Source of the DNA: an uncultured Candidatus Saccharibacteria bacterium
GTDB lineage: Bacteria; Patescibacteriota; Minisyncoccia; Phycocordibacterales; PALSA-1337
Direction of reading: 5' to 3'
Assembly (NCBI GenBank): GCA_964637485.1
Contig: CAZWUU010000001.1
Coordinates: forward strand, 1 to 46,451
Length of the DNA stretch: 46,451 nucleotides
This document shows positions 1-46,451 of the stretch, piece by piece. A program made the position numbers and the translations under genes. How positions within the stretch are numbered: position 1 is the stretch's first letter; the number at the start of each line of letters is the position of its first letter. The notes under the pieces were generated by a model that worked only from the letters and a program-made list of their open reading frames with translations, was not told the DNA's origin and did no database searches.

Positions 1-2
1 CC

Positions 3-962
3 AATAATATACTGCTTCATTGTCATCCTTCACCTGACCCTGATTCGGTCGGTTCGGCACTGGCTATGAGATTTGCTCTCGAGCAATTGGGTAAAAAGGT
101 AACAGTTATAAAAGGAGACTCAGACCTATCAAAAGGCTTCATGCATTTTCCTGGAGCAAAAGATATAGTGCTCAAAAATTTTTCAGAAATAGACCGCACT
201 ATATATGACCTTTTTATCGTTTTGGATTCGTCTACATTGGACAGAATATCGGGTTTGGTAGATGTATCTTCGTTTGGTGAGATAAAGCTGATAAATATAG
301 ACCATCATGTTTCCAATACAGGATTCGGATATATCAATATGATAGTTTCGGATTATCCCGCAACAGCACAAATATTATATGACCTGTTTTTGAAATGGGG
401 CATAGAGATAAATGACAATATTGCTACAAACCTATTTATAGGAATATACACCGACACGGGAGGCTTGAAATACAGGAATGTCAGCAGACGAACATACGAA
501 ATCATGGCAGATTTGGTCACTAAGACGAAAAACTTTTCAGAATGCATAGATAAGATGGAAAATTCTAACACCCCGGAAGTGTTGGCATTCGTCGGATTGG
601 CCATGAATAATATCCGGACTTTTTGCCAAGGCAGAGTGGCAATTTCCGCCATTACTTTCGAAGAATTAAGAAGGAGAAATATTAAAGAGTCAGATATGGG
701 CATAATGCAGATTTCACCACTTCTACGATCTGTCGATGGTTGGGACTTAGATATAGCCTTGATTGAAACGAAACCAGGGAACATAAAAGTCGGACTTAGA
801 ACGAGAGACGAATCTGTTTTTGATCTTACGAAGTTGGCTACTGCTCTCGGCGGAGGCGGTCACAAATCGGCCGCTGGAGCATTGATCAAGGACAGTTCCA
901 TCGAAAAGGCGATCGACATAGTTGTTAATAAAGCCAAAGAAATTTATAATCTGAAAGACTAA
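3..962 (+). CDS. DHH/DHHA1-family phosphoesterase (NrnA-like oligoribonuclease/pAp phosphatase); 5' end cut by window edge
   Basis: The frame of ORF 66..962 stays open back to nt 3 (NNILLHCHPSPDPDSVGSALA, DHH motifs I/II). NIDHHVSN is the DHH motif and GGGGHKSAAG is the DHHA1 motif. Confidence 0.85.
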   Translation, partial: NNILLHCHPSPDPDSVGSALAMRFALEQLGKKVTVIKGDSDLSKGFMHFPGAKDIVLKNFSEIDRTIYDLFIVLDSSTLDRISGLVDVSSFGEIKLINIDHHVSNTGFGYINMIVSDYPATAQILYDLFLKWGIEINDNIATNLFIGIYTDTGGLKYRNVSRRTYEIMADLVTKTKNFSECIDKMENSNTPEVLAFVGLAMNNIRTFCQGRVAISAITFEELRRRNIKESDMGIMQISPLLRSVDGWDLDIALIETKPGNIKVGLRTRDESVFDLTKLATALGGGGHKSAAGALIKDSSIEKAIDIVVNKAKEIYNLKD

Positions 963-971
963 TCAAAAAAT

Positions 972-1661
972 ATGAATAAAAACTCAATCATGGTTTCCGG
1001 TATAGTAATTTTCGTAGTTTTGGCAGTAATGTGGTTTGTTTTTGATAGGCAATACAAGCAAACACTTTCATCAGATGTCGTGTCTGAGAATCCTGGTGTG
1101 ACTCCTGTAGATGTTACTGCGAGTGTCGGTGGAAATGTGGCTACTGGTACGGCGACTATTATAAATAAAGCAGATAAAAATTTTATGCATACGATAACCA
1201 TAGAGACTAACAAAGGTAAGATAGTATTCGAGACTTATGATATGGATGCTCCAAACACAGTTAACAATTTTGTGACGCTAGCAAATAAAGGTTTTTATAA
1301 TGGGGTCATATTTCACCGCGTCATAGAAGGGTTTATGATTCAGGGTGGTGATCCGACAGGAACCGGACGTGGTGGGCCTGGATATCAGTTTGCAGACGAG
1401 CTAAATAGTATTACGGAATCATATAAGAAGGGGTATGTACGCGGAACAGTCGCTATGGCAAATGCAGGACCCAATACAAATGGAAGTCAGTTTTTCATAA
1501 TGCACAAGGATACACCACTACCAAATGCATACACAATATTTGGAAGAGTGGTGTCAGGAATGGACGTGGTAGATGCGATCGCTTCGTCTGAAGTTGATGC
1601 AAATGACAAGCCTGTCGTATCCGTTGTCATGAATAAAGTTTCAGTACAGGAAAAGAAATAA
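972..1661 (+). CDS. ppiB: Cyclophilin-type peptidyl-prolyl cis-trans isomerase with N-terminal membrane anchor
   Basis: FHRVIEGFMIQGGDPTGTGRGGPGYQFADE and GSQFFI are the cyclophilin signature. N-terminal hydrophobic helix IMVSGIVIFVVLAVMWFVF. Confidence 0.92.
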   Translation: MNKNSIMVSGIVIFVVLAVMWFVFDRQYKQTLSSDVVSENPGVTPVDVTASVGGNVATGTATIINKADKNFMHTITIETNKGKIVFETYDMDAPNTVNNFVTLANKGFYNGVIFHRVIEGFMIQGGDPTGTGRGGPGYQFADELNSITESYKKGYVRGTVAMANAGPNTNGSQFFIMHKDTPLPNAYTIFGRVVSGMDVVDAIASSEVDANDKPVVSVVMNKVSVQEKK

Positions 1662-1662
1662 T

Positions 1663-2430
1663 ATGTCCGAATATTACAATTCAAGAAGAACAAGAAATCT
1701 TTACGATGAGGACGAACCATTCAAGATCAGTCGGTCCAAGATAGATTTGTTCATGAATTGTCCGCTTTGCTTCTATTTGGACAGAAAATTGGGAGTAGGC
1801 AGACCTCCTGGTTTTCCATTCAACCTGAACACAGCGGTAGATACATTACTAAAGAAAGAATTCGATATTCATAGATCACTCGGCTCCTCTCATCCGCTCA
1901 TGGACGCATACGGATTGAAAAACGTCGTGCCATTCAATGATCCTAGAATGGAAATCTGGAGAGACAATTTTAAGGGAGTGTCATATCACCACAAGCCTAC
2001 AAATCTGACCATTACAGGGGCGGTGGATGATATATGGATCAATAAGGCGGGTGAATTGATAGTCGTCGATTATAAGGCCACCAGCAAGGAAGAAAAGATA
2101 GCCTTGGACAAAGACTGGCAGATAGCATACAAGAGACAGATGGAGATATATCAGTGGTTGCTTCTCGGTAATTCATTTAAAGTTTGCAAAACTGGATATT
2201 TCGTCTATTGCAATGGAAAGACTGACAGAAAAGCTTTTGACGGCAAATTGGAATTTGATATCGATCTAATACCTTATGAAGGTGACGGTTCATGGATACC
2301 AGATGTTCTGGTCGCCATGAAAGAATGCCTAAATGCCGATAAGGCACCGAAGCCGAGTAAGACTTGCGATTATTGCAACTACAGGCGATCAGCTCGCGAC
2401 GTACAAACCGAACTGGAAAAAAGTAAATAA
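1663..2430 (+). CDS. PD-(D/E)XK nuclease, Cas4/RecB-like, probable Fe-S cluster
   Basis: D..VVDYK and QMEIYQ motifs (D-EXK plus QxxxY). N-terminal CPLC and C-terminal C..CDYC cysteines resemble Cas4/AddB Fe-S ligands. It starts 1 nt after the ppiB stop. Confidence 0.7.
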   Translation: MSEYYNSRRTRNLYDEDEPFKISRSKIDLFMNCPLCFYLDRKLGVGRPPGFPFNLNTAVDTLLKKEFDIHRSLGSSHPLMDAYGLKNVVPFNDPRMEIWRDNFKGVSYHHKPTNLTITGAVDDIWINKAGELIVVDYKATSKEEKIALDKDWQIAYKRQMEIYQWLLLGNSFKVCKTGYFVYCNGKTDRKAFDGKLEFDIDLIPYEGDGSWIPDVLVAMKECLNADKAPKPSKTCDYCNYRRSARDVQTELEKSK

Positions 2431-2453
2431 TATTCACACAAATGTTCTACTTT

Positions 2454-2480
2454 GCAGTCGGCCACTTTGTGGCCGACTGC
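2454..2480. terminator. Perfect 12-bp hairpin between convergent genes (putative bidirectional terminator)
   Basis: gcagtcggccac-ttt-gtggccgactgc. It lies between the + gene ending at 2430 and the - gene ending at 2627. Only a weak T-run (attt) follows. Confidence 0.5.
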
Positions 2481-2626
2481 ATTTCGTATCGCTTAAAGCC
2501 GCAAGCGATATGTTGGGTATACGCAAATTATTTTATAAATGCCACCTCGACAGATGGCGCATATAGAATAGGTTTACACCGATAAATAATTGCTGAAGTT
2601 TATATGAAATATACAGAAAATCGGAC

Positions 2627-3304
2627 TTATTGAGATATCTTGCGTATCATGTAGCCGCGTCCTGGCACGTTTATCACGTATTGAGTAAGGCCGGCTTTCG
2701 CGAGTTTATTTCTCAAATTTCTGATGTGTGCTTCGAGTGTGTTTGAAAATGGATTTATATCAGAATCCCATACATGCTCCATGATCTCTGGGCGTGTTAC
2801 TACAGAGCCGGCATGTCTCAGGAGGTATTCAAGCAGATTGAATTCCTTCTTTGTAAGCGGAATCAGAGTGTCGCCGTGAGTGACTTCGAATGTGCCGAGA
2901 TTTAACTTTAGTTGGCCGTTTTGCATAATCTCGGATTTTATATCAGGCGCTCTTCTCGATATTGCATCTATGCGAGTCTTCAGTTCATTGATAGAAAAAG
3001 GTTTAGTGATGTAGTCATCTGCGCCCGCGCGAAAGGCTTCGATCTTTGTGTCTGTATCCATGGTGTTTGATAAAAAAATAATAGGAGTGTTTTTTCCTAT
3101 TGCTCGGATTTCTCTGCAGACTGTAATGCCATCTTTCTTGGGAAGCGAGTAATCGAGGATTATGACATCGTAGTTATATGTTCGTGCCAGGAATGAGCCG
3201 TCTGCGCCGTCGTGAGCGACTTCTACCGTATGGGCAAATGCACCAAGATTTGATTTGACCGAGGAGGCTAGGTTGATGTCATCGTCAACAACCAGTGTTT
3301 TCAT
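2627..3304 (-). CDS. OmpR/PhoB-family response regulator (receiver plus winged-helix)
   Basis: MKTLVVDDD, DVIILDYSLPKKDG and KPF receiver motifs. C-terminal LTKKEFNLLEYL...VPGRGY winged helix. The start is moved to the internal ATG at 3304 on homology and promoter position. Confidence 0.9.
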   Translation of the reverse strand: MKTLVVDDDINLASSVKSNLGAFAHTVEVAHDGADGSFLARTYNYDVIILDYSLPKKDGITVCREIRAIGKNTPIIFLSNTMDTDTKIEAFRAGADDYITKPFSINELKTRIDAISRRAPDIKSEIMQNGQLKLNLGTFEVTHGDTLIPLTKKEFNLLEYLLRHAGSVVTRPEIMEHVWDSDINPFSNTLEAHIRNLRNKLAKAGLTQYVINVPGRGYMIRKISQ

Positions 3305-3310
3305 AAGTCG

Positions 3311-3338
3311 AGTATAGTCATGCCCGACCATATGTCAA
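3311..3338 (-). promoter_or_regulatory. Sigma70-type promoter of the response regulator (leaderless geometry)
   Basis: Minus strand reads TTGACA-16 nt-TATACT-cgactt-ATG(3304). Confidence 0.55.
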
Positions 3339-3351
3339 TATTTACTTTGAG

Positions 3352-3380
3352 TTGCGTTTATTACGAATATCTGGTAAATT
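3352..3380 (+). promoter_or_regulatory. Promoter of rpsP (leaderless geometry)
   Basis: TTGCGT(3352-3357)-17 nt-TAAATT(3375-3380)-7 nt-ATG 3388. Confidence 0.5.
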
Positions 3381-3387
3381 CTGGCCT

Positions 3388-3732
3388 ATGTTAATGATAC
3401 GTTTGCAGAGGACTGGCAGAAAGCATGAGCCGACATTCAGGCTCGTTTTAACCGATTCCAAGAACGGTCCTAAAAGTGGTAAATATTTGGAGAATTTGGG
3501 CTGGTACGATACCAGGATCAAAAACGATATAAATCAGATAAAGATAGACAGGGTCAAATACTGGATGTCCCAGGGAGCGAAGACATCTGTCACCGTCAAC
3601 AATTTCCTAATTTCAAAAAAGGTTATAGAGGGCAAAAAGCTCAATGCTTTGCCTAAGAAAAAGCCTATAAAGAAGGCAGAAGAAGCTAAGCCTGCAGAGG
3701 CTTCGGCTCCTGCGCCAGCACCAGCTGCTTAA
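3388..3732 (+). CDS. rpsP: 30S ribosomal protein S16 with Lys/Ala/Pro-rich C-terminal tail
   Basis: MLMIRLQRTGRKHEPTFRLVLTDS matches the S16 N-terminus. The start is trimmed from 3352. Confidence 0.93.
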   Translation: MLMIRLQRTGRKHEPTFRLVLTDSKNGPKSGKYLENLGWYDTRIKNDINQIKIDRVKYWMSQGAKTSVTVNNFLISKKVIEGKKLNALPKKKPIKKAEEAKPAEASAPAPAPAA

Positions 3733-3744
3733 TATTTTATTTAC

Positions 3745-3773
3745 ACGGAAGGCGGGTACACTCCGTCTTTTTT
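3745..3773 (+). terminator. Weak intrinsic terminator candidate after rpsP
   Basis: acgga/tccgt 5-bp stem followed by c-TTTTTT. Confidence 0.3.
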
Positions 3774-3858
3774 GTGCTTTCTCTCAAAAAATGATTGTGT
3801 TACAATGCCCGCAGTACAGAATAGTTGCCTGTACACGATTAAAATTTAGATAAAGAAT

Positions 3859-4191
3859 ATGCCATTAGATCAGCAATTCCTAGAGTACGTTATAAAAGCG
3901 TTAGTCGATAACCCGAGTGCCGTTAAGATAAACAGAACAGTAGACGAAATGGGCGTCTTGCTCACTTTGGATATAGACGCTGCGGACATGGGTAAGATCA
4001 TCGGTCGTCAGGGTAATACAGCCAAGTCTATCAGGACACTGTTGCGAGTCGTCGGTATGAAGAATAATTCTAGAGTAAATTTGAAGATAAATGAGCCGGC
4101 AGGAGGACTCAAGTCTCAATCAGCTCCTGTGAGTTCACAGTCAGCATCGAAGTCTGTAGATGAAGCCATGGCTGATTTGAAATTGGACTAA
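3859..4191 (+). CDS. KH-domain RNA-binding protein (YlqC/UPF0109-like) with C-terminal extension
   Basis: GKIIGRQGNTAKSIRTLL GXXG KH motif. It sits in the conserved position between rpsP and trmD. Confidence 0.8.
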   Translation: MPLDQQFLEYVIKALVDNPSAVKINRTVDEMGVLLTLDIDAADMGKIIGRQGNTAKSIRTLLRVVGMKNNSRVNLKINEPAGGLKSQSAPVSSQSASKSVDEAMADLKLD

Positions 4192-4232
4192 ACAGATTGA
4201 ACGGATTAGAAATTTTGAATTGTGAATAGAAA

Positions 4233-4282
4233 GAGGTGTGAATGGAATATGCAGGATGCATACATTCACGCCTTTTTCTTTT
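4233..4282 (+). terminator. Intrinsic terminator after the KH gene
   Basis: aggtgtgaatg...cattcacgcct stem (one G-U pair) followed by ttttctttt. Confidence 0.6.
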
Positions 4283-4300
4283 GGCACAAAAATCAGAGTA

Positions 4301-4329
4301 TTGTCAATATTTCACAATTGCGCTAATCT
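4301..4329 (+). promoter_or_regulatory. Promoter of trmD (leaderless geometry)
   Basis: TTGTCA-17 nt-TAATCT-6 nt-ATG 4336. Confidence 0.5.
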
Positions 4330-4335
4330 CATCTC

Positions 4336-5019
4336 ATGATAAATTTTCATATCATCACTCTGTTTCCTGAAAGCCTTGATTCCTATCTGGGAACTTCCAT
4401 CATAAATAGAGCGCAAAAGAATAAACACATAGTGGTCAAATTTTACAATCCGCGCGACTTTGCTGTTTCGCAAATGGCAAAGAAACTCACTTATGCAGAA
4501 AGGAGAGTTGATGACAGGCCGTATGGCGGAGGCCCTGGAATGGTCATGGAGGCACTACCTGTCCTGAGGGCGATAGATAAGGCGGTAGGCAGGAAAATGA
4601 TAAGCAAGAAAAATAAAGTGAAAATCGTCTTCTTTACCCCGGCCGGTCAGTCATTTTCAAACACGATCGCCGATACATATAAATCATATACAGATATCGT
4701 ACTCATTTGCGGACGATATGAGGGCATAGATGCCAGAATAAAAAAGGTATTTCCGATGACTGAAATATCCGTGGGGGATTACGTTCTTACCGGAGGCGAA
4801 TTACCGGCCATGATCGTGATAGATGCTGTGACCAGAAGATTGCCCGGGGTGCTCGGTCACGATGAATCGGTAGAAGAAATGAGGGTAGCGGGTAGTGATG
4901 TCTATACAAGACCAGAAACATTTATATATAAAAAGAAGAAATATTCGGTTCCAAAAGTTCTGTTGTCGGGTCACCACGCAAACATCGATAAATGGAAGCG
5001 GGGTTTGAAGAAGAGATAG
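4336..5019 (+). CDS. trmD: tRNA (guanine37-N1)-methyltransferase
   Basis: IITLFPE, DDRPYGGGPGMVM, CGRYEGIDARI and GGELPAM motifs. Confidence 0.95.
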   Translation: MINFHIITLFPESLDSYLGTSIINRAQKNKHIVVKFYNPRDFAVSQMAKKLTYAERRVDDRPYGGGPGMVMEALPVLRAIDKAVGRKMISKKNKVKIVFFTPAGQSFSNTIADTYKSYTDIVLICGRYEGIDARIKKVFPMTEISVGDYVLTGGELPAMIVIDAVTRRLPGVLGHDESVEEMRVAGSDVYTRPETFIYKKKKYSVPKVLLSGHHANIDKWKRGLKKR

Positions 5020-5055
5020 GAAATCGCCAAATGCTTGTGTCATAGTCAGAATTCA

Positions 5056-5084
5056 TTGACAGTGAAATATATGTATGTTAGCTT
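5056..5084 (+). promoter_or_regulatory. Candidate rpoBC promoter
   Basis: TTGACA(5056-5061)-17 nt-TAGCTT(5079-5084), about 170 nt upstream of the rpoB ATG. Confidence 0.4.
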
Positions 5085-5203
5085 GTGGATAACTTCGCAG
5101 ATTGAGTTCTGCCCTAGCGGAGGATTATAAAGGTCAGTCCGCTCCGCGGAAATCTACCCATAATCTCTTGATTATAAATCAACGGTAACAGAAAACCCGT
5201 TCT

Positions 5204-5229
5204 CGTTCTCAATTTTGAGGACGTTTTTT
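5204..5229 (+). promoter_or_regulatory. Terminator-like hairpin in the rpoB leader (possible attenuator)
   Basis: cgttctc-aatttt-gaggacg (7 bp, one G-U pair) followed by TTTTTT, 28 nt before ATG 5257. Confidence 0.3.
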
Positions 5230-5256
5230 CGTTTTCTATTTTAATAACAAATAAAT

Positions 5257-8200
5257 ATGCCAACCCAAATCAGACCGAAGAAATATTTTTCTCGATATGA
5301 GAAACCTTTAGCTCCGATTCCAAACCTGGTCGAATCACAGATGCTATCCTATACGGATTTCTTGGAGAAAAGTTTGCCGGGTATTCTCAAGGAATTTTCT
5401 CCGATCAAGGACTATGCCGAGAAGAAGTTCGAACTTACGCTGGGCAAGGTAGAGATAGTCAGACCGAAATACGACGAGCACTATGCCAAGGAAAATAAGC
5501 AAAATTTCGAAGGTCAGATAAAGATCACGGTCACTCTCAAGAATAAGACCTTAAACGTAATAAAGGACCAGGAGATGTTTCTGGCTGATATACCTCTTAT
5601 GACTGATCACGGCACATTTATCATAAATGGAGTAGAGCGCGTGATAGTGCCTCAACTCGCCAGATCTTTCGGCATATTCTTCACTTCGACAGAATTGAAA
5701 GGCAAGAATTTCTTCGGTGCGAAGATCATTCCTGCTAGAGGCGTATGGATGGAAATAGAGACTGACAATGATGGCACTGTATATTGCCGAATCGACAGGA
5801 AGAGGAAATTTCCGGTGAGTTCTCTGCTCAGGATCCTGGGTGCAAATACTGACGCAGATATCAAGAATCTTTTCAAGGCCGATCCTGATGCTATGAAAGT
5901 CATCGAAGGCACTCTCGCCAAAGATCATGCCAAGACAGCTGATGAGGCCTATGTAGAAATATATAAGAGATTGCGCGACGGTGATCTAGCAACTCCAGAA
6001 AATGCTAAGTCTTTCATCACTGCCATTCTAAACGCTGATCGATATGATCTATCCAGAGTCGGAAGATTCCGCTTTAACAAGCGCTTCGAGAAACCTATGG
6101 ATGAACAATCGCTCTCAAGACACACTCTGAATATAGACGACCTCGTCACAACGATCGGTTATATAGTGAAGCTCAATGTGACACCTGATATGAAGGCGGA
6201 TGATATAGATCACCTCGGAAGCCGACGCGTGAGATACGTGGGAGAACTTCTCGAACAGAGAATAAGACTCGGTCTTTCTCAAATGAAGAGAAATATTCAG
6301 GATAAAATGTCTACCATCGAGCCGGATGTGACTCTTCCTGTCTCATTCATATATCCTCGACCGTTGCAGGCAAGAATAAAAGAATTTTTCACCACCAACC
6401 AACTGTCGCAGTTCATGGAACAGACCAACACTCTCGGTGAAATAGAGAATCTGAGGCAGTTCACAGCGCTCGGTCCCGGCGGACTTTCCAGAGAAAGAGC
6501 TGGTTTTGAAGTGCGCGACGTGCATCCGTCTCACTATGGACGCCTTTGTCCTATTCATACACCGGAAGGTCCGAACATCGGTCTTGTGTTGCGTATGGCT
6601 ACTTATGCCCGAACAAATGAATTTGGCATGATAGAGACTCCGTATGCAAAAGTAAAAGACGGAAAGGTAACCAGCGAAATTGTTTACTTGAATGCCTTGG
6701 AGGAAGAAAATTATCGTATCGCCCATGCCGCCACTCCCAGAAAAGAAGACGGCACTCTCGTAAATGATGATATAGAAATCAGACAAAACGGCAAGCCGGC
6801 TTTGGCAAAGAAAAGCGAAGTTGACTTCATTGACGTTGCCACAAATCAAGCATTTTCAGTAGCTACTTCGCTAATTCCATTCGTAAACCATGATGATGCA
6901 AACAGAGCATTGATGGGATCGAACATGTTGAAGCAAGCGACTCCGTGCCTTGTACCTGAAGCCCCATTTGTCGCTACAGGCATAGAAGAGAAGGCCATTC
7001 TCGATACTGGCAGGATAATAGTTGCTCCAGAGGATGGTGACATAGTCGCCGTTGATGCCAGGAAGATCGTATTTCAGGGCAAGAAGTCAGGAAAAAAACA
7101 TGAATATAAACTCATCCTTTTCCAGAGGACAAATGGCTTTACGGCATTTCATCAGAGACCTGTTGTTTCTGTTGGCGATAAGGTCAAGAAAGGAGATGTT
7201 CTGGCAGATACATCGACATCAGAAAATGGTCAAATTGCTCTCGGTCATAACGCTCTAGTCGCATTTATGTCGTGGTCAGGAAATAACTATGAGGACGCTA
7301 TCATTCTTTCAGAAAGAGTCGTAAAGAATTCCAAGTGGAGCTCCGTTCACATAGAAGAATTTGTCGTAAACGTTCGCGAGACCAAACTGGGTCCAGAAGT
7401 TACAACATGTGACATACCGAACGTCGGCGAAGCCAAGCTCAAAAATTTGACCGAAGAAGGTATTGTCCGCATCGGCGCTGAAGTCAGGCCTGGCGACATC
7501 CTGGTCGGTAAGATCAGTCCGAAAGGTGAGACACAGCTCACTCCCGAAGAAAGGTTGTTGCGATCTATTTTCGGCGAAAAGGCCAGAGATGTGAAAGATA
7601 CATCCAAGAGAATGGAAAACGGCAAGCGGGGCCGAGTCATAACAGTAAAGGTATTTTCTCGAGAACATGGAGATAAATTGGATTCAGGAATAATCAAACA
7701 GATATACATAGAAGTCGCCGAAGTCAGAAACATTTCTGTCGGTGACAAAATGGCAGGAAGGCACGGAAAAAAAGGTGTCATATCCAAGATTTTGCCGGAA
7801 GAAGAGATGCCATTCATGGAGGATGGAACTCCTATCGATGTCATATTGACTCCGCTCGGTGTGCCTTCTCGTATGAACTTGGGACAAATACTAGAATTGC
7901 ATCTAGGTCTTGCAGCCAATAGTCTGGGATATCAAGCGATAGTTCCTCCATTTGCCGGAGCTACAGATACAGAGATAAAGGATGAACTTAAGAAGGCCGG
8001 ATACGATACGACGGGTAAGATGAAACTCCGAGATGGAAGAACCGGAGAATACTTCGATCAGCCTATAGCGGTCGGATATATGTACATATTGAAACTTCAC
8101 CACATGGTGGAAGACAAGATACACATGCGTTCGATAGGTCCTTATTCTCTCATCACTCAGCAACCGTTGGGCGGTAAGGCACAGGGTGGAGGTCAGCGCT

Positions 8201-8442
8201 TCGGAGAAATGGAAGTCTGGGCTCTTCTTGGTCATGGTGCGGCTCATACTCTGCGAGAAATTCTTACAGTCAAATCAGATGATATAGTCGGTCGTTCAGC
8301 TACATTCGACGCTATCGTCAAGGGTGAGAAGATGAAACTACCGAATTTGCCGGCATCATTCAATGTCTTGTTAAAGACTTTGAGAGGTCTGGCCTTGAAT
8401 GTGGAGCTTATCAGCAAGCCGTCGACAACTAACGAAGAATAA
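5257..8442 (+). CDS. rpoB: DNA-directed RNA polymerase subunit beta
   Basis: 1061 aa with typical beta-subunit blocks (GTFIINGVERVIV, RALMGSNM, GDKMAGRHGKKGV, GGQRFGEMEVWAL). Confidence 0.98.
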   Translation: MPTQIRPKKYFSRYEKPLAPIPNLVESQMLSYTDFLEKSLPGILKEFSPIKDYAEKKFELTLGKVEIVRPKYDEHYAKENKQNFEGQIKITVTLKNKTLNVIKDQEMFLADIPLMTDHGTFIINGVERVIVPQLARSFGIFFTSTELKGKNFFGAKIIPARGVWMEIETDNDGTVYCRIDRKRKFPVSSLLRILGANTDADIKNLFKADPDAMKVIEGTLAKDHAKTADEAYVEIYKRLRDGDLATPENAKSFITAILNADRYDLSRVGRFRFNKRFEKPMDEQSLSRHTLNIDDLVTTIGYIVKLNVTPDMKADDIDHLGSRRVRYVGELLEQRIRLGLSQMKRNIQDKMSTIEPDVTLPVSFIYPRPLQARIKEFFTTNQLSQFMEQTNTLGEIENLRQFTALGPGGLSRERAGFEVRDVHPSHYGRLCPIHTPEGPNIGLVLRMATYARTNEFGMIETPYAKVKDGKVTSEIVYLNALEEENYRIAHAATPRKEDGTLVNDDIEIRQNGKPALAKKSEVDFIDVATNQAFSVATSLIPFVNHDDANRALMGSNMLKQATPCLVPEAPFVATGIEEKAILDTGRIIVAPEDGDIVAVDARKIVFQGKKSGKKHEYKLILFQRTNGFTAFHQRPVVSVGDKVKKGDVLADTSTSENGQIALGHNALVAFMSWSGNNYEDAIILSERVVKNSKWSSVHIEEFVVNVRETKLGPEVTTCDIPNVGEAKLKNLTEEGIVRIGAEVRPGDILVGKISPKGETQLTPEERLLRSIFGEKARDVKDTSKRMENGKRGRVITVKVFSREHGDKLDSGIIKQIYIEVAEVRNISVGDKMAGRHGKKGVISKILPEEEMPFMEDGTPIDVILTPLGVPSRMNLGQILELHLGLAANSLGYQAIVPPFAGATDTEIKDELKKAGYDTTGKMKLRDGRTGEYFDQPIAVGYMYILKLHHMVEDKIHMRSIGPYSLITQQPLGGKAQGGGQRFGEMEVWALLGHGAAHTLREILTVKSDDIVGRSATFDAIVKGEKMKLPNLPASFNVLLKTLRGLALNVELISKPSTTNEE

Positions 8443-8450
8443 TAAATACC

Positions 8451-11400
8451 ATGCAAACAATCACAACAAAAAAAGCTACGGATCCTCAGCAATTCGATCT
8501 CGTAAAACTGTCGTTGGCGTCTCCTGAAAAGATTTTGGAATGGTCGTACGGTGAAGTCACGAAGCCAGAAACTATCAACTACAGAACACAGCGTTCAGAG
8601 AAGAGCGGTCTTTTCGATGAGAGAATATTCGGTCCAGATAGGGACTATGAGTGTTATTGCGGTAAATATCGCGGTATTCGTTATAAAGGTCTTGTATGCG
8701 AGAAGTGTGGAGTAGAAATCACTCGATCTATTGTTCGCAGAGAGAGAATGGGACACATAGAACTAGCATCTCCGGTTGCACATATCTGGTTTCTTAGATC
8801 AGTTCCATCACGTATAGGTCTCATACTCGGCATGACTACGTCAGATCTGGAAAAGGTCGTATATTTCGCTGGATACATTGTCACAAAAGTTCAGGAAGGG
8901 GAAAAGACAAAATTCCTAAAAGAGCTTGATGCGGAATATAAGAACAAGGTTAAGACCTCTCAAGACGATAAGACGAAAGAAGCGTTGAAGGAACTCATGC
9001 TCAATGCTCGTAGAGAGATCGAATCGATTGTTCCAGGCTTTGTCATGGATGAAGTTACATATCATAAGTACGCAGTGAAATACGGTGCATTTTTCGAAGC
9101 ATCCATAGGAGCCGAGGCCATATTCGATCTTCTTAAAAAGATTGATCTGGAAAAATTGAAAGTTGAATTGGACAAGGCCTATAGCGAGGCTGGTTCAGCA
9201 GACAGCGAAAAAATCTCAAAGAGATTGTCGCTGGTAAAGCAGATGATAAAGGCAAAAGTGAGACCAGAATGGATGTTCCTCATAAGAATACCAGTCATTC
9301 CTCCTGGCTTGCGTCCTATGGTTGCTCTCGACGGCGGTCGCTATGCGACATCAGATGTGAATGATTTGTACAGGCGCGTCATAAACCGCAATAATCGTCT
9401 ATTGAAACTGAAGGAGATCAACGCTCCGGAAGTCATCCTTCGCAATGAAAAAAGAATATTGCAGGAAGCAGTCGATGCTCTGGTAGATAACAGCATAAGA
9501 CACAGCTCATCTGCTGGTGCCGCTGCTCTCGCTCGGGAAAAGAGAGCTCTGAAATCATTGTCAGATTCTTTGAAATCAAAGAGAGGTCTCTTCAGACAAA
9601 ACCTGCTCGGTAAGCGCGTTGATTATTCAGGCCGATCAGTCATCGTCGTCGGACCAGAACTCAAGCTCAATGAATGCGGTCTGCCGAAGCATATGGCGCT
9701 CGAACTATTCAGACCTTTCGTTATTTCCGGATTGCTCAAGAGAGAATTGGCTTACAACATAAGAGGAGCAAATAGACTCATAGATGATGGTGCAAAGGAA
9801 GTATGGGAAATATTGGAGGAAGTCATAAAAGGCAAGTATGTGCTTCTAAACCGAGCACCTACACTTCACCGCCTAGGCATACAGGCATTTATGCCGGTGT
9901 TAATAGAAGGTAATGCTATCCAAGTCCACCCACTCGTATGTACCGCTTTTAACGCAGACTTCGATGGAGACCAGATGGCAGTGCATGTGCCACTTTCTGA
10001 AGAAGCACAAATGGAGGCAAAGGAAATAATGGCATCAGACAAAAATATTTTGAAGCCTGGTAACAATGATCCGACCGTTGCAGCGAAGATGCTAGACATA
10101 GTACTCGGCTGTTTCTGGGTCACAAAGATGGTTCCTGGCGCCAAGGGTGAGGGTAAAATATTCGAATCACCGGATTCAGCCATTCTGGCCAATTCATTCA
10201 AGGATGTGGATCTTCGCGCAAAGATAAAGGTTATGGCTCCTGAAAATGCAAAATACAAAGCGTTTTCTGGTAAGGTTTTCGAGACAACTGTAGGACGAAT
10301 ATTGTTCAATGACGTTCTGCCGGAAGATTATGCATTTATAAACGATGAAGTTGGCAGAAAAAAATTGTCTGCTATCGTCGATGACATGATCACCTTGTAT
10401 GGAGCTGACAACATTGCTCCGATATTGGATAGAGTGAAGACCTTCGGTTTCGGATATGCCACGTACTCTGGTACTACATGGGGCATAGACGATATCGTGA
10501 TACCGGAGTCAAAATATGAAATCATAAAACAAGCCAAGTCTAAGGCGGACACCGTATCCAATCAGTTTAATGAAGGCTTGCTGACTGAAGAAGAAAGGAT
10601 TAGGAAAAATGTCGAGATTTGGCAACATGCAAAGAGTGAAGTCGAGAAGTCTATACCTGCATCGCTAGATAAAATGGGATCTGTATACGACATGGTCACG
10701 TCAGGAGCCAGAGGATCTCTTTCTCAGATCACTATAATGGCTGGCATGAAGGGACTTATTGCATCAGTTTCCGGAGAGACTATCGAGTTCCCTGTATTGT
10801 CATGTGCAAAGGAAGGTCTGACTCCGATCGAATATTTCATCACCACGCACGGTTCAAGAAAAGGTCTAACAGATACAGCCCTAAACACTGCCAAGGCTGG
10901 TTATCTCACCAGAAAGCTATTCGTGGTTGCACAAGATGTTGTCGTTTCAGAGGATGATTGTGGAACAAAAGATTCTATAACCATACGCAAAACCACAGCT
11001 TCAGGTATGACTATCCCTCTATCAAAGAATATACGAGGAAGGATCATTGCTGACGATCTCATTGATGCTGACGGTAAAGTGCTGTTTAAGAAAGGCCATC
11101 TGCTATCTAAGAAGGATGCTCAAGCCGTAGAAGATGCAGGCATCGCTGAAGTCAAGGTCAGGTCACCTCTAGCATGTAAGACTGTCAGAGGAGTTTGTTC
11201 CAAGTGTTACGGATTGGATCTGGGTAGAAACAAGCTTGTCGGACTTGGAGAAGCGGTGGGTACGATAGCGGCACAAGCGATCGGCGAACCTGGAACTCAG
11301 CTCACCATGAGAACATTCCACGCCGGTGGTGCTGCGTCAGCAGGTGGAGATATCACTATGGGTCTCCCTCGTGTCGAAGAAGTCTTCGAAAAGAGAAGGC

Positions 11401-12128
11401 CAAAGATCCCGGCTGTTGTTGCAACAGTTGACGGCATTGTCACAGAAGTGAAAGATATGGGCAAAGAAAAAGTTATTCGTGTCATTCCGGAGCTTGAAGA
11501 CAGAGGAAAGAAAGCTTCAGAAGTCGAATACATTTTCTCATATAGAAGATCTATATTGGCCAAGGTTGGTGACCGTGTCAAAAAGGGCGATCTTCTCACA
11601 GATGGATCTGCTGATATTGATGAAGTCTTCCAATATGGAGGTGAAGAAAGAGCAAAAGATTATGTCATCACCGAAGTTGGAAAGATATATGAACTTCAAG
11701 GTGAAACGGTGTCGCGAAAGCACATCGAGCTTATCGTGAAGCAAATGTTCTCAAGACGAAGGGTCGTGGAGGCTGGCGATACAAATCTTACAGAAGGAAT
11801 GGTCGTCGATGATATACAGTTGTCTGAGGAGAATGCTTTAGCTAAAAATACGGGAGGGGAGCCGGCTAAGGTAGAAAAGATCGTCATGGGTATCACAGAG
11901 ACTTCGTTGTCGAGAAAGAGCTTCTTGTCTGCCGCTTCATTCCAGCACACTACTCGAGTTCTAATAGCAAATGCAGTGAGAGGTGCTTCGGACGATTTGT
12001 CCGGCCTCATGGAAAACGTCATTATCGGCCGACTTGTTCCTGCCGGATCAGGCTACGAAGGATCTCCAAAGAAAGCCTTGATAAGAGAGAAGCTCGGTAT
12101 CGTAGATAATGGGGAGGAAACAGAGTAA
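8451..12128 (+). CDS. rpoC: DNA-directed RNA polymerase subunit beta'
   Basis: Zinc-binding CYCGKY...CEKCGVE, catalytic NADFDGDQMAVH, and the bridge/trigger region. Confidence 0.98.
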   Translation: MQTITTKKATDPQQFDLVKLSLASPEKILEWSYGEVTKPETINYRTQRSEKSGLFDERIFGPDRDYECYCGKYRGIRYKGLVCEKCGVEITRSIVRRERMGHIELASPVAHIWFLRSVPSRIGLILGMTTSDLEKVVYFAGYIVTKVQEGEKTKFLKELDAEYKNKVKTSQDDKTKEALKELMLNARREIESIVPGFVMDEVTYHKYAVKYGAFFEASIGAEAIFDLLKKIDLEKLKVELDKAYSEAGSADSEKISKRLSLVKQMIKAKVRPEWMFLIRIPVIPPGLRPMVALDGGRYATSDVNDLYRRVINRNNRLLKLKEINAPEVILRNEKRILQEAVDALVDNSIRHSSSAGAAALAREKRALKSLSDSLKSKRGLFRQNLLGKRVDYSGRSVIVVGPELKLNECGLPKHMALELFRPFVISGLLKRELAYNIRGANRLIDDGAKEVWEILEEVIKGKYVLLNRAPTLHRLGIQAFMPVLIEGNAIQVHPLVCTAFNADFDGDQMAVHVPLSEEAQMEAKEIMASDKNILKPGNNDPTVAAKMLDIVLGCFWVTKMVPGAKGEGKIFESPDSAILANSFKDVDLRAKIKVMAPENAKYKAFSGKVFETTVGRILFNDVLPEDYAFINDEVGRKKLSAIVDDMITLYGADNIAPILDRVKTFGFGYATYSGTTWGIDDIVIPESKYEIIKQAKSKADTVSNQFNEGLLTEEERIRKNVEIWQHAKSEVEKSIPASLDKMGSVYDMVTSGARGSLSQITIMAGMKGLIASVSGETIEFPVLSCAKEGLTPIEYFITTHGSRKGLTDTALNTAKAGYLTRKLFVVAQDVVVSEDDCGTKDSITIRKTTASGMTIPLSKNIRGRIIADDLIDADGKVLFKKGHLLSKKDAQAVEDAGIAEVKVRSPLACKTVRGVCSKCYGLDLGRNKLVGLGEAVGTIAAQAIGEPGTQLTMRTFHAGGAASAGGDITMGLPRVEEVFEKRRPKIPAVVATVDGIVTEVKDMGKEKVIRVIPELEDRGKKASEVEYIFSYRRSILAKVGDRVKKGDLLTDGSADIDEVFQYGGEERAKDYVITEVGKIYELQGETVSRKHIELIVKQMFSRRRVVEAGDTNLTEGMVVDDIQLSEENALAKNTGGEPAKVEKIVMGITETSLSRKSFLSAASFQHTTRVLIANAVRGASDDLSGLMENVIIGRLVPAGSGYEGSPKKALIREKLGIVDNGEETE

Positions 12129-12149
12129 TTGCTTCCTTTATTGAAATTT

Positions 12150-12181
12150 ATGATAGGTGCCCCGTAAGGGGCATTTATCAT
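12150..12181 (+). other. 14-bp stem-loop with GTAA tetraloop right after rpoC (terminator or processing hairpin; no T-tract)
   Basis: atgataggtgcccc-gtaa-ggggcatttatcat (two G-U pairs). It is followed by aaaatg, so it is not a canonical intrinsic terminator. Confidence 0.4.
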
Positions 12182-12202
12182 AAAATGATATATAATGCGA
12201 GC

Positions 12203-13966
12203 ATGAACAGAAATACAGTCGAAGAAATCAAGTCCAGATTGACCATAGACGAAGTCATCGGTTCATACATAAAGATCGAAAAGGCTGGAAAAGCATACAA
12301 GGCGAAATGCCCGTTTCATAATGAGAAAACAGCATCTTTTTTCATCTCTCCAGACCGAGGAGGCTATTATTGTTTTGGCTGTGGAGCTAAAGGTGACATG
12401 TTTTCATTCGTCGAACAATTCGAAGGGCTTGATTTCAAGGGGACATTAAAGGTTCTCGCAGATCGTGCAGGTGTCGAAATCCGCTTCGAGTCGAAAAGTG
12501 CGAACGATTCCGAGAAGGACAAACTATTTGGTCTCATGGAAGATGCTACAAAGTATTACGAATCTGAGTTGAATAAGTCCGCAGAAGCCAAGAATTACTT
12601 GCTGAAACGCGGATTGAAGGAACAGACGATCAAGGATTTTCGTATCGGCTTTGCTCCTCAGGGTTGGAGAAACCTCCACGATCATTTGCTATATAAGAAA
12701 TATCCGGTTTCACTTTTGGATAAGGCAGGACTAATAAAAAAGGCCGAAGAAAAAAAGGATTCGTTTTACGATAGATTTAGAGGCCGAGTCATGTTTCCTA
12801 TAGCTGACAGCTCGGGAAGAATCATAGCTTTTTCCGGTAGAATATTAGTTGATGATGGAAAGTCAGCAAAATATATAAATTCTCCTGAAACCCCGCTGTT
12901 CGATAAATCAGGAGTAATGTTCGGTTTAGACAGGGCTAAGAGTTATATTCGTCGCCAGGATTATTCTATTTTGGTCGAAGGGCAGATGGATCTTATAATG
13001 TCTCATCAGGCGGGGGTGCGAAATACTGTTGCTTCATCCGGCACAGCTCTTACTGATTCTACAGTGACCAGAGATGGCATAGTCAATAATCTAGGCGTTG
13101 TTCGTCGTCTCTCGAAAAATATAATTATTGCCTTCGATTCAGATAGTGCTGGCAGAAAGGCGGCTATGAGAGCTGCGGGTATAGCTCTATCTATAGGAAT
13201 GGACGTGAAAATTGCAGAAATAACCGGTGGTAAGGACCCCGCTGACCTGGTTTTAAACGATCCCGAGGAATGGAAAAACACTTTGCGTAAAGCGATGCCG
13301 GTGATCGAGTTCGAGCTCAATAATGTATTAAGAGATACTAAGGACAAAAGACAACTCTCAAAATCTGTTTACGATAGGGTTTATCCATACGTTGCCGTCT
13401 TGGATGGGCAGACAATCAAGGCCTATTACGTGCGTATGATCTCAGAGAAGATACATGTTTCTGAAAATGCAGTTTGGGATGATCTAAAATCAGTAGAAAA
13501 AAAGATTCACGCTGAAAATACGGGATCAACGAATGGAAGAGATAATGGGACCGGTAGTCCGGCAAATAAGGTAAGCAGATTGGATCTTATCGAGAGAAGA
13601 CTGTTCGGTTTTTTGGAAATACTTCGTAATGATGACAAGGTTTCTTATGATGAATATATCGACAAGGTAAAGAAAATCGCCGATTCGAAATTCGACGAAA
13701 TAAAATCAAAGACAGACAACATACTATCGGAACTGGTTTTTGAAGCTGAAGTATTTTATGGTACCCAGAAAAATAATAGAAAATACATAATGGACGAGCT
13801 CATCCTCGCCTTCGAGGAGGATATGGTAAATGTTGAATTGTTAGCTACCATGGTCGAACTTAGAGAGATGGAAAAACAAGGAAATAACGACAAGGTCGCG
13901 GAATTGGCCAAAAAGTGTCAAATACTTTCAATGAGAAAGGCTGATATTGCCAAACTAAGGCATTAA
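12203..13966 (+). CDS. dnaG: DNA primase
   Basis: CHC2 zinc finger CPFHNEKTASFFISPDRGGYYCFGCGAKGD and TOPRIM EGQMDL/DSDSAG. The start is trimmed to ATG 12203 (MNRNTVEEIK), which lies 6 nt after TATAAT 12191-12196. Confidence 0.93.
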   Translation: MNRNTVEEIKSRLTIDEVIGSYIKIEKAGKAYKAKCPFHNEKTASFFISPDRGGYYCFGCGAKGDMFSFVEQFEGLDFKGTLKVLADRAGVEIRFESKSANDSEKDKLFGLMEDATKYYESELNKSAEAKNYLLKRGLKEQTIKDFRIGFAPQGWRNLHDHLLYKKYPVSLLDKAGLIKKAEEKKDSFYDRFRGRVMFPIADSSGRIIAFSGRILVDDGKSAKYINSPETPLFDKSGVMFGLDRAKSYIRRQDYSILVEGQMDLIMSHQAGVRNTVASSGTALTDSTVTRDGIVNNLGVVRRLSKNIIIAFDSDSAGRKAAMRAAGIALSIGMDVKIAEITGGKDPADLVLNDPEEWKNTLRKAMPVIEFELNNVLRDTKDKRQLSKSVYDRVYPYVAVLDGQTIKAYYVRMISEKIHVSENAVWDDLKSVEKKIHAENTGSTNGRDNGTGSPANKVSRLDLIERRLFGFLEILRNDDKVSYDEYIDKVKKIADSKFDEIKSKTDNILSELVFEAEVFYGTQKNNRKYIMDELILAFEEDMVNVELLATMVELREMEKQGNNDKVAELAKKCQILSMRKADIAKLRH

Positions 13967-14004
13967 TGAGCTAATGCTCTAAATAGTGCACCAAAACGCG
14001 CAAG

Positions 14005-14033
14005 TTGCGCGTATTATACTTCTACATTAGAAT
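14005..14033 (+). promoter_or_regulatory. Candidate internal promoter for rpoD
   Basis: TTGCGC-17 nt-TAGAAT, 20 nt upstream of ATG 14054. The -35 element overlaps a small acgcgc/gcgcgt hairpin. Confidence 0.4.
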
Positions 14034-14053
14034 ACTCATCCAACAATATTTAT

Positions 14054-15295
14054 ATGCCAAAACATAAGAAGAATAGCAAGAAGAGCGCCTCAAGCCAGAA
14101 AAGTAAGCATAAGCACGGTAATAAAAAGAATAATAATGTCAGAAAGGCTTCTAAGAAGTCTGGAAAGCCTAATAAGGCGCAGAAGAAGGTGGTTAAGGAT
14201 CCGAAGCTCAGCAAACAAGCCAAGCTCTTTGAGATGAAATCAAACGCACTCATTCAGAAGGGTCGCGATCGCGGTTTCGTGACATACGATGAGATACTGA
14301 AGGAATTTCCACAAATCGAGGACGACATTGCCTTTCTCGATGAATTGTATACAAAATTATCGACGGCCAATGTCGATATTTTGGAAGGTGGTGGTATTTT
14401 AGAAGTTGAGGACCTGAAGGATAAGAAGGGTGTGCCGGCATACTCTAGAGGTTCAGATTCCGCCTACGACTCCATTCAGATGTATCTCAAGGAGATCGGT
14501 CAATACCCCCTCATCAATGCTGCAAAGGAAAAGGAGCTGGCCAAAAGAATCCAGAACGGCGATATGGAGGCAAAAAATCTTCTGGCTAAAGCCAATCTTC
14601 GTCTCGTGGTATCAATAGCTAAAAAATATGTCGGCCGAAGCCCTGATTTGACTCTTCTGGACCTAATTCAAGAGGGTAATCTCGGCTTGTTCCGAGCAGT
14701 CGATAAGTTTGACTGGACGAAAGGATATAAGTTTTCAACCTATGCTACTTGGTGGATAAGGCAAGCGATCACACGTGCTCTCGCTGACCAGTCCAGAACG
14801 ATTCGTGTGCCCGTGCACATGGTAGAGACGATAGCAAAATACAAACAGGTGGTGAGACGCCTGTCGCAGGAATTGGGCAGGGAGCCACTACCGGATGAAA
14901 TTGCCACGGAGATGGGTATGGAAGTCGAGAAGATATATCAGATTGAAAAGATAGAGCAGGCAGTTGTCTCTCTCGAGCAACCGGTCGGGGAAGATAGTGA
15001 TGATAGCAAATCTACTCTTCAGGACTTCATTGCTGATGATAAGATATTGTCGCCGGACCAGGAATCGTCGAGAAGGATATTGCGAGATCAGGTCAATACT
15101 ATATTGAACGATTTGTCAGAAAAGGAACGTAAAATATTGGAGATGAGACATGGTCTTAACGATGGTATTACACATACGCTCGAGGAGGTGGGTAAGGAGT
15201 TCGGCGTGACACGTGAACGCATAAGACAAATAGAAGCTAAGGCACACGAGAAAATCAGACAGCACGATCAGGCAAACAGGCTGAAAAACTATTGA
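14054..15295 (+). CDS. rpoD: Primary RNA polymerase sigma factor (sigma-70 family) with a highly basic N-terminal region
   Basis: Regions 2-4 are present ([64 protein letters not shown]). The first ~60 aa are Lys-rich. Confidence 0.95.
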
Positions 15296-15826
15296 TTATT
15301 TGGCGTATTTAATGGATGCCAATATCTGTAATGCTTCGATCATCACTTCGTCGGTGATTGATCTGTCGACATCGCTTGATACAAATATTGCTGCTCCTAT
15401 ACCAGAGTTATCATCCTTAGGCAGCAGGTAAAAAGACATTCCCGTAGTGGTGCCGACATGCCAGATATTTTTGCCTAGAACAACCTCGGTAGTCGATGCT
15501 TCGTTGTATGGATTGTACGTAGGTTTATAGTAATCTCCGATTTGGATCTTTACGATATCCTGAACAGTAACGGAGGTGACTATTTCTCCTGCTTCTGTGG
15601 TGGTGCTGGATTCAGATAGTTTGTACGGATATGCGATAAACAAGCAACATTTTCCATTCTTGAGATCGTCTCTCATGTCCCAGCCGTTAGGATATGATAT
15701 TCTGAATCCGAAATCAGTTTCCACATAGGATTTCCACGTCTGATTTCTCGAGTATCCGAAATAGCCCATGGCAACAATGAGGAGGAATGCACATATTCCA
15801 ATAATGATGCTTATATATTTATTCAT
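15296..15826 (-). CDS. Hypothetical membrane-anchored (probably exported) protein
   Basis: The start is trimmed to MNKYISIIIGICAFLLIVAMGYF (TM helix). It overlaps the stop of the upstream gene by 8 nt. I recognise no motif. Confidence 0.5.
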   Translation of the reverse strand: MNKYISIIIGICAFLLIVAMGYFGYSRNQTWKSYVETDFGFRISYPNGWDMRDDLKNGKCCLFIAYPYKLSESSTTTEAGEIVTSVTVQDIVKIQIGDYYKPTYNPYNEASTTEVVLGKNIWHVGTTTGMSFYLLPKDDNSGIGAAIFVSSDVDRSITDEVMIEALQILASIKYAK

Positions 15827-17321
15827 GGCCGTTAATCTTATCATACAAATGCTTCCAGATAGCATACATGGCATAGGTGTCCAATTCGCAGTACTTTTTT
15901 AGGTTTTCTTCAATTTCTTTTTTTACCTCTGCAGAAGTGTTTTCTTGTATCATTTCATTCCATTTCTGCGAAGCGGTCCCGCCCTCACGTATAGCCAACT
16001 TCTTATATGAAAGATTGGGTACTAGTACGGGAAGTACATCTTTTATGGATGTGCCACCTCTGAAATCTTTGTGTACATAGTATAGTTTTGTGAATACATC
16101 TCTCAGATCATATACTCGGGAATTAATGTCTTCTAGAAAGGCCTGATGGTCCGGGTGTCTTTTTGCGAGTTCTTTATTCCTCCCACATTCGAAAGGCTTA
16201 TACCAAACAATGACTGTTCCCGCATTGCCGATATGCTCTCTCATTTTAGCTAGAAAATGAGACCCCGGATCATCATTTCCAGTGTGTAGGAAATCGTAAT
16301 GTCGTGGAATGCTATCGGTCTCGTCCAATACATGTAGAGAATATTGGAAAGGTATATGAGTGTAAGGTGAATAGCCAGTGAATCTTGGTATGGCGCAAGC
16401 ATACGTCTCATAATCTAAGAAATAAATAGGGAAATGTATCTTATTTAGCTCATCTCTTATGTGATCTGTTCTTATGAGCGGTATCGGTCTTACTGATGCA
16501 TCTACCTGATGTCTCTGATTATCCGTTAATTCAAAATCCTCTGGGATCTCCTCAAGTTTGTATATATGAGAATCGATGAGTTCGGTGAGTTTCTTCTTAC
16601 CGATTCTGGTGATATCGTGAACTCCGTATTCCGGTATGCTGGGATTCGAATATGCAAAAGTGGTGCAGTGATTACTTCGTGTCTTGTAGAGACAACTGCA
16701 ACCGGCTTCATCATTATCCGTCGTAAGATATATCTTGGCTCGTTCCATTTCTGCTTCGATTTCTGGCATGATGGCGTTCACAGTCTCTTTGATGTCATCG
16801 ATTTTGAAGCACTGAGTAATATCCAATTCATTGCCACGAACATAATCAGAATTTAGGTACATTATGCATGTTTGTCCGACATTAATACCGAGTTTATTCA
16901 GAAGAATGACTTGAAATGCAAGATCGTGAGGGTGCCAGTCCTTCTTTATTTCACTAGATGCTTTGATCTCAATAACGTCGTAGCAAGAATTTTTCTCATC
17001 GTATTTCATCACGTCTATAGCCGCCATAAATCCCTGGGTTGAAAATACCGCTTGAAATATTGTCGGCTCATGAGATTTTATGAGCAATTGTGTTTGCTCT
17101 ATGCCATATTCGTCTCGATTTTCTATCAGCTTGCCAGTAGGAAAGAGTTTTCGAGCCTGATTCTCGACATCTATTCCATTGTCGATGATTGCCTTATCGA
17201 AATCACTCATCGGTTCGGCGTAAAAAATCTCTGGCCTGTGTTTTTTGAGCCAGGCATTTTTCGGACATTCCCGATACAGAAGAAAATCAGTTTTTGATAC
17301 TATTGGTGGTTGTGCCGACAT
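15819..17321 (-). CDS. DUF2779-family protein (N-terminal PD-(D/E)XK Cas4-like nuclease plus RNase H-like domain)
   Basis: SKTDFLLYRECPKNAWL N-terminus, D..EIK motif, Cys cluster GCSCLYKTRSNHC, and YFLDYETYACAIPRF...IPFQYSLH typical of DUF2779. Confidence 0.72.
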   Translation of the reverse strand: MSAQPPIVSKTDFLLYRECPKNAWLKKHRPEIFYAEPMSDFDKAIIDNGIDVENQARKLFPTGKLIENRDEYGIEQTQLLIKSHEPTIFQAVFSTQGFMAAIDVMKYDEKNSCYDVIEIKASSEIKKDWHPHDLAFQVILLNKLGINVGQTCIMYLNSDYVRGNELDITQCFKIDDIKETVNAIMPEIEAEMERAKIYLTTDNDEAGCSCLYKTRSNHCTTFAYSNPSIPEYGVHDITRIGKKKLTELIDSHIYKLEEIPEDFELTDNQRHQVDASVRPIPLIRTDHIRDELNKIHFPIYFLDYETYACAIPRFTGYSPYTHIPFQYSLHVLDETDSIPRHYDFLHTGNDDPGSHFLAKMREHIGNAGTVIVWYKPFECGRNKELAKRHPDHQAFLEDINSRVYDLRDVFTKLYYVHKDFRGGTSIKDVLPVLVPNLSYKKLAIREGGTASQKWNEMIQENTSAEVKKEIEENLKKYCELDTYAMYAIWKHLYDKINGHE

Positions 17322-18042
17322 TTAAGAGTGTATCTATCGTTGCCTTTAAGGTCCCGAATGTTTGAAGTCCTATTAGCGCTATCTGGCTGTTTGAGGGCGT
17401 GACAACGATGGTAAGTGGGGTTCCGTTGATCCCTAGATCCAGTGCTTCATCATATGCGCGCTCTATCCTATCTCTATATCTGCCTACAGACATGCATTCG
17501 TTGAAAGCTACGATATCCAATCCGATGTCTTTTGCTATTCCATCCAGAACTTTTCTATCTTCTTCCTTGGGTCTTGTCGCATCATTCTCATTAAAAAGAG
17601 AGAACCACTTCTTCTCGAAGTCAAAGAATGCTTTATTGCCCCCTAGTCCAGCCGCACATTCGAGGGCTTCTGCTTGCATGAGGGAATTGGGATGAGGAAC
17701 TGAGCCGTTTATGGGTCGAAAGAGCGGAAAATGTCTATAAACCCAGGCAACTTTTCCTTCAGGTCCGTATGTATCCATTATGGATACGAGGGTAGAATTA
17801 TAAACCTTGCAGAACGGACACGATAAATCAGAATACTCTATCAATTTAATGGGCGCATTCGGATTACCCAAAATATGATCATTTGCGGTGACGGCCGGCA
17901 CAAGCGGGCTCACATCAACCACGGATGGTTTGGAGTCTTTCTTTACGGGTTTATTTATGAGTATTATAGATACCGCTATTAATGCCCCTGCAATAATCAC
18001 GGCACTAGGAAGCGATAGAGCTCCGCGATGTTTGTTAATCAT
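17287..18042 (-). CDS. DsbA/thioredoxin-fold thiol:disulfide oxidoreductase, membrane-anchored
   Basis: CPFC active-site motif after an N-terminal TM helix (LPSAVIIAGALIAVSIILI). DsbA-like length. Confidence 0.75.
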   Translation of the reverse strand: MINKHRGALSLPSAVIIAGALIAVSIILINKPVKKDSKPSVVDVSPLVPAVTANDHILGNPNAPIKLIEYSDLSCPFCKVYNSTLVSIMDTYGPEGKVAWVYRHFPLFRPINGSVPHPNSLMQAEALECAAGLGGNKAFFDFEKKWFSLFNENDATRPKEEDRKVLDGIAKDIGLDIVAFNECMSVGRYRDRIERAYDEALDLGINGTPLTIVVTPSNSQIALIGLQTFGTLKATIDTLLNVGTTTNSIKN

Positions 18043-18056
18043 ATGCTAATTATATA

Positions 18057-18632
18057 CTAAAAAGGCAGTGTGAAAGTAAGAGATGAAGCCGGAGTTATAA
18101 GCCATGAATCAGTATTCAATCTCAGCTCTTTTATCTGGGTACCATCTCTGTATTTTATCGACTTATTCTTGAGGGCATAATCAAATACTTCGCGAGTGAT
18201 TCGTACATCGTCAAGGCAATATTTAAGGATCTTGTCTATTTCACCATTTTTCCACCACGTCACAGCATCAAGACCGTTACCAGACTTTTGTACTCCGAGT
18301 GTTGCCTGAGCTACAGTATCTAGTTTTAGTCTTCGGCCCAGTGCGTCATAAACCGCTTTCATGAGATCGATACTCTTTATTTTGGTAAGGTCTCCTGGAT
18401 AATATTTATCTAGTAGAGGAATATCGAAATGATCACCATTCCAGGTAACTATTGCATCGGCGTTTTCAAGAATTGGCCACAGATTTTTTAACTCATTTTC
18501 AGTGAAGGCCATACATTCACCTGTGTTCGAATCGTGGATGCCGACTACAGAAATATCCAGAGATTTCGGATCGTTCGAGCCAATATCCTGAAAAATATTC
18601 TGGGTTTCTAAATCCAAAGTGATTACGCGCAT
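18057..18632 (-). CDS. DEDD-type 3'-5' exonuclease / RNase H-like domain protein
   Basis: ITLDLETQN (ExoI), WNGDHFDIPLL (ExoII) and YCLDDVRITREV (ExoIII). Confidence 0.7.
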   Translation of the reverse strand: MRVITLDLETQNIFQDIGSNDPKSLDISVVGIHDSNTGECMAFTENELKNLWPILENADAIVTWNGDHFDIPLLDKYYPGDLTKIKSIDLMKAVYDALGRRLKLDTVAQATLGVQKSGNGLDAVTWWKNGEIDKILKYCLDDVRITREVFDYALKNKSIKYRDGTQIKELRLNTDSWLITPASSLTFTLPF

Positions 18633-18637
18633 TGGTA

Positions 18638-19963
18638 TTAGTTTATATTTAGATCCTTTACGGAATGCTCCTCGCCTGAAGCAAGATTCTTTATTTTCAG
18701 CTCGCCGGTTCTCACTTCATTTTCGCCGACTACTATGACCTTGGGTATTCCTTTCTTATCAGCATTGCTTATTTGATCCCCGACTCTCTTTCCGGACAGA
18801 TCGATTTCAACACGAAAATTCTTTGCGCGTAATTTCTGAGCCAAGTCGAATGAGTAAGGGTAGTGTTGTTCACCCATCACAACTATGGCTATGTCTGCAG
18901 AAGACTCGGATTTCGGTAGATTGCCATACGTCTCCATGAGATTTCTGGCAATAAGATCGCCGGCGCCAAAACCAACGGCGCTTATCCTGTCTCCGCCGAA
19001 GAGGGTGGTCAGTTCGTCATAGCGTCCGCCTCCGAATACAGAACGTCTATTTTCTGGGCTAAGATCGAAAATTTCAAAGACTGTGCCCGTGTAATAATCG
19101 AAACCTCTCATGAGAGTTTGGTCGAAACGAACATTGGTGATACCGAGCGATTCAAGATCTTTAATTATGTTTTTTATCTCTGACAATCCCTCATGTTCGA
19201 GCTTGTCTTGGGGAAGACAATTCGAAAACTCTGCAAAATTCTTAGAATTGAGCATCGTGACGAACAAATCAAACTTCTTCTCGAATTCTCCGACATTACC
19301 GATTTTCGGTCGTAAAATATCGATGAGCGATATTTTGAATAATTCTGCATCGAGCTTGTCCTTCTTGTCTATCAGTTTGGCGACATGGTGAGCCGTGTCA
19401 TCATCCAATGCGAAAATATCCTTTAATATATAATTAACGATTTTTCGGTTATTTATTCGTATTTCAAAATCAGAATCTTTGAGGCCGTATGCGCGGGTGA
19501 TGTCGTAGGCGATGTTTATTATTTCCACTTCAGCGACGGAGCTGTCTACTCCAAAAATATCGACATTTAACTGCCAATGTTCTCGTACACGTCCCCTCTG
19601 AGGCTGTTCATATCTAAAGAGGTTGGGTATCGAAAACCACCTGGCTGGGAAGACAATATCTCTTCTTCTTGCGGATATCATTCTGGCAAGGGTTGGTGTC
19701 ATTTCTGGACGTAAGGTCACTTCTCTCTCGCCTCGATCGATAAAAGTGTATGTTTGTTCATTGACGATTTCATCTCCAGTTTTTGCCTTATATAATTCAG
19801 ACGGCTCAAGCACTGAAGCTCCGTACTCCACATAGCCATATTTTTTCACCGTATTCTTCCAAATATTAAAAATCGCATTTTGCACCGACATATCGTCAGG
19901 ATAGAAATCTCGAACTCCCTTATATGGTTCCGTGCCCAGTTTCTTTGCCTTGTTGTCATTCAT
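18638..19963 (-). CDS. hisS: Histidine--tRNA ligase
   Basis: KGVRDFYPDD, LRPEMTP, RYEQPQRGRVREHWQLNVDIFG, GGGRYD and GFGAGD class II motifs. Confidence 0.95.
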   Translation of the reverse strand: MNDNKAKKLGTEPYKGVRDFYPDDMSVQNAIFNIWKNTVKKYGYVEYGASVLEPSELYKAKTGDEIVNEQTYTFIDRGEREVTLRPEMTPTLARMISARRRDIVFPARWFSIPNLFRYEQPQRGRVREHWQLNVDIFGVDSSVAEVEIINIAYDITRAYGLKDSDFEIRINNRKIVNYILKDIFALDDDTAHHVAKLIDKKDKLDAELFKISLIDILRPKIGNVGEFEKKFDLFVTMLNSKNFAEFSNCLPQDKLEHEGLSEIKNIIKDLESLGITNVRFDQTLMRGFDYYTGTVFEIFDLSPENRRSVFGGGRYDELTTLFGGDRISAVGFGAGDLIARNLMETYGNLPKSESSADIAIVVMGEQHYPYSFDLAQKLRAKNFRVEIDLSGKRVGDQISNADKKGIPKVIVVGENEVRTGELKIKNLASGEEHSVKDLNIN

Positions 19964-19999
19964 GAGCTACATTGTAGCCAATATATGGCTACCAAACAA
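19945..19999. promoter_or_regulatory. Interlocked divergent promoters of hisS and truB sharing a 13-bp palindrome
   Basis: Minus strand: TTGTTT(19994-19999)-17-TACAAT(19971-19976)-7-ATG 19963. Plus strand: TTGCCT(19945-19950)-17-TACATT(19968-19973)-11-ATG 19985. Palindrome gctacaTtgtagc at 19966-19978. Confidence 0.5.
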
Positions 20000-20722
20000 G
20001 AAAAGCATATTTTGATATGGAAGGAAGAGGGTGATACTCCATTGCAGGCGATATCTAAGCTTAAAACGTCCAGACCGGACCTGGCTCATCTGCCGATGAC
20101 ATACGCTGGAAGATTAGATCCCATGGCCAGCGGGGAGCTCCTTATTCTCGTCGGGCAGGAATGTAAGAACAAAGAGCATTATCTAAACAAAGATAAGGAA
20201 TATGAGGTAGATATACTTTTTGGATTTAAGACCGATACGTACGATGCCTTGGGCATGGCCGAAAAGGATCGAATATTAAAAAATACAAACTTACTCTGTT
20301 CTGATGTTAGTAAATATGTCGGAAAATTTATGCAGCCGTACCCTCCATATTCATCGAAAACACATAACGGTGTTCAGATGCACAATTTGGCAAGAATAAG
20401 TAATTTGCCGGAAATGTTGCCACAAAGACAAGTTGAAATATACAGCATCTCCGTTTTGGGTAAAAAGATCGTGAGTTCAGAAGATCTGCTTACGGATATT
20501 AAAAGTTCTATATCAAAGGTACGCGGCGACTTCAGGCAAGAGGAAATTGTTAAAAGATGGGATGAATTATTTTCAACCGGGAATGAGTCTCATGTGGTTA
20601 TGAAAATACGAGTCAAATGTTCTGCTGGCACATACATGCGCTCTTTGGCCTCCCGAATCGGCGAGGATGAAAATATCGGCGCTATCGCACTTCATATAAA
20701 GAGAACAAAAATATATTTATAA
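19985..20722 (+). CDS. truB: tRNA pseudouridine synthase, TruB-family-like
   Basis: AGRLDPMASGELLILVG catalytic-Asp motif. The start is trimmed to ATG 19985 (MATKQEKHILIWKEEGDTPLQAI). Confidence 0.72.
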   Translation: MATKQEKHILIWKEEGDTPLQAISKLKTSRPDLAHLPMTYAGRLDPMASGELLILVGQECKNKEHYLNKDKEYEVDILFGFKTDTYDALGMAEKDRILKNTNLLCSDVSKYVGKFMQPYPPYSSKTHNGVQMHNLARISNLPEMLPQRQVEIYSISVLGKKIVSSEDLLTDIKSSISKVRGDFRQEEIVKRWDELFSTGNESHVVMKIRVKCSAGTYMRSLASRIGEDENIGAIALHIKRTKIYL

Positions 20723-20723
20723 T

Positions 20724-22511
20724 TTATATAGTGCCACCTCTTCTGGCCTTGGCTCTGTCTAATTCGGTCAAGAACTTCTTGCGGAGTCTTATATTTGACG
20801 GTGTGATTTCCAAGTACTCATCATCTCTCATGAGTTCTAAACCGCGTTCTATGTTTAATTTGAACGCCGGTGTGAGCATTATTGCTTCGTCCGAACCGGA
20901 GGCCCTCATGTTCGTTAACTGTTTGCCCTTGCATGGATTGACATCCATGTCGTCTCCCTTTGATACATCGCCGATCACCATGCCTTCGTATATCGAAGTT
21001 CCTGGTTCGATGAACAGTCTGCCTCGCTCTTGCAGATTCCACAGAGCGAAGCCCAGGGCCTTGCCAGACATCATGGATGTCATCGTGCCGGTTTCTCTTT
21101 TTTCTATATCTCCTGCATATTTCTTGAAGCCGATGACACGGGAAGACATGATGCCTTCACCCTTGGTGTCTATTGTGAATACGTTTCTATACCCGAGCAG
21201 CCCTCTTGTCGGTATTTCGAAAGTCATGCGAACCTGATTGCCGTGTGTCGCCATGTTTGTCATAACCCCCTTTCTTTTACCGAGCGTCTCAATGATTGCG
21301 CCTAAGTATTCTTGCGGGGTATCAATGATGAGTTCCTCGAACGGTTCATGCTTCGATCCATTTTCTTCCTTTATAATGACCTTCGGCTGTGAAACTTGGA
21401 GCTCATATCCTTCGCGTCTCATATTCTCAAGCAATATTCCGATATGTAATTCACCTCTTCCGTATACAGTAAAAAACTCGTTTGAGGAAAAATCAACTTT
21501 TAGTCCGACATTTGTCTCCAATTCTCGCTCGAGGCGTTCTCGTATTTGTCGGCCGGTGACGAATGTACCTTCTTGTCCAGCAAATGGTGAATTATTCACC
21601 AAAAATTGCAGGGAAATAGTCGGCTCATCTACTTTTATCGCCGGCAGAGGATTTTCTTTTTCAGAGTCGGTGATTGTCTCACCAATATATATATCTGGAA
21701 TGCCAGCTACAGTTATGATATCCCCGGATTCAGCTTGTGACACTTCCGTTTTTTGTTTTCCGTCGAATGTAAAAAGTTTTGTAATTTTTCCCTGAAATGT
21801 TTTATCATTCACATCCTTGATCCATACGGCACTGCCGTCCTTTATTGTTCCTTCATATATTCTGGCAATAGCTAAGCGTCCTAGGAAATTATCATACCCG
21901 AGATTGAATACTTGCGCCTTGAGCGGTGCATCAGCATTTTTATTGGCTTTTGGAACAGAACTCAATATGCAATCTAGCAAAGGCGAGAGATCAGACGAGT
22001 TATCCGCCAAGTTTTTCTTTGCTATACCTTGCCTGCCGATAGCGTAAATGGTGGGAAAGTCGATTTGCGTGTCATTTGCGCCGAGTTCCATGAATAATTC
22101 CAGAACTTGATCATGAACGCGCATAGGATCAGATGCCGGCTTATCTATCTTATTTATGACCACTATTGGCATGAGTCCCAATTCGAGTGACTTTTTCAAA
22201 ACAAATCTGGTCTGTGGCATGGGGCCCTCCTGAGCATCAACGACTAGAATGACGGCATCGATGGCTCGTAAGACTCTTTCTACTTCTGAACCAAAATCAG
22301 CATGGCCAGGAGTGTCTACAATGTTTATTTTCGTACCTTTATATGTGATCGATGTATTTTTGGCGTATATAGTGATACCCCTTTCTTGTTCAAGGGCATT
22401 TGAGTCCATAGATCCTTCCTCGCCATGTCCGCACTGCGTCATGATGGCGTCAGTCAGGGTTGTCTTGCCGTGGTCGACGTGAGCTATGATTGCGATATTC
22501 CTGATTTCCAT
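20724..22511 (-). CDS. typA: Translational GTPase TypA/BipA
   Basis: MEIRNIAIIAHVDHGKTTL, DTPGHADFG and NKIDK G-motifs. BipA-like length. The start is trimmed from 22553. Confidence 0.95.
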   Translation of the reverse strand: MEIRNIAIIAHVDHGKTTLTDAIMTQCGHGEEGSMDSNALEQERGITIYAKNTSITYKGTKINIVDTPGHADFGSEVERVLRAIDAVILVVDAQEGPMPQTRFVLKKSLELGLMPIVVINKIDKPASDPMRVHDQVLELFMELGANDTQIDFPTIYAIGRQGIAKKNLADNSSDLSPLLDCILSSVPKANKNADAPLKAQVFNLGYDNFLGRLAIARIYEGTIKDGSAVWIKDVNDKTFQGKITKLFTFDGKQKTEVSQAESGDIITVAGIPDIYIGETITDSEKENPLPAIKVDEPTISLQFLVNNSPFAGQEGTFVTGRQIRERLERELETNVGLKVDFSSNEFFTVYGRGELHIGILLENMRREGYELQVSQPKVIIKEENGSKHEPFEELIIDTPQEYLGAIIETLGKRKGVMTNMATHGNQVRMTFEIPTRGLLGYRNVFTIDTKGEGIMSSRVIGFKKYAGDIEKRETGTMTSMMSGKALGFALWNLQERGRLFIEPGTSIYEGMVIGDVSKGDDMDVNPCKGKQLTNMRASGSDEAIMLTPAFKLNIERGLELMRDDEYLEITPSNIRLRKKFLTELDRAKARRGGTI

Positions 22512-22642
22512 AGAATTAAAAACGGGCTCTGCCCGAATGACTAAGTAAAGCATAAAAAATACATCTGTGTCAAACCTGAAAATTTATTGAGTATTCAAGC
22601 CATTTTTGAGTTTTGTGTAAACGATCGCTAATAAGATGATGC

Positions 22643-22672
22643 AAAAAAGTCCGCCTGATCAATAGGTGGACT
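22643..22672 (-). terminator. Intrinsic terminator downstream of the AK-like gene
   Basis: On the minus strand, agtccacct-attgatc-aggcggact (9 bp, one G-U pair) is followed by TTTTTT. Confidence 0.6.
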
Positions 22673-22689
22673 CGAAATGCGAAATATTG

Positions 22690-23427
22690 CTAAATGACTT
22701 GCGGATGAGGTCTCGGGTGTTCGATGGCACTGATAAGCCGATGAACAGGGTGAGCCGGCACTGAGAGTATCCGGAGCCCTGTGTTGATCATGTCAGCGTC
22801 GAGCGGAGGCTCGTTCATGGACCTTATCTTAGTGAGGCAGGCAAAGATGCGCGGAGACATTGCCATGTCACGATCGAGACTGATGACTGCACCGTTGAAT
22901 CTTTGAACAAGAGGTACGGTTTCGTTGTTGTACGATGCCATCCGCTGTTCGAAAACTGCTTCGCTCTCCAGGTCTTCAGGATCTCTTGTTTTGACTGGTT
23001 CGCTCCATAGACGGTTCAGAGCAGCCTCGTGACATTGTTCGGGTGAGGCATTGAGATGCACCAGGACGCACCGTCTGAAAGAATGCATGATATCTGCATG
23101 TTGGATCGATTCTGGAAAACCGCTGGCAAGAATCAGTCGAAGTCGCGGGTTTGTGGCTCGGATGTGCTCGATCCAGATTTGTACCAATGGAACGAGTACG
23201 TTTTGGGGCAGGAAATATCCTTGCTTGATCGTCCACTCATGCTGGCGAACCCGGTCGCCTACGCTCGTCGGTATATGCTTGCCCCATTCGATGATTTCGT
23301 GAATATCGATAGCTTTAACCCTATCGTCTGAACCTTTCGGATCAATGGTTTTCTTTAGGACTCTGCCGAAGGTCGTCCTACCTGAACCGGACGGACCGAT
23401 GATTGCCACAGCATTTAATTTGCTCAT
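22690..23427 (-). CDS. Divergent adenylate/UMP-CMP-kinase-like P-loop protein with Walker-A Lys replaced by Arg; GC-rich
   Basis: IIGPSGSGRTT P-loop (codon agg = R where GKGT/GKS is expected). ILASGFPESIQHA resembles ILDGFPR..QA. R....TRDPEDLESEAVFEQRMASYNNETVPLVQRF resembles a short-LID segment. The start is taken at MSKLNAV, and upstream ATG or TTG starts remain possible. Hand count 34/60 G+C at 22741-22800. Confidence 0.45.
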   Translation of the reverse strand: MSKLNAVAIIGPSGSGRTTFGRVLKKTIDPKGSDDRVKAIDIHEIIEWGKHIPTSVGDRVRQHEWTIKQGYFLPQNVLVPLVQIWIEHIRATNPRLRLILASGFPESIQHADIMHSFRRCVLVHLNASPEQCHEAALNRLWSEPVKTRDPEDLESEAVFEQRMASYNNETVPLVQRFNGAVISLDRDMAMSPRIFACLTKIRSMNEPPLDADMINTGLRILSVPAHPVHRLISAIEHPRPHPQVI

Positions 23428-23576
23428 GCAATGATGTTCGGATTGTATATCTGGCATTATTTCAATCCATGGTATGGAAGGAACAGCCGAGCAAACTCTA
23501 ACACGCGAACATAACTTTGGCAAAAATTTATGATTACTTTCGCCATTATTAAACCCACTCATTATTTAATAGCTTC

Positions 23577-24713
23577 GTGAAGATTTTAACGGCAAGTTCT
23601 GAATGGCAACACTTCAAGGACGAAACAGGAGATTTTGTGCTAGATCTCGTCAAATATTGCATAGGACTAAATGCTACCGATATTCACATGGATCCTATTG
23701 TGAATAACTTGTGCATACGCATTAGAGTAGATGGACTCATAAAGTTTCTGGTGTCGATCGACCTGCGACATTGCGACGAATTATTGGCTAGGTTAAAGAT
23801 ATTATCGGGTACTCGTATTGATATCCATCACATGCCTCAGGACGGAAGTTTTCGCTTAGATCATGATAATGCACTTTACAATATCAGAGTCTCATTCATG
23901 CCCACACTTCACGGCGAAAATGCTGTTATGAGATTGCTTAAACAGAGGAATTTGACGAGGCAAACACTTGAAAGTGTCGGATTCTCACAAGATCAATCAG
24001 ATGTGATACGTCAGATAATGCGATCAAACTCCGGTCTGATATTAGTTGTAGGACCTACGGGATCAGGCAAAACAACTACATTGAAAATATTGCTGGAAAT
24101 GAAAACATCTGAGCCCTTATCAGTATTGGCATTGGAAGATCCGGTGGAATATGAGATAGACGGGGTTAGACACATTCCAGTATCCAGAGAAAGGGGAACA
24201 TCATTTGCAAATTACTTGCGCTCATCATTAAGACAAGATCCTGATGTCATCATGTTGGGAGAAATACGAGATTTGGATACAGCAAAAACAGCGATTAGCA
24301 CAGCTCTTACCGGACATCTTGTCTTGTCGACATTGCATACAAACTCGGCCATTGAGACTGTGCTTCGACTGGAAGAGATGGGAGTGGACAGATATCTCAT
24401 TGCTGCAACCCTGAGATTGGTTATCTGTCAGCGGCTGGTAAGAGTATTGTGCGAGTCCTGTAAGGGATTAGATCAGGAAATTAAAAAAGGTTGCTCATTA
24501 TGTAGCGGAAGTGGTTATTCAGGCAGGACTCTGATTGCCGAAATTTTGCCAATAAATAATGAGTTAAAAGACCAGATAGTGAGTGATATAAGAAATTTGA
24601 AAAATATCGGAATGGAAGGTGTGGGGCTACGCAGCATATTCGATCATGCCAGAGAAAAAGTGATGAGTGATATAACTTCAGAATTGGAAATAAGGCGAGT
24701 CATCTCTAATTAA
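23577..24713 (+). CDS. pilB: Type IV pilus / type II secretion assembly ATPase (PilB/GspE family, short form), GTG start
   Basis: Walker A VVGPTGSGKTTT, Walker B DPDVIMLGEIRD, His box GHLVLSTLHTN and tetracysteine CESC...CSLC. Confidence 0.9.
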   Translation: MKILTASSEWQHFKDETGDFVLDLVKYCIGLNATDIHMDPIVNNLCIRIRVDGLIKFLVSIDLRHCDELLARLKILSGTRIDIHHMPQDGSFRLDHDNALYNIRVSFMPTLHGENAVMRLLKQRNLTRQTLESVGFSQDQSDVIRQIMRSNSGLILVVGPTGSGKTTTLKILLEMKTSEPLSVLALEDPVEYEIDGVRHIPVSRERGTSFANYLRSSLRQDPDVIMLGEIRDLDTAKTAISTALTGHLVLSTLHTNSAIETVLRLEEMGVDRYLIAATLRLVICQRLVRVLCESCKGLDQEIKKGCSLCSGSGYSGRTLIAEILPINNELKDQIVSDIRNLKNIGMEGVGLRSIFDHAREKVMSDITSELEIRRVISN

Positions 24714-24716
24714 TAT

Positions 24717-25751
24717 ATGAAAAAAGCATGGAGCATATCCAAAGTAAGAATGTTTATCGATGGTCTTGCCATGTATTTGGGCGCAAACACTTCTCATATA
24801 GATGCCGTCAGATATTCGTTGGCAGGAGTTCGCTGTAAGGAGAAGGATGCAAATGATGTAATCATTCCCATAATGCGCGGAGCATCTCTCAGCCATGTTC
24901 TCAAAGAGGAAATGGGTCTATCGGCGCAATTCGTGGGAATTATAAAGGCCGGAGAATTGTCCGGCAATCTACATGAAGCTCTAGAACATGTATCCGAGAT
25001 TATCAGAACCAGAGAAGATCTGAAGAGGAAGATCATTGGCGCAATGATATATCCTGGCGTAATCTTTATTTTCTCTTGCGCAGTGTTGTACGGGATTCTG
25101 ACATATGTTTTGCCACAGATACTGCCGCTTCTGAAGGATCTCGGAGATGAATTACCGCCACTCACAAATTTGGTTGTGTGGTTATCAGAATTTGTAGGTC
25201 AATATTTATACCTGTGCATTATTGCAGTCGCGCTTACCCTTTTTATTACCCGCCTGCTGTTCAGGCGAAGTTCGAGATTTCGGTGGTCTGTTTGCGGGAT
25301 TATAGAAAACACTCCAGTTATAGGACGTATCTATGTCTGTAATTCCATGTTTATCTTTTATTCATCGTTGGGAAAATTGCTATCTTCAAAAATGAGAATT
25401 GAAGACGCTATAAATTATGCCGGACAGTCCATATGGCTTGATACGTTGCGTCACAGTGTATTGCAAAAAATACCTCTTATTAAATCGGGTACATCTCTTA
25501 CCGTGCTAGTCAGAGAATCAGATCCGATATTTAATAAAGCACTTCTATTAGCGGGCGAGCGATCTGGCAATCTGGATCGATCATTTACAAAGATTGGTGA
25601 ATTATATTTTGAGCAGGTAAGTAATGCCTTACGCAAACTAACTGCGCTTGTCGAGCCGATAATCATGATATTTATGGGTTTTCTGGTTGGCACAATTGTA
25701 ATAGCCATAATGCTGCCTCTATATGATATATCGAAAAATCTTCAACAATAA
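24717..25751 (+). CDS. pilC: Type IV pilus platform protein (PilC/GspF family)
   Basis: Two T2SS-F-like repeats, three TM segments and the C-terminal IMLPLYDI motif. It directly follows pilB. Confidence 0.88.
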   Translation: MKKAWSISKVRMFIDGLAMYLGANTSHIDAVRYSLAGVRCKEKDANDVIIPIMRGASLSHVLKEEMGLSAQFVGIIKAGELSGNLHEALEHVSEIIRTREDLKRKIIGAMIYPGVIFIFSCAVLYGILTYVLPQILPLLKDLGDELPPLTNLVVWLSEFVGQYLYLCIIAVALTLFITRLLFRRSSRFRWSVCGIIENTPVIGRIYVCNSMFIFYSSLGKLLSSKMRIEDAINYAGQSIWLDTLRHSVLQKIPLIKSGTSLTVLVRESDPIFNKALLLAGERSGNLDRSFTKIGELYFEQVSNALRKLTALVEPIIMIFMGFLVGTIVIAIMLPLYDISKNLQQ

Positions 25752-27141
25752 GGGTTTTCAATCTGTTGAAATAGTCGTGAGTTTAGCTTTGTTGTCTCTG
25801 TTTATTCCTGCGATCATTGTTTTACAAGATGGTACGGAAGATATGATTGATAGAGCATATAACAGATCCTTACTTTTAAAGGCATTTGCAAGCACTACGG
25901 TCGATTTTTTTGCGATTCATTATGGTACGAGCTCAAGACAAACTATATCTATTCCAAATCAGGCAATAAGTTTGACCCTGAATATCGACAAGCGCAAATT
26001 CGGTAACCTTTTCGATGAATATGTATATCGCTTAGAGGGTCTAGGTGAGCGTGCAATGTTTTCAGAAATTAGAATCAGATCACCATCTGATATTGTATCA
26101 GGGGTACCGGTATGTTCAGTTGATTATATTAATAATTATTTGATTGGTTCGAGAAAATATTATGAGGGCATGAATAATCAGACTATTCGCCCTGTTGTGA
26201 AGCAGATCAATCTGCCTATTAGCAGCAACTTGATTCCTACCGCATTTGTCATATCGGGCGATATGCTCTACACAACTTTCGATACGGCAGAGGCTCTGGA
26301 TCCTGATATCATCATCTTCGACATATCAGATAGTAATAATCCTATAGTTTTAAGTTACTTGCATACCGGTCCGGGTCTAAGTGATCTTGTTAAATATGGT
26401 GATTATGTATTCGGCTCGGCGGCAAGTAGTGCGTATCAGCTTCATATAATTGATGTATCTTCGCCTGATAATCCATTTCTTGCGAAGCGATATAAATTGC
26501 CCATGCCCAGAGCGAACAGTAGTGCACCTTTCGCCACATCCATTTTCCTGAATGATAAGAATCTCTATGTTGGAACATATAAATGGGAAGGCCAAGAATT
26601 GAATGTGATAGACATAGGAAATCCGATAAATCCAAATTTCCGATATGGTTTCGAAACGGGCGGAAAGATCTCCCAAATATATCTGCTGGATAAATCATTA
26701 CATCTGGCGTCCTCTGACACATACCAATATAGAATGATAAAAACCGAAGATGGTTTACCGACTGCATTAGTGTCAGAGCTGGCGCCGTCTGGGTACGAAA
26801 GACAGGAAGGAAAGGTCGTGAGCGTGTTCGAAGACAGATACTACTTTGGTCGGACGAATGGAGGGTTCAATATCGTTGATGATAAGGAATTTTTCGAAAT
26901 ATTCGGTAGTCGCGAACTAGATGTTCCAAGTGGTGTGTATGGAATCATGGCAGACAGATATCATGTTTATGTTTTGTCACGCGAACGAGGTCAGGAGTTA
27001 TCAATATTCGAAAGAAGAAATTTCACTCTGAAAACATCTGTCGATATAAGCGATAGTGTATCTACAATGTCGTGTAGTAATTCAAGTATCTATCTATTAT
27101 CCGCAACAAGACCAACTCTATATGAGATGTCCTTCCAATAA
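25723..27141 (+). CDS. Large pseudopilin: prepilin-type N-terminus fused to an LVIVD-like beta-propeller repeat domain
   Basis: MIYRKIFNNKG|FQSVEIVVSLALLSLF (Gly-1, Phe+1, Glu+5). Repeats such as IIIFDISDSNNPIVLSY, LHIIDVSSPDNPFLAKRY and LNVIDIGNPINPNF. It overlaps the pilC 3' end by 29 nt. Confidence 0.7.
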   Translation: MIYRKIFNNKGFQSVEIVVSLALLSLFIPAIIVLQDGTEDMIDRAYNRSLLLKAFASTTVDFFAIHYGTSSRQTISIPNQAISLTLNIDKRKFGNLFDEYVYRLEGLGERAMFSEIRIRSPSDIVSGVPVCSVDYINNYLIGSRKYYEGMNNQTIRPVVKQINLPISSNLIPTAFVISGDMLYTTFDTAEALDPDIIIFDISDSNNPIVLSYLHTGPGLSDLVKYGDYVFGSAASSAYQLHIIDVSSPDNPFLAKRYKLPMPRANSSAPFATSIFLNDKNLYVGTYKWEGQELNVIDIGNPINPNFRYGFETGGKISQIYLLDKSLHLASSDTYQYRMIKTEDGLPTALVSELAPSGYERQEGKVVSVFEDRYYFGRTNGGFNIVDDKEFFEIFGSRELDVPSGVYGIMADRYHVYVLSRERGQELSIFERRNFTLKTSVDISDSVSTMSCSNSSIYLLSATRPTLYEMSFQ

Positions 27142-27289
27142 AAAATATGGCTTTACATTGATCGAAATGCTCATATACGTGCTCTTGTTGTCGTTTGTCA
27201 TGGTGCTTCTATTCCAGTTCGCTAATGTCGTGATGAAAAAGAGTACAAATAATGAAAACAAAATCTACAGGGGATTATCTATCTTGTGA
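27122..27289 (+). CDS. Mini-prepilin (55 aa; mature about 45 aa, essentially only the N-terminal helix)
   Basis: MRCPSNKKYG|FTLIEMLIYVLLLSFVMVLL is a canonical class III signal. The start is trimmed to ATG 27122. Confidence 0.55.
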   Translation: MRCPSNKKYGFTLIEMLIYVLLLSFVMVLLFQFANVVMKKSTNNENKIYRGLSIL

Positions 27290-27539
27290 AGGATTCATAA
27301 TGATTTCGCTCGTTATTTCCATCAGTTCATTCTTGTTGATGATATCGAGTATGAATATGCTTTCAGCACTATATTACTCAGACATGGTCAATAGACAAGA
27401 GTTTCGAATTCAAAAGAAGTTTAATGTTGCCGTATGTGAACAGATCAAGGAAATACTATCGCAAAGAAAGGATGTGTATAAGAAAAGTGTGATTTATAAA
27501 GAAATTGATTGTCTTGTCGAGACAACTCAAAATATATGA
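27252..27539 (+). CDS. Pseudopilin-like small membrane protein lacking Glu+5
   Basis: ...SCEG|FIMISLVISISSFLLMISS hydrophobic N-terminus, with Ser at +5. It has an ATGA overlap with the next pilin gene. Confidence 0.45.
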   Translation: MKTKSTGDYLSCEGFIMISLVISISSFLLMISSMNMLSALYYSDMVNRQEFRIQKKFNVAVCEQIKEILSQRKDVYKKSVIYKEIDCLVETTQNI

Positions 27540-28015
27540 TACCTAATATGATCGATAATAATAAAGGATTTACGTTGATAGAGATATTAATAGTTATTGG
27601 AATTATGGCGATTCTGGCTTCTATTATGCTAGTGGCTGTGAATCCATCTCGTCAATTCAAGGTGGCGCGCGATACACAGAGAATGTCAAATTTGAACGCT
27701 TTGTTGAATGCAATCCATGAAAATATAAGTGAGAATAAGGGCGATTTTGTCTGTAATGGAAGTACTAGAAATATTTCTAGTACTCCCTTGCTTGTTAAAT
27801 ATGGTGCGGGATATCCAGATTATGAGGGAGATATAGCTAGTTGTTTAGTACCAAATTATATATCTGGCCTTCCATGGAATCCGGGCAATAGCGCCTACTA
27901 TTTTTCCAGCACCACTGACTATAATACGGGGTATGAATTGTTCAGAGATACCGATGGGCGTCTCGTGGCAAGTTCATCAGGAGAAATCAGTAAAACCATT
28001 CTAGTTAAGCGTTAG
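27536..28015 (+). CDS. Type IV pilin (probable major pilin)
   Basis: MIPNMIDNNKG|FTLIEILIVIGIMAILASIMLVAVNPSRQF. The start is set by the ATGA overlap at 27536-27539. Confidence 0.85.
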   Translation: MIPNMIDNNKGFTLIEILIVIGIMAILASIMLVAVNPSRQFKVARDTQRMSNLNALLNAIHENISENKGDFVCNGSTRNISSTPLLVKYGAGYPDYEGDIASCLVPNYISGLPWNPGNSAYYFSSTTDYNTGYELFRDTDGRLVASSSGEISKTILVKR

Positions 28016-28033
28016 ACATGATAAAGTTAATGA

Positions 28034-29011
28034 GTGATAAGCGAACATAGAAATCTGATTGCTGCCACTGCTCTTGCTCTCACGATATTGGGTTTTTTCT
28101 CGGGCTTAAAGTATGCAGAGTGGGAATCACAGAGAAACATTGCGGAAAATAAGACGAAGAATGTCAGGATGCCTGAGCAAATAGTCGAGGACATGCTCTC
28201 CAAGGAAAAGGTTCTGGAAACTGAAGATGGTTACTTTAGTACCACTACCAAACCAGTCATAAAAAATGAAACCAAGAACGAATTGCCTGTAAACGCCATA
28301 TCTGCTGAAGCATATATTGTAGGGAATCTAAGGACAGGAAAGATCATAATGGAAAAAAATCCGGATAGGGTACTGCCGGTCGCATCAATGTCAAAACTTG
28401 TCACAGCTCTTGTGGCGACCAGAATATATTCGAGCTCAACTCAAATATTAGTCACAAGGGATGTTACTGCAGTACCGCCGGATGTGAGTGGTATAAAAGA
28501 AGGAGAAGCATACACTCTCCACGAACTGCTCCATCCGTTGCTCATGAGTTCGTCAAATATTGCCGGCGAAGCCATAGCCTCATCGAGTGACAGAACGGAA
28601 TTTTTAGGTCTCATGTCTGAATATGCGTGGGAAATAGGGATGCCAAGTTCCTATATTGCTGATCCTACCGGCCTAAGCGAGAATAATTCTGCGACTGCCA
28701 GGGGATTTTTCGGTCTTGCCAGATATATTCTCCGGGAGGAGCCGGAGATCATGAAGATAACTACCATACCAAGTATAAAGCTTGCATCTACTACAGGTCA
28801 TGGAGAAAAGAACATTCCAAATATTCATCCATTTGTTAATGATAAATTATTCTTGGGAGGGAAGACTGGAAGAACCAATGCGGCCATGGATACGATGCTC
28901 ACGGTCTTGGATATAAAAGGCGAACCGATAGGTATCGTTGTGCTTCGTTCAAGAGATCGGATGAGAGATACGAGTTGGCTAGTTGAGGAACTTACTCAAA
29001 CCAGCTTCTGA
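28034..29011 (+). CDS. Serine-type D-Ala-D-Ala carboxypeptidase (peptidase S11, PBP5-like), GTG start
   Basis: SxxK (ASMSKLV), SxN (SSSNIA) and KTG (GGKTGRT) motifs, plus an N-terminal TM helix. Confidence 0.82.
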   Translation: MISEHRNLIAATALALTILGFFSGLKYAEWESQRNIAENKTKNVRMPEQIVEDMLSKEKVLETEDGYFSTTTKPVIKNETKNELPVNAISAEAYIVGNLRTGKIIMEKNPDRVLPVASMSKLVTALVATRIYSSSTQILVTRDVTAVPPDVSGIKEGEAYTLHELLHPLLMSSSNIAGEAIASSSDRTEFLGLMSEYAWEIGMPSSYIADPTGLSENNSATARGFFGLARYILREEPEIMKITTIPSIKLASTTGHGEKNIPNIHPFVNDKLFLGGKTGRTNAAMDTMLTVLDIKGEPIGIVVLRSRDRMRDTSWLVEELTQTSF

Positions 29012-29747
29012 TGAGCTTTTCTGTTTCAAACGGATCGGCAACTTGTACGCAATCTATGCCGGTAGCCTTGGCTGGGTAATCATTGCCTCCATAAAATAGA
29101 GCGTCACCCACATACAGCATTTCTTTTATAGGTATATGCAAATGTTCCTCTAGCTTATGTATGCCATAAGCCTTATTGATGCCTTTCTTAGTGATATCTA
29201 TAGATGTTGCGCCACCGATTCTTACATCGAACCCTTGCAATTTATCTGTTATATACGATGCAATTTTTTGCCTCTTTGATCTATCCGGATCCCACTTTTC
29301 TTTTAAAACGAGTGGAGCTTCCTGACCTAGTCCTGAAAAGGTTATTTGTGACCCTCTGTCTTCTATGAGTTCGCCGAAAATTTTCTCTGGTGGTTCATAC
29401 TGAGCCAGTCGCAGAGCATTTTTTATCAATCTAATGATATTTTTTCTTTCATCTGCTGGTATTTCCTCGTTATATAGTTCTGTCCAGTTGCCCTTCCAAA
29501 TGTAGAACTTGGTGCCAGATGTGGGTAATAAATAGAGATTCGAAAATCCATCTGTACTGTTTGGTAAGGATGCAATAAATTGAGTTTTGAATTGCGGAAA
29601 ACCGCCTCCGGAAATAACCGCAACTTTTATCTGCTTTATGAGATCGGATACCAGTACCGACATATTATGAGTCATTGGCTGTTTCGATGGAGCGAGTGTT
29701 CCATCTAGGTCGAAAATAACAAGCTTTTTACCTTGCAGGGAAGACAT
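28992..29747 (-). CDS. HAD-IIB hydrolase, eukaryotic-type phosphomannomutase-like
   Basis: LVIFDLDGTLAPSKQPM (motif I), AVISGGG, GGATSIDITKKGINKAYG and YVGDALFYGGNDYP (motif IV) match the PMM-family layout. Confidence 0.72.
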   Translation of the reverse strand: MSSLQGKKLVIFDLDGTLAPSKQPMTHNMSVLVSDLIKQIKVAVISGGGFPQFKTQFIASLPNSTDGFSNLYLLPTSGTKFYIWKGNWTELYNEEIPADERKNIIRLIKNALRLAQYEPPEKIFGELIEDRGSQITFSGLGQEAPLVLKEKWDPDRSKRQKIASYITDKLQGFDVRIGGATSIDITKKGINKAYGIHKLEEHLHIPIKEMLYVGDALFYGGNDYPAKATGIDCVQVADPFETEKLIRSWFE

Positions 29748-29748
29748 T

Positions 29749-31653
29749 TTATATCTCCATCATTTTTAGGAGTTTTGCCAGCTTGATCGTAGCGACACCG
29801 ATCACATAATCAGCTGCACCGTAATACATATATACCGTACCTTTTCTGATGGTTAGTCCGCAGGGGAATACCACGTTCGGAACTACACCCTTATGTTCAT
29901 ATTCTTCTTGAGGTTCGAATAGGGGAATACCCGTCCTAGCCCTAACAATGGTTGGATCTTTTAGATCCAGTAACACCGCTCCGACTCGATAAGTAGTACT
30001 CCAAGATACCCCATGATACAAAAGTAGCCAGCCGTCCTTTGTTTTTACTGGCGGAGTTGAAATTCCGACTTTTCCGCCATCCCACATACCTTTTCTTGGA
30101 GAGATAATCTCAATACATTGAGTGACTCGCTCCTTCGAAAAATCCAGAGTTTTTACAAAATCAGCACATACGCTCTCGTGTACTCTGTGAAATACCATAT
30201 ACATGCCATTTACTTTTTCTGGCAGAATGGCAGCGTCTTTATCTGGAACGCCGTCCGGTGTTATAGCTTCAGGTTTTGACCATGCGCTCCATTTACGCGC
30301 GGTGAAGTCATTTACGCTGATTGATGAGACCGCAACTCTTGGTGTGGTCCCATTATATCCAGTGTATGTCATATATATGCGATCACCGATTCGCATAAAT
30401 CTAGGATCTTCAACACCGTAATTATCGCCACCGCCATCCTTCAATTCGAATTTTTCTCTGGCGAAATATACGGGTTTGTCAGATCTGTAATCTATAGAAA
30501 ATCCGTCGCATGATTCTGCATATCCGAATGTAGAAATATTACCCTTTGCTACCGCTCGATAGAAAATACATGTCTTTCCATCTATGTCTATAGAAGCAGG
30601 ATTGATTGTGCCATCCTGTTCCCATAAGACACCCGGTCGAGGAGCGATGATAGGATTACCTGGAAATCTGACCAAAGACTTTTTCTCTTCAGTTCCGATG
30701 CTGTGGAGTAGGCTATCTAGAGGAATAGTAGCCATGGCTACATGAGTGTCAGTTGCACCGTAATAGACTTCCAGATTTCTACCATTTATGAGAGCACCGC
30801 TTGGAAATATGGTATGCGGCACTTGTCCCACATGCTCGTAATACATTTCTGGCACCATAAATGGACCCTTGGTTCTGCCTATGATACGTCTCGGATTCTC
30901 CAAATCTAGTAAAAGAACTTCTACTCCGAAGACATGATCCGGACGTCCGTATCTCTGAATATGGCAATAAACAACAACCCATCCCTTAGAAGTTTTGACC
31001 GGAGGAGCACCTAATTCGAGATGGTCATCTGGGAGCCTTCTGATGTGCAGTTTGTGAGCATCGACATTCGACAGCCAATCCTTCCAATAATTTGCTGACC
31101 ACATGTCTTCCGGTTTATCGAATTCAGCATAACAAATATCGGATGGCTTTCTGTCCGTGTTTATAGTAACGAGTGTGGCGTATTTTCCGTCAATTTTTTC
31201 TGGAAACATTGCCATTCCTTTTGCATTGAATGGCGTGACTAGGTGCTTGCTTTCGATACTCTTCAAATCTTTAGAAACAGCGACTGCAACTTTTATGTTG
31301 TCTGCTCCGTAAGGAAAACCACCGAGAGCTGTATAAAAAATGTAGTATTTTCCACCGACTTTGGACACGCGAGGATCCTCACAGCCGTAACGATCAAAGT
31401 CAGAATCAGGCAAGATGAGCATTTCTCTGTCCTCAAACTTTATGCCGTCCTTGGAAACCGCTCTGGCTATAACAGACGTCGATGGGTGGTCCGGCTTCAA
31501 TAGATCTGGCTCAGACATGGCTCGATAGAGCATGGTCATCTCCTTTTTTCCGGTCATGATAGGGCAGCCGTTAAATGCCGCTGCCGCTTCCCAAGGATGT
31601 TCTTTTACTGGCGAAATCAGCGGATTGAACTCCGATCGTGTGACTGTAAACAT
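29749..31653 (-). CDS. Tandem double-domain GH130 (former DUF377) glycoside phosphorylase/hydrolase
   Basis: Two copies of the GH130 pattern. Copy 1 has NPLISP...AAFNG...YRAMS...CEDPRVSKVGGKYYIFYTA...MFPEKIDGKY. Copy 2 has NPIIAP...TINPASI...YRAV...VEDPRFMRIGDRIYMTYTG...ILPEKVNGMY. Confidence 0.8.
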   Translation of the reverse strand: MFTVTRSEFNPLISPVKEHPWEAAAAFNGCPIMTGKKEMTMLYRAMSEPDLLKPDHPSTSVIARAVSKDGIKFEDREMLILPDSDFDRYGCEDPRVSKVGGKYYIFYTALGGFPYGADNIKVAVAVSKDLKSIESKHLVTPFNAKGMAMFPEKIDGKYATLVTINTDRKPSDICYAEFDKPEDMWSANYWKDWLSNVDAHKLHIRRLPDDHLELGAPPVKTSKGWVVVYCHIQRYGRPDHVFGVEVLLLDLENPRRIIGRTKGPFMVPEMYYEHVGQVPHTIFPSGALINGRNLEVYYGATDTHVAMATIPLDSLLHSIGTEEKKSLVRFPGNPIIAPRPGVLWEQDGTINPASIDIDGKTCIFYRAVAKGNISTFGYAESCDGFSIDYRSDKPVYFAREKFELKDGGGDNYGVEDPRFMRIGDRIYMTYTGYNGTTPRVAVSSISVNDFTARKWSAWSKPEAITPDGVPDKDAAILPEKVNGMYMVFHRVHESVCADFVKTLDFSKERVTQCIEIISPRKGMWDGGKVGISTPPVKTKDGWLLLYHGVSWSTTYRVGAVLLDLKDPTIVRARTGIPLFEPQEEYEHKGVVPNVVFPCGLTIRKGTVYMYYGAADYVIGVATIKLAKLLKMMEI

Positions 31654-31658
31654 GATTT

Positions 31659-32807
31659 TTAATTCTTATTAACGTTGCCGTATTCCACCAACCATTGAAG
31701 CAACGGTTCTAGGGGAGTTTTGGCTATGCAGGTGTGTTTGTCTCCACCTCCATAATAAACTAATAAATTATCATCTTTGATGACGGCACCGGACGCATAT
31801 ACCACTCCAGGCTTGCCGTCATTCTCATAATGCATGTCCGGTGACAAAATGGGTTCAGGGGAGCGGTACAGTATTCTTGTCGGATCATTCAAATCCAATA
31901 TCATTGCACCGACTTTATAACCAACCACATTGTTCGGGTTTCTGGTGTCTATGGCGTGATATAGGAGTAACCAACCCAAGCGAGTTCTAAGAGGTGGAGC
32001 TCCTGCTCCGCGAACTCGTTCATCCCAGTAACCAATTCTGGACTTGTCCTTATATCCTCCGCCCCCATGATCTCCGAGACTTTCAATCTTGGGCGCCATC
32101 TCCGGAGAATCGACATAAGCGACAAGAATTCTCGGTGCAATTCCATGCAAAATGGCATACTTTCCGTTAATTTTTTCTGGAAAGAGGACCCAATTCTTCG
32201 CACGAGACTTTGCCGGGGATATGAGGACTGGCCTTCTCCATTTCCATTTTCTAACCTTGAGATCGTTTTCGAGAATTGAAGTGACACCTATGCGCATATT
32301 AGCCCATCCTCCGAACGCGGTGTATGTCATATATATGCGGTCGCCGATTTTTACGACTCTTGGATCTTCAGTACCGCCCCAACCACCGCCCGATTCATAA
32401 GCAGATCGGTCGAATTTTTTCGGCCCTGTTGCATCCTCAGGTTCAGGTATTCCTAATCCTGGTTCAGGGCTGAAAACGGGGTACATAGATCTTTCCACGA
32501 AGTATAATCCGTCATCTGAAACCGCATGACCGACTCTAGATAATCCGTCGCTCCCTATGGCTCTATAGAAAAGATGAACTCGTCCTTCGTTGTCCATGAC
32601 TGCACCTGGATTAAATGCTCCTTCAGTCTCCCAATAATTATGATTTTGTGGCGAGAGAATAGGATTATTAGAATGTCTGGCTAAGTCGTATCTCTTTCTG
32701 TAGACGATTTTTACGCTAAATCTGATGAGAGCATAGGCGCAGACGATAAAAACTATTATTGCCGCGGCCAATGTAAGAGTTGATATGATAGCTGAAATAT
32801 TCATCAA
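31659..32807 (-). CDS. Membrane-tethered single-domain GH130 family protein
   Basis: An N-terminal TM helix is followed by a basic stretch (RFSVKIVYRKRY). NPILSP...GAFNPGAV...YRAIG...TEDPRVVKIGDRIYMTYTA...LFPEKINGKY. Confidence 0.8.
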   Translation of the reverse strand: MMNISAIISTLTLAAAIIVFIVCAYALIRFSVKIVYRKRYDLARHSNNPILSPQNHNYWETEGAFNPGAVMDNEGRVHLFYRAIGSDGLSRVGHAVSDDGLYFVERSMYPVFSPEPGLGIPEPEDATGPKKFDRSAYESGGGWGGTEDPRVVKIGDRIYMTYTAFGGWANMRIGVTSILENDLKVRKWKWRRPVLISPAKSRAKNWVLFPEKINGKYAILHGIAPRILVAYVDSPEMAPKIESLGDHGGGGYKDKSRIGYWDERVRGAGAPPLRTRLGWLLLYHAIDTRNPNNVVGYKVGAMILDLNDPTRILYRSPEPILSPDMHYENDGKPGVVYASGAVIKDDNLLVYYGGGDKHTCIAKTPLEPLLQWLVEYGNVNKN

Positions 32808-33182
32808 TTACTTATTTTCGGCAGTCCTGCCGTATTTATCCTCAAGTCTCACAATATCCTTTTCATCGAAATCTCCGTAAGCCAGTTCGACGAATACTAG
32901 AATATTTTTACCTCCAATAACGCGATGATTAATTCTTCGAGGTATATAACATACACTTCCTTTTGTAAGTGGGATTTTTTCATCACCGATGACAGCTACT
33001 CCATCGCCAGAAACAATGAACCAATGTTCATCTCTCTCATTGTGATATTGAAGACTGAGTGCTTCCCCTGGGTTTACAGAAATAATTTTAGCCATGCCCG
33101 GAATATTTACTCCGTCCATGAGCCATAATTCCTCACCCCAAGGCCGAATATCTTTGTAAGTCTTGGGCGCAACCATGTACAT
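32808..33182 (-). CDS. Cupin-type mannose-6-phosphate isomerase (type II PMI C-terminal-domain-like)
   Basis: RPWGEELWL...SLQYHNERDEHWFIVSGDG...IPRRINHRV cupin motifs. The true start may be ATG 33176, which lies 8 nt after the -10 element. Confidence 0.72.
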   Translation of the reverse strand: MYMVAPKTYKDIRPWGEELWLMDGVNIPGMAKIISVNPGEALSLQYHNERDEHWFIVSGDGVAVIGDEKIPLTKGSVCYIPRRINHRVIGGKNILVFVELAYGDFDEKDIVRLEDKYGRTAENK

Positions 33183-33184
33183 AA

Positions 33185-33193
33185 ATTATATCA
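33185..33193 (-). promoter_or_regulatory. Extended -10 promoter of the PMI-GH130-GH130-PMM operon
   Basis: Minus strand reads TGaTATAAT, then 2 nt to ATG 33182 or 8 nt to ATG 33176. Confidence 0.5.
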
Positions 33194-33248
33194 TGCAAAC
33201 ACTGGCCATGACTGTGAATAAGCGTCATTTAATAATATAGGAATTAAG

Positions 33249-33971
33249 CTAGTTCTCTTTGGAAAAATATTCTTTGTCGCTTCTAAATAGGAATCTGGCC
33301 ATGTGGCTTATCGTATAGGTTATGAAAAAGGCGGCTGCCACATCGATAGAGTAGTGCAGATGTCCCAAAAGTACAATTATTCCGAAAAAGACTGCACTCA
33401 TCACGCAAAACCAACGCAGTTTAGGAAATTGCCAGAAAACCAAGCCCAATAAGAAAGGAATACCTGTATGGCCTGAAAAGAACAAATCTCCCCCAGAACT
33501 GAACACTGATGATGTCTCGGGATCTATTCGTAAAAAATCAGCCAAAGCTTGGCCACTGAAATCATTCAATTGCGTCCTGTCAGGAAAGGGGCCGAGGTGC
33601 GTCAGACTAATAAACAAAGATCTGATGAATACAAAAAGTGCCGTAGCTTTTATGGTGAAGGGAATTTTCTTTGGGTCTATAATGAGAAAATAAGATACTA
33701 TTATCCAGAAGACGATCGGTCCCCAAATAAAAATAGTGTCGACATCATAAACCGGAATGTTTGAAAGTATTATATCCTCGACGTGATTACTAGCGTTCTT
33801 GAATGCAAAATGAGCGGCGTAATAGTTTGCAATTAATGATAGGAAGAGGAGTGTGAACGCCTCTACGAACAAGCGAATGAATTTTTTATCGGTAAAAGCT
33901 CTCCTGTATCGATTTTTTACTTGGGAAAAAAAGCGTTCGTTTACCACGTCCACAGGTGGGGTATTGTCCAT
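33249..33971 (-). CDS. Polytopic membrane protein, PAP2_C / sphingomyelin-synthase-like phosphotransferase fold
   Basis: FFSGHTG and HYSIDV motifs in the C-terminal TM helices. The start is trimmed to ATG 33971. TGtTATGAT lies 15 nt upstream. Confidence 0.55.
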   Translation of the reverse strand: MDNTPPVDVVNERFFSQVKNRYRRAFTDKKFIRLFVEAFTLLFLSLIANYYAAHFAFKNASNHVEDIILSNIPVYDVDTIFIWGPIVFWIIVSYFLIIDPKKIPFTIKATALFVFIRSLFISLTHLGPFPDRTQLNDFSGQALADFLRIDPETSSVFSSGGDLFFSGHTGIPFLLGLVFWQFPKLRWFCVMSAVFFGIIVLLGHLHYSIDVAAAFFITYTISHMARFLFRSDKEYFSKEN

Positions 33972-34006
33972 AGCTTTGATTGAGAAATCATAACACAATA
34001 AAAGCC

Positions 34007-34061
34007 CTCCGTGGAACGTCGATTGACCTGCTAATGTCTTATTGAGGCCACGGCGGGAATC
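34007..34061. repeat. Direct repeat copy 1 (54/55 identical to 34181-34235): orphan copy of the tRNA-Cys 3' end plus downstream flank
   Basis: ctccgtggaacgtcgattgacctgctaatGtcttattgaggccacggcgggaatc, with one mismatch at 34036 versus 34210. Offset is 174 bp. Confidence 0.9.
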
Positions 34062-34180
34062 TTTCCTTACAGGAACTGTACAGGCTTCGTATGGTGCTCG
34101 ACCTCATTGCTCCGCAATTCGGTCTTCTCACCATATACTCAGTCTTTTCGATTCCCGTCGCGAGGCATGCAGATGCCTCG

Positions 34181-34235
34181 CTCCGTGGAACGTCGATTGA
34201 CCTGCTAATTTCTTATTGAGGCCACGGCGGGAATC
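34181..34235. repeat. Direct repeat copy 2, covering tRNA-Cys T-loop to 3' end (17 nt) plus 38 nt downstream
   Basis: Same 55-mer as 34007-34061. It overlaps tRNA-Cys positions 34219-34235. Confidence 0.9.
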
Positions 34236-34290
34236 GAACCCGCGCATAGCGGTTTTGCAGACCGCTGAATTACCACTTTTCTACGTGGCC
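34219..34290 (-). tRNA. tRNA-Cys (GCA)
   Basis: Hand-folded cloverleaf: acceptor GGCCACG/CGUGGCC, anticodon arm GCGGU-CUGCAAA-ACCGC, T arm GCGGG-UUCGAUU-CCCGC, discriminator U73. CCA is not encoded. Confidence 0.9.
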
Positions 34291-34301
34291 ATGTCCAAAT
34301 C

Positions 34302-34628
34302 CTACATTGTTTTTGAGATGTCGTCTAATCTCTGACGATTCTTTTCTCCTTTATCGATTTCTGCCTCGAAAAAGGGGATGCGCATAATTCTGGAATTTTC
34401 AGTTACATACTTTCGAAGATCTGAGAGGTTTCTGTTTACGAACGCGAGAGCCGTCTCTTCCTGTGATTCGGGCATGACTGTAAACAATATTTTTGCTCGA
34501 GCGCCTCGCGAGAGTATTTCAATATTTGTGATAGTAATAAGAGATTGTCCGTTTGTCTCACGGGCAAAATATTTTGCCGACAATTCTCTTATTATTTCCT
34601 TCAATTTTGAATCTTTGATTTCACTCAT
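34302..34628 (-). CDS. rbfA: Ribosome-binding factor A
   Basis: Size, its position immediately after infB (ATGA overlap) and an RbfA-like KH fold sequence (ITITNIEILSRGARAKILF). Confidence 0.82.
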   Translation of the reverse strand: MSEIKDSKLKEIIRELSAKYFARETNGQSLITITNIEILSRGARAKILFTVMPESQEETALAFVNRNLSDLRKYVTENSRIMRIPFFEAEIDKGEKNRQRLDDISKTM

Positions 34629-36163
34629 ATATTTTTCTCTACCATTCTAAATGCCTCTATCTTGTCGCCGGCAGCGATTTCTGTTTTGGATTCGATCATT
34701 GTGCCAAATTCGTAGCCCTCTCTGATTTCACTGACGCGCTTCTTCTGTTGCTGAAGTTCTCTTAGAAGTCCTTCGCCGATTTTCGCATCTCTTCTCAATA
34801 TTCTTACATTCATGCCTGTCTCTATGAAGCCTTCTTGTACCTTGCCGCCTACGACTTGCTTATCTTTCTCTTTCGAGAAAACTGCCATCACTTTTGCTCG
34901 GCCTATGATTTGTTCGACGTACTCTTTCGGTACGAGTTTCAATAATTCTTCCTCAATGTGCTGTATCAGCTCGTATATTATGCGAAATGTCTTAATCTGC
35001 AATGGGACAGGTGATCGCTCTATGATAGCCGATGCCTTGGTGTCAGGTGTGACATTGAAACCGAAGAGACGTATGTTCGGATCCGATACCAGAAGTTTTA
35101 CATCGTTTTCTCCTATATCTCCTATTCCTTCAGAAACTATCTCGAGCTCAACTTTTTCGTGTTTTATTTTTGCTAGTTCGTGCCTTATGCCGTCGAGTGA
35201 TCCGATAACGTCCGCTTTTATTACTATTGGCAAAGAAACCTTCGCAGACTCTGCGTCACCCTTTGATTTTTTTGGCACACGCTCGGACATTTTCATTTTC
35301 GCATTTGAGGCATTCTTATCGCAGATTTGTTCTGCTTCTTTTTTCGATGAGACAGTGATAAATCTGCTACCGCATGGAGGAATTTCGTTCCAGCCGACTA
35401 TGACGACCGGCATCGACGCTTTTGCGGTTTCTATCTTCTTATTTGCGAAGTTCTCTATATATCTTACTGGCGCAAAAGCGCTACCTGCGACGACGAATGA
35501 GCCTTTGGAAAGACTTCCGTCCTTGATGAGTAGGGTAGCCGTTATACCCTTTTTCGTATCCATTTCTGATTCTATCACCACACCCTCGGCTGGCTTTGAC
35601 GTGCAGGTATTCAAATCGGACATTTCTCCTAAAAGCACGATCATGTCTAATAGATCGTTTACGCCCTTGCCGGTCAAGGCCGAAATAGAAACACAGGGTA
35701 TATCTCCGCCCCAACCTTCCACATATATTTCGTTCTCACCTAAAGATTGCTTGGTCCTATTTTCATCTGCATTTGGCTTGTCGATTTTGTTGATCGCGAC
35801 TATATAGGGAATTTTCGCTTCTTTGATCGATTTGTATGCTTCCATTGTTTGTGGCTTGACGCCATCTTCGGCGGATACAACCAAGATTGCAATATCGGCG
35901 GCCAAGGCACCCCTCTCTCTGATAGAGCAGAAGGCCTGATGCCCCGGAGTGTCCAAAAAAGTAAATGTGTGTTTCGTGCCATCGGCACTTACGTATTCTG
36001 CCTCGTAAGCCCCGACGTGTTGGGTGATGCCCCCGGCTTCATTTGCGACTACATTTGATTTACGTATGAAATCAAGCAGAGTAGATTTGCCATGATCTAT
36101 ATGCCCCATTACAACAATAACAGGGGATCGGCGAACCAGGTTTTGCTGGTCTTTTGTAGGCAT
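34625..36163 (-). CDS. infB: Translation initiation factor IF-2 (short form lacking the N-terminal region)
   Basis: VVMGHIDHGKSTLLD, DTPGHQAF and NKIDK G-domain motifs, with C-terminal IF-2 domains. Confidence 0.95.
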   Translation of the reverse strand: MPTKDQQNLVRRSPVIVVMGHIDHGKSTLLDFIRKSNVVANEAGGITQHVGAYEAEYVSADGTKHTFTFLDTPGHQAFCSIRERGALAADIAILVVSAEDGVKPQTMEAYKSIKEAKIPYIVAINKIDKPNADENRTKQSLGENEIYVEGWGGDIPCVSISALTGKGVNDLLDMIVLLGEMSDLNTCTSKPAEGVVIESEMDTKKGITATLLIKDGSLSKGSFVVAGSAFAPVRYIENFANKKIETAKASMPVVIVGWNEIPPCGSRFITVSSKKEAEQICDKNASNAKMKMSERVPKKSKGDAESAKVSLPIVIKADVIGSLDGIRHELAKIKHEKVELEIVSEGIGDIGENDVKLLVSDPNIRLFGFNVTPDTKASAIIERSPVPLQIKTFRIIYELIQHIEEELLKLVPKEYVEQIIGRAKVMAVFSKEKDKQVVGGKVQEGFIETGMNVRILRRDAKIGEGLLRELQQQKKRVSEIREGYEFGTMIESKTEIAAGDKIEAFRMVEKNI

Positions 36164-36175
36164 ATTAGTAGCCCC

Positions 36176-36184
36176 AATATAGCA
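36176..36184 (-). promoter_or_regulatory. Extended -10 promoter of infB
   Basis: Minus strand reads TGcTATATT, 12 nt upstream of ATG 36163. Confidence 0.45.
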
Positions 36185-36186
36185 TT

Positions 36187-36235
36187 ATTTGACAGTTTTG
36201 GAATGGTATTGACAGAATGTGCGATGATTTGACAG
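36187..36235. repeat. Three phased direct repeats (a/t)tTTGACAG with exact 20-bp spacing over the infB promoter
   Basis: TTGACAG occurs at 36189-36195, 36209-36215 and 36229-36235. Confidence 0.85.
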
Positions 36236-36256
36236 AACTAAATCAGAGTGTCCCTT

Positions 36257-36733
36257 TTATAATAATTTGATGGCTTCGTCGATACTCTTCTGTTCCTCCT
36301 CTGATAATTCATGAGTTGAGGTTTTGTTTTTTAGTGGTTTACCGAATACGCTCACGTGATCTCTCGAATATAGTGTGGAGATGACGACTCCGTCGCCCTC
36401 TTCATTAAGAAATGTCGTTGCAAAACTTTGACTTCCGCCTTCGCCGTTATTCTTCCAAGGATTGAATCTCACGGTATGAACAGACCGCAGGCTTTTTTTG
36501 AGGCGTCTTTCGACATCCTCCAAATATTTTTCTAGTTCATCCTTAAAGGATTTCAGTTCTTCGAGGTCTCCGGCAACTCGTGTCAACGAATCGGCTACAT
36601 TGTGTGCGTCCAAATGAACAAGAAATCTCTTTTGTTTACGATACATAGAGATGACCATGTAGGCCAAAATGAGGACCAGAACACTCAAAATAATGTTTAT
36701 GATCAGATTTATATCAGACAATATTATATTCAT
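36257..36733 (-). CDS. DUF4446-like membrane-anchored protein
   Basis: N-terminal TM helix, a coiled segment, then VRFNPWKNNGEGGSQSFATTFLNEEGDGVVISTLYSRD...LSEEE, which resembles the DUF4446 core. Confidence 0.6.
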   Translation of the reverse strand: MNIILSDINLIINIILSVLVLILAYMVISMYRKQKRFLVHLDAHNVADSLTRVAGDLEELKSFKDELEKYLEDVERRLKKSLRSVHTVRFNPWKNNGEGGSQSFATTFLNEEGDGVVISTLYSRDHVSVFGKPLKNKTSTHELSEEEQKSIDEAIKLL

Positions 36734-36739
36734 GAGACG

Positions 36740-36748
36740 ATTTTAGCA
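36740..36748 (-). promoter_or_regulatory. Extended -10 promoter of the DUF4446 gene (leaderless geometry)
   Basis: Minus strand reads TGcTAAAAT-cgtctc-ATG(36733). Confidence 0.5.
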
Positions 36749-36762
36749 TAAGTTAATGCATC

Positions 36763-36791
36763 TTGAATTATTTATCGCCATGCGTTAGATT
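36763..36791 (+). promoter_or_regulatory. Promoter of the small stand-alone unit
   Basis: TTGAAT-17 nt-TAGATT, 12 nt upstream of ATG 36804. Confidence 0.45.
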
Positions 36792-36803
36792 GCTACCTGG
36801 CCT

Positions 36804-37025
36804 ATGATCACAGTATTTCTGTATTGGGATCTGGCGTTTGCTCTTACGTGGATGTTTTGGATCATTCTGACCACATCCATTCTGTCGGCGGATTCTACAT
36901 TTCCTGAAGCAAAAAAGCGTGATTGCGTAACGTCTGTTGCACGTTTGATGCAGAAGGGGAAGCTGGCGTATGTTCAGAGGACATACCTTAGAATCCTTCT
37001 TATCGTTAACCCAAGACAACTTTGA
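36804..37025 (+). CDS. Candidate 73-aa single-pass membrane protein (alternatively a structured ncRNA)
   Basis: The ORF exactly fills the space between the promoter (36763-36791) and two hairpins plus a terminator (37024-37074). The N-terminus is hydrophobic (ITVFLYWDLAFALTWMFWIILTTSILS) and the tail is basic. I recognise no homology. Confidence 0.4.
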   Translation: MITVFLYWDLAFALTWMFWIILTTSILSADSTFPEAKKRDCVTSVARLMQKGKLAYVQRTYLRILLIVNPRQL

Positions 37026-37040
37026 AACCGAAGAGGTTTC

Positions 37041-37074
37041 GACCGCCTAGGCCAGCTGGGCGGTCTTTTTATTT
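37041..37074 (+). terminator. Strong intrinsic terminator
   Basis: gaccgcctag-gccag-ctgggcggtc (10 bp, one G-U pair) followed by TTTTTaTTT. It is preceded by the gaaacc-gaaga-ggtttc hairpin at 37024-37040. Confidence 0.8.
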
Positions 37075-37101
37075 GCCATGAATGGGAATGCATTATAGAT
37101 T
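37073..37101 (+). promoter_or_regulatory. Promoter of the cysteine desulfurase gene (leaderless geometry)
   Basis: TTGCCA-17 nt-TAGATT-6 nt-ATG 37108. Confidence 0.5.
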
Positions 37102-37107
37102 TATACT

Positions 37108-38280
37108 ATGAAGAGAGTATACCTAGATTATGCATCTATGACCCCGATAGATCCGAAGGTTCTTCGGATTATGAATAGGTATTATTCGAATGAATATGCC
37201 AATCCAAGCTCTCTGTATAAGGAGGGAGTGTCAGCCGGTGAAGCTTTGTCTTCTGCAAGAAAAGATGTGGCTAAATTACTCAATTCTCACATAAACGAAA
37301 TTTTTTTTACCTCAGGCGGAACGGAGTCCAATAATCTGGCTATTCAGGGCGTTATAAAAACATTTCAAGAAAAGACTGGCCGAAAGCCACACTTGATCAT
37401 ATCCAATATTGAGCATTCTTCGGTTATGGAAGTCGCAAAGAAATTGGAAAGTGAAGGTGTCGAGCTTACAATAATAAATGTAAACGAAAAAGGTGTAGTA
37501 AACGTTGAAGATATTAGAAAAAATATAAAAGATAATACTGCGCTGGTTTCTGTCATGACAGTGAATAATGAAATAGGAACAATCATGCCGATCAAGGAAA
37601 TAGCAAAAGTGGTGCGATATGCTCGGACCAACGTTACAAAAACAGAGTTTCCTCTACTCCACACTGACGCATCTCAAGCTATGACAATGCTCGATATAAA
37701 GACCAATGAACTCGGAGCAGATCTTATGACTATAGATGGAACGAAAGTTTATGGTCCTCGTGGTGTGGGGTTGTTATACAAGAGGTTGCGTCTAGATATA
37801 AGACCGATATTGTTTGGCGGAGGACAGGAGTCCCATATGCGCCCGGGCACGGAGAATATTCCTGGAATTGTCGGCCTCGTTGAGGCTCTCAGATTGTGTG
37901 ATGCGGAAAGAACATCTGAAAGAGCGAGACAATATCAGCTTAAAAAGGATCTTTATGAAGGCCTTAGAAGTGTTTCTAGGGAAATAGCTTTAAATCCCAG
38001 ATCTCTCGATATAGATGATCCGATAATCGTGCCACACATACTAAACGTACAGATTCCTGGCATTGATAATGAATTTTTTGTTTTACAAATGGACGTTGCC
38101 GGTTTCGCCATTTCCACAAAAAGCTCTTGTTTGCACGATGAGGACGAGTCTTATGTCATAAGGGCTGTTGGCGGAGATAGTAATATTTCAGTAAGAATGT
38201 CGGTGGGGCGATATACGAAAAAGTCTGATATAAAGAGGTTTATCAAGGCTGTCGAACGAGTCTTAAGCCCGGATTTATAG
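37108..38280 (+). CDS. Cysteine desulfurase (class V aminotransferase, NifS/IscS-like)
   Basis: SGGTESNNLAI, HTDASQA, PLP-Lys region DGTKVYGPRGVG and a C-terminal STKSSC catalytic-Cys loop. Confidence 0.85.
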   Translation: MKRVYLDYASMTPIDPKVLRIMNRYYSNEYANPSSLYKEGVSAGEALSSARKDVAKLLNSHINEIFFTSGGTESNNLAIQGVIKTFQEKTGRKPHLIISNIEHSSVMEVAKKLESEGVELTIINVNEKGVVNVEDIRKNIKDNTALVSVMTVNNEIGTIMPIKEIAKVVRYARTNVTKTEFPLLHTDASQAMTMLDIKTNELGADLMTIDGTKVYGPRGVGLLYKRLRLDIRPILFGGGQESHMRPGTENIPGIVGLVEALRLCDAERTSERARQYQLKKDLYEGLRSVSREIALNPRSLDIDDPIIVPHILNVQIPGIDNEFFVLQMDVAGFAISTKSSCLHDEDESYVIRAVGGDSNISVRMSVGRYTKKSDIKRFIKAVERVLSPDL

Positions 38281-38338
38281 GCATGAATTTCCTTTACGCG
38301 ACGATTTGCCTTTGTTTAGGTGACTAAATGAAGCCCGG

Positions 38339-38367
38339 TTGACTCATTGGGATGATTTTGGTAAGTT
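38339..38367 (+). promoter_or_regulatory. Candidate rpsB promoter
   Basis: TTGACT-17 nt-TAAGTT, 11 nt upstream of ATG 38379. Confidence 0.4.
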
Positions 38368-38378
38368 TAGTTCCTAAT

Positions 38379-39083
38379 ATGTCAACAATATCCAAGTCTG
38401 TAGAAACGATGTTTGGGGCGGGTGCCCATTTTGGTTTGGACCGTTCCCGTAGACATCCTTCAGTAAAATCCTATATTTTCGGCACAAAAAACAGGACCGA
38501 CATCATCGACCTTGAGAAAACTATCAAGATGCTAGATGAGGCCAAACAGTATGTGTCTGATCTCGCAAAAGACGGCAAGATCATTCTGTTTGTAGGAGGT
38601 AAAAAGGAAGCTTCTGCCACTGTAAAATCAGCCGCGCAATCCCTGGGCATGCCTCATGTCGAAGGACGTTGGATAGGTGGAACTATCACAAATTTTGGCC
38701 AGACCAGGAAACGTGTAGAAAGATATGAGAAGCTTGTATCTGACAAAGAAAAAGGTGAACTCGCAAAATATACCAAGCGTGAACGAATGCTCATCGATAA
38801 AGAGATTGCTTCGCTCGAAAAGATGTTTTTGGGCATTGTATCCTTGAAAAAGATGCCGGATGCTATATTTATAGTTGATCCAAGAAGGGAAAAGAATGCA
38901 ATTGCGGAGGCCAAGCATGGTAAAATACCTGTGATTGCTCTGGCAGGATCAGATTGTGATATAAAAGGCATAGCTTATCCTATTGTCGCTAACGATTCAG
39001 CCAAATCAAGCATAAAGTATTTCCTGGATCAGATAGTTCTCGCCTATGAGAATGGCAAAAAACTCTCGAAGGAGAGCAAGTAA
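38379..39083 (+). CDS. rpsB: 30S ribosomal protein S2
   Basis: MFGAGAHFGLDRSRRHPSVKSYIFG and ...FIVDPRREKNAIAEA. The start is trimmed from 38352. Confidence 0.95.
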   Translation: MSTISKSVETMFGAGAHFGLDRSRRHPSVKSYIFGTKNRTDIIDLEKTIKMLDEAKQYVSDLAKDGKIILFVGGKKEASATVKSAAQSLGMPHVEGRWIGGTITNFGQTRKRVERYEKLVSDKEKGELAKYTKRERMLIDKEIASLEKMFLGIVSLKKMPDAIFIVDPRREKNAIAEAKHGKIPVIALAGSDCDIKGIAYPIVANDSAKSSIKYFLDQIVLAYENGKKLSKESK

Positions 39084-39155
39084 TTTCACATGATTTCGCC
39101 TATTACTCTCTGGTTGCATAAAAACCAAGGTAACAAACAAGAAAATAATAAAACC

Positions 39156-39767
39156 ATGACAAAAGAATCAAACACAAAAGCTATTTCTACTGAGCAAGTA
39201 AAGGAGCTACGAGATCAGACGGGGATTTCTGTTATGCAGTGCAAAAAGGCATTGGAAGAGGCGGGCGGCAGTATGGAAAAAGCTTTGGTTATATTGCGCA
39301 AGCTATCCAGTGGTATAGCAGCCAAGAAAAGTGACAGAACGTTTAAGTCTGGAGCGATAGCTTCATATGTACATGCCAACGGTTCCGTAGGAACGATGAT
39401 AGAGCTCAATTGCGAAACTGATTTTGTTGCCAACAATGAAGAATTTAAAACCCTGGCTAGAGATATCGCTATGCATATTACTGCCACAAATCCCAAGTTT
39501 CTGAAAAAAGAGGACATAACCGAAGCCGATAAGAAGGTGGCCATGGAAGTATTCGAGGCTGAGGTGAAGGATAAGCCAGAAGCAGTCAGATCAAAAATAT
39601 TGGAAGGCAAACTCGCCAGCTATTTTGCAGAAATGGTATTGCTCGATCAGCCGTTCATTAAAAATCCTGATGTTACTATTCAGGGACTTTTGGATGCGGC
39701 TATGCAGAAATTCGGTGAGAAGACAGCTATAGGCAGATACACTAGGTTCAAGATATTGGAACGATAG
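39156..39767 (+). CDS. tsf: Elongation factor Ts (short form)
   Basis: UBA-like VKELRDQTGISVMQCKKALEEAGG and ELNCETDFVA. The start is trimmed to MTKESNTK. Confidence 0.92.
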   Translation: MTKESNTKAISTEQVKELRDQTGISVMQCKKALEEAGGSMEKALVILRKLSSGIAAKKSDRTFKSGAIASYVHANGSVGTMIELNCETDFVANNEEFKTLARDIAMHITATNPKFLKKEDITEADKKVAMEVFEAEVKDKPEAVRSKILEGKLASYFAEMVLLDQPFIKNPDVTIQGLLDAAMQKFGEKTAIGRYTRFKILER

Positions 39768-39775
39768 GTTTGTCT

Positions 39776-40162
39776 ATGATTACACTCATAACAATTTTCT
39801 ACATCTCTCTCATTTGCATGATACTCATGCTTCTCATGAAGCGTCGTGAAATAATGACGGGTAAACAAAGCATCTTTTCTAAGATCGGTGCAAATTCTGA
39901 TCACATATTTAATTCTGTTTATATGAAAGCTCGAAACATTCTTTCATACGTGAATAAACATACATTTGTCGCCCTGGCGAACTGGATCGCCTACCACATA
40001 CTCCTCAGGGTCAGAAAAATATATGTCGAGATCAAGTCTAAATTCTTGGAAAACCCTCATGGCAAGAAGCTCATAGATGCTGTTCGTGGTAGAGGTGATG
40101 TGAAGAACCATGGTGCGTCATTTTATCTGCGCAGGATTTCCAATAATCAGATACAAAAATAG
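39776..40162 (+). CDS. Hypothetical membrane-anchored protein
   Basis: N-terminal TM helix MITLITIFYISLICMILMLL. I recognise no motif. It directly follows tsf. Confidence 0.45.
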   Translation: MITLITIFYISLICMILMLLMKRREIMTGKQSIFSKIGANSDHIFNSVYMKARNILSYVNKHTFVALANWIAYHILLRVRKIYVEIKSKFLENPHGKKLIDAVRGRGDVKNHGASFYLRRISNNQIQK

Positions 40163-40201
40163 TTTACTATTTGCTCGGTTTGTTCTAAAGTATTGTCTAT
40201 T

Positions 40202-40274
40202 GCCACCTTAGCTCAGTTGGTAGAGCAACGCTTTTGTAAAGCGAAGGTCCCCGGTTCAAGCCCGGGAGGTGGCT
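40202..40274 (+). tRNA. tRNA-Thr (UGU)
   Basis: Hand-folded: acceptor GCCACCU/AGGUGGC, D arm GCUC..GAGC, anticodon loop UUUGUAA, T arm CCCGG-UUCAAGC-CCGGG. CCA is not encoded. Confidence 0.9.
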
Positions 40275-40280
40275 CAGAAA

Positions 40281-40309
40281 GTTACATAATCTGATATTTT
40301 TGCTATATT
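40281..40309 (+). promoter_or_regulatory. Promoter of pheST (extended -10, leaderless geometry)
   Basis: GTTACA-17 nt-(TGc)TATATT-6 nt-ATG 40316. Confidence 0.5.
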
Positions 40310-40315
40310 TAGCCC

Positions 40316-41047
40316 ATGAACGAAATGCAAAAAGGGCATCTTCATCCGATCACGCAAACAATTCGTGAAATATACTCAGTTTTTCAGGAAATGGGTTTTG
40401 AAATAGCTCTAGGTCCCGAGTTGGAATATGAGTATTACAATTTCGACGCCTTGAATATTCCCGCAAATCATCCTTCTAGAGATATGCAGGATACATTCTG
40501 GATAAAGGAAAAGCCAGCCAATATCAAAAACGCAAGCGGTCATCTTTTGGGCAGAAGACTGCTCACGACCCAGACTTCTGCGGTTCAGATCAGGTATATG
40601 GAGACACATAAACCGCCGTTTCGAACTCTTGTTCCCGGTAAGGTTTTTAGAAATGAAGCTACCGATTCCACTCACGAGGCGCAGTTTTTCCAATTAGAAG
40701 GTCTCATGGTAGATAAGAATGTCTCTATGGCTCATCTTAAGGGGACATTAGAGCACGCCTTCAAGAAACTATTCGGTCAGAATAGCGAGGTCAGATTTCG
40801 GCCAAGTTATTTTCCATTCGTAGAGCCTGGTGTAGAGGTGGATGTTAAATGGAAAGATAGATGGCTGGAAGTTCTGGGAGCTGGCCTAGTTCATGCGCAT
40901 GTGCTTCGAGCGGGTGGAATAGATCCAGATGAATGGCAGGGTTTCGCATTTGCTTTCGGAATAGATCGCATCGTTATGCTGAAACACGGCATAGACGATA
41001 TTCGTTGGTTGTACGGTGGTGACCTACGCTTTGTAAATCAATTCTAA
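40316..41047 (+). CDS. pheS: Phenylalanine--tRNA ligase alpha subunit (short form)
   Basis: HPSRDMQDTFW, FRNE, FPFVEPG, GAGLVH and AFGIDRI class II motifs. Confidence 0.95.
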   Translation: MNEMQKGHLHPITQTIREIYSVFQEMGFEIALGPELEYEYYNFDALNIPANHPSRDMQDTFWIKEKPANIKNASGHLLGRRLLTTQTSAVQIRYMETHKPPFRTLVPGKVFRNEATDSTHEAQFFQLEGLMVDKNVSMAHLKGTLEHAFKKLFGQNSEVRFRPSYFPFVEPGVEVDVKWKDRWLEVLGAGLVHAHVLRAGGIDPDEWQGFAFAFGIDRIVMLKHGIDDIRWLYGGDLRFVNQF

Positions 41048-41048
41048 T

Positions 41049-42995
41049 ATGAAAATATCCCGAAATTGGCTCCAAAAATATTTCGATCAAGATATTCCAG
41101 AGGCTAGCGATCTGGAAAAGCTTTTCACCTTCCACTCATTTGAGGTAGAAGCGGTGGAAAAGGTTGGAGAGGATAGTGTCATGGGCGTGAAGGTCTTACC
41201 GGATCGAGCACATTACTGTCTTTCACATCGAGGTATAGCCGGAGAAGTGTCCGTTTTGACAGGAATGAAAATCAGGCAAAATCTCGAAGGAGAAATGAAA
41301 GCAGATTCATCAGATTTGCCCGATGTCGTTAATAAATCCCCGGAATTTTGTCGCAGATACATGGCGCGATATGTAGATTTGGGCGTAATCACTGCCACAG
41401 ACGCTAATATACAAAATATGCTTGTTTCTATCGGAGAGCGATCGATACATCCGATTGTAGACGCTACCAACTATACGATGTTCGATCTGGGGCAACCTCT
41501 GCATGCATTCGATGCAGAAAAGATCTCGGGGACAATTACCATCCGAAATGCTAAACGTGGAGAAAAAATATCATTACTCGATTCTTCGACAGGACCAGGT
41601 CAGGAAGTGGAGCTATTGGAAACAGATCATGTTATCGCAGATGAAGATGGTCCTATCGCCATTGCGGGCGTTAAGGGTGGAAAAAGGGCCGGAGTGACTG
41701 GTTCAACGAAAAGGATTATCCTGGAATCGGCAAATTTTGATCCTGCATCGATTCGAAAGACTGCGACGCGCCTCGGTCTACGCAGTGAGTCGTCCAAACG
41801 CTATGAAAATGAAATCACTCCTGAATTGACAGGTGACGGTATGAATGAAGTCAGTTCGATCATAAAGAAACAGTTCGAAAACGCTAAATTTGGACCCATT
41901 CTAGATCACTATCATTCTCCGGTAAAAAAACAGATTATTACTGTGGATCCGAAATATATAAATGATCGGCTCGGAATAAATGTACCGACAGTTCGGATGA
42001 AGGAGATACTTGAGAGTATGGGTGTTACCGTAATGGACGATAGTGGGGAATGGAAATTGGAAATTCCGCATGACAGGTTTGATCTTAGAATAAAGGAAGA
42101 TGTGGTAGAGGAGGTCGGGCGCGTTTACGGGTACGATCACATAGAGGGGACATTGCATACCGACAATTCAGCCAAGGTAAATGTTCTTCCAGCTTTCTAT
42201 CTGACAGAAAAAATAAAAAACATTTTGAAGGACAGATCCTGGAGTGAAGTTTGTCTCTATACTCTGGTAAAAAGTGGCGATATAGAAACCGCATACCCTC
42301 TGGCAAAGGATAAGGCCTTTGTGAGGAGTAATCTCAAGACTTCAATGGAAGAATGTCTGACAAAAAATATTTTGAACGCGGATTTACTGGGACTTCAGGC
42401 GATAAAAACATTTGAAATCGGGCATGTTTTTACTAAGGAACATGAAAAAGTGTCTCTGTGTATGGGCTTGTCGCAAATAAAGAAGATGAAAGGCAAAACA
42501 TCTCAAATTATTTTGGAAGAGGAAATCAAAGGTCTTTTTGAAAATCTTGGCGCAACAGTTCCTGCCAATTTTAAAGCTGAAAACAAAGGCAATATGTCGA
42601 TTATAGAAATTGATCATACCGATTTTATGACTAATTACTGCTTGCCTAAAGATGCTGAGTATAAAGATCTATGTTTCGGACCTGCGAGTTCTAGCAAGTT
42701 CGAAAAAATATCTCCATATCCGTTTATCGTGAGGGATATCGCCGTTTTTTCTCCAAGTAATATTTCTGCACAGGAGGTGTGGAGCGTTATTGAGTCTTCA
42801 CTAATAAAAAATAGACATGACGCACTTCTCAGGAGGCATTCTCACTTCGATACTTATACCAAGGACGATAAGGTGTCGAATGCATTTCGATTAGTTTTCC
42901 AATCCATGGATAAAACACTTACAGATCAGGAGGCCAATAGTATCATGGACATTATATACGAATATATAAAAGCGAAGGGTTGGGAAGTCAGATAA
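41049..42995 (+). CDS. pheT: Phenylalanine--tRNA ligase beta subunit (short form)
   Basis: MKISRNWLQKYF N-terminus, B3/4 and B5 regions and a C-terminal FDX-ACB-like domain. It starts 1 nt after pheS. Confidence 0.92.
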   Translation: MKISRNWLQKYFDQDIPEASDLEKLFTFHSFEVEAVEKVGEDSVMGVKVLPDRAHYCLSHRGIAGEVSVLTGMKIRQNLEGEMKADSSDLPDVVNKSPEFCRRYMARYVDLGVITATDANIQNMLVSIGERSIHPIVDATNYTMFDLGQPLHAFDAEKISGTITIRNAKRGEKISLLDSSTGPGQEVELLETDHVIADEDGPIAIAGVKGGKRAGVTGSTKRIILESANFDPASIRKTATRLGLRSESSKRYENEITPELTGDGMNEVSSIIKKQFENAKFGPILDHYHSPVKKQIITVDPKYINDRLGINVPTVRMKEILESMGVTVMDDSGEWKLEIPHDRFDLRIKEDVVEEVGRVYGYDHIEGTLHTDNSAKVNVLPAFYLTEKIKNILKDRSWSEVCLYTLVKSGDIETAYPLAKDKAFVRSNLKTSMEECLTKNILNADLLGLQAIKTFEIGHVFTKEHEKVSLCMGLSQIKKMKGKTSQIILEEEIKGLFENLGATVPANFKAENKGNMSIIEIDHTDFMTNYCLPKDAEYKDLCFGPASSSKFEKISPYPFIVRDIAVFSPSNISAQEVWSVIESSLIKNRHDALLRRHSHFDTYTKDDKVSNAFRLVFQSMDKTLTDQEANSIMDIIYEYIKAKGWEVR

Positions 42996-43029
42996 AAAAA
43001 TCGACGCCCACCGAATAGATGAGCGTCGA
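42994..43029 (-). terminator. Intrinsic terminator for the small minus-strand ORF (also closes pheT)
   Basis: tcgacgc...gcgtcga 7-bp stem, followed by TTTTTTT on the minus strand. Confidence 0.5.
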
Positions 43030-43047
43030 GCTAAAAAGTTTCCATGG

Positions 43048-43224
43048 TCAGAGTTTCAGAATGGGGAGTTCCGGCCAAACATTCTCATTCCATCTTGAAA
43101 TGGAATGATTAAGCTTGTGGAAACCCGCTTCATCCTCAAAGCCGTCCGGGCAGTGGCTGATCGTATAGATAGTCACGATCGTGGCCGTTGCGATTGCAAG
43201 ACAAACAAGAATGAGAATGCTCAT
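43048..43224 (-). CDS. Candidate 58-aa single-pass membrane peptide
   Basis: MSILILVCLAIATATIVTIY TM helix plus a short tail. Its own terminator lies downstream. It looks GC-richer than its neighbours by eye. No homology recognised. A TTG at 43272 is an alternative start. Confidence 0.35.
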   Translation of the reverse strand: MSILILVCLAIATATIVTIYTISHCPDGFEDEAGFHKLNHSISRWNENVWPELPILKL

Positions 43225-43375
43225 GGTAAATGAAACCGGATTCCGCCGGTGCGGTTCTTCGAAAGACGTCAAAGAGCGTATTTAGGTATATTATAATACA
43301 TAATACAAAATAAATCAAGTCAAGAGGTGAATAAGAATTCCTGCCCCATGCTGGCCTATTATTTTGCAGTAAAAA

Positions 43376-45552
<2,177 letters not shown>

Positions 45553-45555
45553 TAT

Positions 45556-45585
45556 TTGACACATGACATACAAATGTTTTATAGT
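45556..45585 (+). promoter_or_regulatory. Near-consensus sigma70 promoter for the GC-rich terminal ORF
   Basis: TTGACA-18 nt-TATAGT, about 130 nt upstream of ATG 45724. Confidence 0.55.
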
Positions 45586-45723
45586 CTGTGAGGAAACGCA
45601 GATGAATGCATATTTATAGCCACAGCAGAGAATGATGAGATTTTCGTAAAGATCGATTGTTTTCTGCTATGGCGATAAGGTAGCCCTCTAGCTCATACAT
45701 AAACTCATACGAAAGGACTGACC

Positions 45724-46451
45724 ATGGATCAAAATACCATGCTCGGCAAGATTATTCGGATGGTTGTGACTATGTCGAGTGATACTCTCGGTATGGTCGT
45801 CGACCTCCTCGAAAAGGTGAATGGAAACGATAAGGCTAGCTGGGTATCTGAATTGAAGATGTTTCTCCGCAAGGAACCCTGTTGGAGTAACGGACAGGTC
45901 GCACAAGTGGCGGAACCGAAACCCACACCCTCGATCCTAGAGCTCGTCTCGACGGTCGTGGTCCCCGCAACCACCGGCAAGTTTGTCGCGAAGACCGCGT
46001 TCGTGGTCAACACCAAGCGCAATGCGAAGGTGTTGATCTCGGCAGTCTGGGACAACTTCGCCAGGTGGTTCCTGTCGGGTGACGGCAAGACCGAAGATCC
46101 TGAGAGCGAACAGACGCTCCGCTACCACAAATTGCGGAAGTCTTCAGGTGATGGTCCCATCATCGAGGATCTCGGTGGCGAAGCGAAAGCTGAAACCACC
46201 TTGTCGGAGATGTTCTCCCTCATGGAGAAGCAGAAGAATGGTGAAGACGGTGTTCTCTTGAATAACGGCTACGCCAACATCTTCTACGTTCGGGACCAGA
46301 ATGGTGTGCTGCGCGCGGTCTACGTGGGCTGGTTCGACGACGGTTGGCGCGTCGATGCGGTCTCCGTCGAGGATCCGAGCAGGTGGTTCGATGGCAGCCA
46401 GGTGTTCTCTCGCAATTCTGTTCTCGGATCCTCGGAAACTTCGGCTCCGGC
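45724..46451 (+). CDS. Open-ended GC-rich ORF of unknown function (3' end beyond the window; absent from the ORF track)
   Basis: Manual translation from ATG 45724 runs 242 codons to the window edge without a stop (MDQNTMLGKIIRMVV...NGYANIFYVRDQNGVLRAVYVGWFDDGWRVDAVSVEDPSRWFDGSQVFSRN...). There is an in-frame TAA at 45700-45702 upstream. AAAGGA lies 6 nt before the ATG. Confidence 0.7.
   Translation, partial: MDQNTMLGKIIRMVVTMSSDTLGMVVDLLEKVNGNDKASWVSELKMFLRKEPCWSNGQVAQVAEPKPTPSILELVSTVVVPATTGKFVAKTAFVVNTKRNAKVLISAVWDNFARWFLSGDGKTEDPESEQTLRYHKLRKSSGDGPIIEDLGGEAKAETTLSEMFSLMEKQKNGEDGVLLNNGYANIFYVRDQNGVLRAVYVGWFDDGWRVDAVSVEDPSRWFDGSQVFSRNSVLGSSETSAP

Follow-up and report, generated by a model that had tools for sequence, protein, structure and literature searches.

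A GC-rich gene next to gyrB in a Saccharibacteria contig is very probably an orphan DGR variable-protein gene

At the end of a 46,451-nt stretch of DNA (the window) from an uncultured Candidatus Saccharibacteria bacterium, an ORF that follows gyrB departs sharply in composition from everything before it. This raises the questions of what the ORF encodes, how it came to lie there and whether the contig itself can be trusted at this point. It is very probable, on our analysis, that the product is one of the variable proteins of diversity-generating retroelements (DGRs), of the Patescibacteria (CPR) type, and that the gene is present here as an orphan copy.

The ORF starts at ATG 45724 and stays open on the plus strand through 242 codons up to the window edge, as a preliminary description made from the sequence had it. 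That description took it for a fragment, which is right in so far as no stop lies within the window, but the gene is nearly complete: its relatives measure 233-245 aa, the closest of them (L004) has its stop codon TAG exactly at the position of the window edge, and another homologue (L013) runs on past it as ...APAPTSLSATMA*. The complete product is probably about 245 aa long, with 3-12 codons beyond the edge. The last 578 nt have a GC content of 0.58, against a mean of 0.425 (sd 0.028) elsewhere in the window and a maximum of 0.528 for any other stretch of that length. The G+C counts first given for three segments (38/60, 27/60 and 21/60) were exact on recount, but the shift had been placed right after gyrB, whereas the leader is host-like, as is the ORF over its first 150 nt (0.45), and the jump sits within the ORF, at about 45842-45875. 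This is where the GC-rich C-terminal module of the family begins.

Upstream of the start codon (Table 1), the promoter begins 3 nt past the stop codon of gyrB, where the inserted cassette has its left edge, and a transcription start is predicted at about 45592; a TTGACA...TATAAT layout stands at an equal distance 5' of family members in other genomes, among which no homology was found upstream of the -35 box. Promoter, uORF, hairpin and Shine-Dalgarno (SD) sequence, the last 6 nt before the ATG, are all present as first described, the 13-bp hairpin (arms 45620-45632 and 45660-45672) being the lower stem of a longer conserved one. The uORF is not conserved in the relatives and is probably a chance occurrence. 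The start context recurs as AAGGA(N0-4)CTGACCATG in 28 fetched family loci (about 24 after merging duplicate fetches), and the SD/anti-SD duplex reaches -5.3 kcal/mol, compared with about 0 to -4 for most resident genes. Most resident genes do lack an SD, but the window holds other SD-like sequences besides this one, which had been described as the only clear one: AGGAG, AAGG and GGAG precede the genes starting at 39090, 12185 and 28992, respectively. Sequestration of the SD by a CCUCC box in the leader was considered and dropped, the box not being conserved across leader types.

Table 1. Features of the locus in window coordinates
Feature	Position	Strand	Basis
Promoter, sigma-70-type, TTGACA-18-TATAGT	45556..45585	+	promoter scan, 11/12 matches
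5' leader, ~130 nt, GC 0.38	45586..45723	+	sequence, comparison with relatives
uORF MNAYL*, 5 codons	45602-45619	+	sequence
Leader hairpin, 19-bp imperfect stem, conserved 2x2 internal loop, variable apex	45616..45677	+	covariance model
SD and start context, AAAGGA-CTGACC-ATG	45712..45726	+	motif in family loci, anti-SD duplex
Very probable DGR variable-protein (target) gene	45724..46451	+	homologues, VR/TR comparison in relatives
N-terminal three-helix module ending FLRKEPCW, GC 0.45	45724..45873	+	AF2; nucleotide comparison
C-terminal alpha/beta module, conserved, GC 0.58, GC3 ~0.7	45842..46451	+	nucleotide identity, AF2
Variable region (VR), aa 194-231, 114 nt	46302..46415	+	TR comparison, hypervariable columns
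IMH-like 3' end of VR, CCAGGTGTTCTCTCGCAA	46398..46415	+	comparison with VR and TR ends

The protein belongs to a very large family hosted by Patescibacteria MAGs, for which a word-index search gave 927 homologues and an exhaustive one 3169 clusters at 50% identity; the core shows a dN/dS of about 0.3. It could not be assigned to any annotated family at first, and this still stands. The profile searches then proposed, run against Pfam, PHROGs and PDB, yielded no usable match and no Pfam or PDB relative, whether the query was the protein alone or a diverse profile; there was no FGE-sulfatase/CLec Pfam match, no similarity to Mtd or TvpA detectable in sequence, and no signal peptide or membrane segment in the product. 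A search with the distant L085 member returned only that member, and a profile of divergent members mostly recovered the main clade again.

The product would consist of an N-terminal three-helix module (helices predicted by AF2 at aa 3-16, 19-32 and 37-48), a flexible linker and a C-terminal alpha/beta domain of about 165 aa, the last 38 codons of which would form the VR. Compared with L001, a member from a 34% GC genome, nucleotide identity rises from 33-50% over the N-terminal module to 80-93% from 45842 onward, and the N-termini of other family members are unrelated to that of the window ORF; this module is lineage-specific and, within the family, interchangeable. A first AF2 run on 26 sequences gave a pLDDT of 41 and was set aside as useless. 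The best model reached 83.8, with values above 87 over aa 70-232, and the other four ranged from 48 to 70, leaving one confident model of five. From this single model, the Foldseek search that had also been proposed returned C-type lectins as best matches (E 0.2-0.5, TM 0.38). C-type lectin domains are also the only long, low-rmsd matches (3whd, with 128 columns at rmsd 4.7, the DEC205 CTLD and a herpesvirus C-type lectin), none of them significant (E 0.2-0.9, probability at most 0.51), and none of the hits was a DGR variable protein of known structure. The position of the VR in the C-terminal strands of the model resembles that in variable proteins of C-type lectin fold (Mtd, TvpA, AvpA, TaqVP), from which the ORF product differs in that the lectin matches of its model remain below significance.

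It is the comparison of VRs with their templates (TRs) in the relatives that identifies the C-terminal block VLRAVYVGWFDDGWRVDAVSVEDPSRWFDGSQVFSRN, left unexplained in the preliminary description, as a DGR variable region. In L001, VR (8555-8668) and TR (9031-9144) differ by 15 mismatches, all at TR adenines, with an RVT_1 gene downstream, and in ten cassettes pooled 177 of the 181 TR-VR mismatches fall on TR adenines. This adenine-specific pattern, together with the presence of Avd, led us to reject a retron or a group II intron as the origin of the neighbouring reverse transcriptase (RT) in L001. The window VR, which has roughly 29 TR-adenine positions, shares 82% identity with the L001 TR, and 16 of its 20 mismatches fall on TR adenines, the comparison being with a heterologous consensus TR and not a cognate one, and the DGR assignment passing through homology. 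Like the VR of L004, it has G at repeat position 10. All ten AAY (Asn) codons of the TR are substituted in it (Y200, G202, F204, R209, D211, V213, D217, S219, F222 and S225). The family alignment shows hypervariable columns within an otherwise invariant frame, and one member, P0106, carries Asn at every variable column, like the TR. At the 3' end, CCAGGTGTTCTCTCGCAA has a VR-specific C where TRs have A (TCTCGAAA), a difference that holds in 18 of 19 displayed VRs and in all 10 displayed TRs; 16 of these 19 VRs, cassette-linked ones included, share the 3' end of the window VR. A conserved GC-rich hairpin of the GGTCTGC-TTCG-GCAGACC type, with a T-run after it in L004, follows some 75-190 nt past the VR in L004 and other relatives, beyond the window end; it may serve either homing or termination. 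We infer the terminator of the window's gene from L004.

The order of a cassette in the relatives is target gene with its VR, TR about 470 nt downstream, avd on the minus strand, and RT; the minus-strand ORF between TR and RT is identified as DGR Avd by NF033474 (E 7e-17) and PF22296 (46 bits, cutoff 40). No TR, avd or RT was found in the 45.7 kb upstream of the window ORF, nor in the 3.3 kb downstream of the target gene in L004. This situation is not exceptional, as about half of the family loci are orphans: 80 species-representative loci comprise 27 full cassettes and 26 orphans, the latter counted only with at least 3 kb on both sides, so that in this family orphans are about as frequent as cassette-linked copies. 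One of them, L017 in MAG SO_2017_LW1_33, has a VR carrying a private GCCCTG variant of that genome's TR (L054), from which it differs at 19 A sites and one other, which marks it as an orphan templated in trans.

In the full cassettes of the relatives, the 114-nt TR is transcribed, and the Avd-RT complex, encoded right after it, turns the transcript into cDNA, misincorporating opposite template adenines. This cDNA then takes the place of the VR, with the GC-rich 3' homology block -one fixed base off the TR- giving the direction of homing. The window copy is compact, has a promoter, a structured leader and an SD of its own, and was inserted between the convergent gyrB and hsp20. Since no TR, avd or RT lies nearby, any diversification of it would have to come in trans, from a cassette that we infer to lie elsewhere in its genome.

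The C-terminal module moves between genomes as a block, without adopting host composition. Its GC content is 0.54+-0.05 across 69 fetched loci (the window included and a few of them fetched twice) from hosts with GC of 0.34-0.575; the GC of the target does not depend on that of the host (slope 0.21), whereas the GC of the RT tracks it (r 0.83). Two loci, L001 and L022, share a 94-100% identical block that begins near aa 75, spans the TR and reaches into avd; outside it, identity is 33-38% on one flank and 52-73% on the other. Recent transfer alone would nevertheless not explain the constancy of GC, because the family-wide median synonymous difference is 0.65 and GC3 is still near 0.67.

Different readings of the locus have to be weighed against this evidence, and two of them, already raised in the preliminary description, concern the junction with gyrB. 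The ORF had been taken as the possible first gene of a larger horizontally acquired island running past the window, in line with the sharp compositional break at the contig end and with the company of defence and mobile genes (RM, HigB, serine recombinase) that family members keep elsewhere. The idea of a lineage-specific acquisition equipped with promoter, leader and SD of its own stands, but the island does not: L004 is collinear with the window over gyrB and the ORF (96% identical, with 83 mismatches in 2133 ungapped nt), and its target gene is immediately followed by hsp20, prsW and a PBP gene, all of host GC. This is the conserved gene order of many of 80 gyrB-neighbourhood relatives, in which an hsp20 homologue lies convergently downstream of gyrB in 43 cases -directly abutting it in several- and prsW in 38, and none of which has the target gene. 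Where an island would be a multi-gene foreign block, we find one 1.16-kb gene between syntenic flanks of host GC. The acquisition is a single-gene insertion of about 1.16 kb between gyrB and hsp20, and the larger island is very improbable. Even harder to believe, to the point of being negligible, is a chimeric assembly joining a 42% GC genome to a GC-richer one. The break does lie less than 600 nt from the contig end, and the many family members found on short contigs suggest that the gene tends to break assemblies. However, the identical gyrB-to-ORF junction is present in two independent JGI assemblies, the break falls inside a continuous ORF whose halves are joined likewise in hundreds of homologues, and the GC-rich module contrasts with its flanks in the 69 fetched loci too.

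The two other readings accept the insertion and concern what has shaped the gene since. The window copy could be a fossil, descended from a DGR target gene whose retroelement was lost or never arrived, with a VR that evolves by ordinary mutation and selection; we consider this a real but minority possibility. It would account for the absence of RT, avd and TR within reach, and for four non-adenine differences between the window VR and the consensus TR, the commonest one, to which the L004 VR has a single such mismatch. The VR of the window and that of L004 carry the same substitution at each of nine adenine sites, and their differences are interleaved with these sites, with no clean replacement tract; neither the four mismatches nor the nine shared substitutions are expected after fresh full retrohoming. 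Moreover, L085 and L037 are among the members that look undiversified or decayed. Against this, the IMH of the window is that of most displayed cassette-linked VRs, no third-position A has been acquired in the VR, L017 provides a trans-templated orphan in another genome, and the window and L004 VRs have diverged 3.6-fold faster than the background (12.3% versus 3.4% of sites), with 11 of their 14 differences at TR-A sites (Fisher p 1e-5). As for composition, GC richness might be kept by selection at the nucleotide level, for example through avoidance of A within and around the templated region or a requirement of RNA structure, and not by lateral exchange, a proposal that we find rather doubtful. 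Third-position A is as rare as 0.004 in the VR family-wide and 0.13 in the core, GC3 remains close to 0.67 even for members that are saturated in synonymous changes, and TRs reach 97-100% identity between cassettes with RTs that share only 62-64%, all of which speak for such selection. But A3 (0.13) and T3 (0.18) are both depleted in the core, which indicates more than adenine avoidance; block exchange is directly observed between L001 and L022; and the divergent L018, L030, L056, L064 and L082 have drifted to 0.42-0.47 GC.

The leader contributes a further family-level feature. A covariance model (R1) matches the hairpin with 44.4 bits (E 5e-8), the plus strand outscoring the minus strand. 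In 29 copies, 96.7% of cells are paired, against only 31-50% in slid controls, with double changes in 12 of the 19 pairs and 96 compensatory cells versus 27.9+-5.3 in shuffles; the single-sequence fold has a z of -2.06. No Rfam 15 match was found in 45400-46451 at E<=1, nor to the leader of L001. The leader hairpin is a conserved, covarying RNA element. A reading as an integron attC-like hairpin was discarded: neither an R-box consensus nor an integrase is present, the hairpin is located within the cassette, away from its edge, and G-U pairs and higher plus-strand scores favour an RNA. The RT-1 to RT-19 motifs are structured RNAs that lie beside bacterial RT genes and may belong to DGRs or retrons (Weinberg et al., 2017, PMC5737381), while the leader hairpin differs in standing at the 5' end of the target mRNA and not beside the RT. 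Between target end and TR, L001 has a sub-threshold RT-9 match (33.5 bits versus a gathering score of 46.1). Tentatively, and with the odds against so broad a reading, target genes could be self-contained portable cassettes, each extending from a promoter over a dedicated structured leader RNA and the ORF to a terminator, that spread through Patescibacteria genomes without the RT and rely in trans on a single TR-avd-RT in each genome, with C-module and TR swapped as a block and the leader hairpin representing a new class of cis-regulatory RNA.

The closest known systems are the CPR set of Wu et al. (2018, PMC5758913), in which 90% of DGRs have the TR-(avd)-RT layout (architecture B3), and DGR clade 2 of Roux et al. 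(2021, PMC8144416). The relatives of the ORF share with them this layout, the adenine-specific TR-VR mismatches and Patescibacteria hosts, and the ORF product, like CPR targets, has no recognisable domain or membrane segment; the window copy differs in having no adjoining TR, avd or RT. The DGRs of Bordetella phage BPP-1 (mtd-avd-TR-brt), Treponema denticola and Legionella likewise combine a VR of about 110-130 nt at the C-terminal end with AAY codons in the TR, an IMH that is GC-rich and differs from IMH*, and an Avd partner, and in Treponema one TR is reported to serve several remote targets, in work cited in PMC5758913. In contrast to these, the ORF family has its avd on the opposite strand, between TR and RT, and the product is small (~240 aa), without signal peptide and not visibly phage-borne. 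Whole DGRs of atypical GC have been described (Wu et al., 2018, PMC5758913). In the literature covered, with Paul et al. (2017) outside its scope, we found no report of a leader hairpin or of a GC difference between target and RT; within that scope the window gene joins a known kind of DGR with some family-level features so far unreported.

An unexplained and seemingly foreign ORF at a contig end thus becomes a recognisable element, and the worry of a misassembly is removed. In wider terms, a very large family with neither annotation nor Pfam model is revealed as a DGR target family of Patescibacteria. It offers leads at the family level: a target GC decoupled from the host while the RT follows it, the exchange of C-module and TR as a block, and a covarying leader hairpin which, if target genes are indeed portable cassettes, would control the expression of hypervariable proteins. 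Remote targets are undetectable by the survey method of Roux et al. (2021, PMC8144416), and since surveys anchored on the RT miss them by design, DGR hypervariation in these small genomes may exceed what current catalogues record.

The protein encoded by the ORF that begins at ATG 45724 found no relative in Pfam, PHROG or the PDB, in keeping with the preliminary description, made from sequence alone, that could assign the product to no family. However, the family alignment and the cassettes of relatives do identify it as a target of a diversity-generating retroelement (DGR). A word-indexed search returned 927 homologues and, since nearly all of them are 233-245 aa long, the ORF, which indeed runs 242 codons without a stop and is open to the window edge, is essentially complete. 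The few of these 927 that bear an organism name are from Patescibacteria. An exhaustive profile search gave 3169 clusters at 50% identity. In the alignment, the C-terminal block consists of an invariant frame (V.V.W...GW.V.A.SV..P..W..G.QVFSRN) broken by hypervariable columns. One member (P0106, 293 aa) has Asn at all of these columns; either its variable region (VR) would still be identical to a template repeat (TR), or its gene call would overrun one. Another (P0141, 926 aa) carries five C-terminal modules in tandem in a single protein.

The nature of this block is revealed by the relatives. In the cassette locus L001, the 114 nt coding for it (8555-8668) have a second copy at 9031-9144; the pair shows 15 differences, all of them at positions with adenine in the downstream copy, and a reverse transcriptase (RT) gene lies 3' of the repeat. 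When ten cassettes are pooled, TR adenines account for 177/181 mismatches. Between TR and RT, the cassettes contain a conserved ORF of ~120 codons on the opposite strand that matches DGR Avd (NF033474, E 7e-17; Pfam bAvd above its cutoff). These loci are diversity-generating retroelements in the order target-TR-(avd)-RT. The same TR-(avd)-RT order was found in 90% of the CPR set of Wu et al. (PMC5758913), and Roux et al. (PMC8144416) described CPR targets without recognisable domains. Simple arithmetic from the codons of the TR (ten AAY and seven with a single A) puts its coding potential at roughly 10^12-10^15 variants.

In L001, the interval that separates the target gene's end from the TR also holds a match to the Rfam RT-9 RNA (8820-8931) that is below threshold (33.5 bits against a gathering score of 46.1, E 0.004). 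RT-n motifs are RNAs near bacterial RT genes (PMC5737381); nine other family loci gave no RT motif match at Rfam gathering thresholds. Directly 3' of the TR (9145-9185 in L001, and the equivalent place in L002, L011, L020, L036, L042, L054 and L061) lies a hairpin whose stem sequence varies among cassettes yet keeps its complementarity, and which is followed by a U-run, e.g. CTCCTCGGC-TTAA-GGTCGGGGAG-TTTTT. This hairpin might act as a terminator or belong to the structure of the TR RNA.

The window ORF bears a VR of the same kind (see table): 16 of its 20 mismatches to the TR are at TR adenines, substitutions affect every one of the TR's ten AAY codons, and its 3' homology block has a VR-specific C where every displayed TR has A. 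Neither a TR copy, nor an RT, nor Avd is present within the 46,451-nt window. The ORF is hence a variable-protein gene of a Patescibacteria-type DGR, in an orphan single-gene cassette. In this family, an orphan target is nothing unusual. Of 80 loci taken from species-representative genomes, an RT follows the target within 2.5 kb in 27, and 26 have none despite at least 3 kb on both sides, the remainder being cut by contig ends. In the MAG SO_2017_LW1_33, the TR of cassette L054 has a private GCCCTG variant that is also carried by an orphan VR (10531-10644) on another contig, L017. Against the L054 TR, this VR has mismatches at 19 adenines and at a single further site; provided that the binning is right, it was thus templated in trans by L054. 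According to Wu et al. (PMC5758913), CPR DGRs tend toward one target, and the clustering of remote targets is in another part of the RT tree; the method of Roux et al. (PMC8144416) was unable to detect remote targets.

The preliminary description had proposed that the segment was the first gene of a horizontally acquired island, or else a chimeric assembly junction. Both proposals are answered by a close relative of the window, L004 (JGI 3300027924), which, like a second contig (L005), encodes a protein 93% identical to the window's. L004 was assembled separately and stays collinear with the window, without a gap over 2133 nt (83 mismatches), from a point within gyrB up to the final base of the window, so that the gyrB-ORF junction has been assembled independently. 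In L004 the target gene is followed by hsp20 (-), prsW (-) and a PBP gene, each of host GC, and the insertion amounts to one gene. We also retrieved the surroundings of close gyrB relatives (74-86% amino acid identity) at 80 metagenomic loci: a target-family member is absent from all 80, and an hsp20 homologue lies convergent and downstream of gyrB in 43, sometimes 3-29 nt from the gyrB stop codon. The context in L004 and these loci therefore mean that the lineage of the window and L004 holds a single-gene insertion of ~1.16 kb, and the segment is neither an assembly artefact nor an island edge. In the same set (L087-L166), convergent gyrB and hsp20 are separated by as little as 3 nt and as much as ~1.3 kb (e.g. 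L095, L102, L099), and this site may take other small insertions too.

The comparison with L004 also bears on whether the window copy is currently being diversified in trans. The two VRs differ at 14/114 positions, against 3.4% in the preceding 1983 nt (binomial p 3e-5), and 11 of the 14 differences fall at TR-adenine positions (Fisher p 1e-5); such a raised, adenine-biased divergence would count for activity. On the other hand, both VRs have the identical substitution at nine adenine sites, shared and differing sites are interleaved, and the window has three more non-adenine changes than L004, all of which would count against a recent replacement of the full VR. On balance, we judge ongoing diversification of the window copy in trans to be slightly more probable than its absence. 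Differences between these 96% identical strains also cluster in short patches, in the linker (45870-45915) and at 46101-46104 (codons for PES in the window, PIS in L004). The window and L004 variants of these patches are each found in other family members too, suggesting patchy gene conversion among family copies.

The sharp change in composition had been placed right after gyrB, and the hand counts of G+C behind it (38/60, 27/60 and 21/60) agree exactly with our recount. The jump exists, the last 578 nt of the window having a GC of 0.58 against a maximum of 0.528 in any other 578-nt stretch (mean 0.425, sd 0.028), but it is located inside the ORF: GC is still host-like in the leader (0.38) and over the ORF's initial 150 nt (0.45), and climbs to 0.58-0.60 near 45842-45875. 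In 69 retrieved loci, the window among them and a few retrieved twice, target genes have a GC of 0.54+-0.05 and a GC3 of 0.67 with flanks at 0.34-0.575 (regression slope 0.21), and in the 25 cassettes compared the GC of the RT tracks the flanks (r 0.83, slope 0.79) whereas that of the target does not (r 0.22). Because target GC is independent of the flanks, the spike is a property of the gene family and not of the window.

Exchange of modules contributes to this pattern. L001 8226-9324 is 94-100% identical in nucleotides to another cassette locus, L022, over a stretch that starts at about codon 75 of the target, spans the VR and TR and ends in the 3' half of avd; outside this block the upstream regions are unalignable, the target N-termini unrelated and identity in the RT 52-73% (62% between the two RTs), one recombination breakpoint lying within avd. 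The window and L001 are 33-50% identical up to 45841 and 80-93% after (core dS 0.27). Given this step and the L001/L022 block, the GC jump corresponds to the left edge of an exchanged module. Yet block exchange would explain only part of the jump, because GC3 is kept despite a median synonymous difference of 0.65 across the family, and both A3 (0.13) and T3 (0.18) are low in the untemplated core. Third-position A in the VR is 0.004, as expected for a templated region, and a few divergent members have drifted to a GC of 0.42-0.47.

Upstream of the ORF, the promoter (TTGACA-18-TATAGT, 45556-45585) matches 11/12 consensus positions, and the 5-codon uORF, the two arms of the leader hairpin and the AAAGGA Shine-Dalgarno (SD) 6 nt 5' of the ATG are all in place. 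The feature is real and its earlier description largely accurate, although this SD is not the only clear one in the window as had been thought: others are present, even if most resident genes have none. Upstream regions in the family have in common a TTGACA/TATAAT promoter whose distance is fixed, a short stretch of conserved sequence, a hairpin, which is the one already noticed in the window, and a start context (AAGGA..CTGACCATG in 28 fetched loci, about 24 distinct). Over 29 copies of the hairpin, 96.7% of cells are paired, both sides change in 12/19 pairs, and compensatory cells number 96 against 27.9+-5.3 in shuffles; with partners slid one to three columns, just 31-50% of cells pair. A covariance model matches 50-110 nt 5' of target genes at about 33 distinct loci, including members with unrelated N-termini from outside the model-building set; the sense strand scores higher in every case, and two positions are mostly G-U. 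A control search of 0.74 Mb of gyrB-neighbourhood DNA matched one place (L125 4588-4640, minus, the same sequence as L124 1935-1987). It precedes a 142-aa ORF (4514-4086, minus), divergent from gyrB, with the same promoter and leader layout; this ORF has no Pfam match, and what it shares with the target family is a faint, local and unconvincing similarity (hhalign probability 4.5%). No Rfam family matched the leader hairpin. Its structure is well supported; candidate roles are to stabilise the mRNA, to bind a protein or to control translation.

With an input of 141 sequences, the best AF2 model of the protein has a pLDDT of 83.8 (>87 for aa 70-232; 48-70 in the other four models). It predicts that three helices at the N-terminus are joined through a disordered linker (aa 56-65) to an alpha/beta domain with the VR in its last strands. 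The sole long, low-rmsd Foldseek matches (PDB, BFVD) are C-type lectin (CLec) domains, but at E 0.2-0.5, which fits, and does not prove, the divergent CLec fold anticipated for CPR targets by Roux et al. (PMC8144416). The window ORF sequence has no signal peptide or membrane segment.

Elsewhere in the window, many resident genes lack an SD and have, 6-12 nt 5' of the ATG, a box resembling TATAAT (e.g. tatataattagcatATG, gatataatttATG, gctatatttagcccATG), suggesting that leaderless mRNAs are widespread in this genome. A 55-nt repeat has its second copy partly within the minus-strand tRNA-Cys (34218-34290), at the 3' end of the latter, which is the pattern of a duplicated att site or of what remains from an integrated element. 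A 57-nt repeat has its copies in two adjacent minus-strand ORFs (29749-31653 and 31659-32807) that are probably tandem paralogues.

Positions of the variable region, the edges of the inserted cassette, and the repeats and gene starts of the window
Feature	Position	Strand	Remark
Window VR	46302-46415	+	ungapped alignment to TR, 82% identity
3' homology block CCAGGTGTTCTCTCGCAA	46398-46415	+	same in 16/19 VRs displayed, including cassette-linked ones
Inserted cassette, left edge	-35 box, 3 nt past gyrB stop codon	+	window
Inserted cassette, right edge	after long hairpin and T-run		seen in L004
Gene starts with TATAAT-like box	17287-18042(-), 18638-19963(-), 32808-33182(-), 34625-36163(-), 37108, 40316		window
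55-nt direct repeat	34007-34061 and 34181-34235		98% identical, 174 nt apart; window
57-nt direct repeat	30362-30418 and 32320-32376		81% identical; window

Three aspects of this family are worth following up, and leave the DGR category unchanged: the frequency of orphan targets, the covarying leader hairpin, and a target GC that is decoupled from that of the host, together with the exchange of blocks.
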